Positions 1 to 64,000 of a stretch of DNA of 64,000 bases are shown here, piece by piece. The notes beneath the pieces were generated by a model. It made no database searches and was not told the origin of the DNA. It worked only from the letters and a program-made list of their open reading frames with translations. Numbering within the stretch: position 1 is the first letter of the stretch; each line of letters begins with the position of its first letter. The position numbers and the translations under genes were made by a program. The DNA comes from Ministeria vibrans ATCC 50519 (Eukaryota > Protista > Filasterea). The stretch is from assembly GCA_943704425.1 (NCBI GenBank), contig CALSCP010002792.1:1-64000 (forward strand), written 5' to 3'.

Positions 1-772
1 ACCTTGTCACTACTGCGCGAGCGTGCCGGCAGCATGAAGACCGCTATTAAAGGCCAAAGGGCACGCTGAACGCAATGAGGAGGAAACGGGGAGCGCGACA
101 GGGCGGTGGAAGTGCAGTGGGTGCGCGCGGGGGTGTGTGGAGGAAGGGGCAGTCGACGGCAGTAGAAGACGGCGTGAATGGCTGAGAGAGCAACTTTTGC
201 TTTTCCAGCTTTGACAAAAAAAAAAAAAAAAAAAAAAAAAAAAGACGGGAGAAGAAATGCAGACAAGAGCGGGAAATACACATGAACAACACAATGGTGA
301 CACACGGGAAAAGACGGTGAGCAAAATTACCTCGATCGAATGCAGGAGGGAAAAAGAATAATCAATAAAAGATTTACTCGTTACGGACTCAATAATAATC
401 AAATAACTCCAAGGGGGTGAATGTATTACTGATCAGTCAAAGACTGGTGAAAGACTGCTGTTGCTCCATCGAGCTTGAGCTACTGTAGTCTGAGCTCTGA
501 GTGCTCTCAGCTCTGCTATTTATCTTAGTAGTGAATAGTGACCCTCGTGGTCGAAAGTCGACGCTCGTCAGTCGTCAATGAGCATCGGATTAGACCAAAA
601 CGACACCCTTTATGCTCACAACCGTGACTGTCACAGCCCACAGCCCCACAGTCCCATGCATCACATATATGACGATATCAATGGTACTTAGAGACGGTAT
701 ATATTATAAGTCAAAAAGGCTGTCTGGAGCAACTAAGGTTTAAACAGGGTTGGTTTGGGGGGTTTATTGCAT

Positions 773-1256
773 TTACTTGGCAGCGGCAACCTGGCAAGCG
801 ATGCGATCGAGGTCCTGCTGGCCAGTGCTCGACACCTGGCGGCCGCCGTTGGTCGACTTCTGGAGCACCTTAACGCTCTCGAGGGCCTGGAGAACACAAT
901 ATACGAATGAATACACACGGGACAGCTGAAGATACACATACCTGGAGTGCCTTGCGCTGGATGTTGCTCGTCGCCGGGTGGTGGTGGGACGGGGCGGTGC
1001 CGTTGTTGCGGGAGCCGCCGAACGACTTGCAGAGAGCACCAACACCGACGCCGGGCTTCATGTACACACGTCGTGCAATGGCGGCGCATCGCACGTAGAA
1101 CCAGTCCGGGTCGTAGGGCGAAAGCTCCTTGTACACAGCGGTCTTGACCAGCTCAGCCCACTTGGGGGGCGTGATCTTGCCGGAGCGCTTCAGGAAGGCG
1201 GCGTAGGCGCGGACAAAGTCGTGAGCGGCCACGTCCTTGACTGTAGTTCCAGGCAT
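773..1256 (-). CDS. RPS19: 40S ribosomal protein S19 (eS19); coding exons 1256-942 and 886-773, plus a 5'UTR intron ending immediately before the ATG
   Basis: Spliced product [27 protein letters not shown]...[23 protein letters not shown]...RKALQ|[10 protein letters not shown]...GQQDLDRIA matches eS19. GT-AG intron at 941-887. Confidence 0.97.
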
Positions 1257-1527
1257 CTGCACACACACAAAACACCAGAACACCGTGAGTATCAGAATCG
1301 GTCGAGCGGACACGACACAGGTGTCCCGTTGGGAAAGGACGGAGCCAGAGGACCGTAGAACGAGAGCAGAAAGGAGAAAAAAAAAAAGAAAAAAAAGAAA
1401 AAAGAGGCAATAGCACTTCAGGCCACAGGAGCTCTCCATAGTGGTCAACCAGAGCCATCGGAGCAGGTTCGTGTACAAGCAGAACTGAAGTGATACGAAT
1501 CCAGAGAAGGACAGAAACACGAAAACG

Positions 1528-1558
<31 letters not shown>

Positions 1559-2377
1559 AGCGTGCCTACTACAAGAGCATCTGCGCACAGCAACGCTAGT
1601 CTAGACCCAAGTCCAGCAGGACGCGAGCGAGAAGAGTTGACGCATTAAGAGCGCTTGGCAGCTTTTGACGAGTCTCAATGAAAAACCACCCGCCAAGCGA
1701 AGAAAGGAGTCTGCGACGCGCACGCTAGGCATCGTCAATGGGACCGAGTAGAACTCACTTACATTTTTGGTAAAGACAGGAACGGAAAAGGTCGATGAAT
1801 AGGTCGTCGTTTGCCTTTTGAATCCACGTGTGGAAATGGTACGATCAAACTACAGGTCAATAGACCAACTTGTGATCGACCTCTTGCGTTTGTGCTCTTT
1901 CTCCTTGTAATTACAGGTATGTATAAGGCTCTCTCGGGTGAACGTTGGGCGCTTTCCTGGACGTCTGACGCGTGTAGGAGAGTGTGGAAAACGCTTTCCA
2001 ACCGGCCCAGCGCAAATGCGCGACAGGCCCCCGTTGCTGCCCGCTCTCGCTGTCCTCCCGCATGTGTGCAAGCTAGAGTGTACATCCGAGCTGTTGACAA
2101 CCCTGCTTGTCCCCTGGTTTGTCTTCCAGTGTCGCGTTGAACAAAAAAAAAAAGTCCTCTCCGTGCGGCACTGAACGGCAACGCGTGGGTCTATTTGTGT
2201 GCCCAGACGTGTCCGTGGCGTATGTGTCTTGCTCCCGCCGTGGCTATGAGCGCGTTCGTTTTGGAATAGTCAGCGAGCGAGTCTCTTTTTTTTTTTTTTT
2301 TTTTTTCTTTCTTTCTTTTGCAAGAGAGTCGATTTGTGTTGCTCACATGTGGTTGCCACGCCTCCTTCTGTGATAGA

Positions 2378-3177
2378 ATGGTCAACACGCACGGTCTTCG
2401 ACGCGGCACTCGCGACCTGTTCTCGCGCAAATTCCGCGATCATGGTCCTATCAAGCTGTCGACGTACATGAAGATCTACAAGGTACGCCCTGCTGCTCAG
2501 CCCCCTCTCCGCCACCTACTCACACCCCTTTCTTTCGTTTGTCTCTCTTTTTCTTGTGTTCCCTCCTTTTTTCCTCTCCTTTTCCATTTTTTGTCTTTTT
2601 TTTCTTCGATTTGCGTTAGGTGGGCGACATTGTCGACATTGCCGGCAACGGATCTATCCAGAAGGGTATGCCCCACAAGTTCTACCACGGCATGACTGGC
2701 CGCGTCTTCAACGTCGCACCCCACGCCGTCGGTGTCGTTGTCAACAAGCAGGTGAGCAGTCAGTGATGTGTGTGTGTGTGGCATGTGTGTATTCCAGAGT
2801 CACGCCCTTGATGTCGCGCTGGCTCGTCGTTCTGTTGGGGGGGTTTCTCTCTCATATATTGCTGCTGTTGGTTGTGTTTTGCTTTGGTGTGTCACTGACA
2901 CACGTATATTTTTTTCCCTGTGTTATAGGTCGGCAACCGAGTGATTGCCAAGCGCATCAACATCCGCGTGGAGCACGTCAAGCACTCGCACAGTCGCGAC
3001 GATTTCCTCCGTCGTGTCAAGTACAACGAGAAGGCGCGCAAGGAGGCTCAGGCCGCGGGTAAGCCCAAGCCCCTGCTCAAGCGTCAGCCTGCCGGTCCCC
3101 GCCCGGGCCACTTCGTCTCGACCAAGAAGAACGCTGAGATCACGCTCGCCCCCGTGCCTTACCAGATCCTCGCCTAA
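2378..3177 (+). CDS. RPL21: 60S ribosomal protein L21 (eL21); exons 2378-2482, 2620-2751, 2929-3177
   Basis: [22 protein letters not shown]|[35 protein letters not shown]|[20 protein letters not shown]. Phase-0 GT-AG introns. Confidence 0.97.
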
Positions 3178-3683
3178 TCTCTGTCAATGCACACAAAACC
3201 CAACCTGTTTTAACACACGAAACACATAAAAGAACGAGACGAGAACCTTTTGTTCTAAATTCGTCGCAGGTGATAGATAACTGAAAAGTGTCTTTGTTTT
3301 GATATACAAGAAGAAAATATCTCGTGAATATCTCTTTCACCCTTGTCCTTTTTTAAGTTTTGGTCAATAAATGGCTCCTGCTGAGTGCTGACGGGCCTGC
3401 TTCCTTGGCATCCCCTCTCTTGAATCTTTCCCCTTCTCACTTCTCCGTTTTCAGTCTTGACCTTTTGCTAATATTAACTTTTAAGTTTTATTTGCCTCTC
3501 TCTTTTGGCCTCTTACAACCACCCGTGTTGGAAAATCCCGTGGTAAAGAAAAAAGAAGCGCATGAGAGAGAATTCGATGACGAGTGACGACAGCGTTTTT
3601 TTTTTCGTTCTTCCGTTGGAAACTTTGCGAACTTTGTCAGGGTGGCGAAAGACGAGCGCTAACACGCTGTGCAACTACCACAG

Positions 3684-6125
3684 ATGGATGGTATAGGAAT
3701 ACCCTCTATACGGGTGAGCCCCGGGAGACTCGGACGAAGCCCCCAGCCGGTGTTTGACACGACCGAGGTTTTCGCGCGCAAACCTCAAAGAGAAGCGTCT
3801 TCACGGATGGACACCTTAAACGACGGCGAACACACGCCGTCGCGGTCGCTCGAGCCTCCGCCACCGCCGTCCAAGAGCAGCACCCCTGTGAGCAGGGTCT
3901 TTTCGCAGCCGCCAGGCTACCGCTCCACTTCGCCTCGTCACATTCTTGTCAGTCCGTCCAGTGGCTCGCCATCGACCCGCGCCGCCGCCGCCATGTCTAC
4001 CCTCGAGTCGCTACTCGATAGCGCTTCGTCCGAGGGCTCGCCGCTCTACAATCCTGACGACCCTGCGTCGTATTTTGACCAATGTTTTGATGTCAAAGGC
4101 AAACTAGGTGGCGGTGCCTTTGGCGATGTGTTCAAGGTACATGGCGAAGGGTGCATGAGGGGGAGGCGGGTGACAGACAACATGTGTTTGTGTCTGTGTG
4201 TTGTTATGTGTATGTGTGTGGGGAGGCGGGTGACAGACAACATGTGTTTGTGTCTTGTGTGTCTGTATGTGTATGTGTGCGGGGAGGCGTGTATTTGGTC
4301 GCTCTGTCCTCTCCCACTTCTCCCCCCTCATTTTGCACATTGCAACGCCTTCTCTTTTTTTATGCACAGGTTGTCGACCGCACCACCGGCCAGACATGTG
4401 CTATCAAAGTGTCACGAGCACACGCTAGAGGGTTTGGAGACCTACACCGCAAACTGCGCGAGGTACACGCCGCTTTGGCGCTGTCCACAGACGGCGCCAC
4501 CGACAGCGACGTGCTCCACCACCCCAACTGCCTTGCCTTCTACGCCTGTTGGGAGCAGGACGGTCGTCTTTTCATTCAAACTGGTACGAAGTACCTCAAC
4601 ACTTACTGTTGTACTCCTATCCCCCCTTTTTCTTTTTGTTTGACCTAATTCTTATATAGAGCTGTGCGAGGGGTCACTCGATTCGTATGTGACACGCGAG
4701 CACAACAACGCACCGCTCCCGGAGGACCTAGTATGGACCATGATGGCCGACCTGGCCATGGGCCTTGACCACATCCACTCGCGCGGCCTCCTGCACTTGG
4801 GTATGTGTTTGTTTTGTCCTTCTCCATTGACACTCTGCTAATGGCTCTAACGATGTTCTGTGCACAGACATCAAACCTGCAAACATTCTGGTGGCACTGG
4901 ACGGACACACACTGAAATACGGCGACTTTGGAATTGCGCAACAGCAAGAACCGTCGGACGACGAGCACAACTACAGCACACAACAAACACAATCACACTA
5001 CAACCAACAACAACACAGTGACGACGATGATGCCTTTGCAGCCCTCAACTCTAGTCGTGTCAGCAACGAGGACTCCATGCGTTTCGCCGAGGAGGGCGAC
5101 CCCCGCTACCTTGCTCCTGAGCTGCTCTCGGGCGTGTACACCCGCGCCGCGGACATATTCAGTTTGGGCATGACCTTGCTTGAGCTCGCCACCGGCCTCG
5201 ACCTGCCCAACCACGGTTCCCTCTGGACTCGTCTGCGCAAACCCAGACCTCTCGATGCGATTCCTCCAGAGTTTCTTACAGGTACAAAATGGAGCAACGT
5301 CGCGAAAATAGGAAGAACATATATTTTTAAACATCTTCTTTATTGTCTACATCTTCTTTTATCGTCTGCCTCCGGTGCGTTTGTGTCGTAGGAATGTCTG
5401 ATGAACTGCGGGAAATTTTGACACGCATGCTCGATAGCAACATGCATGCGAGAGTGCCGATTCGCACAGTGCTCGAGACGGAACGTATTGCAGCGCAGAT
5501 TGAGCCGATGGCGAGTGGGGGTTGGAGGCGGAAGGGCACTGGCCAGTGGGCGGTGACATTGGCTGCTCAGCGGGCAGTGCAATGTGTGTGTCAGGCGTGT
5601 CGTCGCATCTGGCTCCGCTGGTTTTCACGCTCCGGCTACAAGTCACACCCGGTTGCACGGCAACAACGCAGCGCTACTACCACCGCATCGACGCACTCTT
5701 CGATTGCATCATACGCATCGCGAGGGGGAGCACCCGTGGCCACGTCGAGTCCGGGCTTTCGCACTGCACCCTCGCCTCTGGACGCTAAACGTGTGCGTCC
5801 ATTTAATGCCTTTGAGGGATTCGCCGACGATGATGATGACGATGAAGATGGTGATAACGACGATGGCGCTGCCTTTGACGACGACATAGACGTGTCCTAC
5901 TTCAGAAGGCGCAACTCTAATCCGCCATCCCCTCCAGCCGGCCGGCCCTCTCCCCGTGCACGAGGTACCCGCATGTCACGAAGCGCGCACGCCACATTCA
6001 CATGCACTGACCTCAGTTCCATCGTAGACACGTCTCCAGGGCGGCGCATGCGTGAGCCTATGCTGGGTGCCCACGCGCGTCCCCGAAATCTACTCCTGCG
6101 CTTTGAAGAGGCCGACGACGATTGA
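3684..6125 (+). CDS. PKMYT1: Myt1 (Wee1-family) Cdk1-inhibitory kinase, 5 exons
   Basis: SYFDQCF..KLGGGAFGDVFK|V, RKLREV, HPNC..WEQDGRLFIQT|ELC, LLHL|DIKPANIL, KYGDFG, EGDPRYLAPELL, LELATGLDLPNHGSLWTRLR and a C-terminal PRNLL motif, all typical of Myt1. Confidence 0.88.
4160..4290 (+). repeat. ~60-bp direct repeat in Myt1 intron 1 (2 copies plus a partial)
   Basis: gggaggcgggtgacagacaacatgtgtttgtgtct occurs at ~4161 and ~4221, with a partial copy at ~4281. Confidence 0.8.
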
Positions 6126-6273
6126 ACCGGCGTTTCTCATAACTGATCTGTGTACACTACAAGCATTCTTTTATTATTATTATTTTCTTTTCCATTGTAA
6201 GAATATGATTAATACTCGTTAAATTTTGTTCATTGTGAAAGATAGTTCTTGTTACTTTACAACCGTTTCCGGC

Positions 6274-9141
<2,868 letters not shown>

Positions 9142-9587
9142 GCTTCAACGCTATTTGACTAGTCTATATACAGCACGCCGGACGATGGTTTCTAGCGTGG
9201 GGAAAACGATCGAATAAAAGTGATTTCTGCAATCGTTGTTCTGCAATCATACGAACACGCCGCAAACAAAAACGCTGCTTACGTCGGTGTTTATTGTGAT
9301 CCGTGCCACCACGTGAACCAGAAGCGGTTTCGCATCACGAATTTCGCCGTAGCCACTGGCCAGTATACATGTGCTACTGTTCGGCCAGGTAAAGACCGAC
9401 GGCATCTCCGCGTGTTGCGACACGAAACACTCGGCGATTTTCTGTCCAAATAAGTCCGATGAAGGACAAAAAGTCGCACTACCAAGATTATCGTAACGTG
9501 CTCTCTCCTCTCAGTTTTATTACTGTTCTTTTAAGCCCCAAGCGGTGTGTGACGGTATACAACAAGTGATCGAAAGTGTGCGCCAGC
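9142..9587. promoter_or_regulatory. Putative bidirectional promoter shared by the two ABCG genes
   Basis: 446 bp separate the divergent ATGs at 9141(-) and 9588(+). Inferred from geometry only. Confidence 0.55.
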
Positions 9588-11589
9588 ATGACAACAGTGA
9601 AGAGGTGAGTTGTTTTGTGTCTTTTCGCGTCTACGCATCTCTAACCTCATATCTCCCTTCCTCCTCTCCAGAAGCAACTCCTACGAAGAGGCTCTCGAGA
9701 TGAGCAGCCTACCCAATAGACCCGTTGATGTGGTGGGCCCTGCAAGCGGCAGCAATGGCCCTGTCGACAGCACGACAGTCCACATCGAGCAAGCGCGTCG
9801 GCCCATTTCGCTGGCTCACCAGCCACGCACGCTCTTCTTCAGCGACGTGTCCTTTTGCGTCAATGTCAAGGACAAGGAGACCAAACAAAAGGTCACCAAG
9901 GTAGGTCGGGGAGTCGTCTGCTCGAGCGTAGTATATATTTACTCCGTGAATGTGTGTGTGCGGGTTTGTGTGGATGTATGTATGTATGTACGTATATATA
10001 ATATAATTATAATATATATACTATATATGTGTGTATATGTGTGTATATGTGTGTATATGTGNNNNNNNNGTATATGTGTGTATATGTGTGTATATGTGTG
10101 TATATGTACGTGTGTGCGGGTGCCATGGGTGTGTGTACATGCATGTGTAGAGCCTCGTTCAAAATTTTGCTCATTGTACGTGGGTGTCTAGTGCCTCGTC
10201 CAAAAAGCCTCGGGTGTTGCTCATGTGGGCCAGATCACTGCCATTCTTGGCCCGTCCGGCTGTGGCAAGGTAATCATCGAGTTGCCGTGCATGCGAGGTG
10301 TCATGATGATTCCTCATACTCTTGATGTGCAAACCCTCGACAGACGACGCTGTTGGATGTGCTTGCGGGACGCGTTGTTGAGGGGCGCGCCGAGGGCATT
10401 GTGACGCTCGATGGACAGGCACGTGACCACAGCTACAAGCGTGTGGCGGCCTACGTGCAACAAGAGTTGTTGCTTCAAGCATCGCTGACAGTCACAGAGA
10501 CGCTCGCGTATGCTGGCCGATTCCGTCTGCCATCCTCGGTGAGCGACGCAGATCGCGCCGAAATGGTCGACGAGGTCATCGATGAGCTGGGCCTGCGCGT
10601 GTGTGCTCAGACACGCATTGGAAATGCTTTTCTACGCGGTGTGAGTGGTGGACAGAAGCGTCGCGTGGCCATTGGCATTGAGCTCATGGCACGTCCCAGC
10701 ATCCTCTTTCTCGATGTGCCCACCAGTGGACTTGGTACCCCATTAATTAGATATTCGAAGTGATTTTACCCCTAAACCTGCGTAGACTCGACTGCTGCCT
10801 TGGCGCTGATTAATTCGCTGCGGGTGCTGGCCGAGCGTCAACGCACCATTGTCCTTTCGCTCAATCAGCCCAACGCAAAAATGTTTCGACTCCTCGACAA
10901 AGTCATCCTCATGTCCAAAGGTATAAAATATATGCAATATGTGTACAGTGTGTAATAGTGCGACTAACGTATATCTGCGTGTGCGTGTGTGTGATATAGG
11001 GAAACAGCTGTTCTACGGAAGTCGGAAGGAAGCGCTGACCTTCTTTGCTGACAATGATCTGCCCTGTCCCAAACTCTCCAATCCAGGTATGATCTGCGTG
11101 TATCACAATCAATCTCATGGTAATTAATTGATTGTTTGATGTTGTTTGCAGCGGACTTTTTCCTGGACCAGATCAACGTGGATTTCCCCAATGCAGCCGA
11201 CATCAACAAGCTGGCAAGTGCATACGAGGCATCACCCTATTACAGTGCCGTTCAGAAGGCTCTTCCCGCCATCCACACCACTACCACTGCCACAGCTGAT
11301 GCTACTCCTGCGACCCACGCGCTTCCGCCGTCGCTCACACGCGCCTTTGCCAACAGCTGGTTCTCGCAGCTGCGCACTCTGCTCGTGCGCAACTCATACG
11401 ACTCACTGCGCAACCCTCTGCTGTATTGGCTGCGTGTTGCCATGTACACTATGCTTGCCCTCATGGTCGGCACCCTTTTCATCAACGTCGGCACCGACGG
11501 AAATGATATCTACGACCGCCTCGCCGTCATCTTCTTTATTGTCGCCTTTTTCTGCTTCATGACCGTACGTACACATGATCAACACTAGG

Positions 11590-11628
<39 letters not shown>

Positions 11629-12528
11629 TAATAATAAGAATAATTATTACTTTCTCTATTATTTATCTTTGTTTCTTTCTCCTCTCGCCCACTTCGTTAT
11701 TTTTCTTCTCTCTCTCTCACTTTGCTTTTAATTTCTCCCTCCTCTTTTCTACTCACCCAGATTGCACTGTGTCCGGCTGCCATTGACGATCGCGATGTGT
11801 TTGTGCGGGAGCGCTCGGCCGGTTCGTATCGTGTATCTGCCTTTGTCGTCGCCAACACGCTCTCGTCGCTACCATGGGTCTTCCTCATTGCTTTTCTGTC
11901 CTCCCTCGTTTCCTACTTTCTCATTGGTCTCAACCTCTCGTCGGCCAGTCGCTTCTTCTACTTTGTCTTCGTACTCTTTCTTGGTCTCTACGCGGCCGAG
12001 TCGCTTGTACTCACCCTCTCGGCCCTCGTACCCTTTGCCCTCGTCGGCATTGCCGTCTCCAGTGGCGTTCTTGGCATTCTTGTGCTCCTTAACGGCTTTT
12101 TTGTCACCCCTGACAACATTCCCGGTACTTCGTTGCACCTTTGTCGTTGTGTCATGTACTGTTCTCACCCGTGGCTGTGATGGTGTAGGTTACTTTGTAT
12201 GGGTGTACTACGCCAACTTTTTGACCTATGTGCTTCAGGCGCTGCTCTACAATGACTTTGCAGGTCTCACCTTCACCAACGTGTTTGATCCGGTCACTGG
12301 TACGATAGTAAAAGTTATCATGTTTCCATTCCATGCAATCTGAAATATAATTGTGTTGTTGCAGGTTCGTCCACAAGCATTTCAGGCGAGGCATTCCTTG
12401 CGGCTAACTACTCGATTGATTCGGACATTCGCGGACGCAACGTTGCCATTATCATGGCCATGATCATTATCTTTCGCTTGCTCTTCTGGGTTGTGCTTTA
12501 CACGAAGCAGACGGGAAAACGCAAGTAA
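9588..12528 (+). CDS. ABCG-family half transporter B with degenerate Walker B and H-loop, multi-exon
   Basis: Exon 1 MTTVKR (9588-9604) splices in frame to 9672. Walker A GPSGCGK|TT, signature VSGGQKRRV, Walker B ILFLDVPTSGL|D, H-loop position VLSLNQP, NP|ADFF and TM region (DRDVFVRERSAGSY). Ends KQTGKRK*. An 8-N assembly gap lies at 10062-10069 within an intron. Confidence 0.93.
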
Positions 12529-13130
12529 AATAATTATGATTGTATTTTTTTAAGAATTGATAATAAAAATATAAAGCTGTCATGTGCTCAATGTCAAAAC
12601 AAGACAATAATATACAAAACAAAGAGCAGCACAATACTGTAGACTTCTAGACGACAAATATTCCAAAATAACCCCATAGAACCCGTAAAAAAGAATGCAG
12701 GGAGGCTTAGGTACTTCTTAGGCACCCCCTTCCCCTGGGTACAGTAGGAACACATTAGTCCCCGGTGCACCATTGCGGGATTTTGCGGCGCTCCTTTGAA
12801 AGGGAACGGGAGAACCGGGTGCCAACGTACGTTGAACGTACGTTTACGTGTGCCTCGGAGATGGCAGCGGTAAGAGTGATTCTCACCGCGATGATAGTCT
12901 GGCGCGTCCCCCAGGTCCGTCTTGCCCAGGGTATCCCCGGGTCAAAGGAGACACCACTCGAGTGGAAGCGGGACGCATTGTTGGACAGAGGAGGGCAGAG
13001 AGGATGGAGTAGGCTCTGATTCATAGACCCCTTGTTATAGCACGGTGACATTTCGCACCCTCTATCACTTCTTTCAAAAATCTTCTATTCCCACATAATT
13101 ATTAGTACAAAATCATACTCAAAAAAAATT

Positions 13131-16100
13131 TCAAATGTGCGCCGTCAGTGGATCGTCAATGAGCATGCGCACTCGATCGGGCGTCGCCGGAAAGGGCAGC
13201 ACCACATGATTCTTCCCATCCGTCGCATGACCATTGTCCCGTCGTGCCGCCAAGACGGCTTGTCGCGCCGCCAAGTGCGCACTCAGCGCCAATTGCACAT
13301 TTGCCTCACCAATCCCTACCAAAACACACACGCACACACACATATATAATTATATAACTATAATACTAATAATTATTGTAATAATTATTATTATCAACGC
13401 CACACCCCCAATTTATTTACCTTTTGTGCCGTAGACCCCAGCCTTGGAGAGACCATCGCGGTAGCGCAGGAGACGCACGCGCCAGTCGAGTGGCGCGTCG
13501 TCGTGCATGGGCACCTTGTAGCGCCCTACATTGTTTGAGAAGAGTGCGTAGTTGTTGTCGCGCTGGTCCCATTCCATCTCCTCGAGCATGTAGTAGCCAT
13601 AGCCGAACATAAAGCCCCCTTCGACTTGGCCCACGTCGAGCGCCGGATTTAGACTGTGCTGTCCGCAGTCTTGCACAATGTCTGTGCGCAGGGTCCGCAC
13701 CGCACCCGTCCGCACGTCCATCTCGACCACAGACATGGCCGCACCCCACACAAAGAAGTAGGAGATGTCGCCACTCTGCTTCTCAAAGTCGTACGCCAAC
13801 GTGGGCAGATTCACTATGCCGGGTGCGGTCATCTCAATGCCATGGTTGTATGCCTTGTGGACAAGGCAGCACCACTCGCTTGCCGTCAGATCCGCGTCAT
13901 CCTGAGATGTACTCGTCTGGCGCAGTGGTGCGAGGCGAGAGTGCAACCGCGCCACGGCGTGCTCAAGTGCACCGCCAACCAGGTCCGTGCTCACCATGGT
14001 CGTTGGGGGCGAGTTGGGCACAATGAGTGTGTTGGTGGCGGCGACGCGAATCAGCTCAATGGGGATGCGCAGTGCGGTCGCGGCCACCTGACGCACGCGC
14101 GTCGACAGTCCTTGGCCCATTTCCACGCCGCTGTGCGAAATAAACACACTCCCGTCCTTTTGCACATGGACCATGACCAGTCCGCGGTTCACGTCGGGCG
14201 AGTCAACAAAGCCCGAGTTGCCCTTGGACACCACGGCGGCCACACCACGCTTCACCATGCGGTTCTCAGGTCGCGCATTCCACGCGTCACAGTAACGACG
14301 CAACGTCTCGTACGTCGCATAGCCACGCGGCAATCCGTACTCGTCCACCTGAGCGTCGTCACTGCTCTCTTCCTTGCCGTTGACCACTGCGTTCCAGCAC
14401 GCACGCAACACCCCATCGCCAACAACCATGCCTGCAAGTGTTGCAGCACCAGTGTCGTACATGACGGCCGAGCGCAGTGCCACGGGGTCCACACTCGCCT
14501 CGGTTGCTACATGGTCAAGCACACACTCGATTATGGCACTCGACTCGGGCTTGCCAAAGCCCCGCGTCGCCGTGTACACTCCACGGTTGGTACGCGCGCA
14601 GCGGCCATTCACCGTCACATCCCGAGGCAACTGGTAGCCACTGTCCAACACAAACATGGCCGTCTCGAGAATGTCCACCGCGTAGTCTTGCGCATAGCCG
14701 CCGCCCAACAGAATGTCACACTCAAACGCCTCAAGACGCACCGACGCGTCATCCTGCAGACGCCAGCCCATGCGATAGTCGGCGACAAACGGGACGCGAC
14801 CGGGACAATACGCCATGTCTTGGTCGCGTGACAGCACCAGCTTCACCGGTGCATTCTGGTGGAAGGCGGCGACAGCAGCGGCAGCGGCAATGTTGCCCGA
14901 CATGGTCTGCTTCCCACCAAATCCACCGCCGATACGCTCCACCGAGGTTGACACGGCGCTCTGCGGCACACCGAGTGCACACGAAACAGCATCGCACACT
15001 TGCGAGGGCGCCTGTGTGCTCGCCTGTACAATGAACGAGTCTGGAATACCCCCACTGCCACTCTGCATGCTCGTGCGACCTCCCTCAGGCGTCACAAGGC
15101 AGTTTTGCGTCTCGAGGTAAAAATGATACTGACCGTGCGTCAGATCTACACGGCCATTGGTCACACCTGCACACACGGGCTTGTTTCCAGCGCGCGATTG
15201 CGCCACCTCTGCCTCAATGTCACTCAATATCTTCCGCGTGTCCCCTCGCTTGATGGTTCGATCGGGCGTCTCGCTCACAGGCACACGCTGGTTCTCCTCC
15301 AGATCGACAACGGTGGTCGCGCCGTCGTCACGTCCCTCGCGCAGACTCTGGTAGCCAAAGACGGGCTTGGTCGCAAAGAACCACTTACTTGGAGGGGTGT
15401 CGGGCGGTGCAGCGGCCGCCTCGCGTGCCGCATCCGTGAGCGAGCCCACAATGTGCAGTGGCTCGTACTCGATGTGCACCGCACTCGCTGCGATCTTGGC
15501 CGCCTCGGCGGTGCGTGCCACCACAATGCCAATGGGCTGACCGTGATAGAGCGTCTCGTTGTGGGCGGCAAACACCGGCATGAAGTCGTTGGGACGGAAG
15601 CCAGGCACCATGTTGTCACCAGGCACGTCTTTGGCCGAGTAGAAGGCCACAGCGTCGTCGACGGCGGCCAGAGCGGGCGCTGGGTCAACCCTCAGGATGC
15701 GAGCGTGAGCCTGCGTTGAAGTAACCAGGGCACCATAGAGTCCCCCCGGTGGCACACCCAAGTCGGCTGTGTAGCGTGCGCCTCCTGTTGTCTGGTCAAT
15801 GGCATTGACGTGCACCAGTGCGCGATTGATCATGTTGGTGCTCTGCTGCGCTGCCTGTTCGTCAATGGGGCTCAGTGTGCCGGTGGGATCAAAGGCGTAG
15901 TCGGACTGGGCACGGTGAACCGGATCGAGTGGCGCGGTGTCAGCGCAACCAGCGTCGTCAAACGTGGCGTTGGTTTGGGTGCGGAGACCCGTCGTGATGC
16001 GCTCCATCATGTGTGACCACTGACTAAGCATGAGGGTCGCCTGGTAATCGCGCACGCGCTGGCTAGGGTGTCGTGACTCGTGTACGAGCGTCGTGAGCTC

Positions 16101-17862
16101 GCTGCGCAGCGACGCAAGTGCCCCTGTGCGCGTCTCGTCGGACCACGGGCGATTGACGAGGTACTCTTCGGTGTGACGCGCGTGCAGTCCGGGCCGTCCG
16201 AGTCCGCCAAAGACAAGCGAGGCACGTCGCACCGTCGCTTGAGCATCCTCGCCAATGAGCACACGAAAGGACCCATTCAGCACCGCAATAGCATCAAAGC
16301 GACGCTTGTGGCCCTGCTTGAACGAGTAGGCAAACTCACGCTCGCTCGTGTAGGGCACAAACACACGCGTGAGCACCTCATCGGGTGCCAGGGCCACTTT
16401 GCAGTCGGCCACAATGAATTCGTCCATGCTCACTGTGCGCTCCACAATCGTCTCTCCGTCGCCCGACAGTCGTGCCAAGTGCACCTTGGCATCAAAGGCG
16501 GTCATGGCGGGCACCAAGTCGGACACATGGCTACAGTTGACAAGAGAGCCCGCGAGGGTGCCCATATCGCGCACTGCGAAAAATGAACGCGTTTGTGTTT
16601 GTTTTGGAGTTTGTTCTTACCTTGTCCGTTGGCGAAAAAGTGGACGTGTCGACCGAGAGTCTCAAGAAAGCGGGTCTGGTGAGGTTTGAGGCGCTCGAGG
16701 GACTGAGCTGCGAGCGAGGCGAGACCGTTGATGGTGACGCTGGCGCCAATGAGAACACCGTCGTCACGCCACTCGACGCGAGACAGTTCGGGGACGCCAG
16801 CGGTGGAAAGCACCACGGAGGTTGCCTGAGATTCATGGACGTCGCTGTGTAGCCGGACGCCCACGTCGGTGAAGCCCGAGACCATTTTGGTGATGTTGGG
16901 CGCCGAAGCGCCCTCCCAGTGGTGACTGTGGCTGCCGGCCGCGAGCGTGGCACTTTCAGTGGCACGAAGCTTGAGCAATTCGTGCAGTGTGTTGGGTCGG
17001 TACCAGGAGAAATCGTCGCCGTGCACCTCAACGCGACGCAGCGCTTGCCTGAGGCGGAACGGGAAAAGTTGATCTGCGCTGGGAGTTGACTCGAGCGATT
17101 TTTGCACCTGAACGCGCAACAGTTGCTGTGCGCTCGTGGTTGGCACACAGTCAGAGGAGAGGAGCTTGCCAGCGTCCATAATGGGGCGGTATCTACGAGA
17201 GATTGTTGTCAGTTTTGTGTGTTCTGTGCGGGTCCTTTTATTCAATTCTCATACCCGGTGCAACGACAAATGTTGCCATCGAGACAGTGTTCAAGATCGG
17301 CCATGGTTGCCTTTGGATCTTGGGCAAGACGTGAGTAGAGCGACATGGCAACGCCGGGGGTACAGTAACCGCATTGGGTCGCGTGAGAAGACATCAAAGC
17401 TTTTTGCACTGGATGCAAATACTCGCACTTCGGGTCGGCGGTCGGTGCGACTGTACTTTCTTCGGTGGCCGCCACGTTGGAGCGGGAGATGCCTTCGATA
17501 GTGGTAACAGACATTCCGTCGAGCGAGGGGAGAGGCATGAGGCACGCACAGACCGAGTGGTGCGAGGGTTTGTTGACATTTGCGTCCCACCGACTAACCA
17601 TGACTGTGCAGGCGCCACAGCCTCCCTCGTTGCACACCTTCTTGGTACCGGTAAGTCCTCGTTCGACACGAAGCCAATCGAGCAAGGATTGGCGTCCAAT
17701 GGACGAGGCAGGCAGGCGAATGCGCTCCTGATTCAAGTAGAACACAATTGGCGAATTGGACGACCGCGCGACCCCACTTGAGGATACAAAGCGGCATGGT
17801 GGCCGTTGTGTTACTTGTGTAAGCCAACGGGGGGAAATTCGGATGTTTCGCAAAAACGGCAT
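13131..17862 (-). CDS. Xanthine dehydrogenase/aldehyde oxidase-family molybdo-flavoenzyme (2Fe-2S, FAD, Moco domains), 4 exons
   Basis: GTKKVCNEGGCGACTV, TQCGYCTPG, GNICRCTG|YRPI, QYHFYLETQ, GGGFGGK, TRGFG, GVEMGQGL, DVGQVEGGF, GTKG|IGEA. Confidence 0.93.
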
Positions 17863-19168
17863 TAAATGATTGACAAAAATATTATTGACTTTGTACGAAT
17901 GACCGGCCCGTTTAATGTAAAATATGGTACGTTTCGTGTAACTTTTCTAGTACGGGCGCTCCTGAAGCTCACGGTTTGATCAGTTCTTTCTCTTGCTTTG
18001 AACTGCGTTAGAAATAAGTGTAAGTATCGCATAGGTATGTGCCGGGGGTTGGTTGTGGCTTCAGGAACGGATTTGCTCTGCATTGTTGTGAGAAACAGCT
18101 ATCAATGTTACTTTGTACCCAGCTGATCGGAGATGAATGTGCATTCTCCACGACTTGGAATTGCTATGGGAGAGCTTGAAGTAGTGTGTTGAGTGAAAAA
18201 AAAACAACCATAATTATTTTCATGAAGAGTCGCAGAATTGACCGTAACTTACAGAGCAGAATTTGCACCTCAATGTGCGTATACAACGCTCGAACGGAAC
18301 AGGTGACTAAGGCAAGCGGCGGACGACATCAAAAGCCATCGCATATCGTCAAGGAGACGATTGGCAAGTACGTGCGAGTGCGTGCAGCGGCGGGGATGAC
18401 GGTGCGACCGACTGGACTCTCGATGAACTCTCGATTCTCGTCAAACGAGCCAGTGGTGACGATACGCTGCCCAGTGCGCAGGTCTTGAAGAACATTAAGG
18501 TGAAAATCAATGGGACAAGAAGAGAATGAGAAGCACACATGGAATTTGCAAAAGGACTTCAGTGCCAGTGGAACCTCAGCGGCGTTTTGAGGAAACTCGC
18601 GCCAAAACGGACACCATAAATCCAATTCTTTCACTCGTACACACTATTCAGTCATTCACTAATCACTAGTGATATACACTAGTGACAGACGTGACTAGAC
18701 ACTATTTATCAATTATCACTAACCCCGTGCCGCTCATGGCGATGTCTTAAAATTTTTTGTGAAGAGGATTACAGGAAGAAGATAATATTATTAATTATTT
18801 ACAATAATGAATAGATGTGACTCTGACCCCCAAAGATCAGATTTCTGACTTTTCTTTTTGGTGCGAACTCAACTTTCTTCACTCGCCACAGAACTAATAC
18901 GCACCGACATCGCGAACGCTCGCCCTCACATTAACTTAAATAACTACTAACTAGGCATCCCGCACCCGTGAATTGTGAATTCGTGATCCGTCCCCACCGA
19001 CTAATAGTCCTTACAGAAAAGTCACATTTTTTGAGGAGCTGAGCGCACAACTTCAGATCTGATTAATTTTACTATTTTTCACTATTAAATTTTTTTAAAT
19101 CACAATTATTTCTCACTCATTTGAGAATCATTTCCTTCCTCCTCCTCAGAGCCAAGTAGTTAGTCGTG

Positions 19169-19897
19169 ATGCTTCTTAAACACGCGCTCATGCGCCCCTC
19201 TGCGATCGTCTCGCGCCTGTGCTTTGCGCGACCTTACTCCAACATCCAGGTGCGCATCGCCCTTTCGCCGTTTGCCTGTCTCCCCTGTTGTGTAGCATCT
19301 TGCTCAGTGCAGACTGACCCCGCTCGCGATGCCTAGCGTCGCCGATTGCACTGGAGCATTCGGTGCACATTGCGACCCCAATACCGAGCCGTTGCCCTTC
19401 TTCGCCCTCTCCACCCATCCACACCACGCCCCAACGCCTATTCATTGCATTTTCACGCCCTGCACCGCTCTACTTTCTCCTCCCGTGTGGATTGGTCGTT
19501 TTCCTTTGTCATCCCACTTCTTCTTTTTCGCTTTGTCAACCCTCAGTTTCTCTCGCTGCTGCCTCTCTGACCATGGCACCTTTCAAAATGCACTCTGAAG
19601 TGTCCCCAGAGACGTGTGCCTTCCGCTGCCGTGCCACTTCAACTTGTTGTGTTTTTTTTTTCTTCTTTTCGTCTTTTTTGGGTCCTCCGGAGAAATGACA
19701 TCCACTGAAATCAGTCTTTCTGTGTGTTACAGCACCAAGAATTGCAAAAAGTAGTGAATGGACGGGCAACATGGGATCTGCCGAGCGACCTCGGCAAACT
19801 GGCGTTTGGGCGGGACTTTGGAGCGCATATGCTTGAAGTGGATTGGACGAGCGACGGCGGCTGGGGCGCCCCTAGAATCACGCCGATCCACGACCTG
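19169..19897 (+). CDS. BCAT: Branched-chain amino acid aminotransferase, 5' part only (exons 19169-19249 and 19733-19897) with mitochondrial-type presequence; rest of gene absent
   Basis: MLLKHALMRPSAIVSRLCFARPYSNIQ|HQELQKV...LGKLAFGRDFGAHMLEVDWTSDGGWGAPRITPIHDL corresponds to the conserved BCAT N-terminus (LxFGxxFxDHMLxxxW...GWxxPxIxP). Confidence 0.8.
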
Positions 19898-19908
19898 GTA
19901 CGACCTGG

Positions 19909-20035
<127 letters not shown>

Positions 20036-20039
20036 GCAG

Positions 20040-21717
20040 GTCCAAGCGTTCCACGTGACGGAAAACCTTGATCAAGTGGGCTATTACGTAGGCCTGATTG
20101 CGTCCTCGTTGTTTCTGGGGCGGTTCATTGGTTCTTATCTGTGGGGCGGTGTTGCGGACAAGCGCGGGCGCAGGCCGGTTATGATTGTGTCCATGTTGTG
20201 TGTGAGCGCCTCAACGTTCGCCTTTGGCTTCAGTGTCAACCTACCCATGGCCATCGTGACCCGTCTTTTAACGGGTGTACTGAATGGGAGTGTGGGCACG
20301 GCCAAAACGATTCTGTCGGAGGTCACGGACAACACGAATCAAGCAAAGGGAATGGTAGCCCAGCATGAAGAGCAACCGAATACTGATAATTCACCGCTTC
20401 TCCTGGTTGTTTTGTATAGTCGATTATGGGCGCTTCGTGGGGGTTTGGTCTCATTGTGGGACCTGCTTTGGGAGGGCTGCTTTATGACCCGGGCGTGAAA
20501 TACCCTTCGCTGTTTGGACCGTTCTTTGTGCGCTTTCCCGTCTTTCTTCCGTCGCTTCTTGTGGCGTCTGTGTGTCTCCTGGCCGGTCTGCTTTCCATGC
20601 TGTTCCTTCCCGAGACACTGCGACACAATCAGCCTAATATGGCGGAACAGCTAGAAGAGGAAGAGGACGACGGAAACGACGAGGGAGAGGAGGAGAGAAA
20701 GAGGGAGGGAATGTCAAGTGACGAGCTTGAAATGGCCGTACTTGAGAGCGACGGCACAACGAAAGTGGAAGAAAATACGCCTCAGCGACTGGCCAGAGAT
20801 GGCAGCAGTAAGAGAAGAAGAAGAAGCGGGAAAGGAGGGCTCTGCTCGCCGTGTCTGCGCTGGTACCGCCGTAGCACTCTCTATCTGCTGCTGCGCGATC
20901 GCTCCGTCGTCGTCTCGCTCTTTCTCTACTCAGGTAAAATGTATCTTTATCTAATAGAATCATCTGCACGTATTTCGGGGGAATTAATGGAGTCACACAC
21001 GTTTTAGTGTTTGGACTGGCGAACATGGGTTTTGAGGAGGTCTACTCGCTGTTCTGTCTGACGAGTCCCGACGCGGGCGGATTGGGCTTCACCTCAACGG
21101 AGATTGGGCTGTCGCTCACTGCGGTCGGTCTTATTGTGTTGTACGTGTCGCTGGTTATCTACCCGATACTTGAGCGTCGCTTTGGCGCGCGTAACGTGGG
21201 ACTGTGCAGTGCGACCATTATGACGGTTGCCATCGTGCTCTTCCCGACCATTTCCTTCCTGCACAATCGTGTGGCCATCTGGACGACGCTCATTCTGCTT
21301 GGTGCCCTTCTGCGCACGGTTGTTTCTATCATATTCACGTCTGTGTCGCTCTTCATTAACAACTCAGTGCCAAGGTAAGCACAATAATAGTGCTGACTTC
21401 AATCAACGTTTCCTCTGATGATGATACTCTGTAGGTCTCGAGCGGGCAGCATGAATGGTCTGGCCATGTCCATGACGGCCATTGCGCGCACGTTTGGTCC
21501 GACGCTGTTTGGCAGCACGTGGGCCTGGTCCATCAACTCGGGGTTGCCCTATCCCTTTGACAAGTTCTTCACTTTTTACGTGCTCGGTGTATTCATTGTG
21601 TCGTGTGTCGTTGTCATGGCAATGCTGCCGCCTTCCATTGATCTGCAGTACGACACGCGACATCAGGCGACCGCCCTTGTTGATGCTGAACAGGAGGATG
21701 CTATTGCCGCTGAGTAA
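20040..21717 (+). CDS. MFS transporter (ZIFL/TCR drug:H+ antiporter-like) lacking its own first exon(s) and TM1
   Basis: VGYYVGLIASSLFLGRFIGSYLWGGVADKRGRRPV (MFS motif A), RLLTGVLNG, GLIVGPALGGLL, FLPETL, GGLGFT..IG, RAGSMNGLA..ARTFGP. Confidence 0.88.
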
Positions 21718-22140
21718 ATCATTAACGATGTACACAAGTAAATTAAATAAATATTATTAATAAAGAATGACTGCCTCTCTGTCTGAAATGTCGTGTGTCC
21801 TGCCGTCGTATGTTGGACTTTATACCAATAATCTATTAATAAATAATTCCTTATAAATAACCCTTCCAACCTCTAGGGGTTAAATCAATGAAAAAAACAC
21901 TCAAAATTCTAAAAAATCGTTTCAAAAATTGTAACTTAAAAATGATATTTTTGATTATTTTCTTTTTCAACTGGGTTTAGTCTTTAGTGTGTTTATTGTC
22001 AATTGTGTTATAATAATTATATGCGTGTGTCATCCTCACAACATAGCAATTCAGTCATCCATTAATAATTATTTCTAGTCATCCTTTCCAAAAAAAAGGA
22101 GTCACATTTTTTTCTCAACTCCCATTCCTAACCTATCAAC

Positions 22141-22219
22141 ATGGACACCAAACACTGGTAAATTGCGAATGCACACGTGTTCTAAACACACCAATTCAGG
22201 CGGAAGTTAACCCTTTTTC

Positions 22220-22255
<36 letters not shown>

Positions 22256-23468
22256 TCTTGTTGTGTCGTAAATTATTGTGCGCAGGGTTGTCGAGCCTGA
22301 CCAGGACCGGCCGATTACACTTGCCTCTGAAGGCCCTGCGGCAATGGAGCCTGTCACCATTGTCGACACGTTCAAGAAAACAGCGGCGCAGTACGTTCCA
22401 CTCAGCCGTGCGCTCTCTCGCGCGCTGTGCACTCCCCTGCCCCCCGCGCCATTCACCCTACCCCTTCGTTGCGTATGCTTCTTCTCCCTTTCTCTTGGCG
22501 CAGAGAGCCCAAACCGAAACTCCTTTTTTTTTTTCTTCTTTTTTTTTCTCTTCTTGTCTGTGCACGAAACGCTCATTTACGACACGTCGCCCTCGGGGTT
22601 GGCGCGGACTTTCCCCGTGTGCGTGGCTCGCGCCTCCTGCTCAGCCTTCGTCCATCCAGAATGCCCCCTTGCTTGCATTGTATTGCTTTGCGCGACTCCG
22701 GTTTTTTTTTTCTCTCTCTCTCTCTTCTCTCGTTCGTGTTTTTGTTGTGCTTGTCAACCCGCAATGGACTATGCCTCGACTGTGAGTGGTTACGCTAGCC
22801 CGCGTTTTGCGGCTCCAATGGACGCAATTGCGTTTTCGAAATTCCCTTTGTTGACTCATTCCATTTTTTTTTTGTGACTCATTTCAGGTCTGGCAGCCAC
22901 CCTGCGATGCGCGTGAAGATCAACGGCGAGTGGAAATCGATTACGTACGGCGAGTACTTTGTGAGCGTGCGTCTGGCGGCCAAGAGTCTCATCAAACTCG
23001 GTTTGGAGGAGAACCATGCCGTTGGCATTATTGGCTTCAACTCCCCCGAATGGTTCATTGCCGAGCTCGCTGCCATTATGGCTGGTGGTCTTGCCGCCGG
23101 TGTCTACACTACCAACCTCCCCGAGGTAAGGCGACCGTAAAGCAGAAAAACCTCTCCCAGTCTCAACCACCAATTGTGCTTAGGCGTGCCACTACGTCCT
23201 GGAACACTCGAGCGCCAACGTTGTCGTTGCTGAGGACAACAAGCAGGTGCAGAAGATCATTTCGGTCAAGGGACGTCTTCCGAACCTCAAGGTATGTCCC
23301 GAATGACAAAGATAAACAAGGGAACAACCGCATACTTATGCTGTGTTGTATATTAGGCCATTGTCCAATACAGCGGCGAAATCACTTCTGAGGCCAAGGC
23401 GGCCGGTGTCATGTCGTGGCCTGAGGTAATATACAAAAATATAAAGAGAAAATGGTGTATGTCTCTTC

Positions 23469-23518
<50 letters not shown>

Positions 23519-23680
23519 TTTGTATAATAGTTTATGAAAGCGGGTGAGTCGATTGAGGACGCTGAGCTGGACGCGCGCATTGCCAAGCAGAAACCTGCCA
23601 ACTGCTGTGCGCTCATCTACACCTCGGGCACCACGTAAGTGAAGAGGGGTGTGCGGTCCTATACAAGATTGGAGCTGGCG

Positions 23681-23727
<47 letters not shown>

Positions 23728-25511
23728 GATATTATTCTTATTATTATTGATATTATTCTTATTAATAATAATAATTATTGTATGTTTGTAGTGGCAACCC
23801 CAAAGCAGTCATGATTTCGCATGACAACTTTACGTGGACTGCGCGCGCCGCCATGAAAGCTCTCACGCTCAACCCGCAGGACCACCTTGTGTCGTACCTG
23901 CCTTTGTCGCACGTTGCGGCGCAGATGCTCGATGTCATTACGCCTCTGCTCTGTGGCTGCACTGTGTGGTTTGCTGACTCGAACGCGCTCAAGGGCTCCC
24001 TCCTGAAGACACTGCAGGAGGTGCGCCCCACCCTCATGCTGGGCGTGCCGCGTGTGTGGGAGAAGATGGTGGAGGGTGTCAAGGCGAAGGGCAAGGACAC
24101 CAAGGGCTTCAAGAAGACGCTCGTTGACTGGGCCAAGACCATTGGCACCGCCGCCAACACGACGCGCGAGGGCCGCGCCGATCCCCCGTGGGGCTACTGG
24201 CTTGCCAACACGCTTGTCTTCAGCAAGCTCCGCACTGCCCTTGGTCTTGACCGTTGCCGTGCCCAGTTCAGCGCAGCTGCCCCCATCTCCCGTGAGGTCA
24301 CTGAGTTCATGATGGCACTCAACGTCCCTATCTACGAAATTTATGGCATGAGCGAGTGTACTGGTCCTCAGGTATTTTGGAAACGTTTGTTCATGATTGT
24401 GTTGCTGTTGGAAGAATTGTGTAACTCATGCCGTTTTTGCGTAAATGTAGACCATCTCGACCGCCGATCATTTCAAGCTGGGCTCGACGGGACGTGGCAT
24501 TCCCGGTGTCGAGATGAAGATCGACAGCCCAAACAAGGAAGGCGATGGCGAGGTAATCAATCAATCCCTTGCAATGTGACTCAGGTACACTGACACTCTT
24601 TATCACTTTTTTTTCTTGTTTCGTTCTCTCCTACCCCTCTCTCTCTGTCACTGTATTTGCTTCTCTTCTGTTTCTGTCACGTTATTTGCTTCTCTCCCTC
24701 TCCGCTCTGTCAATATAGATCTGCTACCGTGGCCGCCATGTGTTCATGGGTTACCTGCACGACGAACAGAAGACACGCGAGGCAATTGACCCCGAAGGCT
24801 GGCTGCACTCGGGCGACGTGGGCCGTGTCGACGAGGAGGGCTACCTGCGCATCACGGGCCGCATCAAGGAGATTCTCATTACGGCTGGCGGTGAAAATGT
24901 CGCGCCTGTGCTCATTGAGGACACTATCAAGGAAGAAGTGCCCATCATTAGCAACTGCATGGTCATTGGTGACCGTCGCAAGGTGTGGCGAAAAGCGTTT
25001 CAATTTGGCTGTTCTCATTGAAATGTGTAGTTCCTGTCGCTCTTGGTGACGCTCAAGTCAGACATGGACGGGGAAGGCCGCCCTCTGAACAAGGTGTATG
25101 CAGGCATCAAGAGCACTCTGGTCGAGCTGGGATGCACCGCCGAGACCGTCTCTGAGGCCATCAAAGACCCCAAGGTAATGAAAATGGTTCATAAGGGAAA
25201 AACAAGAGCGCATATCCAACCCCCCCTCCTGTTAGGTTCGCGAGTACGTTGACGCAGGAATCAAGCGAGCCAACGAGCGAGCAATCTCCAATGCACAGCG
25301 CATTGCCAAGGTACCTCGAGCCACACTCACACACACACACACACACACACTAACATATATTCATATCTTTGTTTTCCTTTTTGTCGTGCAGTGGGAGTTC
25401 CTGAGCGAGGACTTCTCTGTCCCCGGCGATGAGCTGGGCCCGACACTCAAGCTTAAGCGTCCCATTGTCATGAAGAAGCAGGCGACCGTCATCGAGGCCT
25501 TTTACGCCTAA
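22141..25511 (+). CDS. ACSBG: Long-chain acyl-CoA synthetase, bubblegum type, multi-exon
   Basis: GFNSPEWF, GVYTTN, YTSGTT|GNPKAVMISHDN, SYLPLSHVAAQ, YGMSECTGP, FMGYL, GWLHSGD, TGRIKEILITAGGENVAP, ELGPTLKLKR. Confidence 0.92.
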
Positions 25512-25630
25512 AACCATTGCGACATTCTCTTACTTTCTCTATCTCTGAGTGCGTGTGTCTCTGTGTGTCTTTTTGTTTTGGATTGAACTTGATATTTTTT
25601 TTCGTCGACTCTTTCAGTTTCTGGTTTTCA

Positions 25631-26979
25631 TTAATTGATGTTGAGCAGTTCTTTGAGCTGTTTCACTGTGTCTTCTGGTGACGTGACGGTGTGGCCAATC
25701 GTTCTTTCGTCACTGAATATTTCGTAGTCATTTCCGCCCTATTTCAATCATTTAGCAGTGGATTGTGAAAAGCCATCATGTTTTTGTGTACCTTTGAAGT
25801 TTTGTCGCCAAAAAAGTGGATTTTGGAGTAGTTCTGGGGTTCGACGTGACGCAAACAGTACGTTTTATCCCAGCCAGTGGGAAACACGTCAATGCTAATT
25901 TGCCCTAAACGAGGAGAGTCACAGGTGAGCTTTAACTCTATTATATTTGTGGGTGGAGAGGAGGGTTGTTGGTTGATTGGGTTTTTTATACCGCCAATGG
26001 AAAAGGTCAATGGTAAGTCAGCAAATTCCTGTTGCATTGTACTGACCATTTTCGCGCGAATAGAATGAACCTTGAAAAAAAAAAAAGAGGAAAAGAGGGG
26101 TCGGTTGGATGTCTTCTCCTTGCGTTTGGTTACTTTGTCGTATTCGGCAAACTCGAGACGCTCCTCTTGTGAACACGATCGACCAACTGGGGACACATTG
26201 ATCATTCCATTGCGGTACTCGACAAATGTTCCACTGTGTGAATGAGAATGAGGGAGTAGCCGTCAATATGCTTGCTTTTAGTTTTGGTTTGGTGCACTTA
26301 CCGTTTCTTAGGGATCCTTACGTGTGTACCAAGGTACACCAACACCCAATTGAGAAAGCGCGAGATGGTCTCTTCGCCTAAGTACTCAGTGATGCTCTAA
26401 AACATAGTAATCGGGTGTTGAACACGAGATTATGGTGCTGATACGGACGTACCGCCTTGCCAATGAGCTCAGTGCCTTTGTAGGCAACCAGGCCATTCTC
26501 CGAAAAGACATAATCAAACACTTTGGTCACTACAACAAAGAATGTGTCTGTGTGAGATGGAGTGTGTTCAGATGTCCAGTTGCGTTTCTCTCGCTTCACA
26601 GTCTAAAATACACAGACAATCTCATACTACACACCATCCCAGATGCAGGCGGGTGCCATACAGGCGGAAGTACCCCTTCTGGTTGCCACATCAATCCCCT
26701 CCAAAAATAAAACAGCTCCAACTTACTGTCCTCTCCTGCCATCTGCTCGATAATTTTACGGTGATCCGAGCCGCCCACAATGCCAATGTGAACGCGCGAG
26801 CGCACTGTGTCAATCATATCGCGCATCTCTTTGCCAACAGTCTGCGATGTGATGAGGTTCGATTTCGAAAGAGACACATCATCTTTTCCATTTGGAGTGT
26901 GTACCAATCGAGGCATTGTCAGTGTTCCATCCACATCAAACAAGATCAAGGTGGAGCTGTCGCGGTCGGCGGTACTCAT
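25631..26979 (-). CDS. PMM: Phosphomannomutase (HAD family), multi-exon
   Basis: [45 protein letters not shown]|[32 protein letters not shown]. Confidence 0.95.
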
Positions 26980-27315
26980 GAGAGAATTTGAAAGAAAGGA
27001 GAAATAAATGTGTTTATATTTTATTGTGTGAGTCAAAGTTTGAAATTACTCAAATTAGTCGTGAAAAAAATCAAAATAAATTAGTTTTTGTACTATCATA
27101 GTCATGTTTTGTCAGTGAGTACAGCTCTCGATTCTCCCTTCATAATTTTGATTTTTCTTTATGAGCGCTTCGATCGCAACGGGGTTAGTCTATGGCGGAA
27201 GATTCCGTATTGTATTATTTGATAACAATAATAATTAATAATATCTTCTTCATTATAATATTTTCTTTGATATAATAAATTGGAAATGCATATGCTCGTA
27301 TTGCATTCTGCATCT

Positions 27316-29524
27316 CTACTCCTTGAGCTGCTTCAAAGCCACACGAATCTACGTCATGATTTTTAATTATTAGTAGAAGAAGAAGAAGACATTTCCAATT
27401 TATTATCAAATAAAAGCACAACAACAATAGTAACAATACTAATTACGGAGTACGAGGTATTAATAATTGAAAGTGGCGTTGAGAAAACCCAAGACGAATA
27501 ATAGATGGAGTAAATAATAATAATAATAATAATAATAATAGTAATAATATCATCAATTCTTACACGCCCAACGTGGCCCATTGGCATTTGAATGTGAAGG
27601 AGCTCGTCGTCCTGCATGCACATCAGCGCGCGGCCGTCGTAGTCATTCGTGCGCATGATATCCACACTGCTCTGAGGGATATCGACGGTGTTTTTGAGCC
27701 ATTCGCACACGTCATCAAGGCTCCATGTTGTCCAATCAACATTGTCTTGACGCAGTGGCGTTGGCAAACGCGCGCGGAACTGACGCAATATTTCCCGAGC
27801 ACACTTAAAGGCTTGACCAACCATGACAGGCTTCTGCTCGGGGTTCAGCCGAGCGGTCGCAATGTGTGTTGCCTTGTTCCCATTTTTGCGCATGTCGTTA
27901 AGCAGCTGCGTGAACTCGGAGGTGCAGTTCGGAATCTTGTCAATGCGCGAATGAAGTGTCTCTTGAGGGAACGCCGGCCCAAGGTGAAATTCAACGGCAG
28001 CTTCGCACATCACACGACAACACAGCAATGCAATAAGAGTCATTGACTCGCCATAGTACTCTTGACTCAGATTCATTGCCTAAAATAATAATGATAAGAT
28101 TTGTTAGACCGTCCTTAGGGCTATTTGCTCAAGTGACTTCACTTACCTTCGCAATTTGACCGAGGGGAGCTTGCACCAACTCCCCTGCTCCGGGGTTCCG
28201 AGAAATATCAAATAGAGTATTGCGAAGATCACACCATTCGTCGTGGGTAAACTCAGTCGGAGGATGAGGGTCGGTTGACATATCTACCGTCGAACCAGTC
28301 AGCAGAGGAGGGCGCACTTTGGTTGGTGTTGTGGACGTGATGGTGGCAGCAGGTTGGCGCATCGCAGAACGAGCGGGGCCCTTGCCTTTGACCTTGGCTG
28401 GGGACGGGACGCGGTTGGTGGGGAGGACGACTGGAAACGAGTTGAGTGTAGTGCTCGTCGCCGCCTCAAATGGTGGGGGGGGGTGAAAATATGTGCATGT
28501 ACCGGCGCGGAGATGCACACAGCTCACACCATACTTGCAAGTCCGAACTCCGGACTCTGGTGGCACTGCAGCACCCGTCACATTGCTCTTCTGCTTTGGC
28601 TCGCCGGCTGTTTTCACATGACCTCGCGCCTGGGAAGGGTGACGGGATTTGCACTTGTTTCGCGCCATGCCATCGTGGCACTCCCGCTCCAGTTTCACGT
28701 CGACAGCTGCAGGGCGTGATCCTTGCGCTGCGGCCGCTGCCGCCTCTTCTACTCGCTCTACCTTTCCAACTGGCATCCGTGCCTGCGCGAGAGATCATAA
28801 ATAAAATTATTATGTTATTTTCTTATTATAATAGGCATACCGGCTGCGGCGACAATGTATCCTTGATGAACTGAATTGTGGTTTGGTCCCCGGACTCCTT
28901 TGCCAATGTAAGCAAGGTTTTTTTGAACTTGGTCGTGATCGCTGTGCTGGCGCCGCCGTCCTCCACCAGCATACGACAGCACTCTGCGTGGCCCTTGTTT
29001 GCCGCCAGCATCAGTGCGGAGAGCCCGTCCTCATCAACCTTGTCAATGACGGCGCGCGAGGAACGCACAAGCTCTTGGACGGCGGAAATTGATCCGTTTG
29101 CGGCGGCAATGGAGAGAGGCGTGCGAAGTTTCTCATTTTTCGCATTGACATCCGCGTTGAGAGAAAGAAGGACTTTTACAACGTCTCCGTAGTCCAGAGA
29201 TGCCGCCAGCATCAATGGAGTCAGGTGACGATCGTTTTCGTGGTCGACCGGCAGAAGGTGTAGTTGAGAAAGGTCGTGGAGAACTTTCGCGTGGCGCCCC
29301 AGGACCAGCTTCACCACAATCGTGTTTCCATCGTCGTCTATCGTATTGACCAAGAGTGGAATGTCCTTGAGAGGGCGCGTCAGTTGGTTCAAGTCGCCCA
29401 TTTCCGCTGCCAGCATCAGCTAAGGGTTGACCAAAGGGAATTCAATTTATCGGAATATTATCGAGAAGCGGAGGCGCAAACTACAGACCTTGCGAAGTAC
29501 AGTGTCCGTTATTTGAGGCTCCAT
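27316..29524 (-). CDS. Ankyrin repeat - CCCH zinc finger - HEPN/DUF4145-like - SAM domain protein (~599 aa; exons 29524-29489, 29419-28841, 28782-28147, 28079-27564, 27348-27316)
   Basis: Ankyrin repeats (TPLMLAA..DVNAK, TPLSIAA, GLSALMLAA.KGH), CCCH finger CKYGVSCVHLRAGTCTYFHP, DUF4145-like CRVMCE...LHSRI...LNDMRKNGNKATH, and SAM WSLDDVCEWL...DGRALM..DELLHIQMPMGHVGR|IRVALKQL. All four introns are phase-0 GT-AG. Confidence 0.8.
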
Positions 29525-29906
29525 TTCGGGGTTCGGCAAGAATCAAGATAGGGTCGGCACGAAGTGTTCTTTTTTTTCTTGAGAAAAAAAAATAATGAGA
29601 ATAGTTATTAATTATTATTATTATTATTAATTACTCAAACATTAAATTTTCCGCTTCGTCACCGAACAGAAAATAATAACGGAGTTGATCGACATATCAA
29701 CCCTTCAGGCATCAGGATTCCAGCCCCGTCCCACTCGGACTTACTTTTAGGACCTTTGGGGGTCTCTCTAGACCATCGTTGGCGTCAAAATAAGTTTAGT
29801 CAGAGCGGAACGTTCAGTGTGTTTCATTGTTGGTATGATATCTTGTTTTTTAAAAAAAAAATATTATTCGGCACTCCCAACATTAAATTTCTTCTTTCTC
29901 CTCAGT
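29525..29906. promoter_or_regulatory. Putative bidirectional promoter between the ANK-HEPN gene and the helicase-RBR gene
   Basis: 382 bp between divergent ATGs, partly AT-rich. Inferred from geometry only. Confidence 0.45.
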
Positions 29907-32900
29907 ATGACTGACCGGGTCCCCCCTGAGCAGACTGTGGTGGTGAAAAAATGCAAAAGCGACGAAGATTTTGCTGCGCATATCGATTTGCGTCTGGTGA
30001 AAAGCTGCGCTCGTTCTGCCCACGGCGATTGCTACCTCAATTTCTACTGGGCTCCCGATGCAACCAGCGCAGCTGCAAAACTGTCTGGGGCCGGGTTCAA
30101 GGCGTACGTCAAGCCACAGACAGGGACGTACCAAGGCAAGGGCAACATTACGCTGATGGTTTCCAACACCGAGTTGCGCACAATCGCCCACCTCCTCCAA
30201 GGCGACACCGCCGCCAAAGACGTCGTTTTGCCGTTATCAAACGAGAAGACCCACGCCGTCTTCCTTGTTTTCAAGACGCGCCCTTCAGCCAATTTGTTGA
30301 AGAAAAAATTGTTGAACCTCAAGTACACTGTCGAACTCTACGATCCCGCTTCCCCCGGCTCCGCTTCTGCTTCCCATCAGTCTTGTGACGATGCTGGAGC
30401 GGGTTCCAACAAAACCGCTCAGCGCGAACGAACCGCGCACATGACAACATCAAAAAAATCAACCACTAAAAAGCCCGCCGCCGCCGCCGCCGCCGCCGCC
30501 CACACTCCTCCGGCCTATGCACCGCATCAGCACCCTCATACACGTCCTGCTGCTGCATCAGTCCAACCGTCGGCGTCACATCCGGTCGCTCGTGAGAGCC
30601 CTCCTGCTCTCCTGCAAGTGATGAATATTCCGCCAGCCAACGAAAGCGTCACCCGCATCCACAAACTAATTACTGACGCAGACATCTCTGTCCAGACCGT
30701 CTCTACAGATGGCGCCAACACCCATGGATTCTTTGCGTTTTCTTCGCCCGAGGACGCCGCTTTGGCGCAAGGCATAGTCCAGTCACTTGACCTCACCTGC
30801 ACGCTCAAACTCCGACAAGGAAAACGACCCGCACCGGCAAATCCCCGTCAAGGCGCTGCAGCTACTCATGCTGCCTCACCATCTACCTCTACGACAACTA
30901 AAAAAGCTACTACTACGACTACTACTGCTGCTGCTGCTCAACCTGCCCCTCGTCAGCCGGCCAAATCCTTTTCGCAAATCGTCAAGGAGGATGTGCCCGC
31001 TGCACTTACCGCCGCTCAAGAGCGTCTCGCTGCCCTGAACACCCAGCTGCAAAAGTTACAGCAAATTGCGCAACGCTCCCTTACTCTCAAGCAGGTTACG
31101 GACAACGTTGAGGGCCGCAAAGTTGTCGAGCAGCGCATCGACGAGATCGAGAAGGAACTTAACTCGTTCTGCAAGCGTCGCGACCAACTCCTGCATCGAC
31201 CACTCCGCGATTGTTTTGCCGCCAACGAGCTTGCGCGCGAATGCCGTCGTCTAAAGCAAGGACTTCCCATCTACGCCGTGCGCAACGAGATCATCGAGGG
31301 ACTTCAACAGAGTCGCTGCATTATTGTCGTGGGCGCCACTGGTTCAGGAAAGTGAGTTGACGCGAAAACTTTTTCACTTTTCAGTGCAATTTCTCAACCC
31401 CCCTCCCCTCTTCATTTAGATCCACACAGGTGGTCCAGTACATAGCTGACTCCCTGGCGCTTAGCCCGAACCAGTCCATCCTATGCTCGCAACCGCGCAA
31501 GTTGGCTGCAACGTCTCTCGCCGAGCGCGTCAACCAAGAGTACGGTGGCGACGCTCACGACGTTGTCTTTCAGGGGCGCTTGCTCGACCGAGACCCGCAG
31601 CATCCGCCCATTGTTTCCTTTGTGACGCACTCTTTGCTGCTGGACGAGCTCCGCGAAGACCCCAACCTGAGTCGTTTTGGCTGTGTCGTTGTTGACGAAG
31701 TGCACGAGCGCACGGTGAACGGCGACATTTGCATTGCTCTCCTGCGGTCGCTCTTCACTCGTCGCTCCGATTTTTACGTGGTGCTTACCTCGGCGACAAT
31801 GGACGCCCAGCGCTTCAGCGACTATTTCCACAGCGCCAAGATTTTCAACGTACCCGGCAAGACATTTCCCGTCCTCATCGAGTACGACTCGGGCAAGAAC
31901 TGCAGTAGCGACAATGACGGCTTCATCTCGAACGCGAAAGACCTCACTCCGCGTGCAGTTGATGCAGTCATGAAGATTCTTGTCAAGGAGAATGCTTTGG
32001 CGTCACGCGGCGCCGAGATCACCCACGCTCGCGACATTCTTGTCTTCTTACCGGGCGTTTACGAAATCACTGCCGCAATCCGATCCCTCGAGCATGACCT
32101 AAAAAAGTCCGCATTCCCCGACTTGGCTTTGTGCCTGCCCCTTCACGCCAAGCTTGAGTCGGCCGAGCAGAATCGAGCGCTTGCGCGGGCACCCGCGCAT
32201 AAGATCAAGGTGGTGTTTGCCACGACCATTGCCGAGACGTCGGTCACCATTGATGGCATCGGACACATTGTGGACACGGGCCTGGCAAACCGTCTCGTGT
32301 ACGACGAGAAGCGTGGCGTTGGCGTTGTGCGCCTTTCGCCCATCAGCCAGAGCGCCGCCAACCAACGTAGTGGTCGCGCCGGCCGCACTGCTCCCGGTGT
32401 CGCACATCGCCTGTACACAATGGACGCGTACGAGCGAATGGACACGAACGAAGTAGCCGAGATCATGCGACAACATCCTTCCGCCGCACTTCTCACCGTG
32501 ACGGGCTTTGGCGAGGATCTTCGTACTCTTAATCTGCTGAACAAGCCGACTGAGGACAGCATCGCCTCCGCTGAGGAGTATCTCGAGCTCATGGGCGCTT
32601 TTGACCGAACCACTGCAAGCTACAGCCGCGATGCCGATGGCCAGCCTCGCTATGAGATATCGCAGACGGGGCGAGTGATGCTGCGCATTCCCTTTCGCGC
32701 TCAAGAATCGCGTCTTGTCCTGGCGGGCTTTGAGCACGACGTGCTTGCAGAGTGCGCACTCATTGCCGCATTCTTCCAGAGTGACATTCCTCTGTTCCGT
32801 CGCGGCAACTCGCCCGCCGACGAGGAGGCGTTTGCTCTGGCGCGCTACAACTACCAGGATGAAGACGGCGATGCCTTTGTTGCCCTCGCCGTGTTTCGCG

Positions 32901-35886
32901 ACTGGATTGCGGCGGGAAAGTCGGCCGAGTGGCCCATGCAACACGGTGTGGCCAGAAAGCCGCTCCAGCGCGCGGTTTCACTCTACAACGAGGCACTCAG
33001 TGCTCTGGCCAATGCTCTTCCAGGCGCCGCAAAAGATCAGTGTGCTCGCGTGCGAAATCTCAGCAACGTCGACCTCGACGCGAAGATCGGCTCGGATAAG
33101 CGCCGCCTCATACGCCGAGCGCTTGCGACAGCCTACTGCAATAGCATCGCCGTCTTCAGTGGCTCCCAGTCAGCCGGATACCACTCCATGCGAGTTGGTG
33201 GCCAGGTGGTGCTGCACCCGTCCACGGCATTTTGTACCCAACAAGAAACTCCCCCGGTTGTCATGTATTGTCGTGTTGACGAAACTTCGCGCTGCTTTAT
33301 GAAGAACGTGATGCGCCTCGACGAGGCAGCGCTGCCCGAGCGCATTCGCTCTCGTCCCTTTGTGCGAAATGCTCTCAAGGACCGCCGTCTTACCTGTCGT
33401 GCCCTCGGCAAGCTTGGTAATTCCCTTTTGAAGTGCCTCAATGGACCGCGAGGCGAAACACTGCGCGAACTCGAGAGCCTCCACGATATTTGCATCTCAA
33501 TCGACTGGCACCACCACACGGTAGATGTGTGGTACGCGGACCCGGCGGGATTGGCGGGGTTCCAGAATAGCTTCCGTGACCTTCGCAGCTCGCTAGAGCT
33601 TGCCAACATTGACATTGATATGCCCTCCTCGAAGGTGCGTCTGTGCCTCAGCGCCGGTGGTCACCTTGAATCGTGCCTTTTCGAGGGCCAGTTCAACAGT
33701 GTCAACTTTACGGGATGCCCATCGCGACAGTCGATGCCGCTAGATGCGCAAGTGCGCGAGATTTTTGCGCCGGCTGGACGTGTGCTGAAACTGAACGTGT
33801 GGCCTTCCGCGACACCGACAAGCACTCGCAATGGCACAGTGACATTTGCAACGCCAGAACAGGCGGCGAGGTGCATCGACACTCTGAGCGGCCAGGTGAT
33901 GGAGTCGGGCATTCTACAGTGCACACAGGCGCAGGAGAAGCTTGTGTCGGGCACGTTGTTGCAGGGCTCCTCGGTGGTGGTGACCTGGAGCTACAGCGAG
34001 TGCACTGGAATGGCGTTTGCGAACGGACACACTGTTGAGATGGGCAAGATACTGCGCGAGTATGTGGATCGCTCGCAAAAAGGACATCCCGTCACTCTCA
34101 ACCGCCCCGGTCAACAATGCATTCCGCTGACGCTCAGGCCGAACAAGGACCCCGCGATGAAAAATTCTATTGTGATCTATAACCTACCTCCGGATGCCAC
34201 AATCCGCGAGATTGAAACTGCGTTGGGCGCCGGCTCCGGTGCCCTGACTATCACGATTCAGCGCAAGCCCATTAATGATTCTGCTACGATTGATGTGGCG
34301 ATGAATGTGGTCATGTTGCAGAGCCTGCTTGGGAGTGTCGGCGAGATCGTGTACCTGCAGACTGCTGTACCCGCCAACCTGACAAAGAACCCCAGTTTCT
34401 CCGCCATTGTCGCCTTCCGCTCGCCCACTTTTGCCCAGACGGCTCATGAGCTCTACGATGGCAAGCGCATTGACGGGCTTGGTATTTTGCCCATTGCCGT
34501 GAAACCTGACGTGTCGACCAAGTTCAAGATCCCCAGCCGTGTCTACACTGCCATGAGTCACCGCATCGCCGAGATCAAGGCAGACTCGCTCAAGACGTCG
34601 CAATGTCGCATTGGTGAGCCAATGGTGAATGGAAATTACACGACTGTGAAGGTGGATGGTGGGAGTCTTGATGAGATTCAGACGCTGAGCAAGACACTCA
34701 CAACCGTCTGTCAGGGACGACTGTTCGTGGTGCCAGACGAGATGCAGTCGGTTCTACGAGACTGTGTCATCAGCGGGGGTCCTTCCTCACGCACTCTCTT
34801 GAGCAAGTTGGAGAAGCAGACAGGTGCTGTGTCAACGATTCACATGCAGCGACTGCGCTTCTTTGGCACGGACGCTCAGATGGACTTGGCGTGCGATACA
34901 CTGATGAAGACTCTGACACGCATTGAGAAGACGAGATCGCAAGAGACACTGCGTCTCGAGCCGACTTGGCTCAAGGCGCTTGCAATGCAGAACGGTCGCA
35001 TCCAGCGCAAAGTGGAGAAAGAAATTGGCCGCGAGTTCCCCGACATCACCATCGCGTGGCGCTTTCGCAAACGAGCTGCGGACGTCATTGGCCCGCGCGA
35101 GCATGTGAAGGCGGCTTTGGGGCGTTTGCGTGCGGAGCTGGAGAACGAGACGCGAGCGCTAGGACTCGTGTCAGGCAAGACCAACGGTGGTGGTGCGGCT
35201 GATGCTGAAGTGCTCTGTCCCATTTGCATCTGTGAGCTCAGCGAAGACACCGTGCAATTACTCTTGTGTGGTCATGAGATGTGTCGGGAGTGCTTTGAGC
35301 AGATGGTCTCGTCGAACACATGCGAGTCTGAGGTGTCTCTCCCCATTACATGCCCAGTCGATGGGTGCAACAAGTCGCTCATCTCTACAGATCTGCAGCT
35401 GTACCTTACTGACGAGATGCTTGTGAGGCTCGGCAATGCGGTCCTTGCGAAACTGACGAGTGATTCGAGAAACGGTGTGGTCCACTGCCCGTCACCCAAC
35501 TGTACCGGCTATCTGTTTGCATCGCAAGGCGTTCGAACGCCAACGAGCCAGCCAGGCAAGACAGTGCTGGTGAGCCACTGCAGCGATTGTGACCATGACA
35601 TCTGCCTGGACTGCAGCAGCCAGGCGCACTCGAAACGGCTGTGTGGCGAGCCTGAAGACGCCGCTGTGCGAGCCATGCTGCTCAAACAAGGACTGCGCGA
35701 GTGCCGGTGCAAACAGATGATCCAAAAGACGGAAGGATGCAATCGCGTGACTTGCCGGTGTGGCGTCTCCGTGTGCTGGGTGTGTGGACGCCATTTTGAC
35801 TCATCGAGTGCATGCTACGCTCATTATGACGTGCGCACTGATCCATGCTATGCGAAATGTTTTACGGGGCTGTTGTACGACCAGTC

Positions 35887-35890
<4 letters not shown>
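29907..35890 (+). CDS. RRM-like - DEAH-box RNA helicase - RRM/KH-like - RBR E3 ubiquitin ligase fusion (plant DEAH11/12-like architecture), ~1970 aa, one intron 31352-31419
   Basis: GLPIY, GATGSGK|STQ, QPRKLAA, DEVHER, SAT, FLPG, TTIAETSVTI, QRSGRAGR. C-terminal RING1 (CPIC..CGH.MC.EC..CPVDGC), IBR (CPSPNC..CSDC..CLDC...H..C) and RING2 (CRC..KTEGCNRVTCRCG..CWVC). Confidence 0.9.

Positions 35891-35975
<85 letters not shown>
35889..35975. repeat. (GA)n microsatellite directly after the helicase stop codon
   Basis: Perfect GA run of ~86 bp followed by GAAA-rich repeats. Confidence 0.95.
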
Positions 35976-35981
<6 letters not shown>

Positions 35982-36142
35982 AGAAAGAAACAAAGAAAGA
36001 AAGAAAGAAAGAAACAAAGTGATAAAGAGAGAGAGAGGCAGAGACGAAGATGGAAAGACAGACAGAGAGAATAAAATCAACAATAGAATATTCTTACAAG
36101 TTTTATTGTTATTGTTTGTTTTGCATGAAAAAAAAGCGCGTC

Positions 36143-37825
36143 TCACTGACTTGTATTGTGAGAAACGATTGGGATCACAGGGGGACGCGTTGAACGAGCA
36201 CGACCGCGACCAGTTGGGGGCTCGCGATGAGTTCCACGACCGCGACCAGTTCCATGACCACTACCAATAGGGGTGTCGCGATCAGTTCCGCGACCGCGAC
36301 CAGTTGGAGTCTTGCTTGTGGACTCGCTGGCACTGGGCGTGGCCGATAGGTCCAGTGGAAGCACGGGGGGACGCGTTGAACGAGTACCACCGCGACCAGC
36401 TCCACGACCGCGACCAGTTGGGGTCTCGCTGGTGGACTCGCTGGCACTGGGCGTGGCCGATAGGTCCAGTGGAAGCACGGGAGGACGCGTTGAACGAGTA
36501 CCACCGCGACCAGCTCCACGACCGCGACCAGTTGGGGTCTTGCTGGTGGACTCGCTGGCACTGGGCGTGGCCGATAGGTCCAGTGGAAGCACGGGAGGAC
36601 GCGTTGACCGAGTACCACCGCGCCCAGCTCCACGACCGCGACCAGTTGGGGTCTCGCTGGTGGACTCGCTGGCACTGGGCGTGGCCGATAGGTCCAGTGG
36701 AAGCACGGGGGGACGCTGGTTGGCGTGTCGAACTTGACTTTGTCCATGTGTATGCCTTGGGGAGTGTGTGTTTTGAGATGGGAAAGCATAAGGATCGTGG
36801 TCAAGTGGAGTCGAAAGGGCAGCACCCGGTGAAACGAATGAATTGTCTGCACGCCACAAAGGCACTGGCTCCTTCCACTCGTACATGCTATCAAGCAGCT
36901 CTAGTCGAGCGGTTTCCTCGGCCAGCTTGGCTTCTACCCGAGCACGCACCTCTTCGGCTCTGCGGCTTTCCAGGTGCTCGGTAAGCGCGGCAAAGTCGGC
37001 AGGCGCAAGGGCAGCACGAGGGGTGAGCGTCGGGTGCACAATGAAGCAGTCAAGCATGGACAGCATGGAGAGCTGGAGCAGCACCTCGTCTTCGGCGTCG
37101 TCAAAGTCCACGTCAATCGGATAAAACATTTCCTTGGTGAGCATTCGACTGAAAATTTTGTTCTCTGTGCGCGGAGCAGAGATGATTGTGGAGCCGGGGC
37201 GGTCCGCAGTTCCATGTGAGTCAAAAAACAGCCAATGCGATGCAGTGCAGGCAACAAGGAACGACTGGGGCGAGCGAGTAATCAGTGCGCCCGCTGAGCC
37301 TGAAGCGCTATTCATGCTGTCGCGTTCAAGTGTAGACATGATGAGTTGAGCTGCAACAATGTGGAGAGGGGTGAGCCTGGGCCAGGAAGTAGAAGAAGGG
37401 AGGACGTACCAGTGTCGGGGTCGATGGTGAGATGCATTTCCCGCAGAACGCTCAAAGCGCTCTGGTACCGAGGCACCAGCTCCATAATTGCCATCGAGTC
37501 CTACGCAATGCACCATGGAGCGTAAATGGACAGCTTTTACCAGGTATGTTGGGCATACGGTGTGTTCGTCGCTTGTGAAATTTCCGCCTTGTCTCAAGAC
37601 TTCTTCAACAAGACCATCAGACACTTGTTTGGTCCGCAAACACAATAAGGCCGCTTCGAGTGCCATTACAGAGCATGAACTGATTGCATTCGCGGTGTAC
37701 TGCGTCGATCCGCTCATGTACACGTGAAAATGAGGAGAATATGTTTCGTGGTAGAACTTTAACGCCCTCTGCTTCACAGCAAACCGCGCGCTGCTTTCCT
37801 TTCGCGTCGACTCAATGTTCAACAC
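36143..37825 (-). CDS. Viral-tegument-like (VTD / peptidase C76-related) cysteine protease, putative deubiquitinase, with a repetitive RGG-rich tail; introns 37558-37501 and 37409-37351; 5' and 3' ends uncertain
   Basis: GSTQY...SSCSVMAL (Gln plus Cys at 37673-37675), EHT|DSMAIMELVPRY, ALITRSPQS and WLFFDSHG (D-x-H at 37214-37222). This Cys...FD[SP]H arrangement is typical of herpesvirus tegument DUBs and their cellular relatives. Confidence 0.68.
   Translation of the reverse strand: MLNIESTRKESSARFAVKQRALKFYHETYSPHFHVYMSGSTQYTANAISSCSVMALEAALLCLRTKQVSDGLVEEVLRQGGNFTSDEHTVCPTYLVKAVHLRSMVHCVGLDGNYGAGASVPERFERSAGNASHHRPRHWYVLPSSTSWPRLTPLHIVAAQLIMSTLERDSMNSASGSAGALITRSPQSFLVACTASHWLFFDSHGTADRPGSTIISAPRTENKIFSRMLTKEMFYPIDVDFDDAEDEVLLQLSMLSMLDCFIVHPTLTPRAALAPADFAALTEHLESRRAEEVRARVEAKLAEETARLELLDSMYEWKEPVPLWRADNSFVSPGAALSTPLDHDPYAFPSQNTHSPRHTHGQSQVRHANQRPPVLPLDLSATPSASESTSETPTGRGRGAGRGGTRSTRPPVLPLDLSATPSASESTSKTPTGRGRGAGRGGTRSTRPPVLPLDLSATPSASESTSETPTGRGRGAGRGGTRSTRPPVLPLDLSATPSASESTSKTPTGRGRGTDRDTPIGSGHGTGRGRGTHREPPTGRGRARSTRPPVIPIVSHNTSQ
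36170..36720 (-). repeat. Coding tandem repeat, 120-bp/40-aa unit, ~4 copies plus a degenerate copy
   Basis: Unit RPPVLPLDLSATPSASESTS(E/K)TPTGRGRGAGRGGTRST recurs with a 120-nt period. Confidence 0.95.
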
Positions 37826-38302
37826 TATTGTTCATTTCGGTGTAAAGCAAAGGAAAGAGGGGCTAAACTTGGATTTTTCTTTGAAGTACTTTTTAAACAA
37901 AGGGCTAAATTTTATCGCCCAGGCACAACGCACAATGAGAGTCTATTGAGTTTTAACGACCTGGCCCTTCAGATGAAGATGAAGGTACTGTAAATTAAAA
38001 ATGAATTAATTTAATTTTCAATTTATTTTAACGTCTGCGCTCCGTCAACTACGCTTTCTATAATAATTTATTATGACTGTACTTTTTATTATGGCTGTAT
38101 CATTATTATTAATGGGTTGTATTATTTTTCTTCTTCTACTTTTTATTAATTACAAAGCACCAAAAACTGCCCAGAGTCAGTTTCGAACGACAAAAGTATC
38201 GAAAGGAAGCGCAATCAGCGGATGAGCGATTAGTGAACTGTCCGTTAGTTTCAGTTTTAGAGGGATTTTTTATATCTTCTTAATTTTTATACAGAATAAT
38301 GG

Positions 38303-40953
<2,651 letters not shown>

Positions 40954-41545
40954 TCGACAGAAAAAAAAAAGTAACAGTTCGTTTATCTCTGATCACTGAG
41001 TGAAATTAATTAGAAAAAAAAATAGTTTTATTCGCTATCTCAAACAGAAATAGAAAAGCCATTAATGATTTTGTCAGCACCAGGCTGTATGCATCTCTGT
41101 CAGCATGTTGCGTCGCCGTCGCGCGCACCGGCTCTTCTCTGATTCTTCAGTTTTCACCATTCACACGAGGACCTCTGAATGAGACCCATGCCGCCTCTGA
41201 TCGGGTGTGCGCTGCTCCCCAATATGTCTATTGCTTACTCTCAAGTGTCCCTGCTGCCAGGCATCGCTCTGCATGTACGCCTTGTCCATTCAGATTTGTA
41301 TTAATCCTAATAATATTATACAAGAATTTAATCCACTTAGGAAAAAATACTTTTTTTTTTTTTTTTTGTGTGTTGTCGTTTTGTCTTAATGTGAAGATGA
41401 TGAAGAATTTGATAGGGACATCTGAAAATCGCTGACGATGTATCTTTTTGTGTTACTTGTGGTAGAGTTGACACGTCTTTTCGCTGATTCAATATAATTT
41501 ATTCTTTGAGTGTTTTTTACAAGATAATATTTTATTATAATATTT

Positions 41546-43004
41546 TTAACATTCATTGGGTTTTTTCTTACAGAGCACGGCGGCCAATGTGAAGCCCACA
41601 ATGGCCACTGTGGAAGCACCAAGGAAGCCCACGGCGTAGGGCCGCCAGCCGACGCCACGTAGCGTCGAAAATTTGGTAGTGAGACCGACGGCGGCCATAG
41701 CAGAGCCCAGCAGGAACTGCGCACCCAGCACGTCCGACACCATTGTAATGCCGCTTGCCCATTGGTCGCCGTTGAACACGCCGAGTGCGCGCGCATCATC
41801 GCCCTGTGCAAGCATATAGTCACCGAGCGAACGCACAAGTGACGCACCCACAAATCCCACGACAAACAGCGGAACAAATCGCAGAAAAGTACCAGCCCCC
41901 GACGCCGCACCGCCCTTGCCCCCGCCACTGCTCTTGCTGTTGCGGTACGCTTCCCATGACAGCAGCGGCACCACAGCACCCAGCATGAGATTCCGGCTCA
42001 GCTTGGTTATGGCCGTCACGCCAACCACCGCGTCGTCACTGTATATCTGTGAATACGCCACCTACACAAATAATGACAATGAAGAAAATATATTCAAACG
42101 CGTTATAATATACTTCTCTTGTTTGTCTGTATCGCTTCACTTTTTTGCTTGTTTGTTTTTCTGTCACTCTCATTCTTACCGCACTTCCAATGGCTTGCGA
42201 TGTGTCGTGTACAGCGAGTCCCAAAGCAACACCCACCGCTTCCGGCTCAAGCAGTGTGTGCGCGAGGTACGGGTATAGGAGCAATCCCATGGTGCCAAAG
42301 GCGACGACATTGGCGATGGCGCAGGCGGTCTCCTGCTTGGTCGCGTTGATGGCAGGCGCCACAGCCGTGATGGCGGTGACGCCGCAGATGGACGTGCCTG
42401 CCGCAATGAGGGTGCCCATGCGTGGTGGAAGACCAAAGGCACGCGAGAGCAGACGTACACTCACAAGGCCCACGGTGACGGCGGCGAGGGCGGCGGGAAC
42501 GCCCGTCGAGCCGACAGCGAGTACGTCGACCAAACTTAGTTTGGCGCCAATACACACAATTCCAGCACGCAACAGGGTGGTCGTGCAGAACTTGAGCCCC
42601 CTGGCAAGGTGCAGCTGATGTTCGTTGGGAATGGCGTTGCCCGCAGCCAGTCCAATGAGCAGGGCGCCAGCAACGCCGCTCAGAGGCGACGCCACCGTCA
42701 CGTCCTCGATTCCCTGAAACTTAAGCAGCTGCAGACCGAGATACTTTGCAGAAACAAACCCCAGAGCCATAGTGGTCGATGCCACTGCGATGCCCGGCAG
42801 ATTCGAGTCAAGAAGCAGCGCTTTCTCCTCATGATCACCGTCTGCGCTTGTGTTGTTGACGGGCACTGCCGTTGCCTTCTTCGGCGCTCTCGGACGCCCC
42901 TTTGGCGCTGGTCGCTTCTTCGTCGCCTTCGAGGAAGCACTCATGACCGCCTGCGGCCCACGCAACCGCATGATGCTGGACGTCAACGAGCGCGCGGCAA
43001 GCAT
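41546..43004 (-). CDS. YeiH/UPF0324 (putative sulfate exporter family) membrane protein with N-terminal presequence; intron ~42179-42062
   Basis: LLRAGIVCIGAKL, LIAAGTSICGVTAITAVAPAI, GLAVHDTSQAIG, ITKLSRNLML, VPLFVVGF, AMAAVGL. Confidence 0.85.
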
Positions 43005-43765
43005 CGATGTTTGAATAAAATTAAGTTTACGATCAAGTGAGTCTCTCCAGATTCCTTACACAAGACAACTCCCTGCGTCGCCTTTAAGTCACCGGACAAC
43101 ACCATGCAGGAGAATTCAAAATTGAGAGTTGAGAGAAGCGAGGAGACTGTACTCTGTAGCAGGTTCGATATATTTTTTATATATATATATTATATATATA
43201 TATATTATATATATATATATTATAATTATAATATATAGTTGCCCTGAGCCGATCGTTTGAGTCCCGCCTGACTCAACCAGTCCTCCAGTCCTCCTCAAAT
43301 TTCTTGCCTTGTGTTGCTAGTATCTTTTGTGGCGCTTCTCTGTTTGTCGCCTTCAAGGACACGCTCAGACGTATAGCAGCTCCGAAAGCCAGGTACAAAG
43401 AGGGGATGACCTCCGTTTGCCCACAATTCACGTGGAGCTCCAGTATGGCCGTTTCCACGCCACAATCGAGCAAAGACGCAACACATCCAGTCTGGAGCAC
43501 GAGTCGCCACCGTATCCCTTGCGACCAGTGCGTGGTGCGGCCGTCCAAGGGCCGCTGTGCCGTCAAACGGGTGGTTTTTTTTTCTCTCTCTAATGTGTGT
43601 GTGTGTGTGTGTGTGTGACTCGTCATCATCACGTCCTGTGCCGACGCTGCAGCCCGCCCGCCCACCCGCCCGTGGACGTGCCCTCTTCCCACTTCTTTCC
43701 AACCTTTGCGATGTCTAACGCCTGGCGTGCTGTAGATTGAGAAGGACCGCAACTTTTAAGCAGTC

Positions 43766-46817
<3,052 letters not shown>

Positions 46818-47155
46818 ACACTTCCAAGGAACAAAAGCACATGAGACTCCCCCAAAATAAAAGAACTGGTTTTCTTCCTCTTCAAAATTCTGCATTCTTA
46901 TTAAATTATTATTTATTCTCGATCTTGTGGAAAACTTTTGGTTTTCGTCTGAATAAAACAATAGAAATATTATTATGAATTTGCATTCAATTTTGATTAA
47001 TTAACATGATAAACGATAATTCCAGTAACAAATTTTCTCTCCATCTCTCCTTCTCTCTTCATATGGTTGTTGTGTTCGTAGAGTTGACTCGATGCCTGCA
47101 TAGCGAGTCATCTCCACTCTCTTCCACACAAACACGCACTCTCTCTGCTCACTGA

Positions 47156-50100
47156 TCACTCGGGAGACTCAGACAAGTAGGGTCCAGTCTTGGCACGCTG
47201 CACCCACTCTGGGGGCTCCACCACAAGAGAGCGACGACGCGCAAGATAACGCATGGCCGGATCCGAGTTGTCAATGTCGATCTCTTGTGGGCCAATTTCA
47301 GGATCGTTGAGTACACGGCCGTGCTGCCAGCGCTCCTGCTCGCGCACCTGCAACACCTTGAGTGCCGTCTCCGTCTTGCGACGCAGGTCGCCCTCGCGTG
47401 TCACAAAGTGCACAAGGTCCTCGTAGGTGGCGTCGGCGGCCACTGAGGGACGACGCCAGATGCGGCGCGACGCACGCTCGTCCTCACTGACATTGTCGTC
47501 TCCTTCGCTCTTGCTGCTACCACTGCGCCAATCCTCGTCAAGCTCCAGTCCTGACTGTTGCACTTCCAAAACAGTCGCCATCGATGCCTGACGACGCTGC
47601 AGCTCGTGCTCGTGCTCCCGCTCGCGCATCGATCCCGTTCGCTGTTGGCTGTACGTTCCCTCATACTTCTTCTTGGACTGCTTCAGCTGCTCGTTGCGAC
47701 GGTACAGCACATAGCCACCAATGACAAGCACCAACAGGAGGCAGCCAACAACAACACCCGCAATGATGCCCGCCGACGAGCTCGACGAGGACGACGACAG
47801 ACTACCAAGGGAGCTGGTGGTAGAGGAGAGTGCCGAAATGGAGGGCGTGAAGCGCAGCGCGTGGTTCATCGACGCCAGCTCGTCAACGGTCACATCATCA
47901 AAGATGGCCACTCCATTGATCACAGGCACGGTCAGATTGCCTTGCAACGTGCCATCTTCAATGGCCGAGTCGCTCGTCGTGTTCCAAAGCGAAATGGTCA
48001 TGTTCCACGGATTCGTCTCAGTGCCAATCGACGCGATCACCACGCCATCCACGTCCGTCACGTACGCCTTCATCGACACGCTGCGTCGGCCATTCTCAAC
48101 CACACCAAATTTGTCCCCAATCACGGGCAGAATCAGCTCGGGAATGTCAAGTGGGTCCGCAATGAGTGTCGAAAGCACGGCAGCCTGCTCGGCCGCGAGT
48201 GCCTCCGCCTCGGCAGCAGCCGCCGCAGCAATTTGCTCGGGCGTCGGGTCTACGTTAACGGGAATCTCAACGGGCACCGAGGGTTCAGCCACGGCCGCGG
48301 GTGCCTCAACCACCACCTCAAAGAGAGTGCCGTTGACAAGGACAGCAAGTTCGCCTGACTGAGCCGCATTCTGCAGTTTCTGTGCCGCTGCCTGCAGCTC
48401 GGCAACGAGCGCTGCCTCGTCTGCCTGAGCCGCAAGCGTCGCCTGGTACTCAGCCAGCGTGTCGTTGACGGAAGGGGGTGCGCCCACAAGCGTGTCCGGA
48501 TCCGACTCGGTGCCGTCCAGGTCGTCAAAGCCCGAGGTGGTACTGTTGCCACTGGTGCCGCCCGTGGGAGTCGTTGCGTTGTTTGTCGTGGTCACCGTCA
48601 GATTCGCCAATGGCTCCGGTCCAATCTCAACCGTGACTTCGGTCGTGTCGACCGCACGACGACGACCGGCCGCCGCGACAATGTTCACAATGCGAATGGT
48701 CGCCGGGTCCTTGTCGAGGATCATCGCCAAGTTGGCAATGAGATTCAGCTCAAAAAACTGCGGCAGAGGCAGCGCCATCTCAAGCGACACCTGCACCACA
48801 GGCGCCTTCTTGATAACGACGTTACCAGGACCGTTGAGCACCACGTAGAGACGCGCCGAGGCACGGTCAAAGTAGTTCGCACCATTGTGCGCCCCCAGCG
48901 CCGGCAAATACTGCGAGCCCTGCGGGCGACGCTGCTGTCCGTCCAGCAGATACTCCGTGTTCTGCGGAGTAATGTAGCGACCGTCGACATACACGTCGAA
49001 ACGCTCGGGCTGCGTGTAGAAAATGGACGTGCGCACCGACTGGCCCGCGTCGCTGTTGAGCAGCTGAAGACGCATCTTGCCAGGTGGTGTGCCACGGAAG
49101 TACAGGTCGTAGTGCACCGCCACCTTCACAATGGGGTGCCACTGACTCAGGCGCTCCTGGCAGGTGTAGCCCTCGCACCAGCCCCAGTCTTGGAAGGAGT
49201 TGACATTCTGAATGGCATTCTCACCAATGACGGCGAGCGGCGCGACATTACGCGTCTCCGTGTCGGAGTCGAGGCTCTCGACCACAAGCATCTTGTGGAG
49301 CATGCCGGGGCAGTACCAGGCCGACATGACCGAGTTGAAGACGCAACGCGACGACTTGATGATGCCCACGGTCGAGTAGACGGACGACCAGGGCATGACG
49401 GAGCCGTCGGGACGAACACGCGCAGCAAACGGGATGAGGTTTTGCTTGAAGGCAAGCTCGCTGTTGGGCAGCACCATGGTGCGCTCGCCCAGGCCCGACA
49501 GGGATCCGTCAAGATCGTCAATCATCGAGGCCTTCTTGCCGGGACACAGGTCAAAGACACAGTCCTTGGGGTTGACGGCGGACGGGTCGGGTGTGTACAG
49601 GTGCACCACGTTGGACGCGCCCACGTTCACCTTGGTCACGTTGCGCACCACCATGGGGTGTTGCGCGTCGGGCGCCAGCTCGTTGCTCGTAATGGCAAAA
49701 TCGCGGCCGACAAAGTCAATCAGCGTCACATTGGTGAACGAAGAGCGCCCCTGCACATTGGCGTAAAATTTCACCTTGTGCCAGGGGTATGGAGGACCCG
49801 GTGACATGGTCATTGCAAACTGTGGAAACATGATGCCCGTGAAGAAACGACCCACGCTCAACGAGTTTGGCTCGACAACGAGCGGTCGCACAACGGGACC
49901 GGGCACGGGCGATCGTGAGATGGCAACAATGTCGGCGACCTCCACGGTTGAGCCTGTCAACTTTTGAATACCACCATTCTCCACATTGGCGCTAATGCCA
50001 ACCTTGGCATCCGCCGTGAACACATCGGTGAAGCGCGCCGACAGTCGGCTCTTCGTGTACACTCCAAAGTCCCAGCTCTTCCACACACGAATGCCCTTGG

Positions 50101-53100
50101 CCTCGGAACAGGTGGCGTCCACGGCACTTGTGGCCTCGAGACGGAAGCCCATGAGGCAACTGTTGCCTTCGTTGTCAAACACACGACGACTCACGTCCGT
50201 AAGCGACGACGAGCACTCGTCGCCGCGCACGCGGAAGCAGCTGCGCTCGCCGCCTGCCGCACGATTGTGGCGCACCACCGAGTTGGTACCGGAGATGTCA
50301 AAGACGGCAATAATTTCGCGAAGGTGGTCGTCGGCCGGGTTGGGCAGCTCGACACGCATTTGCATGCCGAGATTGCGCAGGAAGCTGTTGCTGTCGCCCG
50401 ACACCACCTTGAAGGTCGATGAGAACGACTGGAAGACTACGTTGTCCTCCACCGCAACACCGTTGCTGCCGTAAATACCCACAAAGGTGTTGTAGCCGGT
50501 GTTCACCGAGCATCGCTTGATGTAGGACACCTCGCCGTTCGAACCAATGCCACGAATGGCAATGACGTGTCGCGGATCGTTCTCGTCGTACCAGGCACGC
50601 TGACCGGCGTTGCGGAACTCGACGCTGTCCACCTTGATCTTGCCCTCGTACAACGTGTCCTCGTCGGCTCCATTGACAATGGTCCAGACAAAGTTGGCAA
50701 CGAGAATGCTTGCGCCGTACTGCTGCACATTGAGCACGTCGGCAGCATCATTGAGACCCTCGATGATGATCGTCTTGCCGCTCAGCAGACCCACCGCAGC
50801 CGAAAGACGATACGACAGTGGGGTGCCGGCGACAAAGTGAGCCGAGGCGTAGTGGGGATTGGCAAGTGGTGCGCTCAGTTGGAGACGGCGTCCGCCATTT
50901 TGCACGGCGGCAATGGTCGCCTTCTCGCACTGGTACACGTCGTAGTCGGTCGTCGAGATGGCAATGACCGCACCGATGGGCCAGTCGACGGGATGTTCCA
51001 GATCGATGGAAGTGTCGCCAGCAGCCACCGAAGTGCCCAACAGCGTCCACTGCGCCACGCTTGGCTTGCCATAGAGCGCCAGCTCGCCAAACACACCAAT
51101 GCTCTTGCTGCCCAAGTTCAAATCGTTGCTGAATGACGGCCCGGGCGTCTGACGGTCGCCCGTAAGCATGATGCGCGCTTCGTGCTCGGCCGGATGTGTT
51201 TCGTTGCCAATGGCGAGCTTGCCGTTGCGAATGAGAATGTTTTGAGCCGTCATGCTGATGGGTTGGCGATGATCCCAGCGCAACTCGCCAAACACATTGA
51301 CGGTGCCCAAGGGGGGCGGGGTCACGTCCACAATCATAATCCAAATGTCGGCAATGTCCACGTCCGCACCCGCCTGCGGCAGGGTCCCGTTCTCCCACGA
51401 GGCTGGGTTGCTCCAGTAGCGGATGCCAGGCTGCAACCAGAGCGGCAGCGGTGGCAGAGGACAGCCACCCACGGGGCACATGTTGAGACGGTAGTTTGCG
51501 TTGAGGGTGATGCCCGTCGTCGAGCTCATGTCGCTGCGACGTCCGCTCAGCACGTACTCCAGGCGATCGCTAATGGTCTTGTTAAAATGCCAGGTCATGT
51601 GCGGGTCCGTTGACACCACGTCGGTCTCCTTGCCCACGCGATTGCTGCCAATCTGGAAATGATCGGGCGCCGACAGGACGTTCTGGTGAAGGATGATAGT
51701 GTCAAGGGGAAGCGCCTCGTAGATCGCCATGTTAATCTTGGTCGGGTCAACTTCACTCTGGGAGGCGAGGTCGAAGCGCAGCGTAGTCAGCTCGCCCATG
51801 GGTAGGATGGCCATGTAGCCGTTGGTGTGCGTGATGCGCTTTTGCTTCCACGGCACATTCGTGGTACCATGGGTGTTGTTGAAAATGGCATCCTTGCCCT
51901 CAATCGACGAGGGATTGACACTGTTAAAGGCGGCACGACGGTAGTTGCGCGTGCTGTCACACACGGCGCCGCCAAACGAGCCGACGCTCCAAGCCGGGGA
52001 GTTCAGCGTACACTCGGTGGACGACAGCAGGCCCATGGTGGGCATCACCCAGCCGCCAGTCATGCCCGCAAGGGTACCGTCCACATCGCGGTACATGACA
52101 GCGTGCTCCCACGGCCAGTTGGCGCGATGCGGCGAGTTGATAAAGGACATCTTCTCAAAGCGCACCTCAAAACCGCCCTGCGCAGGTTTGCACTTGCTGC
52201 ACGCATAGAAAGCGGCGGCGTCGGAGCGAATGCCGTCGAGCGACGAGTCGTAACCGTGAATGGTGACGCCCGAGACGGTAAGGAAGAACGACTTGGGGGT
52301 CTTGATAGCGCCCAAACCAATGGTCATGTTACGCTTCGCTTCGGTCGTCTCCATCATATCGGAGCGCGCCATGATAAGCGAGTCCTTGAAGAGCGGACCG
52401 CCCCAGGTGCCCTCCTCGATCTCGGTCCATTCCAGACCAAAATCCACCGAGTCAGCAATGATGGCGTTCACAAGCTGGATGTGTCCTGTCTTGGTGAACT
52501 CGACACCGTTGATGCGATTGGCATACGTCGTGAAGTTGGCAAACTGTGCGGTGGCCAGGCCGCCGCCGTTGCAACCATTCACGTGAGGGCTGTAGCCACC
52601 CTCGCGATTCCATGTGCGCAGACCAAACTCGCCGTTGGAGTGCGCAAGGTTGTTGTTGTGCGCGCCAAACTTGCCCACGCGCGGACAGACGGTGACGGTG
52701 GCGCTGGGACCGGTGGGGTGCTCCTCAAGGTTGTACCACCAGCCGTAGTGGCTCGAGCCGGCGGCGACGTTGTCCTCGTAGATGTTGTCGGCATTGGTCA
52801 CCCAGAAGGTGGCGGGGGTCACGTCGGTGTTGAGCAGCGCCAACGACGGCTTCGTCAGACAGCCAAGGTTACCAATGAAGCGGTTGCCGGTCTCGATGCC
52901 ATCCTCGACAAAGTATGAGTGCCCCAGCGTGTTGTAAATGACATTCTTCTCAAATAGCGCATCGTGGACGCCGTGCGCCGTGAGGCCGCGGTTGAACGTG
53001 TGATGAATGGAGCAGCCACGAATGTACGAGGTGGGCAGCGAGCCACTCATGTGGTAGTGAAGCGGGTAGCGACCCAGGCCAAAGGCCTGGCCAGCATGAC

Positions 53101-56100
53101 GAACCTCTACATACTCAATCTTGCCCCACTTCACCTTGTTCATGAGCAGGTGCACGCCGTACTGGTCCTCGCCGGGCTGCACCTCGGGCGTCGTCAGGAC
53201 ATTGCCCTGAATGATAATGTTGCGACTCAGCAAGGCAACTTCGCCCTCGACGCGCAACGTAAAGCCATTGACCGTTTGTGTCATGGACAAGTGCTCGTGC
53301 GAAAGGGGACGATCAAAGGTGACAATGGCACCCGAAACGTTTGTCACCGTTACAATGTCGGTGTCGTTACCATCGTGCCCCGTGCTTGTCAAGAGAATCT
53401 CGGCGCCCACGGGCCAACCGACAGGCTCCTTGAGAGTAATCGAGGTGTCGCCAGGCTGCGCCGACACCGCAAGACGAGTCCAGGTTACCTCAGGCTTACC
53501 GTGCAGATCAATCGAGCCGCGACGCACGCCAATGCATTTGGCACCAAAGATGGGAATCTCCTTGGAGCGGTGCGTGCCATGCAGCGTAATAATGGCGCGG
53601 TTAAGAAAAGGCTCCGCCTCCGTGCCAATGTTGAGCTCGCCGTCGTTCACAAGAATGTACTCGGCGTCAAGCGTCACGTCCTTGCGAGCAAACTCGAGCA
53701 CGCCGTCGATGAGAAGAAATCCCAGCTTTGGTGTGTTGACATCAAGCATGACAGTGTGACCGGCAGGAATGACAACGCTCTCGCCGGCCGCAGGCGGGTT
53801 CTCGCCACCCCAGGTGTACTTGCTGGACCACAAATCGATGTAAGTGAATGAGGTGTGGTTGCCTACAGTCGACGCGCCCTGACCGGCAATGTGGACGCGC
53901 ACATGATCGACAAAGGTGGTCGTCGAATTGGCGGTGTGACAGGTGATGAGGTTGGCGGAGGCGGTCGCGACAACGCAGGCGCGCTCACCAATGGTGACGG
54001 TCGGCGTGCCATTTGCGTCGAATCCCGAACCGGTAATGGTGACGAGAACATTGCCACCGGTGCCGCCGAGCGACGGCGAGATTGTGGAGACGGCGGGCGT
54101 AAGCGATGTGCTAAAGGTGAACGAGGAGGCAAGGGTGGAGTCGAGGGAATCGTCTTCAAGTGCCACCTTGACGACACAGACAGTGTCACTGGCTGGCACC
54201 GCCTCGTTGGCGCCCGTGTAGGCACCGACACGACATGTGATGGACGAATCCGATGAGGCCGACACAACGCACGGTACGGAACAGACAGTGACCACGGAGT
54301 TGGCGTGGAATCCCGCGCCGCTCAGTGTCAGATCGATGCCACCACCGTAGCTCGAGGTGACAGGACTCACCGTCGAGAGGCTCAACGGCACGTTGACTGC
54401 AGCCGGCGTGACGCTAGCATAGCCGGCGGGTGCGGCGTGGACCTCGAGAGTGTACGAGCCGGCGGGTAGAGCGTCAGGCAGGGTACACACGACCGAAGAG
54501 GCGTTTGCAAGGGTTACGGTGCACACAAAGGCAGCGTCCTCCACGTCAATCAGCGTCACCTTGGTGCTGACGGTCGTGCCCAAGAGAGTTCCGCCAAGCG
54601 TGAGCTGTTCGCCGCCATTGGGTGACGAAGACGACGTCGAAGTGACGGTGGGCGTCGAGGCGCTTGCCTGTTGAAACGTGCCCGACGAGGTGCTCCAGGT
54701 GACGCCCGAGTCGATGGAGACGGAGACGGCGCTGGCCGAAGCCATGTCTGAGCCGGCATCGGTGGTGCACACAACGGTGTTCGAGTTGGCAAGCGAGTCG
54801 ACGACACACTCCGCATCGTTGCCCAGCTTGACGCGGACCATATCCTCGTCGGTTGGCAGACCATGACCCGAAATGGTGAGAGAAGTGCCGCCGAGTGTTG
54901 AGCCGCTTGAGGGTGCGACAGCACCAAGTTCAAGGCGATGCGTGATCAGGGCCGATGTGTTGCTGCCGCTGAACTGGGCGACACCAGCGTTTGCAACGAC
55001 AACCGAGACGGAACGTACGTTGGCGGGCGCCTCCGAAACGGTACAGGTGATCTGAGTGGCACTCTCGGTGACCACGGTACAGGGATACTCACCAATAGTG
55101 CCGATGTACACAGCAAGGACCGAAGGCGCGAACCCCGTGCCATTGATGGTGATGGTATCGCCCGCGACAACGGTCGGCGACGAGGCAGTGGCGCTCGCGA
55201 CCCACGGGGTGAGCGCCTGATCGTACTCAAAGGTACACTCGGACGCAGCCACACAGGCAGCGTGTGCGGTGCTTGCGACGCCACCGACAGCGATGGTCAC
55301 GAGCTGAGCCTGGCTCGAACCCAACTGGTGGTGAAGTGCGACCGTTTCGGCGGCGAGGGGCGCGCCGAAGATGGATACTTCGTCGATGGAGACGGGACTT
55401 GAGCCGGCGCCAATAATCAGCTTCTCGTTGGTGTTGGCGGCGAGGGACTCGTCAACGGCAAGCGTGTACGACGCCACCAAAGCACCGTCGACAAACAGCG
55501 AAAGGGTGGTCGAAGAGGCGTCCATGGTCGTCTCAATGTTGGCGACCAGATGGTGCCAGGCACCGCCGACACTGACGACGGGACCCACGAGGACAGCGTA
55601 GTGACCGGACGCAAAGACGTTAGTGGCGTTCCAGGGTGACGTCTGCGACTTCACCAAGCGATGGTTGTTGATGCACGAGTCACACGCGTTAGGCGCACAG
55701 ACGCTCGCGTTATGACCCGGCCACGAGACGCCCACCCAAAATTCGATGTGGCCGCACGAGTTGAGCACGAGCGCGTAGCCAATGCCCGAAACGAGAAGCT
55801 GCTCGAAGTCACCGGTGGGGTTGGCGGCGTCGTGACCACGCATCCACAACTCGACAGCCATGGAGGCGGCGTTGAGCGCGGGCACATAGGGCACACTGAC
55901 TGTAGCAGTGGTGGCATTGAGAGCGACGTTGTCGTCGACAGTAGCGTGAATACCGGTGGCCGTGCGGTAGGCACTCGGTCCCGAGTCGACGTACACACCA
56001 GTGGTAGAGATGTCGAGCGAGCCGGTGCTGACAACGGTCGACTCAACGACAGCATCGTCGAGCGACCACTGAGCAAGGGGGGCTGCTTGACGCACGGCGG

Positions 56101-59100
56101 CTGCGTAGCCATCGCTCGCCGTGTTGCTGGTGCGACAGGTGAGCTGCGACGAGCTGGCGACACTCGAGACGACACAAGGGCGACCACCAATGGAGACGAG
56201 GTTATTCGAGGGAGTGACCGAGTCAAAACCCGAGCCGGACACGACAATGGGGAGGCCACCGGAGGTGGCGCCGCTCGCAGGCGACATGCCGGTGACGGCC
56301 GGTGTGTGGACAAAGAGCACGTGGTTGGAGACGCCAGCGCCGTTCGCCGCATGTGCGACAAGCGGCACGAGCGATCCAACGGGTGTCTCTGTGTGCAGAG
56401 TACAGTTGACCTCGTTGTCGGCAATCTGACCGACAACCACGGTGCATGCCTGGGCAGCGAAGACGACGGAAAGATCCGCGGCAACCGAGCCAAAATTGCT
56501 ACCACGAAGGGTCACGGCAGTGCTAAGAGGGCTCATGTGGGGCACAATGGCGCTAACATGGGGTGTGGCGCTACCCTCAAAGGAAAACGTAAGCGCTGAG
56601 GTGTCGACGACAACATCCTTGATGGTGACAATAGGCTTTGCAGAGAGGACGCTCGCGGCGAGCGAGCGCACGGTGATCGTACCGCGCATGTCGACCTCGC
56701 CGTGGGTGTTGGACACGTAGTAGTGAGTGCCGGGCTGTGAGAAGGCGCGTGAGTACGAGCCAATGCGCGATGCGGCACCGCTGATAAAGCCACCCTCGAG
56801 AGGTTCGGTGTCTGAGTCGCTGGCGACCTCGACGACCGAGTGGAATGCGCCCAGAAAGACGTCGCCAACCCACGACCATGCAACCGAATCACCCACGTTA
56901 ATGGTGAGGTCGCGCGGCGACCAGGCGTACCCGAGTCCCAAAGCGGCATTGGCCTCGGCCGTGTTGTTCACCTTGTGTGTGCTGCTTGCCGACGCGGTGA
57001 CACACGTGATGGTCTCAGCAGACGTGTCAACCTGCGACACGACACAGTCGGTGTCGTCGGCGAGTGTGACACTGACATCACCCGCAACAGTGGTGGTGCC
57101 GGCGAGGCCGCTGAGGGAGAAGGTGAGAGTCTGGGCACCGCGGAGCGAGCCAGTGGTTGGGCTCAAGGTGGAGGCAACCAGAGCGTAGGCGAAGTCGGCG
57201 GCATTAGCGTTGACAGGAGTGGATGCACCGGCCGAGGGGACGTGCACCGTGACGACATGTGTGCCGTCGATGTGTGCCGACGTAACACACTCGATGTTCG
57301 AATCGTTCACCGATGCGACGTTGACGACACAGTTGGCGCTGTCAATGGCCACGGATATTTCGTTTGCACTCGTGTCGCCCACGAGGAAGTTTGCCCCAGT
57401 CAGTGTGATGGTAGTGCCACCAAGTCCGCTCCCGCTGTTGGGCGACACCGAAGAGACGGAAGGCGTGGCGGCGGCACTGTAGGTGAACGCGGAGACACTC
57501 GTGGCAGTCGGTGTGGTGCTGGAGCCAGTGGCGCTGACGGTGACGGCGACTGTGGCGGCGCCCGCGGTGGACGACGCAGGAAGCGTGCAATCAATGTGCG
57601 TCTCGTTACTGCTCACAATAGTACAGGCCTGGGCGGTCCCCGCATTTCCATTGGGGTACACGGTGACGGCGAGCTGATCGGCGACGGCCCCAAAGCCAGT
57701 ACCAACCACGGTGATGGGTGTGGCACCACCGAGCGAGGCGGTAGCATCCACACGCGGCAAGGCAACGCTGGTGATAGTGACACCAACAACGACGGTGGGG
57801 GTGCCGGAGGCGAGACCATTTGGGGAGACTGTAGCGGCGAGTGTGAAGGTGCCAGCGGGCTGGTCGAGCGCGAGCGAACAAACAATGGTCGAGCTGGTCG
57901 AGTCGGTGACGGTACAGAAGTTGTCGGTACCGACCTTGACGGTGACGTCGCTGCTGGACGCCGCGGCAATGTTGGAGCCGCTGAGAGTAATGGTGGAGCC
58001 GGGTGCAACGGGGTCGGTGGGTGCCACAGTGGAGACAGTGGGAGCGGCGGCGGCGCTATACAGAAATGTGCAGTTGTCGGGGTTGGGACAAGAGGACGGA
58101 ACGCCGTCGACGAAGGCACGCACAAAGCCCGACGAGACCACGGTTGGAACGCTGAGCCAGTCACCCGGGATGGGCGCGACCAGGAGACCACCAATGACGG
58201 TGCGCTCGATGGTCACGGCTGCGTTGACGCCAGCAAGCGAGGTGTGCGTGAGGTTAAAGAGTGGCTGAGTACCACCGAGAGCGTCGAAGCGCACGTCCCA
58301 GGCGACGCCAAGGCACTTGTCGGAGGGCGAGGTGGATGCCTCGGTGACGGTGATATTTGCGCCGTACACGCGAGCGGCTTCGAGAGCGTTGGTGACCTCA
58401 TCCGTAGTCATGTTTGCAAACAAGTTGGTGGTGACGCCGCTGCGAGAGAGACGGAACGAGCCGGCGAGGGGTTCGGGGAGCTCGTTGATACTGGCAACAA
58501 CGACGGACACATTGAGAGCGTTGGAGGAGACCTCAAGGTCCGAGGGGTCCGCAACGACCAGGGGAAGATCGGAGGCGCACTGGTTGGGCAAGGGTGTGAA
58601 GGCAAGGGTCCACGAGCCGAAAGTATCCGAGGTGACGGCGACATCGGCAATGGCAATGTTGTTTGGGGTGGCGGCGGTCTCGTCGCGCACGACAGTGCGT
58701 GCCTTGGACGCGATGGAAAATTCGTCGATGTAGAATTCGCCGCCCTCGAACGAGTTTGAGCTGATGGGGCGGTACCAAATGAGAGCGGTGATGCGACGAT
58801 CGGGATCGTAGCCCATCGAGTCTTGTAGCTGGTTGTTGATGTTGATACAAGTGTAGTGCCAGTCGTCGTCGCGCGTGACAGTGTGTCCGACCGTGTTGAA
58901 CGACGCCACCTTGGCGTAGTTGTGCGACGGCTCCGCCGTGACCTCGACCGATTTCCAGTTGTGGCCGCTCACATCGTCAACCTTGATGAGCATAGTGACG
59001 CGCGAGGCCGGAGGAATGCGGTAGGCAGTACAGATGAAAGGGTGCGACTTGACCTTGAAGCCAGTGGAGCCCTGGCCACTCTCGGCGTTGGACGAGTCCT

Positions 59101-64000: not shown

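What the first reader, a model, noticed from the sequence alone, without database searches (positions are those of the whole stretch)
27316..37825. Candidate RNA-sensing innate-immune island: HEPN RNase + DEAH helicase/RBR E3 ligase + tegument-like deubiquitinase
Seen: three non-housekeeping genes sit contiguously between the housekeeping genes PMM and WDR33. The ANK-CCCH-HEPN-SAM gene and the RRM-DEAH-RBR gene are divergent with 382 bp between ATGs, and the VTD-type protease converges on the ligase. Known: HEPN domains are effector RNases in biological conflict systems (RNase L KEN, Cas13, abortive-infection proteins); helicase sensors coupled to ubiquitin signalling underlie animal antiviral immunity; RBR ligases write ubiquitin and VTD enzymes remove it. 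Inference: a co-regulated sensor (helicase, RRM, CCCH), writer (RBR), eraser (DUB) and effector (HEPN) module against viral or foreign RNA, which I do not recognise as described. Caveat: the helicase/DUB boundary is a (GA)n tract, and this assembly appears to misjoin at such tracts elsewhere.
Basis: partly seen in the sequence, partly recalled or inferred. Interest (0 to 1): 0.85.

Follow-up and report, generated by a model that had tools for sequence, protein, structure and literature searches.

The report
Helicase-ubiquitin ligase beside its deubiquitinase, plus HEPN gene
Three real neighbouring genes in a marine protist: an RNA-helicase/ubiquitin-ligase and a rare herpes-tegument-like deubiquitinase that almost certainly work as a pair, next to a candidate RNA-cutting (HEPN) protein whose link to them, like any immune role, remains unproven.

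Summary
Gene A (599 codons) is ANK + one CCCH-like finger + a DUF4145-type HEPN domain + SAM. Gene B (1971 codons) is a DEAH helicase with OB fold, RRM and C-terminal RBR. Gene C is a VTD deubiquitinase with a repeat tail. The 382 bp between the A and B start codons, the convergent B/C pair and the (GA)n tract are all as described.

VTD identity is firm: profile hit to Wc-VTD1 at E 3.7e-12, solved VTDs top the Foldseek list, and the Gln/Cys and Asp-x-His motifs are intact. HEPN identity is moderate: sub-threshold Pfam hits, hhalign probability 87%, intact R-x2-G-N-x3-H signature, poor 3D model.

New here: a VTD-RBR fusion protein from another organism (P0126) maps with its RBR half onto gene B, by far the best RBR match in the genome. 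Its VTD half maps onto gene C, 1.6 kb away. B and C are therefore a likely writer/eraser pair. VTD-RBR fusions were already published for Agaricomycetes.

Not supported: conserved three-gene synteny (six distant loci checked), any specific tie of gene A to the pair, and any immune role.

Contiguity across the (GA)n tract could not be confirmed, because no contig from four runs bridges it. The first-stage scan had already noted each of these genes on this same stretch.

The parts
27316..29524 (-). Gene A, 5 exons (29524-29489, 29419-28841, 28782-28147, 28079-27564, 27348-27316), 599 codons: ANK repeats, CCCH-like finger, DUF4145-type HEPN, SAM
   Evidence: Splice sites and frames read. Pfam ANK and SAM_2.
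28841..29419 (-). Exon 2: ankyrin repeats
   Evidence: Ank_2 6.8e-21, Ank 8.5e-21
28147..28782 (-). Exon 3: Ala/Pro-rich linker with one C-x5-C-x7-C-x3-H pattern. Its C-terminal ~45 aa are conserved with the paralog, as an N-terminal extension of the HEPN domain.
   Evidence: Pattern search; no Pfam hit; paralog ORFs.
27765..28079 (-). DUF4145-type HEPN domain, with the signature R-x2-G-N-x3-H at 27864-27890 (R63..H71 of the exon-4 ORF)
   Evidence: Pfam DUF4145 E 0.005; custom DUF4145 HMM 21.4 bits; hhalign probability 87%; invariant R21, E25, R63, G66, N67 and H71 with the paralog.
27316..27728 (-). SAM domain (end of exon 4 plus the 10-codon last exon, with a 215-nt AT-rich intron between them)
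   Evidence: SAM_2 3.7e-6, 27.4 bits against a cut-off of 20.5; PDB TEL/ETV6 SAM hits.
29525..29906 (.). 382-bp divergent intergenic region between the start codons of genes A and B
29907..35890 (+). Gene B, 2 exons (29907-31351, 31420-35890; a 68-nt intron splits motif I, GSGK|STQ), 1971 codons: DEAH helicase, OB fold, RRM, RBR E3 ligase
   Evidence: Pfam; intron; full-length homologs P0001 and P0002.
33746..33901 (+). RRM_1 domain, located after the helicase/OB module
   Evidence: RRM_1 9.2e-11
35192..35887 (+). RING1-IBR-RING2 (RBR) module with a C-terminal tail shared with the VTD-fused RBR of P0126
   Evidence: IBR 3.3e-10; BLASTP 80.5 bits to P0126; best genome-wide match of the P0126 RBR, 72.5 bits against 32.1 for the next.
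35889..36070 (.). (GA)n microsatellite filling most of the 252-bp gap between the two stop codons
   Evidence: TRF; bridged by no contig; this repeat type matches at least 80 other places in the genome.
36143..37825 (-). Gene C: VTD-type cysteine deubiquitinase. First ATG at 37717; the frame is open to 37825.
36935..37729 (-). VTD catalytic domain: Gln42 and Cys51 (37673-37675), Asp202-Ser-His204 (37214-37222), and a disordered 40-aa insertion (residues 112-151)
   Evidence: Invariant columns in A1; 8adb_A at E 3.7e-12; AF2 mean pLDDT 72, catalytic-core blocks about 85-93; Foldseek top hits 8adc, 8adb, 2j7q and 8add.
36277..36716 (-). 3.9 copies of a 114-bp (38-aa) repeat in the tail of gene C. 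Each unit carries a P-L-D-L-S motif and an RGRG(A)GRGG tract.
   Evidence: TRF 96% matches; translation; roughly 4-7-fold contig depth over the repeat.

Best explanation
Genes B and C are a ubiquitin writer/eraser pair centred on RNA. Gene B couples a DEAH/RHA RNA helicase (with OB fold and RRM) to an RBR E3 ligase. Gene C is a deubiquitinase of the fungal/protist/bacterial VTD subgroup, whose tested members are K6-directed, and it carries an RGG-repeat tail.

In other organisms the same VTD and the same kind of RBR sit in one polypeptide. Here they are two convergent neighbouring genes, and the RBR is attached to a helicase.

Inferred mechanism: the helicase/RRM part selects an RNA or RNP substrate, the RBR ubiquitinates it or itself (perhaps with K6 chains), and the VTD trims or resets the mark.

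Gene A is a separate, probably catalytically competent DUF4145-type HEPN RNase candidate with ankyrin and SAM (polymerising) domains. It is tied to the pair only by head-to-head position and by the recurrence of CCCH fingers in VTD-RBR and helicase-RBR proteins elsewhere.

Shown: domain identities, the fusion-versus-neighbour relation, and the intact catalytic motifs. Inferred: chain type, RNA substrates, any role of gene A in the pair, and any defence role.
For: VTD identity:
- phmmer against 1.84 billion representatives gave 8 hits, each with a Cys-box and a His-box stretch.
- Invariant Q42, C51 and F-D-S-H 201-204 in the alignment.
- The alignment profile hits Wc-VTD1 (8adb_A) at E 3.7e-12.
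- The Foldseek top six rows are all VTDs or M48.
- The Asp-x-His active site is described as the family hallmark, and the fungal/protist/bacterial subgroup as K6-directed, in PMC9741609.

Pairing of B and C:
- 3 of the 8 VTD homologs (P0124-P0126) carry a C-terminal RBR. Agaricomycete VTDs are RBR fusions (PMC9741609).
- Searching this whole genome with P0126 puts its RBR half on gene B (72.5 bits, E 2e-19; next RBR 32.1 bits) and its VTD half on gene C (E 2.5e-5).
- The genome has about 13 IBR loci and one VTD. Chance adjacency of the VTD to any RBR gene is therefore roughly 0.3%. This is my estimate and assumes about 3 kb per gene.

Gene B: helicase motifs and Pfam domains. Full-length homologs have the same architecture, and one carries KH_DEAH11.

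Gene A HEPN:
-.
- The R-to-H spacing is the same as the catalytic R146/H154 of the DUF4145 RNase RAZR (PMC13017515).
Against: - No homolog locus examined repeats the arrangement.
- Physical linkage of B and C rests on the assembly alone, because every contig breaks at the (GA)n tract.
- Gene B's RBR is not uniformly closest to VTD-fused RBRs: P0125 scores 44.7 bits and P0124 33.9, against 56-58 for the helicase-fused ones.
- K6 specificity, RNA substrates and expression are untested.
- The HEPN model is poor (pLDDT 54) and the Pfam hit is below threshold.
- Intergenic gaps here are all 250-480 bp, so head-to-head spacing alone does not link A to B.
Confidence: 0.6

Rival explanations
1. Full first-reader model: a co-regulated three-gene innate-immune island. 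The helicase, RRM and CCCH parts sense viral or foreign RNA, the RBR writes ubiquitin, the VTD erases it, and the SAM-polymerising HEPN RNase executes.
For: - All three proteins carry RNA-related parts: RGG tail, RRM plus DEAH, CCCH-like finger plus HEPN.
- DUF4145 HEPN domains are known mainly from prokaryotic defence systems (PMC3710099), and RAZR is one activated by assembly (PMC13017515).
- CCCH fingers recur at the N-termini of VTD-RBR (P0124, P0125) and helicase-RBR (P0002) proteins.
- Relatives of the helicase carry other effector-like domains such as ART.
- Helicase-E3 immune proteins exist in animals (ZNFX1, listed).
Against: - No conserved neighbourhood at six loci.
- No lineage-specific expansion: one gene A paralog and a single VTD.
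- No PADLOC hit.
- The spacing is ordinary for this genome.
- There are no expression or infection data.
Confidence: 0.13
2. Chance neighbours: three unrelated genes that merely lie side by side in a compact genome.
For: - Gene density is about one gene per 3 kb, with short gaps everywhere.
- Synteny was absent at all six loci of distant homologs examined.
- Gene A has no specific tie to the others.
Against: The only VTD gene in the genome lies next to the one RBR that best matches the RBR of VTD-RBR fusion proteins. This is very unlikely by chance given the published fusions.
Confidence: 0.2
3. Assembly artefact: genes B and C are joined only by a misassembly at the (GA)n tract.
For: - No contig from four runs, in four different studies, bridges 35881-36052.
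- (GA)n tracts are very common in this genome.
- Earlier first-stage notes suspect misjoins at such tracts elsewhere in this assembly (untested).
Against: - Both genes end with complete, homologous C-termini just outside the tract.
- The unique flanks occur on no other contig.
- A random join would be unlikely to bring a VTD next to its matching RBR.
Confidence: 0.07

Closest known systems
VTD (viral tegument-like) deubiquitinases, K6-directed subgroup (Wc-VTD1, Nf-VTD, Si-VTD, Sl-VTD), and the Agaricomycete VTD-RBR fusion proteins (Erven et al. 2022, PMC9741609)
   Same: - Sequence-profile and fold match to Wc-VTD1.
- Gln/Cys box and the hallmark Asp-x-His motif.
- A long C-terminal helix after the core, as in the K6-specific members.
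- Association with an RBR ligase.
   Different: - The VTD is a stand-alone gene, convergent on the RBR gene rather than fused to it.
- The partner RBR is attached to a DEAH helicase.
- The core has a 40-residue disordered insertion.
- The tail is four 38-aa repeats with P-L-D-L-S and RGG motifs.
- Linkage specificity is untested.
'Helicase' RBR subfamily / DEAH11-DEAH12-like proteins (Marin 2010, PMC2904391; Pfam KH_DEAH11)
   Same: DEAH/RHA helicase core with OB_NTP_bind, followed by nucleic-acid-binding modules and a C-terminal RING1-IBR-RING2. Full-length homologs were found (P0001 at 97% coverage, P0002).
   Different: - Only 25-28% identity to the nearest relatives found.
- Pfam sees an RRM_1 rather than a KH_DEAH11 domain.
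- There is a long low-complexity N-terminal region.
- RING2 starts with C-x-C where P0126 has C-x2-C.
DUF4145-type HEPN RNases, e.g. the zinc-finger/DUF4145 defence protein RAZR (PMC13017515); architectural analogy to RNase L (ANK-pseudokinase-KEN)
   Same: - R-x2-G-N-x3-H signature with the same R-to-H spacing as RAZR R146/H154.
- A helix-1 R..E pair.
- An all-helical domain of about 100 aa.
- A metal-finger-like element upstream and a self-associating domain in the same protein.
- Ankyrin repeats N-terminal, as in RNase L.
   Different: - It is eukaryotic, whereas DUF4145 is listed for bacteria, archaea and dsDNA viruses (PMC3710099).
- It scores below Pfam's threshold.
- It has no kinase or KEN domain, so it is not an RNase L family member.
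- The C-terminal SAM domain is not described for the family.
- RNase activity is untested.
Animal helicase-plus-E3 antiviral proteins (e.g. ZNFX1; RIG-I with its E3 partners)
   Same: An RNA helicase coupled to ubiquitin ligation.
   Different: Different helicase superfamily branch and different E3 type. No homology is claimed and no immune evidence exists here.

Membership tests
VTD deubiquitinases (MEROPS C76-like) | Papain-like fold closest to solved VTD or tegument DUB structures | tested here: met
   Foldseek: 8adc_B E 2.5e-7, 8adb_A 2.6e-6, M48 2j7q 8.8e-4, 8add 4e-3. MCF and AvrPphB follow, as the paper describes. Model mean pLDDT 72, catalytic-core blocks about 85-93.
VTD deubiquitinases (MEROPS C76-like) | Sequence-profile relationship to an experimentally characterised VTD | tested here: met
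   The A1 profile hits Wc-VTD1 (8adb_A) at E 3.7e-12 over 157 profile positions. The identity of the entry was checked in PMC9741609.
VTD deubiquitinases (MEROPS C76-like) | Catalytic Cys and the invariable Asp-x-His motif | tested here: met
   C51 and D202-S-H204 are invariant across all 9 sequences. The motif is described in PMC9741609.
VTD deubiquitinases (MEROPS C76-like) | Isopeptidase activity and linkage preference (K6 for this subgroup) | not testable with these tools
   Needs a di-ubiquitin panel or Ub-probe assay. The model has a C-terminal helix (residues 278-309) where K6-type members have alpha9; this is only suggestive.
Helicase-RBR E3 ligases (DEAH11/12-like) | DEAH/RHA helicase core with OB_NTP_bind | tested here: met
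   DEAD, Helicase_C and OB_NTP_bind in Pfam. Motif I GSGK|STQ across the intron. DEVH and QRSGRAGR motifs in the translation.
Helicase-RBR E3 ligases (DEAH11/12-like) | C-terminal RING1-IBR-RING2 with the catalytic Cys of RING2 | tested here: met
   RING and two IBR stretches in Pfam. Full-length RBR alignment to P0126, including the G-C-N catalytic loop.
Helicase-RBR E3 ligases (DEAH11/12-like) | KH_DEAH11 domain between helicase and RBR | tested here: not met
   Not reported for gene B at E <= 0.1; RRM_1 is found instead. It is present in homolog P0002.
HEPN superfamily, DUF4145 family (PF13643) | Match to the family model above Pfam's gathering score | tested here: not met
   17.3 bits against a cut-off of 23.1 for gene A, and 13.3 bits for the paralog. 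It is the only Pfam family reported for each.
HEPN superfamily, DUF4145 family (PF13643) | Profile-profile similarity to bona fide members, above controls | tested here: met
   hhalign of gene A plus its paralog against the de-duplicated DUF4145 hits from 30 bacterial loci: probability 87%, score 36.4. The best of 30 column shuffles scored 21.9 and the reversed alignment 18.4. A custom HMM gave 21.4 and 21.1 bits.
HEPN superfamily, DUF4145 family (PF13643) | Catalytic signature (R ... N ... H; in DUF4145, R-x2-G-N-x3-H) | tested here: met
   R63, G66, N67 and H71 are invariant in both paralogs. The same pattern occurs in most of the bacterial members. The spacing equals RAZR R146/H154.
HEPN superfamily, DUF4145 family (PF13643) | Four-helix HEPN fold | tested here: inconclusive
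   The AF2 model is all-helical but has pLDDT 54. The Foldseek top rows are HEPN proteins (AbiV, AF_0298, ST0689) but at E >= 0.5. VIA is unspecific, with Z < 7.
RNase L / Ire1 (KEN) family | Kinase or pseudokinase domain followed by a KEN domain | tested here: not met
   No kinase or KEN hit in any exon of gene A. Only the ANK-plus-HEPN layout is analogous.
CCCH zinc finger | Match to a CCCH model, or canonical C-x7-8-C-x4-5-C-x3-H spacing | tested here: inconclusive
   No Pfam hit even at E <= 10. One non-canonical C-x5-C-x7-C-x3-H pattern.
Conserved defence/immune gene island | The same gene neighbourhood recurs in other genomes | tested here: not met
   Six loci around VTD or helicase homologs (L005-L008, L048, L049) have no DUF4145-like or gene-A-like ORF. 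None has a VTD next to a helicase-RBR. Near relatives of this organism could not be reached.
Conserved defence/immune gene island | Induction by, or protection against, virus or foreign RNA | not testable with these tools
   No run on record as RNA holds the stretch.

The most novel reading that the evidence does not exclude
A eukaryotic three-gene RNA-triggered defence or surveillance module. A DEAH helicase/RBR senses aberrant or foreign RNA and writes (K6?) ubiquitin. A dedicated VTD deubiquitinase resets it. A SAM-polymerising, ankyrin-bearing DUF4145 HEPN RNase, a prokaryote-type abortive-infection effector domesticated in a protist, executes RNA cleavage on assembly.
Probability: 0.12. 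Interest if true: 0.85.

Novelty: new variant of a known kind. Interest (0 to 1): 0.5.

Why it matters
The 2022 paper that defined the VTD family calls the biological role of the K6-specific VTD deubiquitinases 'enigmatic'. Here, the single VTD of a small protist genome sits beside the one RBR ligase that matches the RBR of VTD-RBR fusion proteins. That RBR is welded to an RNA helicase with an RRM, and the VTD carries an RGG tail.

This points the VTD/RBR pair towards RNA or RNP substrates and gives a concrete, testable pair of enzymes: chain type written, chain type erased, and RNA dependence.

Separately, gene A and its paralog would be eukaryotic members of DUF4145. A 2013 survey lists that HEPN family only for bacteria, archaea and dsDNA viruses. 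Here it appears in an ANK-finger-HEPN-SAM layout, which would show a prokaryotic conflict RNase domain recruited into a eukaryotic signalling-type architecture.

Tried and rejected
Searches that found nothing:
- Word-indexed homolog searches for the VTD domain and the HEPN exon.
- phmmer of single sequences against PDB chains for the VTD. A 2-sequence HEPN profile against PDB gave only chance rows.
- PADLOC for both domains; NCBIfam gave only a chance-level row (E 0.1) for the HEPN exon.
Synteny in near relatives could therefore not be tested.

Inconclusive or rejected results:
- The Pfam DUF4145 search of the own genome returned only a spurious 15-bit hit with an internal stop on another contig (L004). 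I rejected it.
- The protein-atlas look-alikes for the HEPN part were unnamed bacterial clusters, with one DUF4145 cluster at 0.86. This is a lead only.
- AF2 of the HEPN exon with a 2-sequence alignment gave pLDDT 54, so the fold searches on it are not decisive.

Candidate introns inside the gene C ORF:
- The GT..AG stretch at about 37557-37500 encodes residues that align with homologs, so it is coding.
- The 59-nt GT..AG stretch at about 37408-37350 would break the frame and is GC-rich, unlike this genome's AT-rich introns.
- I therefore read the 40-residue insertion as coding, unconfirmed.

Reads and spliced models:
- Read laying could not bridge the (GA)n tract.
- All searches and folds were run exon by exon, by reference. 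The first conserved ~45 residues upstream of the HEPN domain (end of exon 3) were therefore never modelled together with exon 4.

Full report
**What is there.** The window comes from a 29.7-Mb eukaryotic genome in 2,860 contigs. Near-identical DNA occurs in seawater and algae metagenomes. Exons are GC-rich and introns are short and AT-rich.

Between a phosphomannomutase gene (Pfam PMM 6e-36) and a WD40 gene with a proline-rich tail lie three genes.

Gene A (- strand) has five exons with GT..AG introns and consistent frames: 29524-29489, 29419-28841, 28782-28147, 28079-27564 and 27348-27316, giving 599 codons.

Gene B (+ strand) has two exons, 29907-31351 and 31420-35890, giving 1971 codons. 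Its 68-nt intron splits helicase motif I (GSGK|STQ).

Gene C (- strand) is one open frame from 37825 to 36143, with its first ATG at 37717.

The A and B start codons are 382 bp apart. B and C converge with 252 bp between their stop codons, most of it a (GA)n tract at 35889-36070.

**Gene C is a VTD deubiquitinase.** Pfam, PDB sequence search and the word-indexed protein search all found nothing. The genome has no second copy.

An exhaustive phmmer run against 1.84 billion representatives found eight distant relatives. Each matched in two stretches, around a Cys box and a His box. In their alignment, Q42, S49, C51, E57, P186, F201-D202-S203-H204 and G211 are invariant.

A profile of that alignment hits PDB 8adb_A at E 3.7e-12. 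That entry is Wc-VTD1 from the paper that defined the VTD family (PMC9741609).

An AlphaFold model built on the alignment has mean pLDDT 72; the blocks around the catalytic core reach about 85-93, and a 40-residue insertion is disordered. Foldseek against the PDB lists Wc-VTD1, murine cytomegalovirus M48 and the Helitron VTD first. The MCF and AvrPphB proteases follow, the same neighbours the paper reports.

The Asp-x-His arrangement is the family hallmark. The closest solved relative belongs to the fungal/protist/bacterial subgroup that the paper shows to be K6-directed. Linkage preference of gene C itself remains an inference.

The tail holds 3.9 copies of a 114-bp unit at 96% identity. Each unit encodes a P-L-D-L-S motif and an RGG-type tract.

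**Gene B is a helicase-RBR ligase of a known kind.** Pfam finds DEAD, Helicase_C, OB_NTP_bind, RRM_1, RING and two IBR stretches.

The best homologs are only 25-28% identical, but they cover the whole length and share the architecture (P0001, P0002). P0002 carries Pfam's KH_DEAH11 domain. The 'Helicase' RBR subfamily is described in PMC2904391. The RRM that Pfam detects lies after the helicase, not before it.

**B and C are linked by a fusion elsewhere.** Three of the eight VTD relatives (P0124, P0125, P0126) carry a C-terminal RBR. The VTD paper states that most Agaricomycetes encode a VTD fused to an RBR ligase.

Among everything fetched, gene B's RBR aligns best with the RBR of the VTD fusion P0126. 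The score is 80.5 bits at 30% identity over all 231 residues, including a shared C-terminal tail. The helicase-fused RBRs score 56-58 bits.

The reverse test is the strongest. I searched the whole 29.7-Mb genome in six frames with P0126:
- Its RBR half lands on gene B at 72.5 bits (E 2e-19). The next-best RBR scores 32.1 bits.
- Its VTD half lands on gene C (E 2.5e-5), 1.6 kb away.

The genome has about 13 IBR loci and one VTD. At roughly one gene per 3 kb, the chance that the VTD's neighbour is any RBR gene is about 0.3%. The chance that it is this particular RBR is about ten times lower. This is my rough estimate.

I therefore read B and C as a writer/eraser pair, a split-gene version of the known fusion in which the RBR is attached to an RNA helicase.

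**Gene A.** Ankyrin repeats (6.8e-21) and SAM_2 (3.7e-6, above cut-off) are clear.

The region between them gives DUF4145 as its only Pfam family, below threshold (E 0.005). A paralog on contig C2445 (28% identity) independently gives the same family at E 0.09.

To test this further, I collected DUF4145 hits from 30 bacterial loci with the Pfam model. Most show the R-x2-G-N-x3-H signature.
- An HMM built from them, after removing near-duplicates, scores gene A at 21.4 bits and the paralog at 21.1 bits.
- hhalign of the two-sequence alignment against the bacterial alignment gives probability 87% and score 36.4.
- The best of 30 column-shuffled controls scored 21.9, and the reversed alignment 18.4.

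R21, E25, R63, G66, N67 and H71 are invariant between the paralogs. The R-to-H spacing equals that of R146/H154 in RAZR, a zinc-finger/DUF4145 defence RNase in which these residues are required and which cleaves ssRNA (PMC13017515). DUF4145 is placed in the HEPN superfamily and listed for bacteria, archaea and dsDNA viruses (PMC3710099).

The 3D test failed to decide. The model has pLDDT 54. HEPN proteins top the Foldseek list, but only at E >= 0.5. VIA is unspecific.

The 'CCCH' call rests on a single non-canonical pattern with no Pfam support.

I put HEPN/DUF4145 membership at about 0.8 and catalytic competence as plausible. Gene A is not an RNase L family member, because it has no kinase or KEN domain.

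**Is it an island?** I inspected ±10 kb around one helicase-RBR homolog (P0002), one helicase-ART relative (P0005) and four VTD homologs (P0121, P0125, P0126, P0127). This used both the recorded Pfam hits and my own HMMs on all open frames.
- None has a DUF4145-like or gene-A-like frame.
- None has a VTD next to a helicase-RBR.

Near relatives of the organism could not be reached.

The 382-bp divergent gap is no shorter than the other gaps here: 336 bp from gene A to PMM, 252 bp from B to C, and about 480 bp from C to the WD40 gene. It therefore carries no weight for co-regulation.

What does tie A loosely to the pair is the recurrence of CCCH fingers. There are two at the N-terminus of each of the VTD-RBR proteins P0124 and P0125, and four in the helicase-RBR protein P0002. 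In addition, all three local proteins have RNA-related parts. This is suggestive only. Nothing bears on viruses or foreign RNA.

**Contiguity.** In four runs from four different studies, every contig stops at 35880 and resumes at 36053 or later. The tract is not bridged, as expected for short-read contigs.

Against a misjoin:
- Gene B ends with a C-terminal tail homologous to that of P0126.
- Gene C has its own stop codon 73 bp outside the tract.
- The unique flanks exist on no other contig.
- A random join would hardly pair a VTD with its matching RBR.

One run guessed to be RNA (X7) has a 5.5-kb contig over gene B at depth 37, but only patchy depth 1-5 over gene C. This would fit transcription of both at different levels, but the run's nature is unconfirmed.

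**Limits.** The conserved ~45 residues at the end of gene A exon 3, which the paralog shares, were therefore not modelled together with the HEPN exon.

**Verdict.** The domain calls for VTD and helicase-RBR are firm, the HEPN call is probable, and the CCCH call is weak. The writer/eraser link is supported by new evidence but extends a published association. The immune-island reading is not supported and remains a minority possibility.

Noticed in passing
G000:C2445 (L002:588-1842, - strand): A paralog of gene A's C-terminal half: the same conserved pre-HEPN segment, a DUF4145-like domain (signature L-R-E-F-G-N-R-G-D-H) and a SAM-like exon. Upstream is a Glu/Arg/Lys-rich coiled-coil stretch, and no ANK repeats or finger are visible. 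Its intron lies 6 codons downstream of gene A's. The contig is only 2.2 kb, so there is no context.
   Followed up: partly
L048:10001-19990 and proteins P0005, P0021: Relatives of the gene B helicase in uncultured eukaryotes carry an ADP-ribosyltransferase (PF01129 ART) domain. One of them (P0005) has a separate IBR/Rcat_RNF216 gene 2.3 kb downstream. This helicase clade therefore seems to combine with different protein-modifying effector domains.
   Followed up: partly
L007:1-20195: The VTD homolog P0127 lies on a 38-kb metagenome contig. That contig is packed with ORFs without Pfam hits, apart from a weak Peptidase_C48 (SUMO/Ub-like protease) hit 650 bp upstream. It may be a giant-virus or other mobile-element context.
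   Followed up: no
window:35889-36070 and at least 80 other places in G000: (GA)n/(GAAA)n-type microsatellites of 100-200 bp are very frequent in this genome, with over 80 matches to this tract alone. All short-read contigs break at them, which makes them natural weak points of the assembly.
   Followed up: partly
window:36200-36800: Contig depth over the 114-bp repeat array is 4-7 times that of the flanks in two runs, as expected for about 4 collapsed copies. An A>G difference at 36473 is seen in two runs. Copy number may vary between strains.
   Followed up: no
window:37373-37492 (- strand): A 40-residue insertion in the VTD core (residues 112-151) is absent from all eight homologs and is disordered in the model. 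The possible RNA run X7 has no contig over 37334-37557. It could be a lineage-specific loop or something spliced out; this is unresolved.
   Followed up: partly
window:27349-27563 (- strand): The last intron of gene A (215 nt) is a very AT-rich stretch with (ATT)n runs. It stays open in frame for 66 codons and therefore extends the naive ORF misleadingly.
   Followed up: yes

Follow-up and report, generated by a model that had tools for sequence, protein, structure and literature searches.

The active site of a HEPN ribonuclease is formed by two domains lying side by side. In RNase L the nuclease is a KEN domain, which dimerises through the pseudokinase, and the HepT/MNT-HEPN toxins and the minimal HEPN proteins of the AF_0298 type carry a canonical Rx4-6H motif and are paired with nucleotidyltransferase antitoxins. 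In tankyrase and the ANKS family, ankyrin repeats capture the target and SAM domains polymerise around an effector. Within DUF4145, RAZR is to our knowledge the one RNase that has been characterised.

RAZR, described in 2026, is a bacterial zinc-finger–DUF4145 protein and an RNase which cleaves ssRNA; phage defence depends on its residues R146 and H154, and its function requires higher-order oligomerisation (PMC13017515). RAZR / PD-T7-4 has an N-terminal Cys4 zinc ribbon, which senses phage ring proteins (PMC13017515). DUF4145 was placed in the HEPN superfamily by Anantharaman et al. (2013, PMC3710099), who listed it for Bacteria ahead of Archaea and dsDNA viruses. In that survey, the bacterial and archaeal DUF4145 (PF13643) HEPN domains were found in restriction-modification and abortive-infection contexts, and none of the eukaryotic HEPN families was DUF4145-like (Anantharaman et al. 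2013, PMC3710099).

In the present study, we analysed a gene of the filasterean Ministeria vibrans, which lies in a stretch of 64,000 nucleotides (the window). Our literature search found no published description of the protein family concerned, the DUF4145 literature that was found being without eukaryotic members, and it found nothing relevant that combines HEPN with SAM, ankyrin or CCCH.

Results

Domain order and comparison with described systems

As shown in Table 1, the protein runs from N-terminal ankyrin repeats through a linker with a CCCH-like knuckle to a domain which we assign to a divergent DUF4145-type HEPN, followed by a SAM domain. Residues of the last two domains are numbered within exon 4. 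Such a layout recalls RNase L, in which N-terminal ankyrin repeats are likewise joined to a C-terminal nuclease of the HEPN superfamily that depends on self-association, and the first-pass annotation of this DNA had described it as an RNase L-like design lacking the kinase. The ankyrin and HEPN layout and the missing kinase were confirmed, but membership of the RNase L family was not, as no exon gave a Pfam match to KEN (Ribonuc_2-5A), kinase or pseudokinase at E<=10. Because KEN, kinase and pseudokinase are absent, the likeness is one of design only, and the protein is outside the RNase L family.

RAZR is a closer precedent. The spacing of R146 and H154 in RAZR equals that of R64 and H72 in this protein (R-x7-H), and the two pairs may well be equivalent, as suggested by the DUF4145 motif and not by the RAZR sequence itself. 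RAZR is without ankyrin or SAM; the protein described here, a eukaryotic one encoded by a gene with introns, carries a CCCH-like knuckle. The PADLOC model for PD-T7-4 gave no match in this protein or its paralog, and 5 of 38 relatives matched it weakly (best E 0.0014). The HepT/MNT-HEPN and AF_0298-type proteins showed no HMMER-detectable sequence similarity to this domain. Tankyrase and the ANKS proteins, likened here by domain layout, have a PARP effector or none, in contrast to the HEPN effector proposed for this protein.

Table 1. Features of the ankyrin–HEPN–SAM locus and its neighbours, in window coordinates
Feature	Coordinates	Strand	Remarks
Exon 1	29489..29524	-	12 aa; ATG at 29524, GT donor at 29488; in frame with exon 2
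Content of exon 1	29489..29524	-	Beginning of the first ankyrin-like repeat
Exon 2	28841..29419	-	193 aa; ankyrin repeat block
Exon 3	28147..28782	-	212 aa; Ala/Pro-rich linker, two Cys/His motifs and, at the end, the extension N-terminal to the HEPN-like core
Degenerate C-x8-C-x3-H (CHDGMARNKCKSRH)	28639..28680	-	From the translation; lacks one Cys of the CCCH pattern
CCCH-like knuckle C-x5-C-x7-C-x3-H (CKYGVSCVHLRAGTCTYFH)	28483..28539	-	Regular expression only
Family-specific N-terminal extension	28195..28320	-	Profile A2, E 2.7e-10, model positions 3-44
Exon 4	27564..28079	-	172 aa; predicted HEPN core and main part of SAM
Predicted DUF4145-type HEPN core	27744..28079	-	Exon 4 residues 1-112
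R-x3-E motif of helix 1 (CRVMCE)	28002..28016	-	R22 codon 28016-28014, E26 codon 28004-28002
R-x2-GN-x3-H motif (MRKNGNKATH)	27864..27890	-	R64 27890-27888, G67-N68 27881-27876, H72 27866-27864
SAM, main part	27564..27728	-	Exon 4 residues 118-172; Pfam SAM_2, SAM_PNT
Exon 5	27316..27348	-	10 aa and stop (IRVALKQLKE); final SAM helix; AG acceptor 27350-27349
Head-to-head neighbour	29907-35890	+	DEAD/Helicase_C/OB_NTP_bind, RRM_1, RING, IBR
Downstream ORF	26596-27036	-	DVDGTLT motif

Sequence and fold evidence for a DUF4145-type HEPN domain

Judged by profile comparison, the helical domain is a DUF4145-type HEPN domain that has diverged from the bacterial DUF4145/HEPN RNase domain to which it is related. 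DUF4145 was the only Pfam match of the core (E 0.0053, 16.0-17.2 bits, under the gathering score of 23.1), and the paralog, described below, also scored below that value (13.4 bits). When a two-sequence profile made from this protein and the paralog was searched against 1.84 billion representatives, 64 eukaryote-type relatives were recovered at E<=0.001, including 17 at E<=1e-10, with a best E of 7.8e-24. DUF4145 was matched by 22 of 38 relatives in Pfam searches at E<=0.1 (best 4.3e-7), and P0005, scanned separately, reached 27.8 bits, above the gathering score.

For comparison with bacteria, 14 DUF4145 segments were taken from a PF13643 genome search, of which 13 exceeded the Pfam cut-off. 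An hhalign alignment of 84 columns between the 54-sequence family profile and these segments had Prob 94.5% and E 8.3e-8, and in it R22-x3-E26 lay on bacterial R..LE and R64-x2-G67-N68-x3-H72 on bacterial IR..GN.A.H. A homologous core is thus held in common, with R-x3-E and R-x2-GN-x3-H in register, and the DUF4145 pattern which had been named at the first pass (R..E, then R-x2-GN-x3-H) proved correct. As for the DUF4145 HMM comparison proposed there, the sole Pfam match and the hhalign homology speak for the assignment, while this protein itself stays below the gathering score. Searched by HMMER against the sequences in the PDB, the profiles of 2 and of 54 sequences returned chance matches only, and a word-index protein search with exon 4, which covered only proteins of 95-300 aa, found nothing. 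The leads from the ESM Atlas were bacterial hypothetical proteins of ~120 aa, with scores of 0.86-0.90 and one cluster being 19% DUF4145. The extension that precedes the core has the motif DMxTDxxPPTxFTxxxWxxxRxxL.

The fold of the HEPN core was modelled by AlphaFold2 with a 54-sequence alignment (pLDDT 93, pTM 0.83), which was used instead of a single-sequence model of exon 4 that was unusable (pLDDT 49). Foldseek against the PDB gave nothing at E<=0.001, the rows with the best TM being HEPN proteins, and in a second fold search HEPN entries made up 15 of the 17 top rows. With HEPN structures leading both searches, the predicted model has the HEPN alpha-helical bundle fold that the first-pass annotation had expected, the fold signal consisting of the rank composition of these searches together with VIA-align. 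A complex prediction for two copies of the 112-aa core, made without the family alignment, scored 0.02, a value that weighs neither way on dimerisation.

Conservation of the motif residues

Both motifs named at the first pass, CRVMCE and MRKNGNKATH, were present, with the R and H codons where they had been claimed (Table 1). Conservation was counted in 58 family sequences aligned to the core HMM. H72 and E26 were found in 58/58 members and R22 in 56/58, N68 was kept in ~53/58, and G67 was mostly kept. R64 was found in ~42/58 (about 70%), with N, K or S elsewhere; this protein has R. The first-pass reading had leaned on the R and H being conserved in homologs, and these counts bear it out. All strongly conserved residues (R22, E26, R64, N68 and H72) were kept by this protein, which departs from the family at two semi-conserved positions, 69 (K here, R in most) and 71 (T here, D in most).

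It had also been feared that activity was not guaranteed with GNxxxH in place of RNxxxH. This worry was unfounded, because GN is the DUF4145 consensus itself and the catalytic pair of RAZR, R146/H154, is also R-x7-H (PMC13017515). In the metagenomic relatives P0070-P0072 and P0037, which come from an AT-rich lineage, the motif reads N-x-[FY]-S-N-x-A-N-H, with N68 and H72 still in place and R64 exchanged; either these proteins can do without R64, or another arginine (position 69) takes its role.

Gene structure

Reading of the minus strand at 27316-29524 gave five in-frame exons with GT..AG at every intron, 599 aa in total, which agrees with the spliced protein of ~599 aa proposed at the first pass. 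The introns were markedly AT-rich and the exons GC-rich. Translations, Pfam and profile searches and fold models were made on single exons, and 599 aa is the sum of the exons. A profile built from independent family members matched exon 4 at E 1.2e-31 and, at E 2.7e-10, the final 42 residues of exon 3. The paralog is uninterrupted at the exon 3/4 junction, with AMNLLQ-ERYG against AK/AMNLSQEYYG in this gene (the slash marks the junction), and at the exon 4/5 junction, with WSRIRNAARVL against VGR/IRVALKQL. Because an independent family profile matches exons 3 and 4, and the paralog spans the 3/4 and 4/5 junctions, the gene is more than a chance assembly. These results showed that the locus is a genuine spliced eukaryotic gene; the protein it encodes is modular and probably cytoplasmic.

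Ankyrin, zinc-knuckle and SAM parts

The accessory parts named at the first pass, that is ~5 ankyrin repeats, a C-x5-C-x7-C-x3-H finger with a degenerate second one, and a C-terminal SAM, were all recovered, the two Cys/His patterns at the places given for them and without Pfam support. In exon 2, Pfam Ank_2 (1.5e-21, 77.1 bits), Ank (4.8e-21, 74.1 bits) and Ank_5 (6.5e-15) matched above threshold; 5-6 repeats were counted by eye and 3 canonical ones by Pfam. SAM_2 matched exon 4 residues 118-170 with E 4.1e-6 and 27.3 bits, above the Pfam cut-off of 20.5, and SAM_PNT gave 1.3e-4.

Exon 3 was without any Pfam family, and zf-CCCH gave no Pfam match there even at E<=10. Similar knuckles adjoin the same domain in five relatives, at the N-terminal side in P0004 and at the C-terminal side in P0007, P0011, P0012 and P0045, and the knuckle of P0004 is above the Pfam zf-CCCH threshold. 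Because five relatives carry like knuckles, one of them above that threshold, the CCCH-like finger of exon 3 is probably real. A PADLOC PprPDDEXK match to exon 3 residues 14-95 (E 0.00096, 16.5 bits) falls on the Ala-rich linker and was rejected as a spurious, compositional artefact.

A small family, mostly of marine protists

The protein belongs to a small, mostly marine-protist family, whose members were found in metagenomes and metatranscriptomes of marine and other origin and, through EukProt, in the single-cell genome of a member of the Picozoa. One member lies on a 36-kb compact eukaryotic contig amid ribosomal-protein, eIF3g and DEAD-helicase genes, and because of this setting the family is a nuclear one of eukaryotes. 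The domain is accompanied by ankyrin repeats in P0037 and P0070-72, also with a weak SAM-like C-terminus, and elsewhere by WD40 (P0056), FHA (P0026), CCCH knuckles, RanBP2 fingers (P0031 and P0040) or a membrane protein (P0059). The 2013 HEPN survey lists DUF4145 for no eukaryotes, whereas this branch has its own N-terminal extension, the consensus GNRxDH...P.EKP and eukaryotic partner domains.

In P0058, a metagenomic relative of 2400 aa, the HEPN-like domain forms the very C-terminus and is preceded by ubiquitin, PX, FYVE and UBA domains and a BrxC/BrxD-like ATPase region, a layout that looks like a sensor-effector of the STAND or BREX type.

Paralog and neighbouring genes

A search of the 29.7-Mb genome with the family profile found two loci of the domain only, the gene described here and a paralog (L002) on the minus strand of the 2177-bp contig G000:C2445, positions 588-2000, with different intron positions. 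The paralog consists of a coiled-coil N-terminus with KKEELERAQRE repeats, the same N-terminal extension, the HEPN-like core and a SAM-like C-terminus, and its motif LREFGNRGDH is that of the consensus. In the family tree, the paralog was placed in the main clade, and the protein described here on a long, unplaced branch. The edges of the paralog contig carry (CT)n and (GT)n microsatellites.

With the Pfam DUF4145 model, only one other place was found in the whole genome, on the minus strand at G000:C2097:73175-73372 (E 0.5, 15.2 bits). This candidate (L005) is sub-threshold with one TGA inside and is probably a chance match.

The head-to-head neighbour of the gene is large and encodes a DEAH helicase joined to an E3 ligase of the RBR type. 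Between the start codons of the two genes lie ~380 bp, so that a common bidirectional promoter is possible. On the other side, the downstream ORF has a motif typical of phosphomannomutase/HAD phosphatases (Table 1) and is an ordinary, phosphomannomutase-like housekeeping neighbour. In a eukaryote, adjacency to the DEAH helicase and phosphomannomutase-like genes is at most a weak sign of shared function.

Discussion

The HEPN domain is most likely a metal-independent endoribonuclease, because it keeps all the family-conserved residues that fall on the motifs of bacterial DUF4145. For the whole protein we lean, by a modest degree of belief, towards an assembly-regulated ribonuclease, in which self-association of the SAM domain would join the HEPN domains, perhaps under the control of the ankyrin repeats. 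Pairing of HEPN domains through SAM is proposed because HEPN sites need two domains and because higher-order assembly activates RAZR. The ankyrin repeats would be the recognition module, whose bound ligand or partner possibly controls assembly, and the zinc knuckle could serve as an RNA handle which helps to hold the RNA. By analogy with HEPN enzymes at large and above all with RAZR, we infer RNA cleavage, SAM gating and ankyrin sensing, and any part played in immunity or RNA surveillance would be inferred likewise.

The main rival would be a non-catalytic scaffold. According to this explanation, the HEPN-like domain is not catalytic and binds RNA or protein, like that of sacsin or the HEPN halves of Roquin; ankyrin and SAM would serve assembly, and zinc knuckle and HEPN would serve RNA binding. 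We consider such a binding domain and the scaffold built around it less likely than a ribonuclease. Strict conservation of the motif argues against them, as among 58 diverse sequences E26 and H72 do not vary and R22 and N68 hardly do, all of these residues being kept here, and the conserved columns align to the DUF4145 catalytic motif, whose R and H are needed by RAZR for defence.

It is less probable still that two adjacent genes were joined by an artefact of the model, an ankyrin-only gene (exons 1-2) and a CCCH-HEPN-SAM gene starting from an ATG at 28776. Such an ATG is present 6 nt inside exon 3, and no relative was found that bridges the exon 2/3 junction (28841/28782), which connects the ankyrin block to the rest. 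On the other hand, the gap measures only 58 nt, carries good GT..AG splice signals, is AT-rich like the other introns and leaves no space for a promoter, and ankyrin repeats occur together with the same domain within single proteins elsewhere (P0037 and P0070-72). An unrelated four-helix bundle, similar to DUF4145/HEPN by chance, is hardly credible as an explanation of the helical domain, as DUF4145 is the sole Pfam family of this domain and was matched independently by relatives, P0005 even above the cut-off, the hhalign alignment places both motifs in register, and two fold searches were dominated by HEPN entries.

Turning from these rivals to the assembly-regulated ribonuclease and its origin, a wider reading, which we offer tentatively and regard as somewhat doubtful, is that the family of ~60 clusters might be the eukaryotic counterpart of the RAZR-type defence RNases. 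A DUF4145 effector, inherited or taken over from the defence systems of prokaryotes, would have been rewired in protists onto ankyrin, WD40, FHA, CCCH and SAM modules for sensing and assembly, and would be activated by assembly in antiviral or stress-related RNA destruction.

A distinct eukaryotic DUF4145 branch, with its invariant active-site-like residues and its varying eukaryotic modules for sensing and polymerisation, would be a further case of an immune effector fold of bacteria that eukaryotes have put to new use. If the domain were non-catalytic, the family would still define a new eukaryotic RNA-associated module. The ankyrin–HEPN–SAM arrangement would offer a compact, testable model for a nuclease that is switched on by self-assembly.
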